From Centroscyllium fabricii (Eukaryota), in the NCBI GenBank assembly GCA_051313645.2, contig JBNRSN020000026.1, forward strand, positions 41,850,001 to 41,914,000: DNA of 64,000 bases. Reading direction: 5' to 3'. Positions 1 through 64,000 of this stretch are shown in pieces; the first letter of the stretch is position 1; each line of letters opens with the position of its first letter. The translations under genes and the position numbers were made by a program. Under the pieces are notes generated by a model that saw nothing but the letters and a program-made list of their open reading frames with translations, had not been told where the DNA came from and made no database searches.

Positions 1-927
1 CCCCTTATTTATATTAGGAGCCCACTCCTTTACAATACAATGTATTCTTACACAGCAAGAAGTTCCGGCTTCACAATATAGTGCACTGTGTACACATACA
101 CCACATTTACACCAGTTGCTTTGTCAAGGCAAAACATGGAAATGGACTGCGCTGTGCAATGAAACTTTTGCCCAAGCAAAGAAAGCATTGCTGAAGTCGG
201 AGGTCCTGACACACTTCGACCGAAAGCTACCCTTGCAGCTAGCATGTGATGCATCACCATATGGGGTGGGAGCAGTCATATTCCACATCATGCCTTCTGG
301 TGAAGAGCAACCTATCGCCTTCGCATCACGCACCTTGAACAAGGCTGAGAGTAACTATGCACAGATTGAGCGCGAGGCATTGGGAATCGTTTTTGGAATT
401 TGAAAATGTCATCAGTACTTGTTTGGGAGAAGGTTCACACTCCTGATGGACCATCGTCCCTTGACATCAATCTTTGGGCCCCACACCGGAATTCCATCTC
501 TCACTGCAAGCAGGATGCAAAGATGGGCTTTGCTGTTGTTGGGGCACAAATACGACATCAAATATCGTAAATCAGAATTGCACGGCAATGCAGACGGTCC
601 TGCAAGGCTGCCCTTGCCTGTTACTCACCCAGAGCCTTGTCAGATAGACATCTTCTACTTCAGACAAGTTGAGGAAGCACCTGTCACTGCAGCCCAGGTG
701 CGAAGGCACACCCGCAATGATCCAGTGCTTGTAAAGTGTTCAACACATCGAGACAGAGACAGCTTGTGTGGGAGCAACCATTACTCAAAGCTCACTGTTT
801 ATTACACTTTCAATTTCCCTTTACCCTCTGTTTCCCCCTACTGGGCAGAGGGTAACTATCACCACATCTCCCTTTCTAAACAGACTTTGAACACAAAGGA
901 ATACTATTCCTTTACTGTTAACATTTT

Positions 928-1230
928 GGGCGGCACGGTGGCATAGTGGTTAGCACTGTTGCCTCACAGCGCTTGGGGCCCAGGTTCAAATCCGGCCTCG
1001 GGTGACTATCTGTGTGGAGTTTGCACATTCTCCCCATGTCTGCGTGGGTTTCCTCCGGAAGCTCCAGTTTCATCCCACAGTCCAAAGATGTGCAGGTTAG
1101 TTTGATTGACCCTTAGTGTTAGGGGGATTAAATATGTGGGGTTACGGGGATAGGGGGCGATATGTGTCGGTGCAGGCTCGATGAGCCGAAGTGGCCTCTA
1201 TGTGCACTGTAGGGATTCTATGATTCTATG
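928..1230 (+). mobile_element. HE1-like V-SINE, tail type 1
   Basis: tRNA head (GGTGGCATAGTGG, GGTTCAAATCC), V-domain TCTGTGTGGAGTTTGCAC, tail (ATTCTATG)n; absent from Gypsy B copy 2. Confidence 0.9.
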
Positions 1231-4200
1231 AAATCATTACTTTTTTATTGTGCTTAAGAAATAACACACTCTAACAAACTTAACAATTCTAACAAACATA
1301 ACATCTCCAATGCATCTCTTCTTTTTCCTTTTTTTTGTTGAAAAAACAAAAATAATGCAAGTAGAGTAAGCTTGGAGGGACACGGTAACTGCCTGAACCC
1401 TCCACCAAGTACCTCGGGTATTATTCTGACCCAATGAGGTGTCTTGGTTCTTAAGCTATTCATGTTGCAAAGTCCTGGAGGTATGAAGGAGGATTGTGGA
1501 TGCTTTCAGGGTATCGTCTGGAACCCAATGGAGGTGGGGTATCCCCTGTGGGTGGGGGAGTTCCAGGACCCGCATCCCCATTGTAGTCATCGGGAATGGA
1601 AGGCTGATCAGCGTCATGGGGCTGCTGTGTAAGTGCGAGGTGTCTACGGTTCCTGCGAACAATCTGGCCCTGGATATCAACCAGATACGATCTTGGGGTG
1701 TTGGCCTGTCCTTGCACAATGCCTCTTTTGCAGAAGTCCCATATCCACACATAGTCCATAGTCACCTGGAAGGAGTTGGCACAAGGGCTTAGCTCTGTGG
1801 CGACTGTTAAAGTTGGACTGTTGTCTTAATTTAGATTGTTTGTCCTTGTCTGTAAAATTCTGGAGGTCGGGCCAGCCTGGGCATTGTTGCATTTTACGTT
1901 GTAGTTGACCGCTTAATCCAGGCCGCCAGACAAAACACCTGGCTCGTGCTCTGCATTTTGTGATCCCTTGATGGCCATCATGCAGTTTGTCTATCTGCCT
2001 TGATGCTGAAATGACCGACTGGCACCCTCATAGCAGCAATCCTTGTGCAATAGTGAGGTCACCTGAAACAGCCGCGTAAGGGCTAAGAGCGTTGTCAAGT
2101 TTTGCATGATCTGGCAAGCCCTCATGGCAGTATGTGAAGACCTGACGAAGTAGTTCATCCGTTTCCTGTTCTTGACGAAGTGCAGCCAAGGGTTTCTCGG
2201 TTATGGGCAGTGCAGTGAGTATTGAGTATACATAATTCTCTATGCACTGTACCTCAGAGGAATCATCCACCGGCAGCTGGTAGGGAGCTCTGGAGAGGAC
2301 GTCGGCAGTTGCTAGGCTCTTCCCTGGCACATGTGATATAGTGAAGTAAAAGTGCCCGAGTCGCATCCGAAAGCGCTGAATGCGGGGGGACAACTCGTTC
2401 AGGTTATTAGATCCAAATAGTGTAAGGAGGGGCTTGTGATCTGTTTTGACCTGGAATGTCATGCCTATTAGGAAGTCTCTATAGTGCTCACATGCCCATG
2501 TAATGGCCAGGGCCTCTTTTTCAATCTGCACATAGTGCTGCTCTGTTTTTGAAAGAGCTCGTGAAGCATAGGCTACAGGGTGCCAGTCAGTGTCAGGTTT
2601 CTTTTGTAAAAGGACTGCACCCAAGCCAAATGATGAGGCATCAGCTGACACTTTAGTGAGTGTATTGGGGGTCATACAGTGCAAGGCCTGGCAGGGTGGT
2701 TAGCTCCGTCCTTATCTCAGTGAAAACTTGGGACTGCTGGGGTCCCCAATACCATGAGGTCTGCCTATTGAGGAGATCCTGGAGAGGTTTGGTTTTATTG
2801 GCTAGATGGGGTATCTGTTTGCCCAAGTGATTGACCAGGCCCATGAAATGGCGTATTTCAGATACATTGCTTAGCGCGGCCATGTGTGTGAGGGCCTTGA
2901 CTTTGTCAGGATCTGCTCTGCTCCGGTCCCGTCGATGACCTGGCCGAGAAATTTCACCTGTGTTTTGGCGAATTCACATTTGGAGTTAAGAGTAAGTCCA
3001 GCTTGTTGTAGTCTACCAAGAACAGTCGCTGATCATGCTGTTCTTGGGTTGCACCAAACACCAACACATCATCCATTTGGCATAAGGCACCATCAAGTCC
3101 CTCAAGGAGGTGGGACATGCGGCACTGGAAATGCTATGGGGTGGAGGATATTCCAAAGAGCAGTCTGTGGAAACAGTAACGTCCGAATGGTATGATGAAA
3201 ATGGGAAGTCATTTTCACTCCTCTATCAAGGGTATTTGCCAGAAACCAGATTGAGCGTCAAGCTTTGTAAAAAACCTTTGCATCTTTCAGCTGCCCCAGA
3301 GTGTGCTCTATGCAGGGTAAGAGCTGCAGCTCTCTACAGACATTTTCATTGAGTTATGTTAGGTCTACGCAGATTCTGATTTTTCCGTTGGGTTTTGGGA
3401 CTACAACCATTCCGGAGCACTAGCCTGTGGGTTCCTCAACTCTTGCAATTATCCCCAGTTGCTCCATGTGGGTGAGTTCCTCCCTACCTTTGGTCATAAG
3501 GGGGAGCGAGACACGTTGGGGTGTAGAGAGAGCAAAGGTTTTGGCCTCCGGCTTGAGGTGAATGTGATACTCCTCTTGCAGTCACCCAATGCCTTGAAAC
3601 AGTCTGGGGAACCACTGTCTGACCTCCTGTTCGAGGTCCGTAGATACTGTCTCTGCTCCTTGTGGGACCAACCTGGATACCAGATGCAGGGAAATGATGG
3701 CGGGGCAACCGCGGAGCGCTGTCCGTAAACCGCGTACCACATACACAACCTGCTTTGTAGACCATCGACCACGGGTCAAAGTAGCTGAAAATTTTCCTCT
3801 GACATTCAACGTGACTTGACCAGGCCCCTGAAGAATCTTAGAGGTGCTCTGAAGAGCCTCTCGACCTAAGTCATTGTAGAGGCACTCCGGGATGACAGTG
3901 ACATCAGCCCCGTATCGATTTTGAATTCAGTCATGTGATCACACAGGTTTAGGGTGATGTTCCACGGCTGGTCCTTCCCATCTCCAATTGACCCCAGGAA
4001 CGCGATCTCATTGTCGTCGTCCTCTGATATTTCAGCAACTGCAGGTGTGGATCGGCAAACTGCAGCAAAATGTCCCTTTTTCTGGCAATTCCTGCAGCTA
4101 ACATCTTTGGCTGGACAGATTTGTCTATTGTGTGTACTCCGGCCACACCATCTGCAACTCCGCTTTTGTGCTTGGAAATGTGTTCCAGTTTGAGTTCCAG

Positions 4201-4291
4201 TGTGAGGCCTCTGTACATATTCACGTGAGTCAGTTTATCTTGATTTGGTATTAAAATGTTTTTGGGGGCCTGCTTGTCGGGGGGGCACTTA

Positions 4292-4775
4292 TTTCTTAAT
4301 TTTTTTTAATTCTATTCATTGATGGGATGTGGGCATCGCTGGCTGGCTAGGCCTACATTTTAGTGCCCATCCTAATTGCCCTTGAGAAGATGGTGGTGAG
4401 CCGCCTTCTTGAACCGCTGCAATCTTACTGTTTTTTTCATAGCGGTTGTTTACAACTGAGTGGCTTGCTATGCCATGTCAGAGGGCATTAAGAATCAACC
4501 ACATTGCTATGGGTCTGGAGTCACATGTAGGCCAGACCAGGTAAGGGCAGCAGATTTCCTTCCCTAAAGGACATTAGTGAACCAGATGGGTTTTTGCAAC
4601 AATCGGCAAAGGTATCATGGTCGCCATTACTAAGACTAACATTTAATTCCAGAATTAAATTGAATTTAAATTCCACCAGCTGCCGTGGTGGGATTGGAAC
4701 CCATATTCTCAGAGCATTTGACTGAGCCTCTGGCTTACTAGTCTAGTGACATAACCACTACATCACCGCCTCCCC
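4292..4775 (-). mobile_element. tRNA-derived SINE sharing its 3' tail with the LINE fragments at 18690-19370 and 33015-34415
   Basis: Minus-strand head GGGGAGGCGGTGATGTAGTGG and B-box-like GGTTCCAATCCC; tail GGGCAATTAGGATGGGC..CCCACATCCCA plus A-rich end; absent from Gypsy B copy 2. Confidence 0.8.
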
Positions 4776-4987
4776 ATGTGGTTTCAATGGAATCCTCCTC
4801 CTCATTACTATCTTTCTGAAGCATTCTGAAGAATGACCATCGTCCTGTAGCACTCACCTCTGTTGCCATGAAGTGCTTTGAGAGGCTAATCAAAGATTAT
4901 ATCTGTTCCTCTCTATCCAGCACCCTGGATCCACTGTAGTTTGCCTACAGCCCCAATAGATCCACAGGCGATGCCATCACACACGTC

Positions 4988-6022
4988 ATGCATACCGCCC
5001 TATCCCACCTGGACAACAGAAAGGGGAACTATGTGAGGATGCTGTTTATTGGCTATAGTTCAGCTTTCAACACCATAGTCCCCTCCAAGCTTGGCACCAA
5101 GCTCAGGGACCTGGGACTGCACAGCTCCCTGTGTAACTGGATCCTCGACTTCCTGACGGGTAGATCCCAGGTGGTGAGTGTAGGCAGCTACACCTTATCG
5201 ACTATCATCCTCAATACTGGGGCCCCCCAAGGCTGTGTCCTGAGTCCCCTCCTGTACTCCTTGTACACACACGACTGTGTGGCCATGCATGACTCCAACA
5301 CTATCGTCAAGTTTGCTGACGATACATTTGTAGTGGGCCTGATCACCAACAATGACGAGAAGGCCCATCTGAAGGAAGTGGAGAAGCTGTCACTGTGGTG
5401 CCAGGACAACAACCTCTTCCTGAACGTCAGCAAGACTAAGGAGCTGATAGTAGACTTTGTGAGGAAGCAGGAGAGGTACTATAAGTCTCTCAAGATTGAT
5501 GGGACCCCAGTAGAGAGGGTGAGTAATTTCAGATACCTCGGGGTCCATCTTTCTGATGACCTGACATGGTCCCTTCATATAGACACCTTGGTGAAGAAGG
5601 CGCAGCAGCATCTTTACCATCTCAGAAGCCTGAGGAAATTTAGAATGTCCCCCCAAATACTAAAGAACTTTTATAAATGTGCTATTGAGAGTATCCTGTC
5701 AGGGAGCATCACCGCCTGGTATGGCAACAGCACTATACAAGACCGTAGGGCCCTGCAGAGGGCAGTACGGTCGGCAGAACGTACCACCGGGGGTGCACTC
5801 CCTAACCTACAGGATATCTACACCAGGCGGTGCATGACTAAGGCTAAGAAGGTCATTAATGATTCTAGTCACCTGAACAATGGCCTCTTCTCACTGCTGC
5901 GGTCAGGAAAACGCTACCGCAGCATTAAGACAAACACAGAGAGGCCTAGGAGGAGCCTTTACCCCCAAGCCATCCGGATCCTAAATGAAGACGCTGCCAA
6001 GGGTCGGCATACTGACAATTGA
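4988..6022 (+). pseudogene. Rex1/Babar reverse transcriptase C-terminal part (344 aa)
   Basis: [42 protein letters not shown] motifs; no endonuclease N-terminus. Confidence 0.85.
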
Positions 6023-6046
6023 ATGCCTTTTCTTCTTATAATTATT

Positions 6047-6884
6047 GGGCCAGAAATTCCGATGCCTAAAGCAGATGCCCACGGCGATGCCCACGAAAAA
6101 TGCCCACGGATCCGAGATGCCCACGGATCCGAAATTTCTGATGCTGAGGGAGAAGAGCCCTCAGCATAATACCCAGGAATGAGTTGCACCCAAAAATTCC
6201 GATTCAAAAAGGGTCAAAAAGGGTCATTTTTTTCCGTGATTCTGTGGGCAACGGAGCCCACAGATGCACTTGAAAAAAGCTGGAGTAACTCGTTGGTGAG
6301 GTAGAGAGAAATGTTCATAAGCATGGTAAGTTAATTTTTTAACTTTAATTTAAATGTTTTACAGTTTTTGGGAGTAGTGTGGCCAGATCGGTAGCGTTAA
6401 ATTTTTAAGTTAAAGTTTTTTTTTAAATTTAACAAATCTGATTTTAAGTTAATTTACCTGTTTGAAATCGCTAATTTTTAAAGTTAAATTTCTGAAATTT
6501 TTAACTCTCTAGCTAATTTTAAAAAAATTAAGAGGAAAAAATGGCTGACTTACCTTCCGTTTCTTCCTCTGTGAAGCTGCTGTGCCCCCGCGCTGCTCCC
6601 CGCGAGTCTGTTGTGCAGCTCCGCACTTACCTGCTCTCACAAAGGTACGACTCGGGATCTGTTCATTTAAATTAGGGATCTGGGGGGCGTTTTTTTTTTA
6701 AATTTGGGATCTGTGGGCGGGGCTTACACTTCGCACGTAACGTGGCTGGACTGCCACGTTGCGAACGAAGGGGGCGGAGCCAATCGGAAATTCTGAGAAA
6801 AAAAAACTCAGATGTTGCTGGGCTTCGTTAGTGCTCCGCATGGTCCTAGTTGCCCTCCAACCGGCAAACCCGAATTTCTGGCCC
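6047..6884. mobile_element. PIF/Harbinger-type MITE
   Basis: TIR GGGCCAGAAATTC/GAATTTCTGGCCC, 3-bp TSD ATT; absent from the second Rex1 copy. Confidence 0.85.
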
Positions 6885-9309
6885 ATTAATTTATTATTTG
6901 GACTTATTGCTATCCGGAGAGCACAGACATGGAGCTTGCGACTAAGCATTTCACTGCACTTTGTACATGTATAATAATGTCTGTGACAAGTAAAGTAAAC
7001 TTGTAACTTGTAACTTGATTGCTGTTTCTTTATTGTTTCACTTTGCAAAACCTGTGTTTTTGCTTTGTCAACTGTGAGGTCTGGATCTATCTGTAATTTT
7101 CCAGTGGGTTTAAAATTCCTTAGTCCAACAACCAATCTGTCACGAACTAGTTCATCCCGCATATTTCCATATTCACAGTGTTCGATGAGTTCATATAGCG
7201 CTTTGAAGAAGCTATCGCACGATTCCCCCCTCTCCTGCATGCGCCTATGGAATCTTGCGCATTCGAATATCAAATTCCTCCGTGGGATGAAATGATTAGA
7301 CAACTCCATTTTAGCTGTGTCATAGCTTTTCAGTTGATCAGGTGTAATATTCTTGCACCGGGCAATCGCTTCAGCCTCCGCTCCCCTGGAATATAATAGC
7401 GTATTGATCTATTTTTCCTGTGACTGTTTTTCAAGGTCCGAAGCCTGTCTGAAACATTCAAATCTGCTGATCTACAACTGCCACTCTTCTGGCAGTGTAA
7501 ATCATATTCAGAGCGGGGAGAAATCTGAAAGAATGCAGGACTTTGAGTGGCCATGATAGTAAGCTAAGCAACGTGGGGTAAGTACACTTTTTTTTTCTCT
7601 CAGTCTCTCCTGGTTTCTCCGTCCTGGCTTAAATGGCTATCGGAAACTTTCACTCACCGGAAGCTGACTGGTTTCACTGGGGAATTTAGTTCCATTGTGG
7701 GTTCAGATCTCAATTCTGACACCATGTAAAGTGTTCAACACATCGAGACAGAGACAGCTTGTATGGGAGCAGCCATTACTCGAAGCTCACTGTTTATTAT
7801 GCTTTCACTTTCCCTTTACCCTGTGTTGCCCCCTACTGGGCAGAGGGTAACTATCACCACAGTTCTGTCTGAGGTAATGGACGATGTCATTCGAGGGGAG
7901 CTATAGGAGATTCTCCTCGGTTGAAACATTACGTTTCAAAAAGAAATGAGCTCTCCGTCCAGGCAGGTTATCTTCTCTGGGGACACCATGTCATCATTCC
8001 GCCACCTCTGAGGGAATCTGTACTGCAACAATTTCATGCAGGCCACAGTGGAACGGTTCGGATGAAGGAAATAGGCCAGAAGCTACTTCTGGTGGCCAGG
8101 TCTCGATGGAAACATTGAGGAGAAATCCAAAACATGTTCCTCATGTCAAAGGGTCCAGAATATTCCACAGCTGGCACCCCTACAACCCTGGGATTGGCCT
8201 GAAGAAGTGTGGCAGCGCGTACATCTGGATTTTGCCGGTCCTTTCGAAGAGAAGATGTTTATGGTGGTTGTGGATGCTCGTTGCAAGTGGCCGGAGGTCG
8301 CTGTGATGAGGCCTACTATCGCAGAGAAAACAATTGAGAAACTCAGTGAGATGTTCAGCCATTATGGCTCACCAGAGCAACTCGTAAGTGACACTGGTCC
8401 ACAATTTGTGTCACAGGAGTTTGCAACTTTCCTGCAAGTGAATGGTGTCAAACACATCAGGTCTGCACCCTACCATCCCTCTACTAATGGCCTGGCAGAA
8501 AGGTTCGTGCAAACTTTGAAGCACACCTTGAAAGCATCGCAAGGTCAGGGCTCAATCCACCAACATCTGAACAGATTCCTGTTGTCCTACAGGAACGAGC
8601 CGCATGCCACAACCAAAACTTCTCCTGCTTCGCTTATGATGAAGAGGCAGTTGTGGACAAGTTTTGACTTACTCAAACCTCCAAGGACAGAGCAGGTTGT
8701 CCAACGTCAACAACAAGCTCAAGTTGAATGAACGGAGATAAGAGCCAAGGAGTGATGGTTTCATCCTGGAGAGCAAGTCCTAGCTCGAAACTACAACACT
8801 GGACCGAAATGGGTTCCTGCAACGGTGATCACGCAGACGGGCCCTGTGTCGTACATGGTTGAGACTGCTGAGGACATCATCTGGAGAAGACACACTGGTC
8901 AACTGTTGCTAGGAGCAGAGACAGCCACCGAGGCTCCAAAGGCTGATCGGCCTGAACTGTTTCCGGATGACACCGCAAACCAGCATCCTTCTGCACAGTG
9001 CTCTTCTCCAACACAGGAAGTCAAAGAGACTGTTCCACCTGTATGAACTCCTGACTTTCGACTAACACAGGCACCTTCTCCATCCAGTCCTGTGTCAATG
9101 TCCGCCAGTATCCTGTCAGAGAGCGGCGGCCTCCAAGATGCTTGGATCTGTAGACTTAACCACTTACCCGCAAGACTGGGGCAGAATAAACAACAGGGTA
9201 AAGTCAGGGTTTGAGGCAGTCTACCTCTACCCTTAGTTAGTTGAGTGCATTGGAAGTAATTTACTTGTTGAGGAATAATGGGGACATTTTATTTAAGGGG
9301 GGAGGAATA

Positions 9310-9500
9310 TGTTATGTATGATGTGTATGTATGTGTTATCCTCCCACCTGTGGTGGCGCTGCTACAGCACTGCTACAGCCATGAGGTTCTTTTACTTTTA
9401 CTTTCACTTTCTCTTTTACTGTTTATTAAACTAAACAGCATTTTACAGCTCTGTAGTTTGAATTCTCTTTGTGTTTAAGTAGAAAGACTTAGATACAATA
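9310..9500 (+). repeat. 3' LTR of Gypsy A
   Basis: Starts TGTTATG directly after the PPT and contains ATTAAA; 3' boundary approximate. Confidence 0.6.
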
Positions 9501-9739
9501 CTGGCATCCTCTGCTATCTCCAGCCATGCCTTCTTCGTAAGTAAAGCTGGCTTCTTCCTCCTGTCAGCAGGGAATAAAACCTCGCTGCATGAGGTCCAGG
9601 GAGGCATTACTAAAGTGAGGGGAAACTTTGGAATATTGATAATCCATTGTTAGCACCTACCAATCGTTCTTCCACCTGCTCAATCCTTCAACTGTCATCT
9701 TTGCAGTGTTCCTTAAAATACCTCAGTCAAAATACCTCG

Positions 9740-10532
9740 GGCAAAAACGGGAGGGCAAATTATCATTTAAATGGCAATAGATTGGGAGATGGGGAAGTAC
9801 AGCGAGACCTGGGTGTTCTTGTGCACCAGTCATTGAAGGCGAGCATGCAGGTGCAACAGGCGGTCAGGAAGGCAAATGGTATGCTGGCCTTCATATCAAA
9901 AGGGTTAGAATACAGGAACAAGGACACCTTACTACAGCTGTACAGGGCACTGGTGAGACCACACCTCGAGTACTGTGTGCAGTTTTGGTCGCCTCATCTG
10001 AGGAAGGATGTTCTTGCCATGGAAGGAGTGCAGCGGCGATTCACCAGGCTGATACCAGGAATGGCAGGAATGACCTATGAGGAGAGACTATGTAGTTTGG
10101 GGATGTACACACTGGAGTTTAGAAGATTGAGAGGGGATCTCATAGAAACATATAAAATTCTGACAGGCCTGGACAGACTAGATGCAGAAGGAATGTTTCC
10201 GATGGCAGGAGAGTATAGAACTAGGGGACACAGTTTAAGGATAAGGGCTAAACCATTTAGGACAGAGATGAGGAGGAATTTCTTCACCCAGAGAGTGGTG
10301 AACCTGTGGAACTCACTGCCACAAAGGGCAGTGGACGCCAGCTCATTAAACATATTTAAGAGGGAATTAGATATATTTCTGCAGGCAAAAGGGGTTAAAG
10401 GTTACGGAGAGAAGGCAGGGACGGGATACTGAACTGAAGGATCAGCCATGATCTCATTGAATGGCGGAGCAGGCTCGAAGGGCCGAATGGCCTACTCCTG
10501 CTCCTATCATCTATGTATCTATGTATCTATGT
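9740..10532 (+). mobile_element. 5'-truncated CR1 (HER1-like) LINE
   Basis: ORF with LYRALVRPHLEYCVQFWSP and NFFTQRVVNLWNSLP; 3' stem-loop plus (TATCTATG)n. Confidence 0.92.
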
Positions 10533-10880
10533 AAAATAGACCCGTGTGTGTCGTCATCACGCCCACTCACGTTATTTGGTCGGGAAACCCGAAGGTCATG
10601 TTCAAATGCATTGGCTGGTTCTAAAAGCCACTGACAAACACACTGCAGGTACTTCTGGGTTTTCCACACGCTACCAGACGCACCCCCCACCCCCCCCCCC
10701 CGCATCTCCCTGACCCTGTTCCTAGCGCGTCTTCAGGTAAATATTCCGGCCCTCGTGTCCACACATATACACTTTCCAGCAGGGCTCACTGCATAGCAAT
10801 CAGAGGCTGAAAGCTTAGCTGATATTTACCTTCCCTAGCCTGGGAGCACTGAAGCCAAGAGTGGAGCCTCAATCAGTATA

Positions 10881-11761
10881 CAGGTTGAGCACCGTTAATC
10901 CGGTAACCGAATAGCCGGCAGCTTCAGTCTGCCGGCACAAATTGCCCCGACTGCACTGCGCATGCGCAAAATGGCAGCCGCCATCGTGGCTTCAACGAAT
11001 GATCTGCGCATGCGCCGAGCGCATGCGCAGATCATTCAAAACAGCTGCGGGTGTTTTGAATGATCTGCGCATGCGTCGCCGGAAGGTTAGCGCATGCGCA
11101 GATAATTCAATACGGCCGCCGGTTATTTTATCGATAACTGTAATTGAAGCCATGATGTGGAGGTGCTGGTGTTGGACTGGGATGGACAATTGTAAGAAGC
11201 CACACAGCACCAGGCTGTAGTCCAAAAGTCCCACTCGAAATCACGGGCCTTCGGAGCGCCGCTCCCCCATCACCTGACGGGGAAGCGGCGCTCCGAAAGC
11301 CCGTGACCCCAACTAAAACCGTTGGACCACAGCCTGGCGCCGTGTGACCTCTTACAATTGAAAGCAAAACAGGGGATTGGATAAATTGCCCCCCCGCCGA
11401 CCCGCGCCACCCTCCTTTCCCCCCCCCCCACCCGACCCGACCCGCGCCTTCCTCCTTCCCCCCCCCCCCCGACCCGCGCCACCCTCCTGCCTCCCCCCGC
11501 AAGACCGGCCTTTCACTGCTGCCCGACAGCCCTAAAACCTAAACGGAACGCCACAAAAGCCTGAGCCCATCAAAAAACTTCGCGGCGGCCAATATTGGAC
11601 GATCTGCGCATGCGCGCGCCAGCCAATACCAATGTTGCGCGCATGCGCGCTGCCATTTTGACTGGTGCGCATGCGCAGTGTCCAAACTCGTTCTCCCGGT
11701 TTTTTCCATTTCCCGGCACGGGCCTGGTCCCGCCCGTGCCCGATTAACGGTGCTCAACCTG
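10881..11761. mobile_element. Tc1/mariner (Tigger/pogo-like) MITE containing a Penelope hairpin
   Basis: TIR CAGGTTGAGCACCGTTAATC at both ends, TA TSD. Confidence 0.85.
11152..11359. mobile_element. Penelope-like hairpin insertion, hypermutated
   Basis: Homologous to 17288-17454 and 35532-35867; inverted arms of about 85 bp plus a 36-nt unpaired extension. Confidence 0.8.
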
Positions 11762-12627
11762 TACTGAGATCCACAAACCCAGCACAAATCCTGCTCTGTA
11801 AGGGCCATTACCAATTACAAGGTGCAAATTACCCATTAGCAACTGAGGAGCCCGACTGCTGTTCATTTTCACTTTGAAACAGTTAATAACCATTGATAAT
11901 GCAAAGCCCATAGGTTCTTTTAACAGGGAATAAGAGTGTTGCATGAAAAAGAACAATAATAAAGGGCATGGAGAGTGAGCAGGAGATTGGAATTAGACTA
12001 GATGGCTCATGTGCAGAAAAACATTGATGCAAGAGTTAATAGGATGTATGACCTATTTCAATGCGATAACATTTAAATTATGCTGCCAGATGTATTCCAG
12101 TCACAGCAATAATAGAATAGCCATGATTAGTACTTAATTTACTGACAAAGGATGCAGGGGTTTATTGACCACCTATAGAGACCCTGTTATCATCTTTATA
12201 ACACAACAGGGGGCCAATTTTGATATGACCTTTTTCATCAGGCAAGACGCAGACAGAGAGAGCCTGTGGCCTGCCCAATGAAAGCAGTCACAGGCCCAAA
12301 CCATTTTGACAGTTTGAAGGGATAATTACTAGTCCTAGCCCCTTTAGGGCTAGTCTGGATCAAGCGTATTCCTCAGACATTCACTTTCAACTAAAGGTTG
12401 AGTTAGCCGAATCCTAAAGAAGCTTAATTGGGTCTGGACTATCTCGCCCTAAAGAAAAGGAACAACCTGAAAATGTTACCGTCCTCCAGATAGCAATTTT
12501 AATAAGTTTATCTCCTTATGGCCAAGGGGTATGGACAGTAATTCTTCTGGATAAAAAGAATAGGAATCTCAAAGTCCCTGCTACTATCACCATCACAGCT
12601 GAGGATTGTCGGGATGTTCCTTTTTTA

Positions 12628-13413
12628 AGGCCCTGTCACACCTTGACGTTTTAGCCAGCGTATGCAAATTTGGCTAAAACGCTGAACTATCGATGTTTTT
12701 TTCAGTTTTGGGCGTATAATAGCGTATTCATAACGAGTTGGACGTATGCATAACGTATGCATAACGTATTAGTAACGTACACAGAACGTTTCGATAAGTT
12801 ACAGATAACTTATACCAACGAATGCTTAGCGTGTTGTCGGCGTTCACAACTTATGCCCAACGATAGTCTAACGTATGCATAGCGCGCGGCAGCGTATCGC
12901 CGACGTTTTAGATAAATTTTGATACGTCGGCATACGCTAGCTAAATCGTCAAGGTGTGACAGGGCATGACAGGGCCATAAGTTCTGTGGTCGTCCGGAAG
13001 ACGTCAAATACGTCAATATGCGTTGGAGATACGTTACACATAGGTTCAAAGCACGTTACTCATAGGTTAGAAATAAGTTCCGGGTACGCTAGACATTATC
13101 TCGACGCATTTTGACTTATGACTAACTTACAAGTAACGTGTGTCGACGTGTGTGAACGATCGCCTAACGTGCTTACAACGTATGGCCAGCGTATGCGGAA
13201 CGTGTGAATCATACGCAGGATACGTCGAGATTTTTTGTGCATGCTCAAAAATTCTCGACTTACTCGAAGTACAACGACGTATGCAACTTATGGCCAGCGT
13301 ATGCCAGCGTGCTCTTAACGTATACAAAACGTACCCATAACGTATCCGACGTAAACCAGCGTTTTAGCCAAATTTGCATACGCTGGCTAAAACGTCAAGG
13401 TGTGACAGCCCCT
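12628..13413. mobile_element. CpG-rich PIF/Harbinger MITE
   Basis: About 57-bp TIR AGG(CC/GG)CTGTCACACCTTGACGTTTTAGCCAGCG..., TSD TTA. Confidence 0.9.
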
Positions 13414-13769
13414 TTAATCATCATTGACGATTCATCAAAAATGATTACTTGATCTTGTGGAGGTATAGAGATAAGATTATTTCCCCTAATAAAGCAATCG
13501 TTTGAATTTCCTAATAAAAAGACTTGGCCAATTCCTATGGGGTTTGTCATTTTGTCAGGACCTAACCTCGGTTAGGGTTTAATATTATCTTTATAAGAAA
13601 TTTCTAGACCTCAATGGTATATTGAGGGAGGTCTGATTTAAATTCTACAAGGCCTGATCAGGGACTTGTCTTCTCCAGAAACTTAAATCTGCATCTTAGT
13701 ACCACTGTCAGTAAAACACTCCTTCTATACTTAACAATCTACAAGATGGATATAGATATAAATATAAGT

Positions 13770-14331
13770 GACCCACTGATCGGGAACTGATCAGAGAGCC
13801 GGCCCCCGAATCTGCGGTCATCTGTGAGGAATCACGCTGTGTTCCCTGTTCATTCTTCCTGAATTTATCGACAGCAAGTCAGAGCCCCCTCAGCTTTCCA
13901 GTGTAACACCCACCGAATGGGGGGTCGGGCGACCCCCCGGCGGCAACTGATCAGAGAGCCGGCCCCCCTCCCTGCTCTCTCATCAATTGGCCGCTCAGGC
14001 TGACTCCCCCCATCAGCTGGACCGAAGAGGGAGGGTGGCCCTTTTAGCAGCGCTGCAGCGGCCACTCAAACGCACTGCAGCACTTGCAAAAGCTGGCGCT
14101 GATAGCGCGGGAGGCGGTGGAAAGGCGCTAAGCCCAATATCGGGCATAACCCACCGGTGGGCGTTGCACATGCATTGCCACGAGGATTGTTGATCGGCAG
14201 GCGGCGCTGCGCTAACGTTTAGTGCCGGCACTAACCACTAGGCCAATTTAGCGGCCAGTGCTAATTTGGGCGCTACCTCGGCGCTGCCCCATTAGTGCCA
14301 ATTTTCGGCGCTAAGGCGCCAATTTTTTGCC
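13770..14331. mobile_element. Partial GC-rich Harbinger-type MITE (right end)
   Basis: Ends CCAATTTTTTGCCC with GGCGCTAA repeats like the family at 14344 and 50016; left TIR not found. Confidence 0.5.
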
Positions 14332-14343
14332 CTAAGACTCTAT

Positions 14344-15256
14344 GGGGGCTAAATTCATCAGTGCACGATTTGGGGCACTGAAGTGGACGCAGTGCTAAAA
14401 TTAACGGCGGGCGCAAATTAGCGCCCGAGCTCCCGATATCCGCTTTAACGCCGGCCTTGCAGATTGCAGCACTAAATCAAGCGTTGCACAGGTGCAAACG
14501 GCCAATATTCAGGTGCTAAGTGGCGAGCGCGGGCGCAGCGCTCCATCTGCCACTCCTGGCCTTCCCAGCAATGCCGGTGCCGGTCAGCTCTTAAAGGGGA
14601 TGGGGAAACAGTATATGATGTCTCCTAAGCTGCCTCTGTCTCTCTCTGTATCTCTCCTAACCTCCATCTGTCTGTCTCCGATCTCCCCTCACCTCCCTCT
14701 GTCTCTCTGTGTAACTCTCCTAACCTCCCTCTGTCTCTCTCTCTGTATCTCTCCTCACCTCTCTCTGTCTGTCTCCGATCTCCCCTCACCTCCCTCTGTC
14801 TCTCTCTCTGTATCTCTCCTCACCTCTCTCTGTCTGTCTCCGATCTCCCCTCACCTCCCTCTGTCTCTCTGTGTAACTCTCCTAACCTCCCTCTGTCTGT
14901 CTCTGAGCTCCCACAAAATGGCCACCGCACGAAAGGGAGGAAGTGTCTCCCTTTAAAGAACGCCCCAGCGGACCCAGATTGCCTCAGCTGCATTTGTGAA
15001 AGCTGGCGAGGGCAGCGCTGCACGTCAGTTAGGCAGCCGCTCGGCAATTTCGGGTGCAGCCCTGGGGACGGCCATTGCACCAGGATATCTGCACTGATTC
15101 ACGTGCACCCGGCAGCAGGCATTAACAGTTAGCGCCGACAGCATTCGCTTGCCGAATTTTGGGTGCGGCGCAAAAATTTTAGCGCCCGGCGTTGAAACCT
15201 CTTGCGCCCATTTTCGGGTGCTAATGAGCCAGCGCTAGAGTGCCAATTTTGCGCCC
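14344..15256. mobile_element. GC-rich Harbinger-type MITE with internal CT-rich repeat
   Basis: Imperfect TIR GGGGGCTAAATT/AATTTTGCGCCC, TSD TAT/TGT. Confidence 0.7.
14635..14905 (+). repeat. CT-rich low-complexity tandem repeat
   Basis: Repeated CTCTCCT(A/C)ACCTCCCTCTGTCT units. Confidence 0.85.
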
Positions 15257-15759
15257 TGTGACTCTATCCATGACAAATGATTACTCCCTCCAGTTAATCA
15301 ATGGAATGAAAATCGGTCGGGCAGTTTCTATAACTGGGGAGCAATCCACTCCACCAGGTTATCTCCCAACTGGTGACGTTGGAAATTAACCCCATTGCCT
15401 CTTGCACAAGCTCCAAAAGACTGTGCACTTGAATTCAGTCAGTTCTAATGTTTGGTTTGTCACTGTCACGGATGTTGATGTAAGAAAACTACTAGGCACT
15501 TGGGTCTAAGCGTTAAACAAAGCTTTAATCAACTGTTTTACAACATGAAGGTCTAGTTGTGTCCTTCACTAGTTCCTGTTAAGAATGCCCTGCGTAAGCT
15601 GGGCCCATGCCCGAGTATTTATACTCTCCCTGGACAGCGCCACTCGCAGGCCGCTCAGTATTATTTCATAAGTCTTTATTTCATGAATGACTGATTCATG
15701 TCAGATGTATCTTGCCAATTTTTGTTCTCTTTTTATTTTCCTTCATTGTTGTGCCTATA

Positions 15760-16122
15760 CAGGTAGCGCACCATTATTCCGACATCGTCAGGACCAGGCC
15801 GGTGCCGGACTAGTGAAAAATCCAAACGACTGAAAAATCCAAACGACTGAAGGTTCGGCAAGCGCATGCGCAGGCCATTCAAAATGGCCACCGCGCATGC
15901 ACAGACCATTCAAAATGGCCACTACGCATGCGCAAACCATTCAAAATGGCCACTGTGCATGCACTGACCATTCAAAATGGCCACTACGCATGCGCAGACC
16001 AATCGGGGAGAGACCCGCGCATCGCGAGCGTCCCTGGAATCACGTGGGCCAGCCAGACGGATTTGTGCCGGACCACTGAAGTTGCCAGACCATCGGGTCC
16101 CAGATTAACGGTGCACAGACGG
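15760..16122. mobile_element. Tigger-like MITE (degenerate) with 31-bp tandem repeat
   Basis: TA|CAGGT..GCACC start; about 4 copies of CGCATGCGCAGACCATTCAAAATGGCCAC at 15863-16000. Confidence 0.7.
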
Positions 16123-16587
16123 CACATTATTTTCCATCCTATATGCAGCAGCTGGAATGAGGGACATTGCTTTCATTTCTCAATGACTTCTACCAATTGT
16201 GGGCATTTTCCATCAGTCACTTCGCCTGCTGGCTCCTTACCGTTTGTCAGACTCATTAAACAAATGACTCGCAGTAATAAATAATTATAGCAGAACTACA
16301 AAGGCAGCACCCATGGCTCAAAATGAGTAATGTACTTCAACGTGGTCTGTTCACCCCCTTTTTTCATTACATGTAAAACAAAATTGTGTGTGATGCCTGA
16401 GACAGAAATACAAGAACATAAAGCAATGCTACATAAAGGACAGAATCTGGCAATTATTCAGTGGTGGCACAAATTAGTGATTACCTGAGGGACATGCATT
16501 CAGAAAGACTATTATTCAGCCCTGGCCTCTGTGCGAGGTTTTGCTGGCTGTTGATTCTGACTTAGGTAGCAATGGTGAAAGTGAATA

Positions 16588-17217
16588 CAGCTCCGACACC
16601 GTTAATCCGGCACGGTCAGGACCAGGCCGGTGCTGAACTGGTGAAAAATCCGAACGACTGAAGCTTCGGCGAGCGCATGCGCAAACCATTCAAAATGGCC
16701 TCCAGGAATGGTCTGCAAATGCGCTCACCGAAGCATCAATCGTTCGGACTAACTCAGTAGGAGTCTTGCATGTCCCTTTATTATTCTTCCCACCTTCCCC
16801 TCCCCCCCGTAGATTTGGATTCCCTCATACCTCTTTGCCATCGATTTCCTCAGAGTACATCAGTTCATATTTGCATGCGCAGACCAGTCGGGGAGAGGCC
16901 CGGGCATGCGCAGCCAAACGCGGTGGCCAATTTGCGCATGCGCAGACCAGTCGGGGAGAGGCCCGGGCATGCGCAGCCAAGCGCGGTGGCCAATTTGCGC
17001 ATGCGCAGACCAGTCGGGGAGAGGCCCGGGCATGCGCAGCCAAGCGCGGTGGCCAATTTGCGCATGCGCAGACCAGTCGGGGAGAGGCCCGGGCATGCAC
17101 AGCCAAGCGCGGTGGCCATTTTGCGCATGCGCAGACCAGTCGTGGAGAGGCCCGGATTCGTGCCGGACGACTGAAGTTTCCGGATTAACAGTGTCCAGAT
17201 TAACGGTGCCGGACCTG
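16588..17217. mobile_element. Tigger-like MITE with 63-bp tandem repeat
   Basis: TIR CAG.TCCG.CACCGTTAATC, TA TSD; about 4.5 x 63-bp units at 16872-17155. Confidence 0.85.
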
Positions 17218-17287
17218 TAATAGAGAGGAGTTGGGTTTTTTGTTCAAGAGCACAGGCACAGTGGTGATGAAAGGGTATATTATTAGT

Positions 17288-17454
17288 CACACATCACCAG
17301 GTTATAGTCCAACAGTTTTATTTGAAATCACACCTGATGAAGGAGCTACGCTCCAAAAGCTTATGACTGCAAATAAAACTGTTGGACTATAACCTGACGT
17401 GTGTGACTTCTTACAATTGTCCACCCCAGTCCAACACCAGCACCTCCACATCAT
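17288..17454. mobile_element. Penelope-like 3'-end insertion
   Basis: 13-bp TSD GTATATTATTAGT; short inversion; decayed hammerhead core CTGATGA..AAAA. Confidence 0.8.
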
Positions 17455-17549
17455 GTATATTATTAGTGAACTAGGAGGATGAGAGCACGGCTCAGGTGCA
17501 GAGTGTATCAGACCTAGGAGGTGCATGAAGGATGTGTTGCCATCATATG

Positions 17550-18411
17550 GGGCCAGAAATTCGGGTGCCTGGGACTAGTTGCACCTGCACGGAGGGGGGC
17601 CAATATGCCCCGTGCGATGATCGCATGGGGCATGCCCATGGATCGGAGCTTTCCAATGCTAAGGGAGAAGAGGCCTCAGCATGGAACGCACAAAAGAATT
17701 GCACCCAAAAAACCCGATGTTTTTGGGTGTGATTCTGTGCGAGAATCTGTGGGTAACTGGGCCTGGGGCTGCACGAGAAAATAGGAGTCGTAACCTGTGC
17801 GTTGGTGAGAGCAGTGCGTTCCTAAACACAGGTAATTGACTTTTTTACCTTTAATTTTAAGTTTTTTAAGTTTTTTGGAGTAATGTGGCCAGATCGCTAT
17901 CATTACATTTTGCTGTTAAAGTTTTTAAAAAAAAATTAAAAATCCAAATTTCAATTGCTATACCTATTCCAAATCGTTTATTTTTAAATTTAAAGTTCAG
18001 AAATTTTTAACTCTTTCCTTAATTTAAAAAACTAAGAGAAAAAATCGCTAAGACTTACCGACATTGAAAAGCTGCTCTGGCCACGGTGCTCACTGCCGAG
18101 TCTGTGAGTGCAGCAGTGGGCGTGATCCATATAATGGCCTCACGTCCCTGCTCTCTAAGAAGTCCAACTGTGAAGCAGGGGGCGTTTTTAATTTAAATTA
18201 GGGATCTGTGGGCGGGGCATCACTGCTCCGCACGCACGACGGCAGCGCATATACTGCGCTCCTAGCGTGGCTGGACTGCCACACAGCGCAGGAACGGGGC
18301 GGAGCCAAGAGGAAGGTCTGGACGTTAAAAAAGTGAGATGATGGTGCGGTGCTATAGGTGTCTGCAGGGTCCTTGCACCCGCACAAACCGGCACACTGGA
18401 ATTTCTGGCCC
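17550..18411. mobile_element. PIF/Harbinger-type MITE related to 6047-6884
   Basis: TIR GGGCCAGAAATTC, TSD ATG. Confidence 0.85.
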
Positions 18412-19109
18412 ATGATCTAACATATGTTTGGGCATAATCATTGTAAACACATTCATGTAACATATCATGAATAAGATGTCACATGCTACAGATTCCAGAT
18501 TATACTCCAACTTCCACAGATCTCACACTTACCAAGCACTCCTCGGCATTAGCCTGCCGAGATCAGGAGGGTTTGGCACTAATCCCGCTCACCCAATTGC
18601 ACTCTGAGTTAAAATTTGACCTAAAGTGCTCCTAAACCTATGACTAAACTGTGGTAATGTTGCACAATTCACAGTTTGAATGCAAGAATTTAAAAAATAA
18701 TAATAATTTATTTATACATGAGATGTGGGCGTCACTGGCAAGGCCTGCATTTATTGTCCACCCTAATTGCCCTTGAGAAGGTGGTGGTGAGCCTTCTTGT
18801 TGAACCGCTGCAGTCCATGTGGTGAAGGTACTCCCACAGTACTATTAGGTAAGTCATTCCAAAATTTTGACCCAGGGACCATGAAGGAACAGCGATATAT
18901 GTCCAAGTCAGGATGGTGTGTGACTTGGAGGTGATGGTGTTCGACTCGGAGGTGATGGTGTTCCCATGCACCTGCTGCCCTTGTCCTTCTAGGTGGTGGC
19001 GATGCTGTTGAAGAAGTCTTGCCGAGTTGCTGCACTGCATGCTGTAGATAGTACGCACTGCAGCCATGGTGTGCTGGCTGTGGAGGAAGTAGATATTTAA
19101 TTTAAGGCA

Positions 19110-19339
19110 AAAAGAAAATACTGCAGATGCTGAAAATCTGAAAAAGAAACAGAAAATGCTGGAGATACTCAACAGGTCAGGCAGCATCTGTGAAGAGAGA
19201 AACAGAGTTAATGTTTCAGGTTGATGACCCTTCGTCAGAACCAATCCCTACGAAAGGTCATTGACCTGAAACATTAACTCTGTTTTTCGCTTCACAGATG
19301 CTGCCTGACCTGCTGAGTATCTCCAGCATTTTCTGTCTT
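19110..19339. mobile_element. Second Penelope-like family, hairpin insertion
   Basis: Inverted arms of about 95 bp plus unpaired extension; 16-bp TSD TATTTAATTTAAGGCA. Confidence 0.8.
19204..19240 (-). ncRNA. Minimal type I hammerhead ribozyme motif
   Basis: ttCTGACGA-agggtcatcaacct-GAAA-caTT-aac; helix II and III imperfect. Confidence 0.55.
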
Positions 19340-19398
19340 TATTTAATTTAAGGCAGTGGATGTTGAAACTAATACAAGAGAGATTAACACATGGAATG

Positions 19399-22339
19399 TG
19401 TGGTGATAGTTACCCTCTGCCCAGTAGGGGGCAACAGAGGGTGAACAGAAAGTGAAAGTGATAATAAACAGTGAGCCTCGAGTAATGGCTGCTCCCACAA
19501 GCTGTCTCTGTCTCGATGTGTTGAACACTTTACATGGTGTCAGAATTGAGATCTGAACCCACAATGGAACTAACTTCCCCGGTGAAACCAGTCAGCTCCC
19601 GGTGAGTGAAAGTTTATGATAGTTATTTAAGCCAGGATCTGGAGATAACCAGGAGACACTGAGAGAGAAATATTTTTTTTAAGTGTACTTAACCCACGTT
19701 GCTTAGCTTACTATCATGGCCACACAAAGTCTTGCATTTTTTCAGATTTCTCCCCCCTCCGAATTTGATTTTAAACGGCCGGAAGAGTGGCTATTGTGGA
19801 TCAGCAGATTTGAACATTTCAGACAGGCTTCGGGCCTTGAAAAACAGTCACAGGAAAAACAGGTTAATACCCTATTATATTCCATGGGAGCGGAGGCTGA
19901 AGCGATCATCCGGTGCAGGAATATTATGGCTGATCAACTGAAAAGCAATGACACAGTTAAAACGGAGTTGTCTAATCATTTCATCCCGCGGAGGACTTTG
20001 ATATTCGAATGTGCAACATTCCATAGGCACGTGCAGGAGAGAGGGGAATCGTGTGATAGTTTCATCAAAGCGCTATATGAGCTCCTCGAACACTGTGAAT
20101 ATGGAGATATGCGGGATGAACTAATTTGTGACAGATTGGTTGTTGGACTAAGGGATCTTAAACTCTCTGGAAACTTACAGATGGATCCAGACCACACAGT
20201 TGACAAAGCAAAAACACAGGTTTTCCAAAGTGAAACAATAACAAAACAGCAATCAATGCTTCAGAAAGATAGTAATGAGGAGGAGGAGTCCATTGAAACC
20301 GTAAGTGCCCCCCGACAAGCAGGTCCCCAAAAACATTTTTCTACCAAATCAAGATAAACTGACTCACCTGAATATGTACAGAGGCCTCGCACTGGAACTC
20401 AAACTGAAACACATTTCCAATCACAAAAGCAGAGTTGCAGATGGTATGGCCAGAGTACACACAATAGACAAATCTGTCCAGCCAAAGATGTTAGTTGCAA
20501 GAATTGCCAGAAAAAGGGGCATTTTGCTGCAGTTTGCCGATCCACACCTGCAGTTGCTGAAATATCAGAGGACGACGACAATGAGATCGCGCTCCTGGGG
20601 TCAATTGGAGATGGGCAGGACCAGCCGTGGACCATCACCCTAAGCCTGTGTGGTCACATGACTGAATTCAAAATCGATACAGGGGCTGATGTCACTGTCA
20701 TCCCAGAGTGCCTCTACAACGACCTAGGTCTAGCCGCTCTTCAGAGCACCTCTAAGGTTCTTCAGGGGCCTGGTCAAGTCCCGTTGAATGTCAGAGGAAA
20801 ATTTTCAGCTACCTTGACCCATGGTCCACCGTCTACAAAGCAGGTTCTGTATGTGCTACGCCATCTATGGACAGCGCTCCTCAGTCGCCTCGCCATCATT
20901 TCCCTGCGTCTGGTGTCCAGGTTGGACCCACAAGTAGCAGAGACAGTATCTACAGACCTCGAACGGGAGGTCAGACAGTGGTTCCCCAGACTGTTTCAAG
21001 GCATTGGGCAACTGCAAGAGGAGTATCACATTCGCCTCAAGCCGGAGGCCAAACCTTTTGCTCTCTCTACACCCCAACGTGTCTCACTCCCCCTTATGAC
21101 CAAAGTTAAGGAGGAACTCACCCACATGGAGCAACTGGGGATAATTGCAAGAGTTGAGGAACCCACAGCCTAGTGCTCCGGATGGTTGTAGTCCCAAAAC
21201 CCAACGGAAAAATCTTGAATCTGCGTAGACCTAACAAAACTCAATGAAAGTGTCTGTAGAGAGTTGCATCTCTTACCCTGCGTAGAGTGCACTCTGGGGC
21301 AGCTGAAAGATGCAAATGTTTTTACAAAGCTTGACGCTCAATCTGGTTTCTTGGTCATTCCAGCATCAATACAGAAAGACATTCTGGACAAACTGCATGA
21401 TGGCCATCAAGTGATCACAAAATGCAGAGCACGAGCCAGGTGTTCTGTCTGGTGGCCTGGATTAAGCGGTCAACTACAACGTAAAGTACAACAATGCCCA
21501 GGTTGGACCGACCTCCAGAATTTTACAGACAAGGACAAACAATCTAAATTAAGACAACAGGCCAACTTTAACAGTCGCCACATAGCTAAGCCCTTGTGTC
21601 CACTCCTTCCAGGTGACTATGTGCGGATACGGGACTTCCGCAAAAGAGGCATTGTGTAAGGACAGGCCAACACCCCAAGATCGTATCTGGTTCATATCCA
21701 GGGCCAGATTGTTCACAGGAACCGTAGACACCTCACACTTACACAGCAGCCCCCTGATGCTGATGAGCCTTCCATTCCCGATGACTACAATGGGGATGCA
21801 TGTCCTGGAACTCCCCCACCCACAGGGGATACCCACCTCCATCGTGTTCCAGATGATACCCTAAAAGGGTCCATAATCCTCCTTCATAGCTCCAGGACTT
21901 TGCAACATGAATAGCTTAAGAACCAAGACACCTGATTGGGTCAGAATAATACCTGAGGTACTTGGTGGGGGGTTAAGGCAGGCACCTTGTCCCTCCACCT
22001 TACTCTGCTTGCATTATTCCTGTTTTTCAAAAAAAAGGAAAAAGAAGAGATACATTGTGCATTTGAGATGTTATGTTTGTTAGAGTTGTTATGTTTGTTA
22101 GAGTTTGTTATTTCTTAAGCACAGTAAAAAAGTAATGATTTGAAAATGTTAACAGTAAAGGAATAGTATTCCTTTGTATTCAAAGTCTGTTTAGAAAGGG
22201 AGATGAGGTGATAGTTACCCTCTGCCCAGTAGGGGGCAACAGAGGGTAAACAGAAAGTGAAAGTGATAATAAACAGTGAACCTCAAGTAATGGCTGCTCC
22301 CACAAGCTGTCTCTGTCTCGATGTGTTGAACACTTTACA
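19399..22339 (+). mobile_element. Gypsy B copy 2 (gag-PR, RT/RH and integrase core deleted)
   Basis: 136-bp LTRs 19399-19534 and 22204-22339 (4 mismatches), TSD GAATG, PBS TGGTGTCAGAA, PPT; gag ORF 19716-20357, protease FKIDTGADVT in 20658-21173. Confidence 0.93.
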
Positions 22340-22569
22340 GAATGGACTTTTGGGTAAAGTAATGAAGGTAAAAACTACAGAATCATTTAAGAAACAGATG
22401 CCGTGTTGAGAGGGCTGTGGGTTATTTCTGGATGGATGAGCGAAGATGGGCTGAATGGCCTTCCTCATCCTTATCTATCTGTGATCCTTCATTCATTAAT
22501 GGTAGCAAAAATGTAATCCGGAGTGTAAAATGTAGAAAGCTGCTGGTATCTACACCTCATTGACCATCA

Positions 22570-23508
22570 TCCTCAATACGGGGGATCCCAAGGCTGTGTC
22601 CTGAGTCCCCTCCTGTACTCCCTGTACACACACAACTGTGTGGCCACGCATGACTCCAACACCATCGTCAAGTTTGCTGACGATACAGTTGTAGTGAGCC
22701 TGATCACCAACAACGACGAGGAGGCCGATCTGAAGGAAGTGGAGAACTTGTCACTGTGGTGCCAGGACAACAACCTCTTCCTGAATGTCAGCAAGACCAA
22801 GGAGCTGATAGTAGACTTTGCAAGGAAGCAGGAGAGGTACTATAACTCTCTTACGATCGGTGGAACCCCAGTAGAGAGGGTGAGTAATTTCAGATACCTC
22901 GGGGTCCATCTTTCTGATGACCTGACTTGGTGAAGAAGGCGCGGCAGCGTCTTTACCATCTCAGAAGCCTGAGGAACTTTAGAATGTCCCCCCAAATATT
23001 AAACAACTTTTATAAATGTACTATTGAGAGTATCCTGTCGGGGAGCATCACCGCCTGGTATGGCAACAGCACTAAACAAGACCATAGGGCCCTGCAGAGT
23101 GCAGTACGGTCAGCAGAATGTACCACCGGGGGTGCACTCCCTAACCTGCAGGATACCTACACCAGGCGGTGCATGACTAAGGCTAAGAAGGTCATTAAGG
23201 ATCCTAGTCACCCGAATAACGGCCTCTTCTCACTGCTGTGGTCAGGAAAACGCGACCGCAGCATTAAGACAAACACAGAGAGGTTTAGGAGGAGCTTTTA
23301 CCCCCAAGCCATCCGGATCCTAAATGAAGACGCTGCCAAGGGTCGGCATACTGACGATTGAATGCCTTTTCTTCTTATAATTGCTAATTTATTATTTGTA
23401 TTTATTGTTATCCAGAGAGCACAGACATGGAGCTTGCGATTAAGCATTTCACTGCACTTTGTACATGTATAATGATGTACGTGACAAATAAAATAAACTT
23501 GAACTTGA
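22570..23508 (+). mobile_element. 5'-truncated Rex1/Babar LINE, second copy
   Basis: Highly similar to the copy at 4826-7017; KFADD; tail AATAAA(CTTGAA)n. Confidence 0.85.
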
Positions 23509-24662
23509 ACATTGATTTTATTCACAGTATGACATCGCAGTAAGTACCAGTGTATAATGATGTAAACTGACAGTTTACATATACTTCTGGAACACTGCCA
23601 TTCCAATACAAGAATGCCAGGGATGAATTGTCACAGACTCCATTGCCACTTACTTCACTAGACTATGACAGGCTAAAACTAAAATTGCAATTCCAAAACT
23701 GTTACAAGTGTAAAGTTCATTGCTGTAACATTAAAAGTAGGAGATTATAGACATGATCTCCCCTACGCCAACACCAAGACATCCCGATTCACATCGTTTT
23801 TTTGAGACATTTGAAATTCCATAGATGGAAGACACTGTTTTCTCCAATTTTGACTCAAATGCTGAGGTTTTTTTCCAGCAACAAATTGTTGTAAATTATA
23901 AAAGCAATCCAAGATCTGTGGAAAAATTGCATAGATCCGTATATTAGCATTATAGTCACCAGAGCAAGTCAGAGCTCAACTTCTCAATCGGTGATTAAGC
24001 CAGGAAGAATAAGAAATGTCTTAAAAATGTTCTCATTCGGTAAAAGCTTCCCAATGTGGGTGGCGGTCCGGAGTGGAGGTCAAGAGGTTTGCTATAAGGA
24101 AAAAGGGAAACTGCGGGTTAAGTTACCCCAAGCCACACTCACACATCTCCTCAGAGGTAGCTCAGGAACAAGCTGCCTGGTCACCATTTCGCCAGGGAAT
24201 GGTGCATAGACTGGGAACACCGTAAAACAAGGGGGGGAAATAAAACAAATTAAAAGTGGAGAAAAGAGAAAATGAGTTGCACAGTGGTCACTTTCACCCT
24301 GGTTTGAATCCATCATGGACTGATGAGGGTTGATACCCCAGTTGAGTACTCCTGGCTAGGAACAGTGCTCATAGGCAGTGCTGGTCAGGAAATTAGCCCT
24401 CAGAGTTGCTGGCTGGAATTTTCTTTATCTGGGCAGGTTGGGTGCGGGCGGTCAGCGTGGCTGGTCGGGACCCCATTATTTTTTTCAGCATGCTCCTTAT
24501 TAAGGCAGGCCCTATTAAATGGTTCAGGTCTGATGACGTCATCAAGGACTCATTTCCAGCTGGGATATTTAAAGAAGCCTTGGCCACATTGCATTTGAAG
24601 GATGATCTAGCAGTGTGCAGGCTGTACATTGTAGCTTTTGGGTCTTGCTCAGTCTTGCGCAC

Positions 24663-26479
24663 ATGGCTTCACAGTGGCAGAGGGCTGCACACTGGTTCTC
24701 AGGTGACTCCCTGCATATGCTTGTGGAGGGAGTGAGAGCATGCAGGGAAGCCCTTTTCCCTTCTGATGGGTGCAAGAGACCTCCCCATGGGACCAAATGA
24801 GCCTGGCTGCAGATAGCAGAGGAGGTGAACAGCAGGGATGTTGTGAGGAGGACCTGGGTGCAGTGGCACAAATGCTTCAATTATCTCATTAGATCTGGAA
24901 AGGTGAGTGCAAAGCCACACTCAACTTCATCCTGCTGTGCCTCTCATCACATCCCCATCACTCTGCCTTCCCATCCCTACTCCTGCACATCTTTACTCAC
25001 ACCAACATACCTTGCACATTCACCCACCCCTCTCTCGCCATCTACATAATCACATCCCCATCTGACTAACCATCCCTCACACTCAACCTCATCCTAATGC
25101 AATCATACTAACTGACAACACACAAGGAGGTAATTTGGCATTGGCATCCCACTCCCTCATAGTCACCCTCAAAAGGTGTAACCCATCCATTCCATCACTC
25201 TCACTCAAACTTCACTTCTTTCCCTCCTTGCAGGAGAAGACAACCCACAATAAGAGGGAAAGGAAGTGACCCTCCATTATTGGGGACGTTAACTGCATCA
25301 GAGGAGGTCGCCCTGGATGTCTCTAGAGTAGCCGAGCAGCTGGAGGTGGGAGACGGAGAGAGGGGGACATCTCAGCAACCTGGTGACAGAATTACATCTC
25401 ATACAGCCACATGGCTTACAGCAGTCACTCATATAGGGACTGATGTCAGCAGCCAGTGAATGTTCATCATGTGCATAATGATACAGTATTGATACCTATT
25501 CTTGATATGATATATCCATCTCACCTCATTACTATCGCACAAGTCCATCAAGAGCACCCCACCGCCCCCCTTCCACTGTCCAGGAGGAAGAGGAAGACGA
25601 CTCCTCAGAGGAGCCTCCAGCCTCTGAGGGCGCACCATCACCAGACATACGCGCACCCAGCACCAGCGCAGATACGCACACCTCGGTGGGTCCTATGTGA
25701 GATAGAGTAGTGTTGTCACCTGGTGTCTCACTAGTCACAAGTGAGCAAGAGCAGATGATGGAGACGGGGACAGCAATGGAGTCTCCTCGCTGGAGAGCGC
25801 AGGAAGCTTCCAGCTCTGCTCAGCTGCATGCAGATGCTGAGCCTCAGGGGCCATCCAGAAAGAGGGCAATCCTGGAGGTGCAGCAAGAAGTTCAGGAGGC
25901 TTTGACAAGTTTTGCGACCACAATGTCTGCAAATGTGCAGAGAATGGAGGAGTCCATCTCCAACATGAGCACCACCATGTCACAAGCGATGGTGACTGTA
26001 AGCTCTTCCATGGAAAGGACAGAGCAGCTAATGAGCCACTCACATGCTATCTATGCAGAATAGATGGCAGATGCTTATAGATCTCGTGTCTAGGAGCGAT
26101 TCCAAGATTGGCGTGAGTCCTCATGGCCACACTGCTGTGCAGCAAAGTGCTCTCCAGCTCCTTGCTAGCAGGACAGTATGGGTGGCCCATGAGAGGGATG
26201 GTGGTGACAGGAGATGTGGAAGAGGGGGGCTCTTCTCAAAGTGCTCGGTCAGAGCCCCAGATGCCTCCTGGGATCATGATGGCTGAGTCTTACCCTGCGC
26301 AGTCGCAGGAAGAGCAGAGTTTGGCGGCACCATCAGAGGCTCCAAAACCCAGAGGACATCCGCCAAAAATGTGTATGCAGTCGCAGCAGAGAAGTGAGCA
26401 GGTTGTCTCTACCTCTGCTGAAGCCAAAGGGGTTGCACCTCGTAGAAGCACGCATAAGAGAAAGATGACACAGAAGTAG
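24663..26479 (+). pseudogene. Harbinger Myb/SANT-like DNA-binding protein (spliced, with stops)
   Basis: Exon 1 24663-24902 (FSGDSLHMLVEGV..LF..AWLQIAEEVNS..RTWVQ) with AG|GTGAGT donor; acceptor before 25234; basic C-terminus PRRSTHKRK. Confidence 0.75.
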
Positions 26480-26494
26480 ATGCACAAGGGTAAC

Positions 26495-26732
26495 TGATGT
26501 ATCATCAATTAAAATGCAAAGACGAGTAGTTACCCAAACTATAGGCTTTTATTAACTAACAATGGAGCTGGTCTCCTGATGAGTTCAAGGCGAGAGTGAG
26601 CGGGGGCAGGGCAGCCCTCACCTATATGCTCCGACCTGAGGGGAGGAGTTAGGGGTGTGGCTGACCTGGCCTATCATACAATACCAGGTGAGAACATCAA
26701 CTATATACAATGGTATTTACACGGTTACCACA
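26495..26732 (-). mobile_element. Solo LTR
   Basis: TG..CA ends, TSD GTAAC; second copy at 59795. Confidence 0.85.
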
Positions 26733-27273
26733 GTAACCAACATGGGTGTTTGCAGAACTGTTTCTGTTAAGGTTCAGTTGCTCTTATATCACATATAAAA
26801 CTATATACTTTCACCACTTTCCGGTCATGCCCAATTTTGTCAGCTACTTCAGTGGTGACTTCATAAGTTGGAGTGAATAGTGAGACATAACGTTACCTCC
26901 AGCAATGGGGGTCAGTGAGAAAGTAATGGCTTGGTCATTGTAGGGATGTTATATGGTGTTGTTGTGGGGGTGGGGGCAGAATTGGGTGCAGCATGTGGCA
27001 GCCAGGGTGTATTGCATAAAGTTAAGTAAATCTGGCCATGATAGACAATAGACAATAGACATTTACGGCACTTGAACAGGCCAGCCGGCCTACAAGTCGT
27101 GCCGCCCGATCCCTCCAGCTATCCCTGGTCTCCCGGGCAGTAATGTGCTCGGCTGCTGGTGGCTTCTGGACCTCAGGTTCCTCCTGCTCCTCCTCCTCAT
27201 CTTCCAGCTGATGCTCCTCCTCCTCTGAAGAGGCCGTGCGCTCAGTGCCTTGCTCCTCATGCAGTGCTATTCC

Positions 27274-27945
27274 TCACTGCTGCACTATGTTGTGCTGCAT
27301 GCAGCAGACCACGCCGATTCTGGAGATCCTGGCTGGTGCGTACTGAAGGGCTCCTCCAGATCTGTCAAGGCATCTGAATCTCATTTTCAGCATGCCTATT
27401 ATTTGCTCTACGACACATCTGGTGGACATGTGGCTTTCATTATATCTCTCCTCGGCCTCAGTACTTGGCCTCCTCAAGGGTATCATGAGCCATATCTTCA
27501 GTAGATAGCACTTGTCTGCAAGCAGCCAGCCAGAAAGATTGTTTGGAGGTGCGAAGAGCTGAGGGAGGGTGGACTGGCGCAGGACGAAAGAGTCATGATG
27601 GCTGCCAGGGAATTTGGCACACACATGAATGAAAATCTTACGATGGGTACAGACCAGCTGCACATTGAGGGAGTGGAAGTCTTTGCAGTTGGCAAAGACT
27701 CCTGGGTGGTGGTGGGGTGCCCTGATGGCCCCATGTGTGCAGTCGATGATGCCCTGCACCCATGGGAAGCCAGCCAGAGTGGCAAAGTTGAGTGCCCGCT
27801 CAGTAATACTGGCTTCATCAGTGGCAAAGTTGATGTAATTGGCTGGCTTGTCAAACATGGCATCAGTGACATGTGTGATGCACCTGTGGGCGGCTGACTG
27901 TGAGATGCTGCAAATGTCTGCTGTAAATCCCAGGAAGGAGCCTGC
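27274..27945 (-). pseudogene. Harbinger (HARBI1-like) DDE transposase, N-terminally truncated
   Basis: [57 protein letters not shown] motifs. Confidence 0.88.
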
Positions 27946-29039
27946 GCTGATCCCCTCGGTCCTGTGGAGCATCATCAGGTCGTTGAGGAGAAGGTTGGTG
28001 ATGTTGCTGGTGCTGCTGGTGTTGGGGCTCCCCGTGGTCCGATTCTGAGGATCAAGGTGAGAAAGTATAAATGGCACCCGTGCTGATGTCATACATGGCA
28101 GTTCAAGTAGAGATTAGAGAAGCAATCTGTCAATGGTATGATAGGTAGTAGCAAAGAGATGACAGTGGGTTCCAAATTTGTAGAAAAGACTGGCAAGTTC
28201 TAGAGACATAAATCTGTTCTGAAAATGGACTCAGCAACAGCAATTCCCTTAGGAAAGTGAGCAGGTATCCGATGGTAGTATTTATTGTGCTTTCCATGCT
28301 CTGTATTAATGACCTCAATCAATGGCCACTGAATTTCTGCCTCAGCTTGACAGACGTGGTTCCCGAGCTGCGTGATTCCCGTGGTCATGCAGTGAAATTG
28401 AAAAGTATGATTAAAAAGATGGTTAAGGGTCTGACAACAAGCTGATAATGATCTAATTTAGATCGCCTGCCTCTGCCATTCGGGTCGCTGCCGCGCTGGC
28501 AAACACGCCCGAGTTAAAGGTGCGAGGAGGTGGGATGACGGCAGGTTCCTGACTCACTCCTTTTTATTTCCACTTTCACTCCCGAGCCGCCTCCAATCCC
28601 GCACTCACGGACGAATGAAAATTCCAGCCAAAATCTCCTCTCTTTGTTGATAGTGAGAGTCCTGTGCGAAATGAGTTTGGGTAGTCTCAACTCAGTTCCT
28701 GGTTAGTGGTCAAAATTTAGCACAATTTAACTGATAACTTACTCAGAGAGGCCATAAGGATGGCTAGTGAGGGAAATACATACTAACGCAGTGTGGGATA
28801 CTGTGCGGAGTTTGTGATTAGGGCACATTGCCGAAGCAAAGTAAAAGCACCTGGGCTGTGAATTGTCTGACCTGGGAATGTATCTGCTGACACTGTGTAG
28901 AAAAGGAGTTCCATGCCTCAGTATTGTCATCCTCACCCTATTGAGCAGGGAACTTCATCAAACAGGTAAAGGGACAAGAGATAGTAAAAAAACAAAAGAA
29001 ACATTCTGAACATTTAAAGGAGGGTTGTTTGTTAGGGTA

Positions 29040-29395
29040 CACAGAGTCACAGAGTTATACAGCACAGAAAGAGGCCCTTCGGCCCATCGTGTCCGCGCCG
29101 GCCATCAAGCCCTGTCTATTCTAATCCCATTTTCCAGCACTTGGTCCGTAGCCTTGTATGCTATGGCGTTTCAAGTGCTCATCTAAATGCTTCTTGAATG
29201 TTGTGAGGGTTCCTGCCTCTACCACCCTTTCAGGCAGTGAGTTCCAGATTCCAACCACCCTCTGGGTGAAAAGGTTCTTCCTCATATCCCCTCTAAACCT
29301 CCCGCCCCTTACCTTGAAACTATGCCCCCTGGTTATTGACCCCTCTACCAAGGGAAAAAGTTCCTTTCTATCTACCCTATCCATGCCCCTCATAA
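29040..29395 (-). mobile_element. CR1 3' end
   Basis: FTQRVVGIWNSLPERVVEA; stem-loop tail. Confidence 0.85.
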
Positions 29396-30063
29396 TTTTC
29401 AGATCTGTGAAATACAGTTTCAGCTGTGTGAACATAGTATAACTCGTGTCCTGACCGGACTCCTGAACATGTTAAAGTCAAGTGATGTGCGACATCATCC
29501 ATTTCACACCAACTTACGTTTGCATCAGGTGCAGTATTACTCCAGATTGGTGCAATGTCACACTTTGGAAGTGCTTCCAGTGTGTTAGACCAGCTCTTTA
29601 TAACATTACTTTCCAGTGTTTTTGACTTCAGGAGGAAGGTCACAATTCCTCTAGTGCTCTGTTAACATTAAAATATTATCCCCTGGAGGAGCAGAGCACT
29701 GCACATGAGGTAAAATGTACCTTTGTTGCTGTTCTCTGTGCAACTCTGAGTAACTTTGTCAGCAGTATAACTCTGGTTTGCCAAATGTCCATCATAGTCT
29801 ACAGATATCAATATGAAATCAGTAGCAGTAGTATAACTGTAGCCTTAGAACTTAATTTGTGTAATTTGGAATCACATGCATGATCCAACAAAAGGACTTC
29901 TTATAACCACCATACAGTCAGATCGAACCCTGGGGACTGAAAGTCATTTTAATTTGTAAGGGTTTATCTTATTAAGGTCTGACCTCCCCTGGCAACTGTA
30001 ATGGAACTTCAACTGGGAGCAAAGAACAAAATTAATTATACAGGAGATCCATAACAACACAAT

Positions 30064-30816
30064 GACCCAGATATTCGGGTTGGCGACTTCCCGCGAGTGC
30101 AAGCATCCAACCCACGCTTACGGACTGCGCCGGCCATCGATCATTGCACCCGCATGAAATCCCAATGCGGGGCCCTCCTGAAGTGTCGGCGCGCTGTGCT
30201 GCTGCATCTGAGCAGTGAAGATAGTGCGAGATAGCGCGCGGGATCACATGGCCCGCCTTGAGCCCGCGCGCTCCATGCATAAGTTTGACAGGAAGACCTG
30301 TCAAACTTATGAATACTACAACCTCAAAACATCACTAAATCTTAAAATATATTTTTTTTAAACATCACATTCTTTAAAATAACTATCAATTACACAAATT
30401 AGCTATTTTAAACAAAAATTAAAATTTTTGGAAAAAATATTTAAAGTATTTTACGGGGCTAAAAATCAACTTACCTGTCTTTAAAGTATTTAAAAATGAA
30501 AAACCTGTGGAAAGAAATGTTTACATTGAATTAAATCACGACTTACCTGCTGAAAACCACTCTTTGCGCATGAAAATAGGAGATGTAACTTTTACAAATA
30601 CTTACCCGGATAAAAACCTGTAAAAAAATCGGAATTCCATTGCGCACCCGCTGCCGCGCACACAAACGTGTTCCGACCCCTGATGCCTTCTTTCAGGGGA
30701 TCGGAAGTGCCGGTTTCACGCGCATGCGCAGTGCATGCCGGAAACCGGCTATTCCGATGGGCCCACGCATGAGTACCCTGTCCGTACTCACGCGTTGGGA
30801 GCCTTATTTCTGGCCC
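30064..30816. mobile_element. Harbinger-type MITE
   Basis: Imperfect TIR GACCCAGATATT/TATTTCTGGCCC, TSD AAT; GC-rich ends and AT-rich core. Confidence 0.75.
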
Positions 30817-31515
30817 AATGTGTTATTATGAGTTGTCACCATTGGTGCTTTTTTAATAATTTTATAAAATTATATAACTGGAAATATATTTATCAGAATA
30901 CAAATCTCTATCCATCTTTTACCTGGAGTGCGCAGCCCATTATTGTCAATCATTACGGGCATCCCACTGTAATGCCACCTGGCCTCATATGAAAGTCTCC
31001 AGACTACCTACTTGGATATGCAGTGCCACCATATGGGTATCAGTGGGGTATCGCCACATTCTCGTAATGATCTCTAAAGAACATAATATTGTAGCTGATG
31101 TACATTTTAACGGGAAATATTTTACTACAGTAAGCAGAGAAAAGAAAATCCCTGCATTGATGTACGCTTCTCCAAGGCCGGGGTACCCTCCACAACTTAT
31201 TGGTTTACAGCAATTCAAAATTTCTTGGCAGCATTTTGGCAGCCTGCCAGTACCAGGGTCCAGCTGGTCCCAAAATTGCGAGCACACCACCAGATTAAAA
31301 CTAGCTCAATGTCAGAAGATGAAAAGTTATTGCTTTGTAATATGGTTGCCCATGATATTAAATGTCACCTTCAGACACCTTTCTGAGTTATTTCAACGTC
31401 TGCTAAATGTTTTGAATGTTAAATCATAATTCAGCTATAATCACGTGTAACTCAATCAGAACTCTCCACATTCCAACTAATCAAACAACAAAATAAAAGT
31501 CTTGATGTGCACTTT

Positions 31516-32025
31516 GGTCTGGATTTTCTTCTGCTGTGCCACCCAAAGTCAGGCAGTGAAGCAGGGAAAATGAAGCTGGAAGGCCATCACACCTAAATCT
31601 GACAGTAGAAATATTCTCTTCCCCGCCCGCCCACCCCCATAGAGATGTCAGCTGTTTCCCCCACCTCCTTACTGTGCTGCTGCCTTTAAATGATGGGGAA
31701 GGAGCGGGCTAAGGGAACTGCCCTGCCTTCCTGCCAGCGTATCGCTGACCCCATTGTATGAATCGAGCAGGGTGCTGGTACTTGCTCGAGCAGTGATAGG
31801 AGAACACCAGAGCCACCGAAGGCGGTTTTGGCCAACTCCCATTCCCTCCTACAGCTATCGGGAGCGATCTTGGCTCATGTAGAGCCATTTCCACAAACTG
31901 GGAATTCTGCCCCCTTCAAACATTATTCCTCCCCCTTTGGGTACTCCAGCACCACTGGAGTTTCATTCTGTACAGTCAGGGGGCTCCCTCGGTAGACAAA
32001 ACTGCCCCAGAGGAAAATCCAGCCC
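31516..32025. mobile_element. Old Harbinger-type MITE
   Basis: TIR GGTCTGGATTTTC/GAAAATCCAGCCC. Confidence 0.55.
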
Positions 32026-32044
32026 CCTGTGTTAAAGTGTGTCT

Positions 32045-32987
32045 TGTAGCGCTTGCAGGACCCAAGAACCACGCGGGAGCCAGAGAGACAGAAAAACACT
32101 TGTTTAATACATTACAGTAAGGAAGGAAGAGACAGAAACACGAGGAGCAGGCTTATTTAAAAGACCCGCTTTAGTGACCTCATCACGCTGAGGGATGGTG
32201 GTGACGTCATCACGTCACCCGATGGGCGGGAGCGGGGTAGTTTGAGGAGGAAAACGGTGCGGAACAGGGAGGCGGGATCTGCGGTGAGCGCTTGCATCTG
32301 ACCCCAAAGGTCCGATGGGTCTGCGTCCCCGAGTTCGGGGAGGTTAAGGAGCTGGCAGTCGCGCTCAAATTGGGAGGGGGTAAAAAAAATTAGGAGCGCG
32401 GCCTTGAGGAACTCATACCTGCCTGCTGTGGGCACACGCTGTAGCTTCGACCACATCCGATCGATCGTCAATTGCGGTAGGGCCGAAAAGACCAAGTCGT
32501 AGCGGTCATCCCCCTGGACGCCGTGTGTGCGGCAGCTGGTTTCGATGCACATAAACCAGGCCGCTGGGCGTTGCTCCCAGAACTCCGGTAGGGTAAGTCT
32601 GTGCCCGAAGTTCTGGCCAAGTCCTTCGGTTTGAGAAGCTTGGTTCCTTGTAGTCATGTTTAACTTTTAAAGTGTCCTGAGGCTGCTTGGTCTTTGGTCC
32701 TGTAGCTGCTTTTTCTCCTTGGAAGTCGTTCCAAGTCGGGGTCACCGCTGTAGCGCTTGCAGGACCCAAGAACCACGCGGGAGCCAGAGAGACAGAAAAA
32801 CACTTGTTTAATACATTACAGTAAGGAAGGAAGAGACTGAAACACGAGGAGCAGGCTTATTTAAAAGACCCGCTTTAGTGACCTCATCACGCCGAGGGAT
32901 GGTGGTGACGTCATCACGTCGCCCGATGGGCGGGGCTATGCCCCGCAGCTCTCGAGGCGGATTCGTCAGTCTTAGTGTGCCGCCACA
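32045..32987 (-). mobile_element. Internally deleted Gypsy element: 5' LTR, PBS, gag N-terminus, truncated 3' LTR
   Basis: LTR 32749-32987 and partial copy 32045-32230, near-identical; TSD GTCT; PBS GGTGACCCCGAC (tRNA-Trp-like). Confidence 0.88.
32157..32657 (-). CDS. Truncated Gypsy gag N-terminal domain fused to LTR-encoded tail (166 aa)
   Basis: LPEFWEQRPAAWF..IE, YEFLKAALL, LGDADPSDL resemble Gypsy gag N-termini. Confidence 0.6.
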   Translation of the reverse strand: MTTRNQASQTEGLGQNFGHRLTLPEFWEQRPAAWFMCIETSCRTHGVQGDDRYDLVFSALPQLTIDRMWSKLQRVPTAGRYEFLKAALLIFFTPSQFERDCQLLNLPELGDADPSDLWGQMQALTADPASLFRTVFLLKLPRSRPSGDVMTSPPSLSVMRSLKRVF

Positions 32988-33576
32988 GTCTTATTATTCC
33001 ATCGTCAAATCCCCCACCATCCTGGGGGTCTTCATTGACCAGAAACTTAACTGGACCAGCCACATAAATACTGTAGTTACAAGAGCAGCTCAGAGGCTGG
33101 GTATTCTGTGGTGAGTGACTCACCTCCTGAGTGACTCCCCGAAGCCTTTCCACCATCTACAAGGCACAAAGTCTGGAGTGTGATGGAATACTCTCCACTT
33201 GCCTGGATGAGCGCAGCCCCAACAACACTCAATAAGCTCAACACCAACCAAGGCAAAGCAGCCCGCTTGATCAGCACCCCATCCACCACCTGGAATTTTT
33301 CTTTTACGCTGTCATAGTCGAATGAAGAAGATGCCTCCTTTTACACGGCAATGGAGTTTGTGACAATTCATTACCCTCATTCTTGTACTAGAATGACAGT
33401 GTTCCAGAAGTATGTGTAAACTGTCAGCTTACATCATTATACACTGGCACTTACTGCGATGTAATACTGTGAATAAAATCAGTGTAGTTACCAGCAGCAT
33501 TCCACATCCAGCAACACCTCCAAACCCACGACCTCCACCACCTGGAAGGACAAGGGCAGCAAGTACATTGGAACAC

Positions 33577-34186
33577 AATAAAATACAATACAATTCAATT
33601 TATTGTCATTGTAAAGTGAACACAATACAACGAAATGCAAACATGCAATCCCCCAAAGAAACAACAGACATCAAAATGTCCTCTCCTGCAAGTCCCAGTC
33701 TGGTCCATAATGGCCCCCCCGACGGGCCGACGCTCCAGCCCCGATGCTCGGGCCCCGATGCGCCGACGCTCCAGCCCCGATGCTCGGGCCCCGATGCGCC
33801 GACGCTCCAGCCCCGATGCTCGGGCCCCGATGCGCCGACGCTCCAGCCCCGATGCTCGGGCTCCGACGGGCCGACGCTCCAGCCCCGATGCTCGGGCCCC
33901 GATGCGCCGACGCTCCAGCCCCGACGCTCCAGCCCCGATGCTCGGGCTCCGACGGGCCGACGCTCCAGCCCCGATGCTCGGGCCCCGATGCGCCGATGCT
34001 CCAGCCCCGATGCTCAGGCCCCGACGGCCGACGCTCCAGCCCCGATGCACAGGCCACGTAGGCTCCAGCCCCGACGGGCTTGATGTTACCGGCCACGCTC
34101 AGAACCAGTACGGGGACCAGCGGACATCATTTTTTCGGGAGACGCAAGGCCGCTGCGTCTATGCGCGCCGCCATCTTGTCACTTGA
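33577..34186 (-). mobile_element. Non-autonomous retroelement with internal GC-rich VNTR
   Basis: Minus 5' CAAGATGGCGGCG; 3' AATAAA plus (TTGWA)n tail; interrupts LINE sequence. Confidence 0.55.
33720..34078. repeat. 36-bp GC-rich minisatellite, about 9-10 units
   Basis: CCGACGCTCCAGCCCCGATGCTCGGGCCCCGATGCG repeats. Confidence 0.95.
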
Positions 34187-34450
34187 TGCCTCCAAGTTCC
34201 CCTCCAAGTCACACACCATCCTGACCGGAACATATATCGCCGTTCCTTCGTGGTCACTGGAGCAAATCCTGGAACCCCTTACCTAACAGCACTGTAGGAG
34301 TACCTTCACTACACGGAATGTGGCAGTTCAAGAAGAAGGCCCAACGCCACCTTCTCAAGGGCAACTAATGGCAATAAATGCTGGCCTTGCTAGTGACACC
34401 CATATTCCCAAAATGAATTTTTTTAAATCCTGTATCTCCTTGTCATACTA

Positions 34451-35157
34451 CAGGTTGGGCAGCACGGTGGCACAGCGGTTAGCACTGTTGTCTCACAGCA
34501 CTGGAGACCCGGGTTCAAATCCAGCCTCGGGTACTATCTGTGGAGTTTGCACATTCTCCCCGTGTCTGCGTGGGTTTCCTCCGGGTGCTCCGGTTTCCTC
34601 CCACAATCCAAAGATGTGCAGGTTAGCTTGATTGGCCATGCTAATTTGACCCTTAGTGTTAGGGGGATTGAATATGTGGGGTTGCGGGGATAGGGTGGGA
34701 TATGTGTCAGTTAGGGATCGAGGGATGTGGGGAGAGGGCAGGGGCGGGGTACTGGGTTTGGATGATCAGCCATGATCTCATTGAATGGCGGAGCAGGCTC
34801 GAAGGGCCGAATGGCCTACTCCTGCTCCTAGTTTCTATGTTTCTAGGTTGAGCGCCGTTAATCCGGCACCCTCATGACCAGGCCGGTGCCGGACCTCTGA
34901 AAATTCTGAACCACTGAAGGTTCGGGGGAGCGCGCGGGTAGAACACTCCCCGGGAGGGAGCCAGGGATAGAACACTTAGAGAACCTGAAAAAACAGAAAC
35001 ACAAACGCCCAACGCCTTCGGCGCTCGCTCACCCTTCCCGGGAAATGGTGGTGCCACCGAGCGGCTGCTCTGCAAAATGAAGAGTGCTGGTTTCCAATCA
35101 TGCCGGACCACTGAAGCTGCTGGACCATCGGGTGCCGGATTACCGGTGCTCAACCTG
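34451..35157. mobile_element. Tigger-like MITE with left TIR split by a V-SINE
   Basis: TA|CAGGTT..GAGCGCCG / CCGGTGCTCAACCTG|TA. Confidence 0.8.
34457..34844 (+). mobile_element. HE1-like V-SINE, tail type 2
   Basis: tRNA head, V-domain, HER1 tail; AGGTT duplicated on both sides. Confidence 0.9.
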
Positions 35158-35531
35158 TATCGTGATTTAGGTTTAAATAATATTCCAGATTTACCTCCTC
35201 TATACTGTTTGCATGGATTTACAAAAGATAAATCGTGCTTGACTAATCTACTGGAATTTTTTGAGGATGTAACTGGTAGAATAGATAAGGGAAAACCAGT
35301 GGATGTGGTGTATTTGGACTTTCAGAAGGCTTTCGATAAGGTCCCGCATAAGAGATTATTGTGCAAAGTTAAGGCACATGGGGTTGGAGGCAAGGTACTG
35401 ACTTGAATAGAGAACTGGTTGGCAGACAGGAAGCAAAGAGTTGGAATAAACGGGTCTTTATCCGAGTGGCAGGCAGCGACTAGTGGGGTACCGCAGGGAT
35501 CGGTGCTAGGACCCCAGCTATTCACAATATA

Positions 35532-35867
35532 TGTGATGTGGAGGTGCCGGTGTTGGACTGGGGTGGACAAATGCAAGAAGTCACACAACAGCAGGTTATA
35601 GTCCAACAGTTTTACTTGAAATCACAAGCTTTTGGAGCGCTGCTCCTTCCTCAGGTGAAAGAGAAGTTCATTTAAAGACAGCATATATACAAGGGAGAGA
35701 GCAATCTAATCTGTAACCTTGGAGAGATTACACTGCTCTCTCCCTTGTATATATGCTGTCTTTAAATGAACTTCTCTTTCACCTGAGGAAGGAGCAGCGC
35801 TCCGAAAGCTTGTGATTTCAAATAAAATTGTTGGACTATAACCTGCTGTTGTGTGACTTCTTGCATT
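35532..35867. mobile_element. Penelope-like hairpin insertion in CR1
   Basis: Near-perfect inverted arms of about 135 bp plus unpaired extension; 13-bp TSD TATTCACAATATA. Confidence 0.85.
35779..35815 (+). ncRNA. Minimal type I hammerhead ribozyme motif
   Basis: tcac-CTGAGGA-a-ggagc-agc-gctcc-GAAA-gc-TT-gtga: helix I tcac/gtga, helix II ggagc/gctcc, palindromic AGCT helix III. Confidence 0.7.
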
Positions 35868-36862
35868 TATTCACAATATAGATTAATGATCTAGACAAGG
35901 GAACTAGATATAATATCTCCAAGTTTGCAGATGACACAAAGCTGGGTGGGCGTGTGTGCTGTGAGAAGGATGCCAAGAAACTCCAGTATGATTTGCACAG
36001 GTTGGGTGATTGGGCAGAAGCATGGCAGATGCAATATAATGTGGATAAATGCGAGGTTATCCAGTTTGGTGGCAAAAACAGGAAGGCAGATTATTATCTG
36101 AATGGCAATAGATTGGGAGAAGGGGAACTGCAACAAGACCTGGGTGTCTTTATGCACCAGTCGCTGAAGGTAAGCATTCAGGTGCAGCAGGCAGTTAAGA
36201 GGGCAAATGGTATGTTGGCATTCATAGCAAGAGGATTTGAGTACAGGAGCAAGGATGTCTTGCTGCAGTTGTATGGGGCCTTGGTGAGGCCACATCTTGA
36301 GTATTGTGTGCAGTTTTGGTTGCCTTATCTGAGGAAGGATGTTCTTGCCATGAAGGGAGTGCAACGAAGATTCACCAGACTGATACCTGGGATGGCAGGA
36401 ATGACGTATGAGGAGAGATTGGGTCGATTGGGCTTATACTCGCTGGAGTTTGGAAGAATGAGAGGGGATCTCATTGAAACTTTAAAAATTCTAACAGGAC
36501 TAGACAGACTAGGTGCAGGAAGGATGTTCCCGATGGCGGGGGAGTCCAGAACCAGGGGTCACAGTCTAAAGACAAGGGGTAAGCCATTTAGGACAGACGA
36601 GGGGGAATTTCTTCACCCAGAGAGTGGTGAACCTGTGGAATTCTCTACCACAGAAGGCAGTTGAGGCCAATTCATTAAATATATTCAAGACGGAGTTAGA
36701 TATATTTCTTGAGACTAAAGGGATCAAGGGATATGGGGAGAAAGCAGGGACCGGGTACTGAATTTGGATGATCGGCCATGATCTCATTAAATGGCGGAAC
36801 AGGCTCGAGGGGCTGAATGGCCTATTCCTGCTCCTATCTTCTATGTTTCTATGTTTCTATCT

Positions 36863-37110
36863 TATGTGCGGGTTAGGTTGATTGGCCAGGATAAATTGAC
36901 CCTTAGTGTTAGGGGGATTGAATATGTGGGGTTACGGGGATAGGGTGGGAATATGTGTCCATGCAGGCTTGATAGGGATATGGGGACAAGACAGGGACGG
37001 GGTGCTGGGTTTGGATGATCAGCCATGATCTCATTGAATGGCGGAGCAGGCTCGAAGGGCCGAATGGCCTACTCCTGCTCCTATCGTCTATGTTTCTATG
37101 TTTCTATGAT
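36863..37110 (+). mobile_element. 5'-truncated V-SINE, tail type 2
   Basis: Matches the 3' half of 34457-34844. Confidence 0.85.
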
Positions 37111-37117
37111 CGCAAAT

Positions 37118-37362
37118 ATCAGCTTGAATCAGTAGGCAGCACTTGCTGCTCTGAGTCAGAAGGTTGTGATTCAAACGCCCACCAGGACGTGAGCACACAA
37201 TCTAGGCGAACACTTCAGTGCAATACGGAGGAAATGTTGCACTGTTGGAGGTGCCATCTTTTGGATGAGATGTTAAACTGAATATTAAAAAACCCCATGG
37301 TGTTATTTGAAGGAGAGTAAGGAGTTCTCCTGGTGTCCTCGTTAACATTCCTCCCTCAACCT
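37118..37362 (+). mobile_element. Old Deu-domain (SacSINE1-like) SINE
   Basis: TCTGAGTCAGAAGGTTGTG head; GATGAGATGTTAAAC..CCCATGG..GGAGTTCTCCTGGTGTCCT core. Confidence 0.6.
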
Positions 37363-37954
37363 TTCTCAGCTGTAAAACGGGCAGAATGATGACAAATTTG
37401 GCTTTGGGATGGCCCGCACCCAATCTTAGCATGCGTTCGGGTCACTGCTAAATTCGGCAGGTCCACTCTTGAGGCATCCCTAGCACTGCCTGAAACAGGC
37501 GTTCGGCCGCCTTATATATGTAAATGGGGGCCTAACATCTGTTTTAGGTTCCTTTGCCAAAACTAGCTGGCGATGAGCGGAGAATGAGCCGGGCCTGCTG
37601 CCCACAGGACTCTTCAGCTACCTCTGACAAATAGGTCATTTTTTTTTTAATTTAAAGATCGTTGCTCCAGTGCCAGAAGGAGCAGAAGTGCTCCCCCTAC
37701 TCCACGGCACCCGTGATCGCCTGCTCCCCCCACCCCACTTTGCTTCACCTTCGCCTACTGGGATTTATCTTTCATGGTGAGGCAGCGGGCCTGATAGTCA
37801 TCTTTAGCAAAGGGGCAAACTGCCTGAGGAGGCGTGACGGGCGCTGGCAGCTCACGTAGATATCAATAATGAGCTCCGAGGACCAATCTCGTGCCGGCCT
37901 TCGGCCTCCCGGTTGGGGCGGAAAAGGTGCCAAAACCAATTTCTACCCCAGTAT

Positions 37955-38135
37955 CTTCCTTTCAAGGCTGAAAGTCCCAAGTTTCTCCAGTATTCCCGAA
38001 GGATCAGGGTTATGGCTCTTTTACCTCCAGGGCGTTAATGTCACCCTGGTACCTCAGTGGCCAGAACTGCCCACAATACGCAAGGTGTGATCTGACCAGA
38101 GCACTGTACAATGTGATCATGACTTTCTCCAACTT
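37955..38135 (-). mobile_element. Old CR1 fragment
   Basis: LYSALVRSHLAYCGQFWP. Confidence 0.65.
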
Positions 38136-39337
38136 GTACTCACCATAATACAATTCTGCCCTATGTGTATTGGGCAGTTTAAATATTGACAAAATTGCAA
38201 AGTGGCTGTATCTTCATTTTTGGGACAAGGCTAGCCCTTCTATACTGTAGCGGCACTACCCAGGGAAACCACTGGGGCTTCCCCTCTCAGGCATAATCCC
38301 CATGCAACGGCCGGTCCCGCCCCCGCAGTCCCATTGGACAACCGGTTCGCCAGCCTCGGTCCCTCAGTGGCTTAAGCAACCGCCACTCAGACCGACCCAG
38401 GCGCCCCAGAGTGCTTTGCGGATTCGCGGGTTTCCTCCTCTTGGGGCGTTACCATTCAATACCGCGGTGCTACGTGCAACAGCGCCATGCCGTCGGCAGC
38501 ACATAGCGCCATGTTACTACAGGCCTCCCTCTCCTGATTAATGGGGAGGGGCCTAGCGCAGCATGCACTGGGCCCTGCTGGACCACTGGGGAGCGGGGTG
38601 CCAGGAAAGAGCCCGGCACTTAAAAGAGCTCAAGAGCCCTTTCACTGGCAGTGCCGCAAACACGTCACCCTGATCCTGTCGGACATGGCGTCTGGCAGTA
38701 GGAAGTTTGAGGCCGGGGCGTGAGCGGGGAGCTGCGCAGGGCGATGACAGCATCGCCGGAGGTGCAGCACCGCGGGGCGCTTCTGGCTACCACTGCCGCC
38801 AACCTCCCACTGAATTTTGCAGTAGGCGTCAGCGACGCTGCGCCCGGGCATTAGAAGCTTTACGCCCCATTAGCGCTCCAAGGGGACGCTAACGGGAGGC
38901 ACAAAGCAACCCAATTTTCCCCCATTCTCTCTTGAATTACTGTCAGCTTGAGTGGCTGTGCTTTGTTATTTATTCCAGTAGTCTATTACTCTTTAATTGA
39001 CAAAATTCCACTTGACTTTCCTTCTTATTCTTAAGAGCGTGTTAATTTTGAACATGCATCTGCTGGTATTTAAAACCTTCAGCACAGCAAAAAACAGGAA
39101 AAAAACAATGGGGTGAAATAAGATATTTCCCTGTAGTAGAATGTACTTCCACTGAATGGGATTCTAGCCAACAGCTCAAATAGGGATAATGAATAGACTC
39201 AGCACACAGTAGTTGATGAATGTGGTTCTTTGTCGTGATTGACCAGAGAGAATGCAACCACATATTCAAAGGTTAATAATCGACAGGGTATTTAACAAGC
39301 ATCTCTTTGCAATTTAATGACTGCTTTTACATGAACC

Positions 39338-40110
39338 AACAACAACTTGTATTTATATAGGGCGGCACGGTGGCATAGTGGTTAGCACTGTTGCCTCACA
39401 GCGCCAGGGATCCGGGTTCAAATCCGGCCTCGGGTGGTTGTCTGTGTGGAGTTTGCACATTCTCCCCGTGTCTGCGTGGGTTTCCTCCGGGTGCTCCGGT
39501 TTCCTCCCACAGTCCAAAGATGTGCGGGTTAGGTTGATTGGCCATGATAAAATTGACCCTTAGTGTTAGGGGGATTAGATATGTGGGGTTGCGGGGATGG
39601 GGTGGGATGTGTGTCGGTACAGGCTCGATGGGCCGAAATGGCCTCTATCTGCACTGTAGGGATCCTATGATTCTATGATAGCGCCTTTAACATAGTAAAA
39701 TGGCCCAAAGCGCTTCACAGGAGTAACATAAGACAACAACAAAAATTTGACACCGCGCCACTAGAGGGAAAATTAGGGCAGATGAACAAAAGCTTGGTCA
39801 AAGAGGAAGGTTTTAAGGAGTGTCTTAAAGGAGGAAAGAGAGGTAGAGAGGCGGGGAGGTTTAGGCAGACAATTCCAGAGCTCAGGGCCTAGGAAACAGA
39901 AGGCACAGCCACCAATGGTTGAGCGATTATAATCAGGGATGCTCAAGAGGGCAGAATTAGAGGAGCACAGATATCTCAGAGGGGTTGTGAGGCTGGAGGA
40001 GATTATAGAGATGGGGGGGGGCGAGGTCATGGAGAGACTTGAAAACAAGGATGAGAATTTTGAAATCAAGGTGTTGCTTAACCATGAGCACAGGAGTGAT
40101 GGGTGAACAG
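39338..40110 (-). mobile_element. L2-type LINE 3' end interrupted by a V-SINE
   Basis: STIGGCAF..GPELWN.LP..LSSFKTLLKTFLFDQAF; tail GGCGCTATATAAAT..(TTG)n. Confidence 0.75.
39360..39677 (+). mobile_element. HE1-like V-SINE, tail type 1
   Basis: Full head, V-domain and (TTCTATGA) tail. Confidence 0.9.
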
Positions 40111-40870
40111 CTAAGCTCAAAAAAGTAGATTTAAAAAATACTGATTGAGGGGGAAGGGTACCTTATGAGAAATATTATAAAATGCGTCTCTGCCTCAAGT
40201 TTTCAGAAATCTGATTTGTGCAGAAGATAAAATCTTGCCTCATTTCCAATGAGTTTCTTTTCCCAAAGTTACGTGATTTATAGTTCTGACATTACACTTA
40301 CATATTTGAAATGGAGGCAGATCTGTTGTGAAAACTAATGAGTGCAGCGTATTCCCTGTGCTGATTGCAAAATAAAAGACAAGTATTAATATTCATGGCT
40401 ACCCCCATCTTTGTGATTGAAATACTGAAGTAATGAAATGCAGTTTGTCAGTGCACTGCAGGATAACACATAACCATCAGGCAAGGCATTATGGTTTGGG
40501 GATTTGCGTTTACAGCAGGCTTTGGAAGTGCCAGTCACTGTGTTACCATTAACCTTCATTTTATTTCTGTTTAAATGTTTCTTCCATTCTTTTCCTCCTC
40601 CTCTCAATATTCAAACCCAGAGCCCTACAGCCTATTAATCCGCTGTGAGACAAAGGATTAGCTACGGTGTATCGCAAGTAAACAAAGTGATAATACCATT
40701 TGTGATTTATAGTAACTTTCTCTGCAAGATGTGCTGCCTTGCTCCCTAAGGAAAGCAATCTTAACTTGTTCAATATTATCCGTGCACTTTCATGCAATGA
40801 ACCAATTTGCAGCTACTGGAGACCTTTGGCAGGGATATACTTCAGCATCAGAAATATTTTCAGATATACA

Positions 40871-41170
40871 CCGGTTGAACACCGGTAATTCGGCACCCTC
40901 GGGACCAGGCCGGTGCTGGGGCATTGAAAATTCCGAACCACTGAAGGTTCGGTGGGAGCACGGGTAGAACACTCCCCGGGGAGGAAGCCCGGGGATAGAA
41001 CACTTACAAGATCTAAAAAAGCAGCAACCCAAACGCCCGACGCCTTTGGCGCTCGCCCACCCTTCGCGGGAAATGGTGGCACCGCCGAGCGGCTGCTCCG
41101 CAAACTGAAGACCGCCGGTTTCCATTCGTGCCGGACCACTGAAGGTGCCGGATTACCGGTGCTCAACCTG
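40871..41170. mobile_element. Tigger-like MITE
   Basis: Homologous to 34845-35157; right TIR GGTGCTCAACCTG|TA. Confidence 0.8.
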
Positions 41171-41177
41171 TACCTGC

Positions 41178-41588
41178 TTCTTTTTTTATTCTTTCACGGG
41201 ATGTGGGCGTCGCAGGCCAGCTTTTATTGCCCATCCCTAATTGCCCTTGAGAAGGTGGTGGTGATCCGCCTTATACAACTGAGTGGCTTGCTAGGCCATT
41301 TCAGAGGGCAGTTAAGAGTCAACCTCATTGCTGTGTGTCTGGAGTCACATATAGGCCAGACCAGGTAAGGACGGCAGATTGTCTTCCACATTAGTGAACC
41401 ATTAGTTTTTACAACAATCCGGTAGTTTCACGATCACCATTACTGATACCAGCTTTCTATTCCAGATTTATTTTTTAAAACTGCATTTAAATTTCCCAGC
41501 TGCTGTGGTGGGATTTAAACTCAAATCTCCAGATCATTAGTCCAGGTTTACTAGTCCAGTACCCTAACCACAATACATTATCTTACCC
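41178..41588 (-). mobile_element. tRNA SINE, same family as 4292-4775
   Basis: Colinear homology. Confidence 0.75.
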
Positions 41589-42084
41589 AAATATGCAGTG
41601 ATTTGATTTTTGAATTAATTGCGAGGGATGCAACTTATTTTAAGTTTATATTTGCATCTTAAAGTTGCAGTATTTCCTTATTTCATGCTTTTTGTTTAAA
41701 TTGCATTATATTAATGAATAAACTTGACTAACTCTGCCAGTAGGCAACCACAGAATAGGTGCATCTTCTAGTGTTTGAGTGCCAAGGATGAAGTATATAG
41801 GTTTAAAATAAGACAATACTGCTCCAGTTTGGTTGAGTGCTCAGTTCAACACTCAATCCTATGTGCTGTAATACCATTGATTACCACTAGCAGGCGTGCA
41901 ACAGGGAGATGTTCTGCTTCTGCACTCCAAGCACATGAGGGGAGTATACAGCAGAAAGCTGCATATCCCCAGTCCACGAATTTCCAAATTTTAATGGACA
42001 GAAAGCAGTGAGCAACTTTGTGATATGAACTCAGGCACCCACGACACTGATGGGTTATCCTTTTAAATCTGTAGTAGCGCTCAC

Positions 42085-42305
42085 TGTAATGTTACTATCT
42101 TAACAGTAAATTACTGAGAGCCACACGAGATGAGAATCACTCTTGTACTTTTAATGAGGTCTCAATTCCTTGCCCGTTCAGGGCACTCTGACCATGTGGT
42201 CAAGATGGCTTCCTTTTATACTCAGAGGCTGGTGTCTTTACTGCAGCCGTAAAGCGTGTCCTCCAGCCCCCGACAGTGCATACATCATTACATCACATCA
42301 TTACA
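42085..42305 (-). mobile_element. Solo LTR of the Gypsy C family
   Basis: Homologous to 56677-56888; TSD CTCAC. Confidence 0.88.
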
Positions 42306-42588
42306 CTCACTTTCCCCACACGTTCGACTCATTGAACTGAACATTTGGCATGCGACCCTCTTTGAGTAAACCTCCATTCAAGAAACGGTCACCACTCACC
42401 CAACCACATACTTTAGAGTCAGTTCTCACTTTGGATTTGATTACAGCTTTTCGCACTCTGCAATTTCTTAAGCCACATCAGGTTTTTTTAAGCTGGGTAA
42501 ACATCCTCTGCTCAGGGATTGTGATAGCTTGCTGTTATTCTGACTGGTACGCGGACTGCTCATTTCATTGAAAAAATGCTGTGTCGGG

Positions 42589-42894
42589 GCGTGGGTTTCC
42601 TCCGGGTGCTCCGGTTTCCTCCCACAGTCCAAAGATGTGCGGGTTAGGTTGATTGGCCATGATAAATTGTCCCTTAGTGTTAGGGGGATTGAGTATATGG
42701 GGTTACGGGGATAGGGTGGGATATGTGTTGGTGCAGGTTCGATAGGGATCGAGGGATATGGGGAGAGGGGCAGGGGCGGGGTACTGGGTTTGGATGATCA
42801 GCCATGATCTCATTGAATGGCGGAGCAGGCTCGAAGGGCTGAATGGCCTACTCCTGCTCCTATCTTCTATGATCTATGATCTGTGATCTATGAT
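42589..42894 (+). mobile_element. 5'-truncated V-SINE, tail type 2
   Basis: Partial V-domain and HER1 tail. Confidence 0.85.
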
Positions 42895-43654
42895 CAACAT
42901 TGCTATGGAGATTCCCTTGTTAGAACAGTCACAGGCAGTTGCGACCATTTTCATAGAGGTATAATGGCATTAATTCTGTTACATTTATGCTTAAATCAAA
43001 GAACTACATCACACTAAGATTTTGCAGGTAGTTTGACCATTAAAGTGACTCTTGAACTGATGCAAAGCCAAACGCCAACTTGACCAAGAACATTTCCATA
43101 TGCTTTAAAAGATCTTCGCATATTGCAATTAATATAATACAATATTTAACGATAATAAGATTGTAGTAGTAGGATTATATGTAGCATTAGGACATGATTC
43201 AATAAAGCAATGTGATACTCATCAGAATCAGACTCCGAGTAGATGGAAGGTATCTGTTCCATAACGGGGCCGTGATGCGTTCTTTCTTTGTTTAAAATGC
43301 ATTCTTTGTCACATCAGTATGTTGTTCTGTAGCAATATTTCTATCTGACAATATTTTGCAAATCACTGTTAACAGTTCTCAAATGTCGTAGAGATCCCAG
43401 GCACTTTGTTCAATTATTTAAAAAAACATATTTATCCCAGACACTAGTGAAATAATGGAACAAACTCCCAGAGAAAAGAATTAATTCGGGGTCAATTGGT
43501 GCCTGTAAAAAGGAACTGGATCAAAATTTGTTGAGAGGTGGGATTGAGTGTCAACACCAGCAATCGTTTTTTTTCAGAGGAGTTCTGGGAAGGAAATTAA
43601 AGTTACGTAATATAGGTGGGGATCAACAGGTGGTGTACGAGGAAAGTCGGTGAT

Positions 43655-44062
43655 TGAAGTTTAGAAGATTAAGAGGGGATCTCATCGAGACTTATAAAAT
43701 TCTGTCAGGCCTGGACAGGTTAGATGCAGAAAGGATGTTTCCGATGGCGGGGGAGTCGACAACCAGGGGGCATAGTCTAAGGATAAGGGGTAAGCCTTGT
43801 AGGACTGAGATGAGGAGGAAATTCTTCACACAGAGAGTGGTGAACCTGTGGAAGTCTTTGCCACAGAGGGCGGTGGAGGCCAGTTCATTGAATATATTCA
43901 AGAGGGAACTGGATATATTTCTTCAGGCTAAAGGCATTAAGGGATATGGGGAGAAGGCAGGGACTGGGTACTGAACGTGTAAGATCAGCCATGATCTCGT
44001 TAAATGGCGGAGCAGGCTCGAAGGGCCGAATGGCCTACTCCTGCTCCTATCTTCTATGTTTC
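43655..44062 (+). mobile_element. CR1 3' end
   Basis: RRLRGDLIETYKI..GYGEKAGTGY plus tail. Confidence 0.9.
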
Positions 44063-44657
44063 TTATCATACCCAGGCTCTGGATGGACTGGGCTTGATGG
44101 GGCTGAATGGTCTTTTCTCACTCTGGATTTTCCTACGTTCTCAACTAAAAAGCAATGTGATATTAAAAAAAATATTTTTGAGCTGTTGGGAGTTTATGGC
44201 AAGTTTGAACTGTTTCCTTTGTTTTGGCTTACACATTTCTAATTACCAATCAGATATATAATTATGCTTTCTAGACATAGTTAGAAGGCCAATTTAATGG
44301 CATTTGTATTCGCCACATTTGAGTAATTTTTGAAACTGATCAAAAGATGAGCTGAAAACTTTCCCTCAATCCCCGATCACCTCATCAGAAAATGAATCAA
44401 CTCCCCACTGCCCAGGTACCTGACCCTTTTCCCATTCGTAGCTGATGCGAAATTGTAAAGATATTTAAATGAATACTGTTGTAAAAGCTGAGCCTAATAT
44501 TTTTGATGGTTGAATGAAATGGATTAGATCATTTGGCCAGCATAGATATAAAATAGAAATAAATATTTCATCAAAATAATTGAATATAAATTGTCACATA
44601 GCCGATGAAGTATTTTAGTTTTACACTTACATTACAGAAAAGTAATTGCCACCTGAA

Positions 44658-45322
44658 TAAGAACATAAGAACATAAGAAATAGGAGCAGGAGTCGGCCAT
44701 TCGGCCCTTCGAGCCTATTCCGCCATTCAACAAGATCATGGCTGATCTTCTGCCTCAACTCCATTCACCGGTCCTATCGCCATATCCTTTGATGCCTTTA
44801 CTAGTCATAAATCTATCGACTTCTGTTTTGAATATACCCAATGAATGAGCCTCCACAGCCCTCTGGGGTAGAGAATTCCAAAGATTTACCACCCTCTGTG
44901 TGAAGAAATGTCTTCTCATCCCAGTCCTGAATGGCCTGCCCTTTATCCTGAGGCTGTGGCTCCTGGTTCTAGACTCCCCAGCCAAGGGAAACATTCTCCC
45001 AACATCCACCCTATCAAACCCTGCAATGATGTTGTATGCTTCAATGAGATCCCCTCATTTTTTCTGAATTCAAGAGAATACTGGCCTAGTTTACTCAATC
45101 ACTTCTCATACGACAGTCCCGCCATCCCAGGAATCAATCTCATGAACCTTTGTTGCACTTGCTCTATGGCAAGTATATCCTTCCTTAGGTAAGGAGACCA
45201 GAATTGTACACAGTACTCCAGGTGTGGTCTCACCAAGGCCCTATATAATTGGAGTAAGACTTCTTTACTCCTGTACTCAAATCCTCTTTTAATGAAGGCC
45301 AGCATACCATTTGCCTTCCTAA
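44658..45322 (-). mobile_element. CR1 3' fragment
   Basis: ORFs 45099-45416 and 44755-45009; (TTCTTATG)n tail. Confidence 0.9.
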
Positions 45323-46419
45323 TGGAAATGTTCTGATATCTTATTCCATCCTTTGTTGTGAAATATAAAGAATATTTCAGATTTATCACCATAGTACTCT
45401 CCAGATGTGCTTTCACTTAACCCATAAAATACTGAATTCATAGGAATTCAGTGCATTGTAGAATGTTACAGCACAGACACTGACCATTCGGCCCATCAAG
45501 TCTGTGCCAGTGTTTTTCTCCACATGAGCCACCTGATCTAATCTCACTCACCTGCTTGCTCGCCATACCCTTTAATAAAGAACGACTTGCATTTATATAG
45601 CGTCTTTCACCACCTCAATGTGTAAGGATAAGCCCAGCAACTACAGGCCAGTCAGTTTAACCTCGGTAGTGGGGAAGCTTTTAGAAACAATAATCAGGCA
45701 CAAAGTTAAATTGGACAAGGATGGATTAATTAAGAAAAGCCAGCACGGATTTGTTGAAGGCAAATCGTGTTTAACTAACTTGATCAAGTTTTTTGATGCG
45801 GTAACAGGGAGGGTTGATGAAGGCAATGCGGTTGTTGTGGTGTACATGGATTTCCAAAAGGCGTTTGATAAAGTGCCACATAATAGGCTTGCCAGCAAAG
45901 TTGAAGCCCATGGAATAAAAGGGACAGTGGCAGCACAGATATGAAATTGGCTAAGTAACAGGAAACAGACTAGTGGTGAATGGCTGTTTATCAGACTGGA
46001 GGAAGGTATACAGTCGTGTTCTCCAGGGGTTGTTCCTGTGACCACTGCTTTTCTTGATATATATTAATGACTTGGACTTAGGTGTACAGAGCACAATTTC
46101 AAAATTTGCAGAAGACACAAAACTTGGCAGTATAGTGAACAGTGAGGAGTATAGTGATAGACTTCAAGAGGACATAGGCAAGCTGGTGAAATGGGCGGAC
46201 ACATGGCAGATGAAATTTAATGCAGGAAAGTGCGAACTGATACATTTTGGTATGAAGAACAAGGAGAGGCAATATAAACTAAAGGGTACAATTCTAAAGG
46301 GGTTGCATGAACAGAGAGACCTGGGGGTATATGTGAACAAATCGTTGAAGGTGGCAGGGCAGGTTGAGAAAGTGGTTAAAAAAGCTTACGGGATCCTGGG
46401 TTTCATAAATAGAGGCATA

Positions 46420-47653
46420 GGGCTTGAATTTCATCGGGTCGTTGAGACGGGATTGGCGGCGTATGGGGTTTAAAATCACAAAATCAGGGGGCACGAACCC
46501 ATCCCACCCCCATCCCGCCTCCATGCCCGTTTCCCAGGAGGCGGGTACCCGACCTGTGCGGGGAGCTGCCACCCCGAGGCGGGAAGGGGATTAGTGCCAA
46601 TGAACTGCCTGTTAACAGGTAGTTAACAGGCAGTTTTTAGCCTAATCCCTATTTTTATCCCTGAAATGTGGGATTCCCGATGGCGCCAAACCGCGCCAAG
46701 TTAGCGAGGCAGACCGTCGGGCTGAAGGACTTGGAGGGTTCGAGATGTCCGGTGTTCGGGTGAGTGATGGGTGCATGAGTGCAGAGGTAAGTGTGTTTAG
46801 TGTGTGTAAAGTGTTTAAATAAGTTTTACTAACCTTTACTTAATAATGCAGGCTTCCTTCCTTCAGGTCTCGGGAGTCCCTCATCTCACCGGCACAGAAA
46901 GCAGAATGGCTGCCGGCTGTCAAAAGTTCCAGCATTCAGCTTTCTGTTCCGGGGAGATCTCTAAACATAGAAACATAGAAACCAGGAGCAGGAGTAGGCC
47001 ATTCGGCCCCTCGAGCCTGCCCCACCATTCAATGAGATCATGGCTGATCATCCAGGTTCAGTACCCTGCCCCTGCCCTGCCCCCACACCCCTCGATCCCC
47101 ATCGAGCCTACACTGACACATATCCCACCCTATCCTCGTAACCCCACATATTCAATCCCCCTAACACTAAGGGTCAATTTATCCTGGCCAATCAACCTAA
47201 CCCGCACATCTTTGGACTGTGGGAGGAAACCGGAGCACCCGGAGGAAACCCACGCAGACACGGGGAGAATGTGCAAACTCCACACAGATAGTACCCGAGG
47301 CTGGATTTGAACCCGGGTCTCCAGTGCTGTGAGGCAACAGTGCTAGCCACTGTGCCACCGTGCCGCCCATCCTGAGAGGAAGGAATTAACTTAGTGTACA
47401 GATTGTCAGTGTTTGACAGCTGTCAAATGCTGATATTTCATCTGTCAAAAGCTCTTGACAGATGAAATGTCAATCTGTGACGTCACCTGTTGCCGGGTGG
47501 CCCTTAATTGGCCTTCTGAGCCCGCTGGGCGGACTCAACAAGGTCAATCAAGGAAAAATCGAGTGAGTTGGCCACAACTCGATGGAGGCGGGACTACAAC
47601 CCCAAAAGTGGGAGTCCCGCCTCCTACATGCCTCCATTAATAAAATCCAGCCC
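46420..47653. mobile_element. Harbinger-type MITE
   Basis: Imperfect TIR GGGCTTGAATTT/AAAATCCAGCCC; splits CR1 codons RGI|YKS. Confidence 0.75.
46963..47368 (-). mobile_element. HE1-like V-SINE, tail type 2
   Basis: Full-length reverse copy. Confidence 0.9.
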
Positions 47654-48166
47654 TCATACAAAAGCAAGGAAGTTATGATGAAACTTTATAAAACACTGGT
47701 TCGACCTCAGCTGGAGTATTGTGTCCAATTCTGGGCACCGCACTTTAGGAAGGATGTGAAGGCCTTACAGAGGGTGCAGAAAAGATTTACAAGAATGGTT
47801 CCAAGGATGAGGGACTTCAGTTACGTGGATAGACTGGAGAAGCTGGGGTTGTTCTCCTTAGAGCAGAGAAGGTTGAGAGGAGTTTTGACAGAGGAGTTCA
47901 AAATCATGATGGGTCTAGACAGAGTAGATAGAGAGAAACTGTTACCATTGGTGGAAGGGTCGAGAACCAGAGGACACAGATTTAAGGTGATTAGCAAAAG
48001 AACCAAAGGCGACATGAGGAAAATAAATTTACGCAGCGAGTGGTTAAGGTTGGTGGAGGCAAACTCAATCGTGGCTTTCAAAAGGGAATTGGATAAGCAC
48101 ATGAAGGAAAGTATTTGCAAGGCTACGGGAAAAGGGCGGGGGAGGGAACTAGCTGAAGTGCTCTTA

Positions 48167-48854
48167 TGCCCCAGTTTCACTGGAGGCTAAGAATTGCCGA
48201 ATCGTGCCGATTGTGAAATTTGTCCGATTCGTGGGTAATTCTTGCGATTCGTAGTGGATTCGTAGCGGATTCGTAGAGTTCGCGGAAGTTCGCGGGATTT
48301 CTTTGAGGTTTCAAGAAAGTTTTTGTTTGGCAAAAAATTTCGTGGGAGGGTTCACGAATGCCCAATTCGTGATAGATTCCTAAACAATTCGTGACCCTTT
48401 CTTACCATTCGTGACCCTTTCTTACCGTTCGTAACTGATTCTTAGTGGATTCGTAGTGCATTCTTGCCTATTCTTGGGCATTCTTGATTTTCTCAAATTC
48501 GTGGAAAAACGCCGAATTCATCACGAATGTCCACGAATGTCCACGAATGCACTACGAATGCACTACGAATGCAATTCGTAGATAATTCGTAGCTAATTCG
48601 TAGAATTCGTAACTAAATCGTGGAGGTCGTAGTGGATTCGTTAATTAATTCTTCATATTCGTGAGTGATTCGTACCTCATTCCTACAATAATTCGTGATA
48701 GATTCTTAACCTTGTCCAGAATCGCCAAGAATTCACCAAGAATCGCCAAGAATCAACCACGAATTTTCGCATTTTTTGCAGAATCGCCAAGAATTTCGAT
48801 TCCTGACGATTCTTGATATTCTTGACATTCTTAGCCTCCAGTGAAACTGGGGCA
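48167..48854. mobile_element. CpG-rich PIF/Harbinger MITE
   Basis: Perfect TIR TGCCCCAGTTTCACTGGAGGCTAAGAAT, TSD TTA; dense ATTCGT/ACGAAT repeats. Confidence 0.92.
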
Positions 48855-50834
48855 TTACAGAGAGCCGACACGGGCTCGACATGCTGAATGACCTGCTTCT
48901 GTGCTGTAACCATTCTATGGGGGAAAAATTCGGTATCGCCCTGTTTGGGGCGCTGTTCTGGGTTGTGCACAAAGTTCAGCGCCTGCCGTTAATTATCGCC
49001 TCCAACTGCAAACTTAGCTTTTAATGCCCCTGGAGGTGATTGGAGCGCTAAATCAACACTACACACCTCTCTTAAGGCACAAAGGCTGATGAGCGAGGCG
49101 TTACCTCAGACCGCTAGCAAAGCTCATGTGATGTCAGTCAGCAATGGAACACAGACACACTGGCATCATCCAATTCTTAAAGGAGAGTTCTAACAAATGG
49201 TCATCGACCTGAAATGTTGGGGGAGATTTTCATGTCCCCGTGAGGTGGGGCTTTGGGCGGCCCGGCCAGCAACATTGCGGAACCGGCGGGTCCCGCCCCT
49301 CCCCACCATATCCCCGCCACTTTCTCATTTTCCCCCGCCCAGATTCCCCGCCCCGAAACCTTCCCGCCGCCGACTGGCGGCGATGGGTTGTCACCTCGTT
49401 AAGGGCCCTTAATTGGCATCTTTAATGCCATTTTAAGGGCCCTCAGCCTATTTGCCGTGTTTCCCGCCCTAACCCCGCCACCTTAAACCCCGCTGGGTGA
49501 AACCCAGCGGGAGCACAGTGCTGGTTATTACTTCTGGACTATAACCTGGTGTTGTGTGACTTCTTGAATTTATTACTTTCTCCTTTAAGGTGTGAAGAAC
49601 ATGCTGCCAAATGCTTGGCATGCCTCCAGCACCTTAGAGGAGATAGTAACTCCGTTCTGGTTTCAGCATCAGCTGAGAACAGAAACTGAGCAATCTCAGA
49701 TCTCACCATGTCCTCACAGCCGGTGCCGAGCTGTGAAGGATTCGGAGCCTGCCCGCCCACCTGTCAATCACCACCACTTGGCCTTTCCCATTGGCTCCAT
49801 TCCACTGTGATGTCACAGTGGAGTGTTGCCATGGGACCTGACAACAACCAGTGCTGGAACTGTCAATCAAAGTGCTCACAGCTCCGCTGCAGCCCGACTC
49901 GATTGACCTAATTACCTCCCGCTCCTGCCGGCGGATATTTAATAACCTCATTAACCTAAAATTGCGTGGCCTTCCCAACTGTTTGGGCGGGTGGGACCAG
50001 AAGCTATGACTCTATGGGGGCTAAATTGGTCAGCCCACGTTTTGTGGCGCTGACCTGGACGCTGCGCTATTTTTAGTGCCAGCCCATCGCTGGCGCTGCT
50101 GGTGCCGAAATTCGCCTGCATCGCCCAGCTAAAGCAGGCTGGCCGCCTCGATCTTGGTGCGAGACGGCTGAATATCGGGGCGTGGGCGCGTCGCTGCGCC
50201 AAGGAGCACATAGCGGCGGACCACGGTACTGCAGGCCTTCCTCCCCAGTTAAAGGGGAGGGGCCTAGCACAGCTGCGGCCCGAGCCCCGCGGAGCCGCTA
50301 TGGGAGCAGACTCGTCAGAAGGAGCCCGGCACTGGAGGGAAGTGACGGGCTTAGTTGCCGGAGGCCTGACCCCGCCGGGGAGCAGCGGGGGAGGCCAAGG
50401 GGGAAGGTGCTGGCAGTCAGCCAGCAATAAAAATGGCCGACCGCCACACTCCCCTTTAAGCAGCGCTCCCCTGCTGCTGCTATGGCTCCAAAAAGCTGCC
50501 GCGGGCGGCGCCCAGCGATAAATCGGCGGGCGCTGCCCAATTACAGCTGTAGGCGCCTCCCGGGCACTGCATGGGCTGATGACGTCATTCCCGACGTCCA
50601 GCTGGGCGCTAAATTCATTGGGGCAGAACCAGTTATCCCCCAACTTAGCGCTCAGCTGAATTTCGCGCTGGAGGGGAGCGCCAGCGCTAATTCTGTAGCG
50701 CCTGATTAGCGCCTGTAATGTTACTATCTTAACATTAAATTACTGAGAGCCACACGAGATGAGATTCACTCAAGTACTTTTAATTAGATCTGAATTCCTT
50801 GCTTGCTCAGTGCACTCTCCCCATGTGGCCAAGG

Positions 50835-52148
50835 TCTAATAAGAGACAGTCAGCATGGCTTCGTCAAAGGTAAGTCGTGCCTGACTAATCTGTTGGAATT
50901 CTTTGAGGAAGTAACAAAGAGGGTGGATGAAGGGAGTACTGTGGACGTAGTGTATATGGACTTTAGCAAAGCTTTTGATAAAGTCCCACATAGGAGACTA
51001 ATAACAAAGGTTAGAGCGCACGGGATACAGGGTAACTTGGCACAGTGGATCGAAAATTGGCTGGGGGATAGGAGACAAAGGGTAATGGTAGAGGGCTGCT
51101 TCTGTGACTGGAAACCAGTAACCAGTGGCGTCCCCCAAGGATCGGTTTTGGGACCCTTACTGTTTCTAGTATACATCAACAATTTGGATATGGGAGTAGG
51201 GGGTACGATCAGCAAATTCGCTGATGATACGAAAATCGGAAGGGTGGTAAACAACGATGAGGATAGTAAGGGGCTTCAGGAGGATATAGATATAATGGTT
51301 AATTGGGCAGAAAAATGGCAAATGGAGTTCAACCCAGAGAAATGCGAGGTCATTCAATTCGGTAGACCAAATGGGGTAAGGGAATATACCATGAACAACA
51401 AAACGTTAAATAGGACCGAGGAGCAGAGGGACCTGGGGGTACAGGTGCACAGCTCCCTGAAGGTTGCTGGACACGTTAACAAGGTGGTTAAGAAGGCATA
51501 CGGAATTCTCGCCTTTATTAACCAGGGCATAGTATACAAAAGTAGGGAGGTAATGTTAAAACTGTATAACACACTGGTGAGACCTCAGCTGGAGTACTGT
51601 GTGCAGTTCTGGTCACCGCACTACAGGAAGGATGTGGCTGCCCTGGAGAGGGTGCAGAGAAGGTTTACCAGGATGATACCTGGTCTGGCGGACCTATGCT
51701 ACGAGGAAAGGCTGGACAGGCTGGGGTTGTTTGCCTTGGAGAAAAGAAGGTGGAGGGGTGACATGATTGAGGTGTACAAGATCATGAGGGGACACGATAG
51801 GGTAGACAAAGGGGCATTGTTTCCCCTGGTGGGAGAGTCAAGCACTAGGGGACATAGATTCAAGATCAGGGGGGGGAGGTTTAGGGGGGAGGTAAGGAGA
51901 AATTTCTTTACCCAGAGGGTGGTGGAAGACTGGAACTCCCTGCCTGTGAGGGTGGTGGAGGCAGGAACCATCACAACATTTAAAAAATACTTGGACCAGC
52001 ACATGAAGGACCATAACATACAGGGTTATGGGCCAGGTGCGGGCAACTGGGGTTAGAACAGTGAGGAGTTTTTCTGGGCCGGTGCGGACTGGATGGGCCG
52101 AATGGCCCTTATCCGCACTGTAAAATTTCTATGATTCTATGATTCTAT
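50835..52148 (+). mobile_element. Young 5'-truncated CR1 with uninterrupted RT frame, inserted in the Gypsy C LTR
   Basis: ORF 50803-52056 has no stops; (ATTCTATG)n tail. Confidence 0.93.
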
Positions 52149-52688
52149 GGCTTCCTTTTATACCCAGAGGCTGGTGTCTTTACTGCAGCAGTAAAGCGTA
52201 TCCACCAGCCTATCACAACAGTGCATTACATCATTACATCTCCCCCCTTTTACCCGCAATGATTATTTTGATTTCGCTGCACTTCCTGTTACCCGTGGAA
52301 GTGTAGGGTGCTCTCATGCATTCAATGTTCATTGTCCGGAGGCCATCTGGCTATAAGTTCATTATGACGACTAGCCTCCAGACTCGTTCCGAGTATCTTA
52401 GTGGGGGGGCTGTATGGGTGGTGGACCCCGAATGTTCACTGTCCATGCACCCCCCCCCCGCCTTTGCTCATTGGTCACTGTTCCTTCGTTGGGTGTCCCC
52501 GGTGGGGGAGTTACCTCCGAGGGTCCCTCCCCTGGTGCCGTGCTGTCGCCCTCTTCTTCGACTTCCCTCTGCTGGTCGAACCTCTCTGAGATCTGTCGTA
52601 GGTGCCTCCTGTTGCGCCGATAGATGGCCCCTTCCTCCGTCATTACTTTGTAAGATCGGGGCACCACCTGTTCCATGACCATCGCATG

Positions 52689-54392
52689 CTAGTCCCAGGC
52701 TGTAGGTCCCTCCATCCACATGACCTCCTGTGGATGTAAGGGTTTAAGAGGCGCGGCTGCCTTATCATAATCTCTTTTCTGCCACTCACGCAGTGTCCTG
52801 GCCTTTTTTGCCCACTGCGCGTCTGGGACCCCTGGTGTCCCTTGGCTGGGTAGGCGCGTTCGGATTTTTCTGCCCATGAGTAGCTTGGCTGGGGACCTCC
52901 CACTCTCAAGGGGCACTGCCCTGTAGGCCATCATGGCCAGATATATGTCTGCCCCACTATGGGCTGCTTTCGTCAGGAGGCGCTTGACAATTTGCACTCT
53001 CTTCTCTGCCTTTCCATTTGCCTGGGGGTATTGCGGACTCGATGTGGTGTGCTCAAAGTCATATTCTTTGGCGAATTCTTTAAATTCATAGCTTGCGAAT
53101 TGTGGGCCATTGATGGACACCACTGCGAGGGGAATGCCTAACCGGGCGAATATGGACTTCATATGAGTGATTACCCCTCGGGACGTGGTGCTTGTTAACA
53201 ACGCAATCTCGGGGTAGTTGGAGTAGTAATCGATGAGCAGAAGGTACTCCCTTCCCTCAAAGTGAAACAAGTCCGCCCCCACCTTTTCCCATGGCTGGGT
53301 GGGGAACTCTGGCTGTAAGAGGGGCTCTCTGCGCTGCTTGTGCTGGAACTGTGTGCACGTGGCGCATTCCCCCACCATAGAGTCAATGTCCTCGTTCATC
53401 TTTGGCCAGTATACTGCCTCTCTGGCCCTTTGTTTACATTTCTCCACCCCCAGGTGTCCCTGGTGGATGCGCTGTAGCATCTCTTGCCTCAAAGAGGTCG
53501 GCACCACTATTCGATCTCCTTTTAAGATCACCCCATTTATCATTGAGAGTTCTGTGAGTAGCAGATGATATTGGAGGCAGGAGCCTTTTTTCCACCCGTC
53601 TTGTAAGCTTTTTGCTACCTTCTTGAGAACCGGGTCTCTGGCCGTTTCACTGGCTGTGCGGGGTAACTGCTCCTGTGTCACCGGTAGTGCAGCATAAATC
53701 ACGTTAACTTGCAGGGTCACCTCCTGCTCGGCTGTGGTGTCCTGTGGTTCCCTGTGTGTGGCCTTGGACAGAGTGTTCGCTATGTACATTTGAGTCCCAG
53801 GCACATAGACCAACTCGTAGTCGTACGGTGGCAATTTCATCATTAGTCTTTGCAGCCTGGAGGACATGTCACATAGGTTCTTTTTTGCTATTCCTAAGAG
53901 TGGCTTGTGGTCCGTTTCAAGCACCACCTTGGCTAGGCCGTATATATAAGTGTGAAAATTTTCACAGCCAAAGGTGAGACCCAGACACTCCTTTTCGATT
54001 TGGGCATACCTGGTTTCGGTCTCAGTCATTGAGCGTGAGGCGTACGCCACTGCTCTCCATGCCCCCTCTCCTTGCTGCAGTAGGACCGCCCCCAACCCAT
54101 CCTTGGAGGCGTCCGTGGAGACCTTCATGGGGAGCTCTGTGGAAAAGAACTTGAGAAGTGGTTCGGTTGCCAGGATTTCTTTAAGGCCGTCCCACTCCCT
54201 CTCGTGCTCCCTCTCCCAATGAAACTCTACCTCCCTCTGTAGCAGTTTCCTGAGGTGCGCCGTTCTGCCCGCCAGGTTGGGTATAAATCTGCCCAGGTAA
54301 TTCACCGTGCCTAGCACCCTTTGTATCCCCTTTTGGTCTTGGGGCTTCTGCATTTGGTGAATTGCCCTTACTTTGTCCTTGGCTGGCTGCAC
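52689..54392 (-). pseudogene. Gypsy C pol (RNase H and integrase)
   Basis: STDASKDGLGAVL, YAQIEKE, HQGH..C..C, GADLF; the second integrase Asp is mutated (VSINGPQF). Confidence 0.88.
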
Positions 54393-54462
54393 CCCTTCTA
54401 CCGATATTTTTTCTCCAAGGAATTTTATCTCCTGGACCGCAAATTGGCACTTCTCCCTATTT

Positions 54463-54708
54463 CAGGGGTCCCCAACCTTTGTGCGTTCGCGGCCCATTTT
54501 GGGCTTGTCAATTTCTTCGCGGACCGGTGGGGGGGGCGGGTGCTGATGGAGATTTTTAGGCTCAGCGGTGGGGGGGATGCTGGCGGGGTTTATTAGACTG
54601 ACCGGCGGAGGTGCTGCCTTCCGTCTGTGCCTCGTCTTCCGTCGGCGGAAGGTTCTGAGAATCCGCGCATGCGCCGATTCACAGACCCTGCCGCGGCCAC
54701 TCGATCAA
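54463..54708. mobile_element. hAT-like MITE fragment inserted in Gypsy C RT
   Basis: Begins CAGGGGTCCCCAACC; interrupts GLKL|NREKCQF; no clear TSD. Confidence 0.55.
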
Positions 54709-55681
54709 TAACTTGAGACCATGCATTTTTATGCGCTGTAGTGTTTTTTCGAGCCTGCTGTCATGTTCCCCTTTTGTGGCTCCCCAGATCACGATGTCGT
54801 CCACGTAGACTCTCACCCACTGGAGACCTTCAATAAGCTGCTCCATAGCTCTGTGGAAAATTTCGGGGGCGGAGCTTATTCCAAACGGCAGCCTCTGGTA
54901 AGAATAGCGTCCAAATGGGGTGTTAAAGATACAGAGCTTCACACTTCTATTGTCCAGCCTCAACTGCCAGAACCCGTTTGAGGCATCCATTATTGAAAAG
55001 AATCTGGCTCCAGCCATTTCACTAATTATTTCCACTCTTTTGGGACTTTGATAGTGTTCCCTCCTTATGTTGGAGTTTAAGTCTTTTGGGTCCATACAGA
55101 CTCTGATTTTATCTTGTATTTTTAACAATGACCATGGAATTTACCCAGTCTGTTGGCTCTGTCATTTTTTTGATCACTCCCAGGCTCTCCATGCGGTCCA
55201 GTTCCACTTTTAATTTGTCTTTCAGGGCTACTGGCACTCTCTGTGGTGCGTGGATTACCGGCTGTGCGTTCCCTTTCAGTTTGATCGAATACTCGTGCGG
55301 TAAGGTACACCTCGGGATAATTTCTGGCCACATTGTTAGTTTCAGCCATCTCTGTCCCACTGTGCTCCCTGACCCCGTAAATTATCTTAACTAAACCCAA
55401 GTTTACACAGGTATGAGATCATCCCTCAGTAGCATTTCATGTCCGTCTGGTACGATTATGAACTTGAGGTGGTGCTGCTGGCCTCTGGACATTACTTTAA
55501 GCCAGCACACTCCTCTGGTTTCTACGCGCTGCCCATTGTATGCTTTTAGCACTATATTGCTGCGCACAGTTCTGAGTGCCTTGGCCAGCCTTTTTAAATC
55601 TCGCTGGTAGATTAGGTTTGCTCTGGCCCCTGTGTCCAATTTTAAACGTATCACAGTTCCATTTACTGGCAGGGAAGCTAC

Positions 55682-56659
55682 CTACGTTTCCTCCCCTGCC
55701 CCCATGGCATTCACTGGGAACCCCCCTTCTCTGCCTACCAGGCTTATATACATACAGTTCGCGCTGTGGTGTAGGGATTCCTCGCCCTCGCTCTCCACGC
55801 CATTGACTCTATTTGCCATTGCTGGCCTCCGTCCCGATCTCTCTTCTGCCCCGCAGGTCCTCACGAAGTGGTTCCGTCCGCCGCATTTCGCGCATACCTT
55901 CCCGTATGCTAGGCACCCCCTGGGCGCGTGTCGGTTCCCACATCTTCTGCAGTTCTCCGCCGCCATTGTTGTTCTCACGGTCTGTCCCCAGTCTCGCCAT
56001 CCGTTAGGCGCCGTCGCCACCATTGCTGCCACCCTCGTGGTCTCCTCTGTCTCCTCGTTCTCGGCTTCCTCGTCGTACAGTGCCTCGATCACCCTTCTGG
56101 TGTCCGCAACACTTTTAAATGTTTTCACATGCTTGGCCGCTGCCTTGCTCGATTGGCAAATTCTGATTGTTGAGTCCAAGGTGAGGTCCTTGTCTCGGAG
56201 GAGCCTCTCCTGGACTTTAATGTCCTGCACTCCCCTCACGATCTGGTCCCTTATGAAGGAGTCCTTTAGTGTCCCATAGTTGCAGGATTGGGCATTTTTT
56301 CGCAGGTCTGTCACGAAGACATCGAAGGCTTCTCCCAGCCTCTGCCTCCTTTCCCCAAATAAGAATCTCTCGCAGGTCTCGTTATCCTTCGGGTTGCAGT
56401 GCTGCTCGAATTTTTCCAGTACCTTGTCGAGTATTGTTTTGTCTTCTTCTTCTGCAAAGGCCAGTGTATTATACAAGTCCAAGGCCTGATCTCCTGCCAC
56501 TATTAGGAACAGGGCCACCTTGCAAGGTTCCCCACTGCCTGCAGCATTGATCGCCAGCAGGTAATTCTCGAATTTCTGTTTAAATTGCTCCCAGTGAGCA
56601 GCAACGTTTCCTTCCAGCTGTAGGCTGCTTGGTGGTGTAATCCCTTGTAGAGTAGTCAT
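55682..56659 (-). CDS. Gypsy C gag
   Basis: W..FKQKFE.YL.A, IRDQIVRG, two CCHC knuckles. Confidence 0.85.
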   Translation of the reverse strand: MTTLQGITPPSSLQLEGNVAAHWEQFKQKFENYLLAINAAGSGEPCKVALFLIVAGDQALDLYNTLAFAEEEDKTILDKVLEKFEQHCNPKDNETCERFLFGERRQRLGEAFDVFVTDLRKNAQSCNYGTLKDSFIRDQIVRGVQDIKVQERLLRDKDLTLDSTIRICQSSKAAAKHVKTFKSVADTRRVIEALYDEEAENEETEETTRVAAMVATAPNGWRDWGQTVRTTMAAENCRRCGNRHAPRGCLAYGKVCAKCGGRNHFVRTCGAEERSGRRPAMANRVNGVESEGEESLHHSANCMYISLVGREGGFPVNAMGAGEET

Positions 56660-57687
56660 GTTTACTCCTGGTACCATGTAATGTTACTATCTTAACATTA
56701 AATTACTGAGAGCCACATGAGATGAGATTCACTCTAATACTTTTAATTAGATCTGAATTCCTTGCTTGCTCAGTGCACTCTGGCCATGTGGTCACGATGG
56801 CTTCCTTTTATACTCAGAGGCTGGTGTCTTTACTGCAGCAGTAAAGCGTATCCACCAGCCTATCACGACAGTGCATTACATCATTACAGCGCCCATTTAC
56901 GGGCCGGCGCTAGACCGCCAATTTCACGCCCTATAAATTAATAGGGTGTCCCAAAGTGCTTTACAGCCTATGGACCAGAACCTGCTGTCAATGTAATGGT
57001 GAGGTTAATAGTGCTCGCCGTTAATTATATGTAAATGGTACAGCAACTTCAGGAGAGGCGCAAATAAGCAGTTTAATGTGAATATCCAAAAGTTTCTGTC
57101 CGAGCTGCGCCACTCCACTGTTAGCATTTTGCGGTCAACCTCACCATTAAACTGCATTGAATGTTGTGACGTTGCTGTATTTACACGGTTGATAAAATTG
57201 CCCCAGATATTTTGGGATAGTAATTAGTAGCGTAAATACCCTTACAACAACGTGCTAATTGTTAATTACTGTCAATCAACCTCTCTGGCACTGAAAACGT
57301 ATGTGGAGTCTCATTCCATCAGGTTTTGAATTTTTGGGAGAGATTTTTAAAATGGCAAATTTTAAATTTTAACATGTTTTTTCGCACTTTTTCTTTTTTT
57401 CTCACTCTCTTAATCCTGTCCTTCGTTCCCTCTTTATTTCTCTTTCTGTGCCTGATTTAACATTGAATTCACCCTCCTTCTCATTTCTTCCGTGAGTTTA
57501 TTTTCCAATCCTTAAATCTCGTTGGTTCGTGAGATACCCTATTGGTTGCTCTGTTCACTCAGGGCCCAGGGGTCCTGATTCTTTTGCTGTGTCGTTATCA
57601 GCTTGCACTTTCAACAACTTTGTGGGCAAAAGATTTTTGAGCTGAAGGGTGCAGGGAGCAGGTCTAACGAATGGCAGATGCCATTAG

Positions 57688-58098
57688 ATAGAAACATAGA
57701 AACATAGAAGATAGGAGCAGGAGTAGGCCATTCGGCCCTTTGAGCCCGCTCTGCCATTCGATGAGATCATGGCTGATCATCCAAACCCAGTACCCCGCCC
57801 CTGCCCTCTCCCCATATCCCTCGATCCCTATCGAACCTGCACCGGCACATATCCCACCCTATCCCCGTAACCCCACATATTCAACCCCCCTAACACTAAG
57901 GGTCAATTTATCATGGCCAATCAACCTATCCCGCACATCTTTGGACTGTGGGAGGAAACCGGAGCACCCGGAGGAAACCCACGCAGACACGGGCAGAATG
58001 TGCAAACTCGACACAGATAGTCACCCAAGGCTGGATTTGAACCCGGGTCTCTAGTGCTGTGAGGCAACAGTGCTAACCACTATGCCACCGTGCCACCC
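57688..58098 (-). mobile_element. HE1-like V-SINE, tail type 2
   Basis: Full-length reverse copy. Confidence 0.9.
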
Positions 58099-58284
58099 AC
58101 CTATTGCAAATTCTGGTCCAGTAAAGTACTCTTGAACTGTAGTCACTGTTGTAATGTAGGAAGTCTTCCTATAACCAGATGACAGAATTGAATAATGCAC
58201 TAATCCATAGCATGAGCAAATCAGCATGCAAAAATATCACTGAGCCTTCACCTCGGACAGCTGAGACCCGGACTGAGAAGAATT

Positions 58285-59043
58285 GGGGGGAAAAATTTGG
58301 TGGCGCCCTTTTTTGGGCGCTAATCTCGGCGGTGTGCTACTTTTAATGCCCCAGCCTAACACTGGCACCGTTCCCGCTGATATTCGGTTGTAGCGCCCAA
58401 AGTAGGAGGTTGGGCACTACTGCAGGCACCCGACCTCGTTCTTTAGGCGCTACAACCGAAGTTCCGGCGCTGTGGGCTGAAGTGCCACGCTATGCAGAGT
58501 GCCGCGCCGCAGTACTGCAGGCCTTTCGCCCCTGATTAAAGGGGAGGGGCCTAGCGCGGTTTCGGCCGGAGTCCCGCGGGGCCGCCGTGGGCCGCCGTGC
58601 CGCCGAAGCAGCCCAGCACTCGAGGGAAGTGCCGGGCTCAGTGAGCAGAGGCAGCACACGGGGTGGGGGGGGGGGAGCGGAGGAGGCCGGGGTCGGCAGA
58701 GGGGTAAGGTGTTGGCAGTCGGCCAGCAACAAAAATGGTCGCCCTGCACCCTCCCCTTTAAGCAGCGCTCCCCCGCTGTAAGTACGACAGGCTGAAGCTG
58801 TCGCGGGCAACGTCAGACAGAAAGTCAGTGGGCTCGACTCAATTTCGCTCCCCCAGGCACGAGAGGGTCGCTGTGTGCTCTGATGATGTTATCCCCAGCG
58901 GCGTGGAGCCGCGCGGCGCTACCGGCTACCGCCCACATCAGCACCCCACTCAATATCGTGGGAGGCTCCACACCAGGCTTGCGCCCAATCAGCATCCCTC
59001 TTAGGGCGCTAACGGCAGGTGCAAGCCATCGAATTTCTCCCCC
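58285..59043. mobile_element. GC-rich Harbinger-type MITE
   Basis: GGGGGGAAAAATT/AATTTCTCCCCC ends; internal homology with 50016-50713. Confidence 0.7.
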
Positions 59044-59794
59044 TTAGTCTCCACTGTGGCTACATAGTGCCATCTGTGAAGCAGACTCTCATACTGTTGT
59101 TTCATTTCTATGCCACCATATCATGCCCTCCAGATATCCCAAAAAGCTTCACAACAAAGAAATATTTTTGAGTGCCATGATTGCTGTTATGTCAGCAAAG
59201 GCAACAATATTTGCACACAGCAAGAGTCCACAAACAACAAACAAGTTGAATGACTAATGAATATGCTTTTGGTAGTGTGTGCTTGCCATGATACCAGGAC
59301 AACTCTATTTTCCTCTTCCAATAACATCATGGATTTCCTTTTACATTTATGTGAACCACTAGAATAGGTAGACAGGGTGTTGATTTAACCTCTCATCTTA
59401 AAGATGGCAATGCAGCATTCCCTCAAGAGCTTGAACCTACAATCTTCTGGTACAGGACGTGCGTGCTACCAACTGAACATCCATGCCCTGACTCTCTGAG
59501 TTTATACTTCTAAAGCCAGCTCTCATCTTGGTGGTGGAATCAGGGAGCTGGCTCATGGATACCAGTCCCTGGAATCCAAACTAAAAATGGGCCAGTATAA
59601 AAGCAGCTTAAGAAAGCTAGAGATGACCGAAATTAGACAAACAGTGACGTCCTCAACTTAGCCAGACCATTGGAGTTAAAGTGCTTCCAAACAGGAATGG
59701 AGGTAAAATCAGAGGACAAGTGAGCTCACACTTCAGATCTGCTTCACACCTGGACTATTTCTAAGTGGTTTTACCTGATGTGAGTGTCATCGAT

Positions 59795-60061
59795 TGACGT
59801 ATCATCAATCAAACACGAAAGACGAGTAGTTACCCAAACTACAGGCTTTTATTCACTTACAATGGAGCTAGTCTCCTGTCGAGTTCAAGGCGAGAGTGAG
59901 CGGGGGCAGGGCAGCCCTCACCTATATGCTCCCACCTGAGGGGAGGAGTTAGAGGTGTGGCTGACCTGGCATTGCATACAATGTACAATGTCAAAGGTGA
60001 GCACATCCATATATACACTGGTGAGCACATCAATATATACACTGGTAATACGGTTACCACA
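59795..60061 (-). mobile_element. Solo LTR
   Basis: TG..CA, TSD TCGAT; homologous to 26495-26732. Confidence 0.88.
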
Positions 60062-60199
60062 TCGATAGCTTACAGGCAGTCCTATCGTTCAGCCATAAGG
60101 GCAAATCCATCAGTGAAATAGTTCTAATAATAAAATAACCCCAATATAATTCTGATTCCTCCTTTGGATCTTGCCATCTTCAGCCATCAAGTGAGTTTC

Positions 60200-60550
60200 A
60201 GACAGTTCCAATATGAGTCAATTTTTCAGGGTCAGTTTCGACTCGTTCCCCACATATGAGATGCCCCATAAAGCACAGAGCACCACGCAGTGAGTGGCAC
60301 TTGTTGGATGCCACGTTGAGACCATAGTGTGCTAAGTGACTAAAGACCAATCTGTGTAAAGCTATTTCCACAATGAGTCCGAAGACCGTATTGTCATCCA
60401 GATAATCTAGTGGTGAGATATATTCTGCTTCCTGTCAGCCTGATGGCGGGACATGGCCAAATCGCTGCTTATACAGTGAATGTTCTTCTGCTGATATACT
60501 GGTGATTTTCAGCTCCCCCTTTGCATTCATAAAATCCTCCAAGTCTGAGT
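60200..60550 (-). pseudogene. Ancient Gypsy RT fragment
   Basis: Minus translation YLDD..F..YGLNVASNKC..FMGHLI..VETDPEK. Confidence 0.6.
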
Positions 60551-60555
60551 TTACA

Positions 60556-61652
60556 TAACATAAGAACATAAGAAATACAGGTCCGACACCAATAATCCAG
60601 CACCGGCAGGACCAGGCCGGTGCCGGACTGGTGAAAAATCCGAACGATTGAAGCTTCGGCGAGTGCATGTGCAGACCATTCAAAATGGCCGGCGCGAAGG
60701 CCGACGGTGATTTTGAATGGTCTGCGCATGCGCTCGCCGAAGCATCAATCGTTCAGGGAGGCCCGCGCATGCGCAGCCAAACACGGTGGCCATTTTGCAC
60801 ATGCGCAGACCAGTCTGGCAGTCAGGGAGAGGCCCGCGCATGCGCAGCCAAGCACAGTGGCCATTTTGCACATGCGCAGACCAGTCGGGCAGTCGGGGAG
60901 AGGCCCGGGCATGCGCAGCCAAGCGCGGTGGCCATTTTGCACATGCGCAGACCAGTCTGGCAGTCAGGGAGAGGCCCGGGCATGCGCAGCCAAGCGCGGT
61001 GGCCATTTTGCGCATGCGCAGACTAGTCTGGCAGTCAGGGAGAGGTCCGGGCATGCGCAGCCAAGCGCGGCAGCCATTTTGCGCATGCGCAGACCAGTCG
61101 TCCGGGTTCGTTCCGGACGACCGAAGTTTCCGGATTACCGGTGTCCGGATTAATGGTGCCGGACCTGTAGGAGCTGGAATAGGCCAATTGGCCCCTCGAA
61201 CATGCTCCGTCATTCAATAAGATCATGGCTGATCTTGGGCTCAAAGGCAGTTCCTTACCTGCTCCCCATAACCCTTCACTCCCTTATCTTGCAAAAATCT
61301 GTCTATCTCCACCTTAAATATATCAAATGACACAACCTCCACAGTTCTCTGGGGCAGAGAATTGCAAAGATTTACGACCCTCTGAGAGAAGAAATTCCTC
61401 CTCATCTCAGTTCTAAAAGGGCGACCCTTTTATTCTGAAACTATGCCCCCGAGTTCTAGATTTCCCCACGAGGGGAAACATCCTCTCTGCATCTACCTTG
61501 TCGAGCCCCGTCAGTATCTTATATGTTTCAATAAGATCACCTCTCATTCTTCTCAATTCCAATGAGTAGAGGCCCAACCTGTTCAACCTTTCTTCACAAG
61601 TCAACCCCCTCATCTCAGGAACCAACCGTGTGAATCGTCTCTGAACTGCCTC
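60556..61652 (-). mobile_element. CR1 3' end
   Basis: ORF 61413-61625; (TTCTTATG)n tail at 60556-60577. Confidence 0.85.
60578..61167. mobile_element. Tigger-like MITE with 71-bp tandem repeat, inserted in a CR1 tail
   Basis: TIR CAGGTCCG.CACCA.TAATCC, TA TSD. Confidence 0.87.
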
Positions 61653-62890
61653 CGGTATTTAGTTTATCGACGTACTCAAAATACTCATCCCTAGAAATGA
61701 AATTTGACCTTTTAAATAAAAAACAAAGAAAAGAAAGTTCCATGGAACGTAATGTATTTACTGCATTAAACTCGGAATCAGTGCTGGGTAAATTCTGCAG
61801 TACCCTGTATTGTAAAACACCATTGTTGTATGCAGATTAAATTTGTGGAATCTGCTCTATTATATTGAGGCTAATTGATAAGAGGAGTTTGTGTACAATA
61901 CATTTATGCATGTTGTGAATTAATCCGATTTGGGCCATTGCAGAAGAACACTGAAGCTGAAATGAAATGCAAATTGAAAGCAGATCAATGTCTCCCTTTT
62001 GCTGCTGGTCATTATGAGGCGACCCTAAACAATGCCTTATTAAAAATCCATTTATTTTGAGCATTTACATTTTCTGAGTGGAGCTGTCGAGAACAATGCT
62101 CATGATACCACGAAAGAATAACATTGTTGCTTTTACCATAACATAGAGTAGAATTAATAATTCATTGCTTTGCAATATTTTGAAAAGTGTAAGGCATTTG
62201 GCGGGCTTTACATGAATGTGGTGTGTGCTTTGCATTTAACGCTTCATCAACCTTTTCCGTGAACTGTGAGGACGGTCACTGCTCAAGTCTACATCCAAAT
62301 CATATCGGACAGAATTTCCAGTGAGGCACTACAGTGTAAATATTGAGCACAACAACAGAGATGTATTTTCAGACATGGTACTGGAGCTAATGAAGATGCT
62401 CGTGTTCTCCTTCAGTAGCAGTGGAGATGGCATTTTCAGCTTTAATGCAGCTTGACAAAAAATAATGCAAAGGGCTTATTGCTGAAAGTAATTTTGACTC
62501 AACACAGTGACTCTTTGCTCCTTTCATGGTTCACTAGGCGCCACTTGGTGTGACATCTAAGTTAATCAAATCAAGAAGGTCACAAATGTCCGCATTACTT
62601 AGCTTAATCCTTGCTGGGCTGTAGCCTCCGCATTACTGGGCTGGAGTTGCAAATTGGACAAGAGTCCCAGTTCCTGATTGCTATCCAGGCCCCCCCCAGC
62701 CAGAAAGTGCATGGGTGTGGATGGTAAGTAAGGACATCAGGTTTGTTTTTGACATTCCCTGGAGTTGAATAGCTTGATGACCCTCAATGCTGTGCTCACA
62801 TATAGAGATTGTCTACCTGGGAAAGATACTGTAGGGCTGCCAATACCCGAAGGGAATATAGACTGGCATGAGTCAGAGCTTTAAGTAATT

Positions 62891-63729
62891 GGGCCCTGTT
62901 TTCCTGTGCTCCAGAGGAGCTGCACCCCCACGAAGGGGGGTCAGAAATGCCTCGTGGGGGTGCAGCACGGGGGATGCCCACGAACGGGAATTTCCTGTGC
63001 TGATGGGCAAGGCCCTTCAGCTCCCAACGCAGGAAGACCTTGCACTGATGATTTCCTGTCAGAACGGGTGATTTTTAGAGAGTGATTCCGTGTGCAACTG
63101 GCTCACAAGCTGCCCACGAAAAAACCAGGAGTAAGAGGGAGAAGATTTAGTTTTTGAAGCAGGTAAGTTAATTTTTTAACTTTAATTTTAAGTTTTTACA
63201 GTTTTGGGGAGTAGTGTGGCCAGATCGGTAGCGTTAAATTTTTAAGTTAAAGTTTTTTTTTTAATTTAACAAATCAGATTTTAAGTTAATTTACCTGTTT
63301 CAAATCGCTAATTTTTAAAGTTACATTTCTGAAATTTTTAACTCTCTAGCTAATTAAAAAAAAAAAAAATCTAAGAGGAAAAAATCACTGACTTACCTTC
63401 CGTTTCTTCCTGTGAGAAGCTGCTGTGCCCCCGCGCTGCTCCCCGCGAGTCTGTTGTGCAGCTCCGCACTTCCCTGCTCTCACTAAGGTCGGACTCAGGA
63501 TCTCGTCATTTAAATTAGGGATCTGGGGGGTGTTTCTTATTTAAATTTGGGATCTGTGGGGGCGTGGCTGGACACACACCAACAAAAGCCAGACCCCTAC
63601 GCAGCACCCGAAGACGTTTTTTTAAACAGGAAATTGACGTTCTGTTTTCTGAAAAAAGTTGGTGCGTGCGATTCAGCATCCCCAGGGTCCTAGCGCACGC
63701 ACTAACCGGCACACAGGAAAACAGGGCCC
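62891..63729. mobile_element. Harbinger-type MITE sharing its core with 6047-6884
   Basis: TIR GGGCCCTGTTTTCCTGTG; flanked by AATT on both sides. Confidence 0.85.
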
Positions 63730-64000
63730 AATTGTCTTTAAAAAAATAATTGATCTATGGACTCTGGTCTCCGGCACTTAGGAGTTCAGGTGAAGATTTG
63801 TATTTTTATTTCAAATGTAAGTTTGCATTTTAAAATATGGCTATTTGGTCTGTCATCTTTTGCTCTGCACTCCTGCACCTCCCGGTTCCACATTCAGGTA
63901 AATATTCTTTTTTAAACTTATCTTTTTGGTAGCAACCTCCAGCAGTCCCTGCTGACTAGGCCGCGTGCACATCACGTTTTCCTGAACGTAGCCGGCACTA

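Follow-up and report, generated by a model that had tools for sequence, protein, structure and literature searches.

A Penelope-like hairpin inside a cut-and-paste MITE carries a footprint that probably records ADAR-type editing of RNA

Introduction

DNA transposons are assumed to lack an RNA stage. In the 64,000-nt stretch of Centroscyllium fabricii DNA analysed here (the window; contig JBNRSN020000026.1 of assembly GCA_051313645.2, positions 41,850,001 to 41,914,000), an inverted pair of Penelope-like element (PLE) ends at 11152-11360 lies within a TA-flanked MITE, and its stem carries clustered, strand-biased substitutions of the kind expected from ADAR. The locus raises the question of how an RNA-type change could enter the lineage of a DNA transposon. 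A fossil series of MITE copies with such a footprint acquired after hairpin capture would be direct evidence of RNA-to-DNA flow.

Results

The MITE and its Penelope-like ends

The host element (Table 1) has terminal inverted repeats of 23 nt with a TA on either side, and its four open reading frames are all short (80–124 amino acids, the longest being 124). The original prediction had left open whether other MITE copies carry the same edited hairpin, and they do: the edited arm has 2,962 pattern matches in the 7.2-Gb genome, and 30 of 30 fetched matches lie in the same MITE at unrelated sites with TA ahead of the left repeat. A pattern for the MITE left flank has 2,687 matches, and 12 odd loci that were fetched were family A copies or deletions only. 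The TA target duplication, terminal inverted repeats, dispersed sites and lack of a transposase of its own identify a Tc1/mariner MITE, which we take to be of the pogo/Tigger-like type. The window copy is identical to the family A majority in the blocks compared, and the MITE is young. Related MITEs with GCGCATGCGC units and internal tandem repeats of 63–71 nt lie in the same window at 16584-17219, 34846-35171, 40862-41172, 60571-61169 and 15757-16117.

Table 1. Features of the MITE in the window and of the Penelope-like hairpin that it contains
Feature	Positions	Strand	Remarks
Family A MITE, non-autonomous, Tc1/mariner-type	10879..11763		885 nt counting both TA
Left terminal inverted repeat, TA before	10881..10903	+	Same in 30/30 fetched copies
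Short internal MITE hairpins made of GCGCATGCGC units	10950..11135		No T>C excess versus empty MITE
Target duplication of PLE insertion, left 11-nt copy	11142..11152	+	Single in empty MITEs; identical pair in unedited copies and family B
Unpaired PLE 'tail', optional 3' extension of pLTR	11153..11186	-	Without T>C
Arm 1, PLE end, sense on minus	11187..11272	-	Versus PLE majority, on plus strand: 11 T>C, 4 A>G
Putative minimal hammerhead relic (helix I, core, helix II, palindromic 15.2-16.2)	11270..11306	+	
Arm 2, inverted tail-less PLE end, sense on plus	11275..11360	+	Versus PLE majority, on plus strand: 12 T>C, 4 A>G
Target duplication, right copy	11356..11366	+	5-nt overlap with arm end; 11364 altered in family A
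C-rich variable tandem region	11388..11500	+	Stands in for internal part of older family members
Right terminal inverted repeat, TA after	11739..11761	-	Repeat in 29/30 fetched copies, TA in 28

The two arms of the hairpin are 86 nt long and 79% complementary. Compared with the PLE ends described in PMC3846280 and PMC11167929, the insertion likewise has an inverted pLTR, the optional tail of 30–40 nt defined in those two papers (one-sided and 34–36 nt here) and a short target-site duplication (TSD) at an AT-rich site, and in unedited PLE ends the layout appears, by eye, to agree with the minimal hammerhead motif of PLEs described in PMC4209133. Sister copies may also contain GIY-YIG-like coding sequence. 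Unlike full Penelope/Poseidon-like elements, the window MITE has just the two ends. A 201-amino-acid frame at the sister locus L095 has Atlas look-alikes at 0.96, with GIY-YIG in 18–27% of members, which is a lead and not proof; Pfam gave nothing for two PLE frames, this one among them, and an Rfam search of the window, hammerhead relic included, gave no match. Unedited PLE ends are abundant, a 35-mer having 91,046 exact matches in the genome, and sister copies lie within the window at 17285-17455, 35526-35874 and 49530-49574. The copy at 35526-35874 is an unedited inverted pair whose arms run through the interior, and it sits in LINE-like sequence.

Substitutions in the window hairpin

Changes in the window stem were scored against the majority sequence of 30 unedited PLE ends from the genome. 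On the plus strand the stem differs from it by 23 T>C and 8 A>G and, where columns are invariant, by 3 changes of other kinds (11226, 11283 and 11313), close to the roughly 24, 8 and 3 first counted by hand; the T>C number becomes 24 if the polymorphic column 11278 is included. The background of A>G and T>C in unedited PLE copies is 18 of 1,683 sites (1.1%). All 8 A>G face a T>C in the opposite arm, as had been claimed, and changes unique to one arm comprise 15 T>C versus 0 A>G. The true unedited founder described below already had C at 11230 and 11278, and T>C at 11355 is an additional edit. As RNA, the minus strand of the hairpin folds into a near-continuous, G:U-rich stem (−162.6 kcal/mol) and the plus strand into a broken one (−118.4 kcal/mol). 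The hammerhead core is indeed destroyed, as the original prediction stated from a change in the core, but the order of events needs refinement: U16.1 was lost at 11301 in the first edit set, before A9 at 11280 in the second.

The same footprint at non-MITE ends

Search patterns requiring a pair of A>G changes, or a pair of T>C changes, at UA sites had 62 and 55 matches respectively, 117 in total, versus the 91,046 exact unedited matches. Examination of 61 loci (60 of the 117 matches and L102), from which 4 MITE copies and 6 duplicates were dropped, left 51 non-MITE PLE ends, of which 35 were hypermutated, each with three or more additional changes of matching type. The controls were the partner arms, the tail and the 16 loci without hypermutation. 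At 22 loci with an edited inverted partner, unselected paired sites were changed at 335 of 723 positions (46%) versus 4 of 96 in the unpaired tail. The claim that the unpaired extension lacks T>C thus gains its strength from these pooled independent loci, since in the window tail itself (11152-11186) 0 of 9 T were changed (p=0.046), which is weak alone. In partner arms outside the search pattern, the expected polarity was found at 216 of 468 sites versus 7 of 463 for the opposite polarity, and either strand can be the edited one. A further 20 loci, chosen because their matched string held extra edits, included 18 hyper-edited ends and 2 copies of this MITE, and capture rates of partner arms (3/10) give a rough estimate of a few hundred edited ends genome-wide.

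The frequency of editing depended on the 5' neighbour, being highest after U (52/80, 0.65) and A (211/342, 0.62), lower after C (98/254, 0.39) and lowest after G (55/216, 0.25; p=3e-13), so that the expected depletion of 5'-G holds at non-MITE loci. The order agrees with that published for ADAR in PMC8586724. In the MITE hairpin the trend is similar on small numbers (5/9, 10/17, 5/13 and 3/11 for U, A, C and G). ADAR is the enzyme suggested by the 46% density, the confinement to duplex and the order of 5' neighbours.

Among 23 edited hairpins that have a downstream partner, 13 carry a TSD immediately at the canonical PLE ends. Several three-armed PLE structures have one of two possible partners edited (L111, L118-L120, L124, L126, L127, L149 and L152), and the L118-type structure has multiplied as a larger repeat. 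Two solo arms, L115 and L121, have A>G on the antisense PLE strand and adjoin the same SINE in sense orientation; the stretch downstream of L115 is strikingly A-poor. L309 and L313, considered as a second double-polarity hairpin, both proved to be copies of this MITE.

An ordinary PLE subfamily, GC-biased conversion, TpA-type hypermutation or an assembly error would also have to produce this pattern, which is vanishingly improbable, the only point in favour being that the changes run from AT to GC. A subfamily was rejected because three shared alleles together have one exact genome match, which lacks further edits. A strand-symmetric shift reaching into the flanks, as from GC-biased conversion, is contradicted by the strong strand bias and by clean MITE flanks. 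TpA-type repeat hypermutation is TA-specific and strand-symmetric, but here AA (62%) and CA (39%) contexts are heavily hit and on one strand only. The assembly artefact that the original prediction had named as a possible refutation is ruled out by the 2,962 matches and by contigs of the independent runs X1 and X7, from two studies, which cover the stretch piecewise, none of them spanning it whole. APOBEC editing of DNA was rejected as well, since it predicts G>A clusters on the sense strand and the changes here are A>G/T>C.

Evidence that the edited molecule was RNA

Three non-MITE loci, L143, L303 and L316, derive from a single hairpin insertion, share a flank and end in a SINE tail. They are 5'-truncated at three different points, two have target duplications of 7 and 8 nt and the third a partial one, and pairwise their hairpins show 3–10 C/T differences, on the copied strand. 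Since these are sibling retrocopies flanked by TSDs and carry different edits, editing acted on RNA. A fourth copy, L114, starts near a tail-less PLE end and has yet another edit set; it may be a PLE-primed copy or a disrupted source. A chimeric SINE-hairpin-flank transcript was retrocopied at least three times, each molecule being edited differently (L143, L114, L303 (=L321), L316 (=L322) and L323), and L322 and L323 are a 99.96% duplicate located 324 kb apart.

Edited solo PLE ends with 10-nt TSDs occur at L158 and L159, and no edited partner was found within 10 kb of either, or at any of the 10 solo loci checked. The insertion at L158:1454-1995 is a 530-nt solo PLE with a TSD and is edited in two stretches, at the end and 200–400 nt inside, with a nearly unedited stretch between them; the interior-extension comparison mixes partner arms with interior and was used for L158 only. 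At the non-MITE loci, the change was made on RNA. An RNA-level change in the MITE is suggested by the identity of its signature with that of these loci; no retrocopy of the MITE itself and no RNA read was seen. A search of sequencing runs listed no RNA data set containing the stretch, a result that does not bear on expression.

Deamination of adenine in DNA, through ADAR acting on an RNA:DNA hybrid, an unknown deaminase acting on an extruded hairpin or an error-prone polymerase, would need no RNA stage of the MITE, and ADARs are reported to deaminate dA in hybrids, best at dA-C (PMC5389660). We nevertheless regard it as very unlikely, because a hybrid does not predict A>G on one strand through both arms with the equally homologous tail spared, and because the retrocopies and solo insertions are edited on the copied RNA strand and have no partner at the locus. 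An error rate of 46% at A is not plausible for a polymerase.

A series of MITE copies before and after editing

Four stages of the same MITE were distinguished. In the first, empty-site MITEs contain the target sequence once, and eight of these were used for flank comparison. The second consists of four copies and one left-deleted copy with an unedited hairpin at the same site and an 11-nt TSD; the unedited-junction pattern has 14 matches, 5 in this MITE and 9 at unrelated PLE ends. In the third, family B, the same site and an identical 11-nt TSD are found with the T>C set alone (19 T>C), and its pattern has up to 304 matches, at least 100 of them exact. The fourth, family A, to which the window copy belongs, has the family B changes together with four additional T>C and the 8 A>G that restore pairs. 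All later stages keep TA and intact terminal repeats, and copy numbers along the series go from a handful to about 300 and then about 3,000. The existence of unedited and part-edited stages of the same insertion confirms that the window copy is the derived state, and the finding of 0 of the 8 A>G in family B confirms that this set came later than the T>C set. Guessed junction patterns gave 0 matches in one case and 6 family A point-revertants in the other.

Between the unedited founder and the earliest copies of family B, T>C occurred at 19 of 51 stem T (37%, one of the 51 being an alignment artefact) versus A>G at 1 of 52 A (p=2.6e-6), and the MITE flanks show 0–2 T>C per aligned block, not above other changes. 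From family B to the window copy, A facing C became G at 8 of 19 positions and A facing T at 0 of 30. The late T>C affect 4 of 31 T on one branch, a modest signal, given 7 other changes in 201 sites of its left flank. In a pattern-biased sample of 135 scored MITE loci, from which 4 partial loci and 7 duplicates were excluded (L181 and L217 being the same locus), 4 are unedited, 42 have the first set only, 64 have the full set and 16 lack one or two late sites; the rest are 4 true intermediates and 5 deletion copies with forced alignments. Non-CpG divergence from the class majority in the hairpin region falls along the series, from 0.93 to 0.69, 0.43 and 0.39%, the last being family A. In two small-share runs, and as leads only, a contig of X10 fits the family B arm-flank junction and a contig of X11 joins the MITE left flank to an unedited arm.

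A tree built from the flanks only (500 non-CpG columns, hairpin excluded, 48 rows, 3 skipped) places all insertion-bearing copies in one clade (support 96); inside that clade the edited copies group together (85), and family B in turn encloses the copies with A>G (100). The flanks thus repeat the order of the stages, which argues that editing came after capture of the hairpin by the DNA transposon. It could instead be supposed that the hairpin underwent a single editing event no later than its insertion, and that the unedited MITE copies were restored by conversion from PLE ends, with no RNA stage of the MITE. Conversion among MITE copies is evident and unedited PLE donors are abundant. The basal paraphyly of the unedited copies has weak support (45), so that editing at insertion followed by reversion is disfavoured by parsimony, the tree itself being compatible with it. 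It is nonetheless an unlikely history: all four unedited copies lack the first-set edits in both arms and the three family B transversions, their junction is preserved, as is the founder's C at 11230, which lies between sites that would have reverted, and they retain the long interior and the flank states of the empty MITE. The four later T>C are also left unexplained by a single early edit.

The late intermediates are mosaics, L271, L277 and L313 on one side and L215 and L217 on the other. L215 and L217 have most of the A>G and zero late T>C, and L271 and L313 carry the complete set of late T>C and are each short of two A>G. Because the intermediates conflict on the order of the late changes, conversion between MITE copies must have shuffled them, and a clean model of three rounds of editing, derived from L215 and L217, was rejected.

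Origin of the pair-restoring changes

The 8 A>G, and that set only, could also have come from DNA repair of an extruded hairpin, either by base excision at G:T or A:C or by arm-to-arm conversion. All 8 face C, 0 face T and 0 lie in the open bubble 11226-11240/11307-11321, and compensation is rare at single-copy edited loci (just 3 of 218). The lineage also contains pair-restoring transversions (11221 A>T and, on one path, 11287 T>G), and the unedited copies L229 and L238 have arm-matching variants; judged by sequence, these variants show that arm-to-arm correction at the DNA level occurs in the MITE lineage. However, repair does not readily account for the direction of the changes, all 8 having gone towards G:C with no first-set C reverted, or for their arrangement, since sites that changed are interspersed with sites that did not, and each arm serves as donor, which is not tract-like. 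Along the branch that leads to copies with A>G, the stem, tail and TSD together acquired 10 changes, of which 9 are A>G, two of these off-stem; the flanks acquired 6 changes over 529 sites, and 0 of those are A>G (misaligned right-flank counts of class S4 were left out). Apart from L181, L028 and subfamily columns, private A>G changes at A:C sites are few in present-day copies, and only 2 of the 8 A>G are in a TpG context, on which glycosylase preference bears. ADAR acting on RNA favours A:C mismatches. Given that DNA-level correction also occurs in this lineage, we consider ADAR on plus-strand RNA and DNA repair to be about evenly matched as sources of the A>G set, with repair itself at somewhat below an even chance.

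Discussion

Proposed mechanism

We propose that the MITE-borne PLE hairpin was probably edited in RNA, with ADAR as the likely enzyme, reverse-transcribed into a copy bearing both terminal inverted repeats and amplified by transposase. A PLE retroelement left an inverted pair of ends inside the cut-and-paste MITE, and ADAR would then have edited the hairpin in minus-strand, MITE-containing RNA to give the first set of 19 T>C. A later plus-strand RNA edited at A:C mismatches would have contributed the pair-restoring A>G set, and another minus-strand RNA might perhaps have given the four late T>C. A read-through transcript with the whole MITE would have been retrocopied by a LINE or PLE reverse transcriptase, transposase would have amplified the edited copy bearing both terminal repeats, and conversion between MITE copies would afterwards have shuffled patches. 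The central claim of the original prediction, that a minus-strand hairpin RNA was hyper-edited and written back into DNA, is supported by the one-strand, stem-restricted, ADAR-like pattern, and its corollary, that the hairpin went through RNA despite its MITE setting, is borne out and sharpened by the unedited copies of the same insertion in the same MITE.

The presence of unedited copies in the same MITE, together with the TA and terminal repeats of the later stages, implies that edited RNA was written into a copy bearing terminal inverted repeats. For the way back into DNA, we give retrocopying of a read-through, whole-MITE transcript by a LINE or PLE reverse transcriptase a chance just short of even; it relies only on processes observed here. 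A counterpoint is that the terminal repeats and short hairpins of the MITE are unedited, although editing of these would be expected in a whole-MITE RNA. Rewriting in place, which we consider possible but doubtful, would have a PLE protein bind edited MITE RNA at its PLE end, nick a genomic MITE and reverse-transcribe the hairpin there, or would have PLE cDNA convert a MITE copy, with flanks, TSD and terminal repeats untouched; the origin of the edits from ADAR would be the same. Such rewriting would suit the end of the edits at the hairpin boundary, the TSD at canonical PLE ends in 13 of 23 edited hairpins, the occurrence of both polarities among edited hairpins, a sense start being present on both hairpin strands, and the patchy mosaics, which resemble short conversion tracts. 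According to PMC11167929, PLE reverse transcriptase starts within RNA at two sites a tail-length apart and, in vitro, nicks AT-rich DNA, its own pLTR included. However, ordinary retrocopying that carried edited hairpins along with several hundred nt of flank is directly seen here, and it requires no new activity.

Retrocopying followed by transposase amplification leaves the success of edited copies to be accounted for: that rare edited copies should found successive bursts needs either selection or a very high level of MITE RNA. Plus-strand RNA pairing goes from −139 to −82 and then −110 kcal/mol along the series, and since it was weakened and then partly restored, these predicted values do not agree with selection favouring a weak hairpin; they would agree with drift from the PLE consensus. 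A speculative extension, which we hold to be doubtful, is that the PLE end makes the MITE a part-time retroelement, ADAR-edited RNA being written repeatedly, from either strand, onto copies bearing terminal inverted repeats by Penelope reverse transcriptase. Each rewrite would depart from the Penelope consensus and found a larger burst, and ADAR would offer an escape from silencing. If true, such rewriting would amount to RNA-templated evolution of a DNA transposon. The suggestion that editing served as a defence against ribozyme-bearing retroelements is unsupported, because edited ends are rare (117 versus 91,046) and the edited MITE grew to about 3,000 copies; nothing singles out the ribozyme, as against long duplexes in general, as what editing acts on.

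Relation to known systems

Hajjar & Linial (1995) and Felder et al. (1994) are said to have reported A-to-G hypermutation of avian retroviruses. As summarised in PMC12925331, ADAR-type A>G hypermutation of an inverted repeat became fixed in avian proviral DNA, and there likewise about 50% of A were changed to G and recorded via reverse transcription. Our case differs in that the carriers are germline PLE ends and a transposase-mobilised, non-retroviral MITE, and in that the changes build up along a lineage and with both polarities. The APOBEC 'DNA editing' of LTR retrotransposons described in vertebrate genomes by Knisbacher and Levanon (PMC4866542) is likewise a strand-biased, clustered deamination in repeat copies that is read against ancestral copies, but it produces G>A on cDNA, in contrast to the A>G in RNA duplexes considered here. 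DNA transposons are the negative control in that study, because they lack reverse transcription. Other Tc1/mariner MITEs resemble the present one in their TA duplication, short terminal inverted repeats, lack of transposase and successive deletion-derived bursts, and differ in that the lineage described here bears RNA-type edits gained after hairpin capture.

In the literature covered, mainly open-access and mostly as titles and abstracts, no report was found of ADAR editing in genomic PLE ends or in DNA transposons. Fixation of ADAR edits in DNA has precedent in retroviruses; editing along the lineage of a DNA transposon appears to be new, as judged from that literature. Edited PLE ends would place ADAR on RNA that reaches the germline genome. 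They also provide a natural strand label, indicating which strand was RNA and where copying began, and this label bears on how the inverted ends of PLEs arise and re-mobilise.

Minor features of the MITE lineage

The interior of the MITE at 10982-10995 has a 14-nt inverted match to the left TSD and tail at 11144-11157. This helix is absent from the fold of one family B copy. The derived G at 11149, an A>G in the left target duplication, faces C in the match, and L228 and L272 have A>G at 11152. In the terminal repeats, a T>A change (window 10879-10915 versus L170-L198 and L202-L228) reached the left end first, in the S4 copies, and the right end later. Changes in the left flank come in blocks, which suggests conversion from a sister MITE family.
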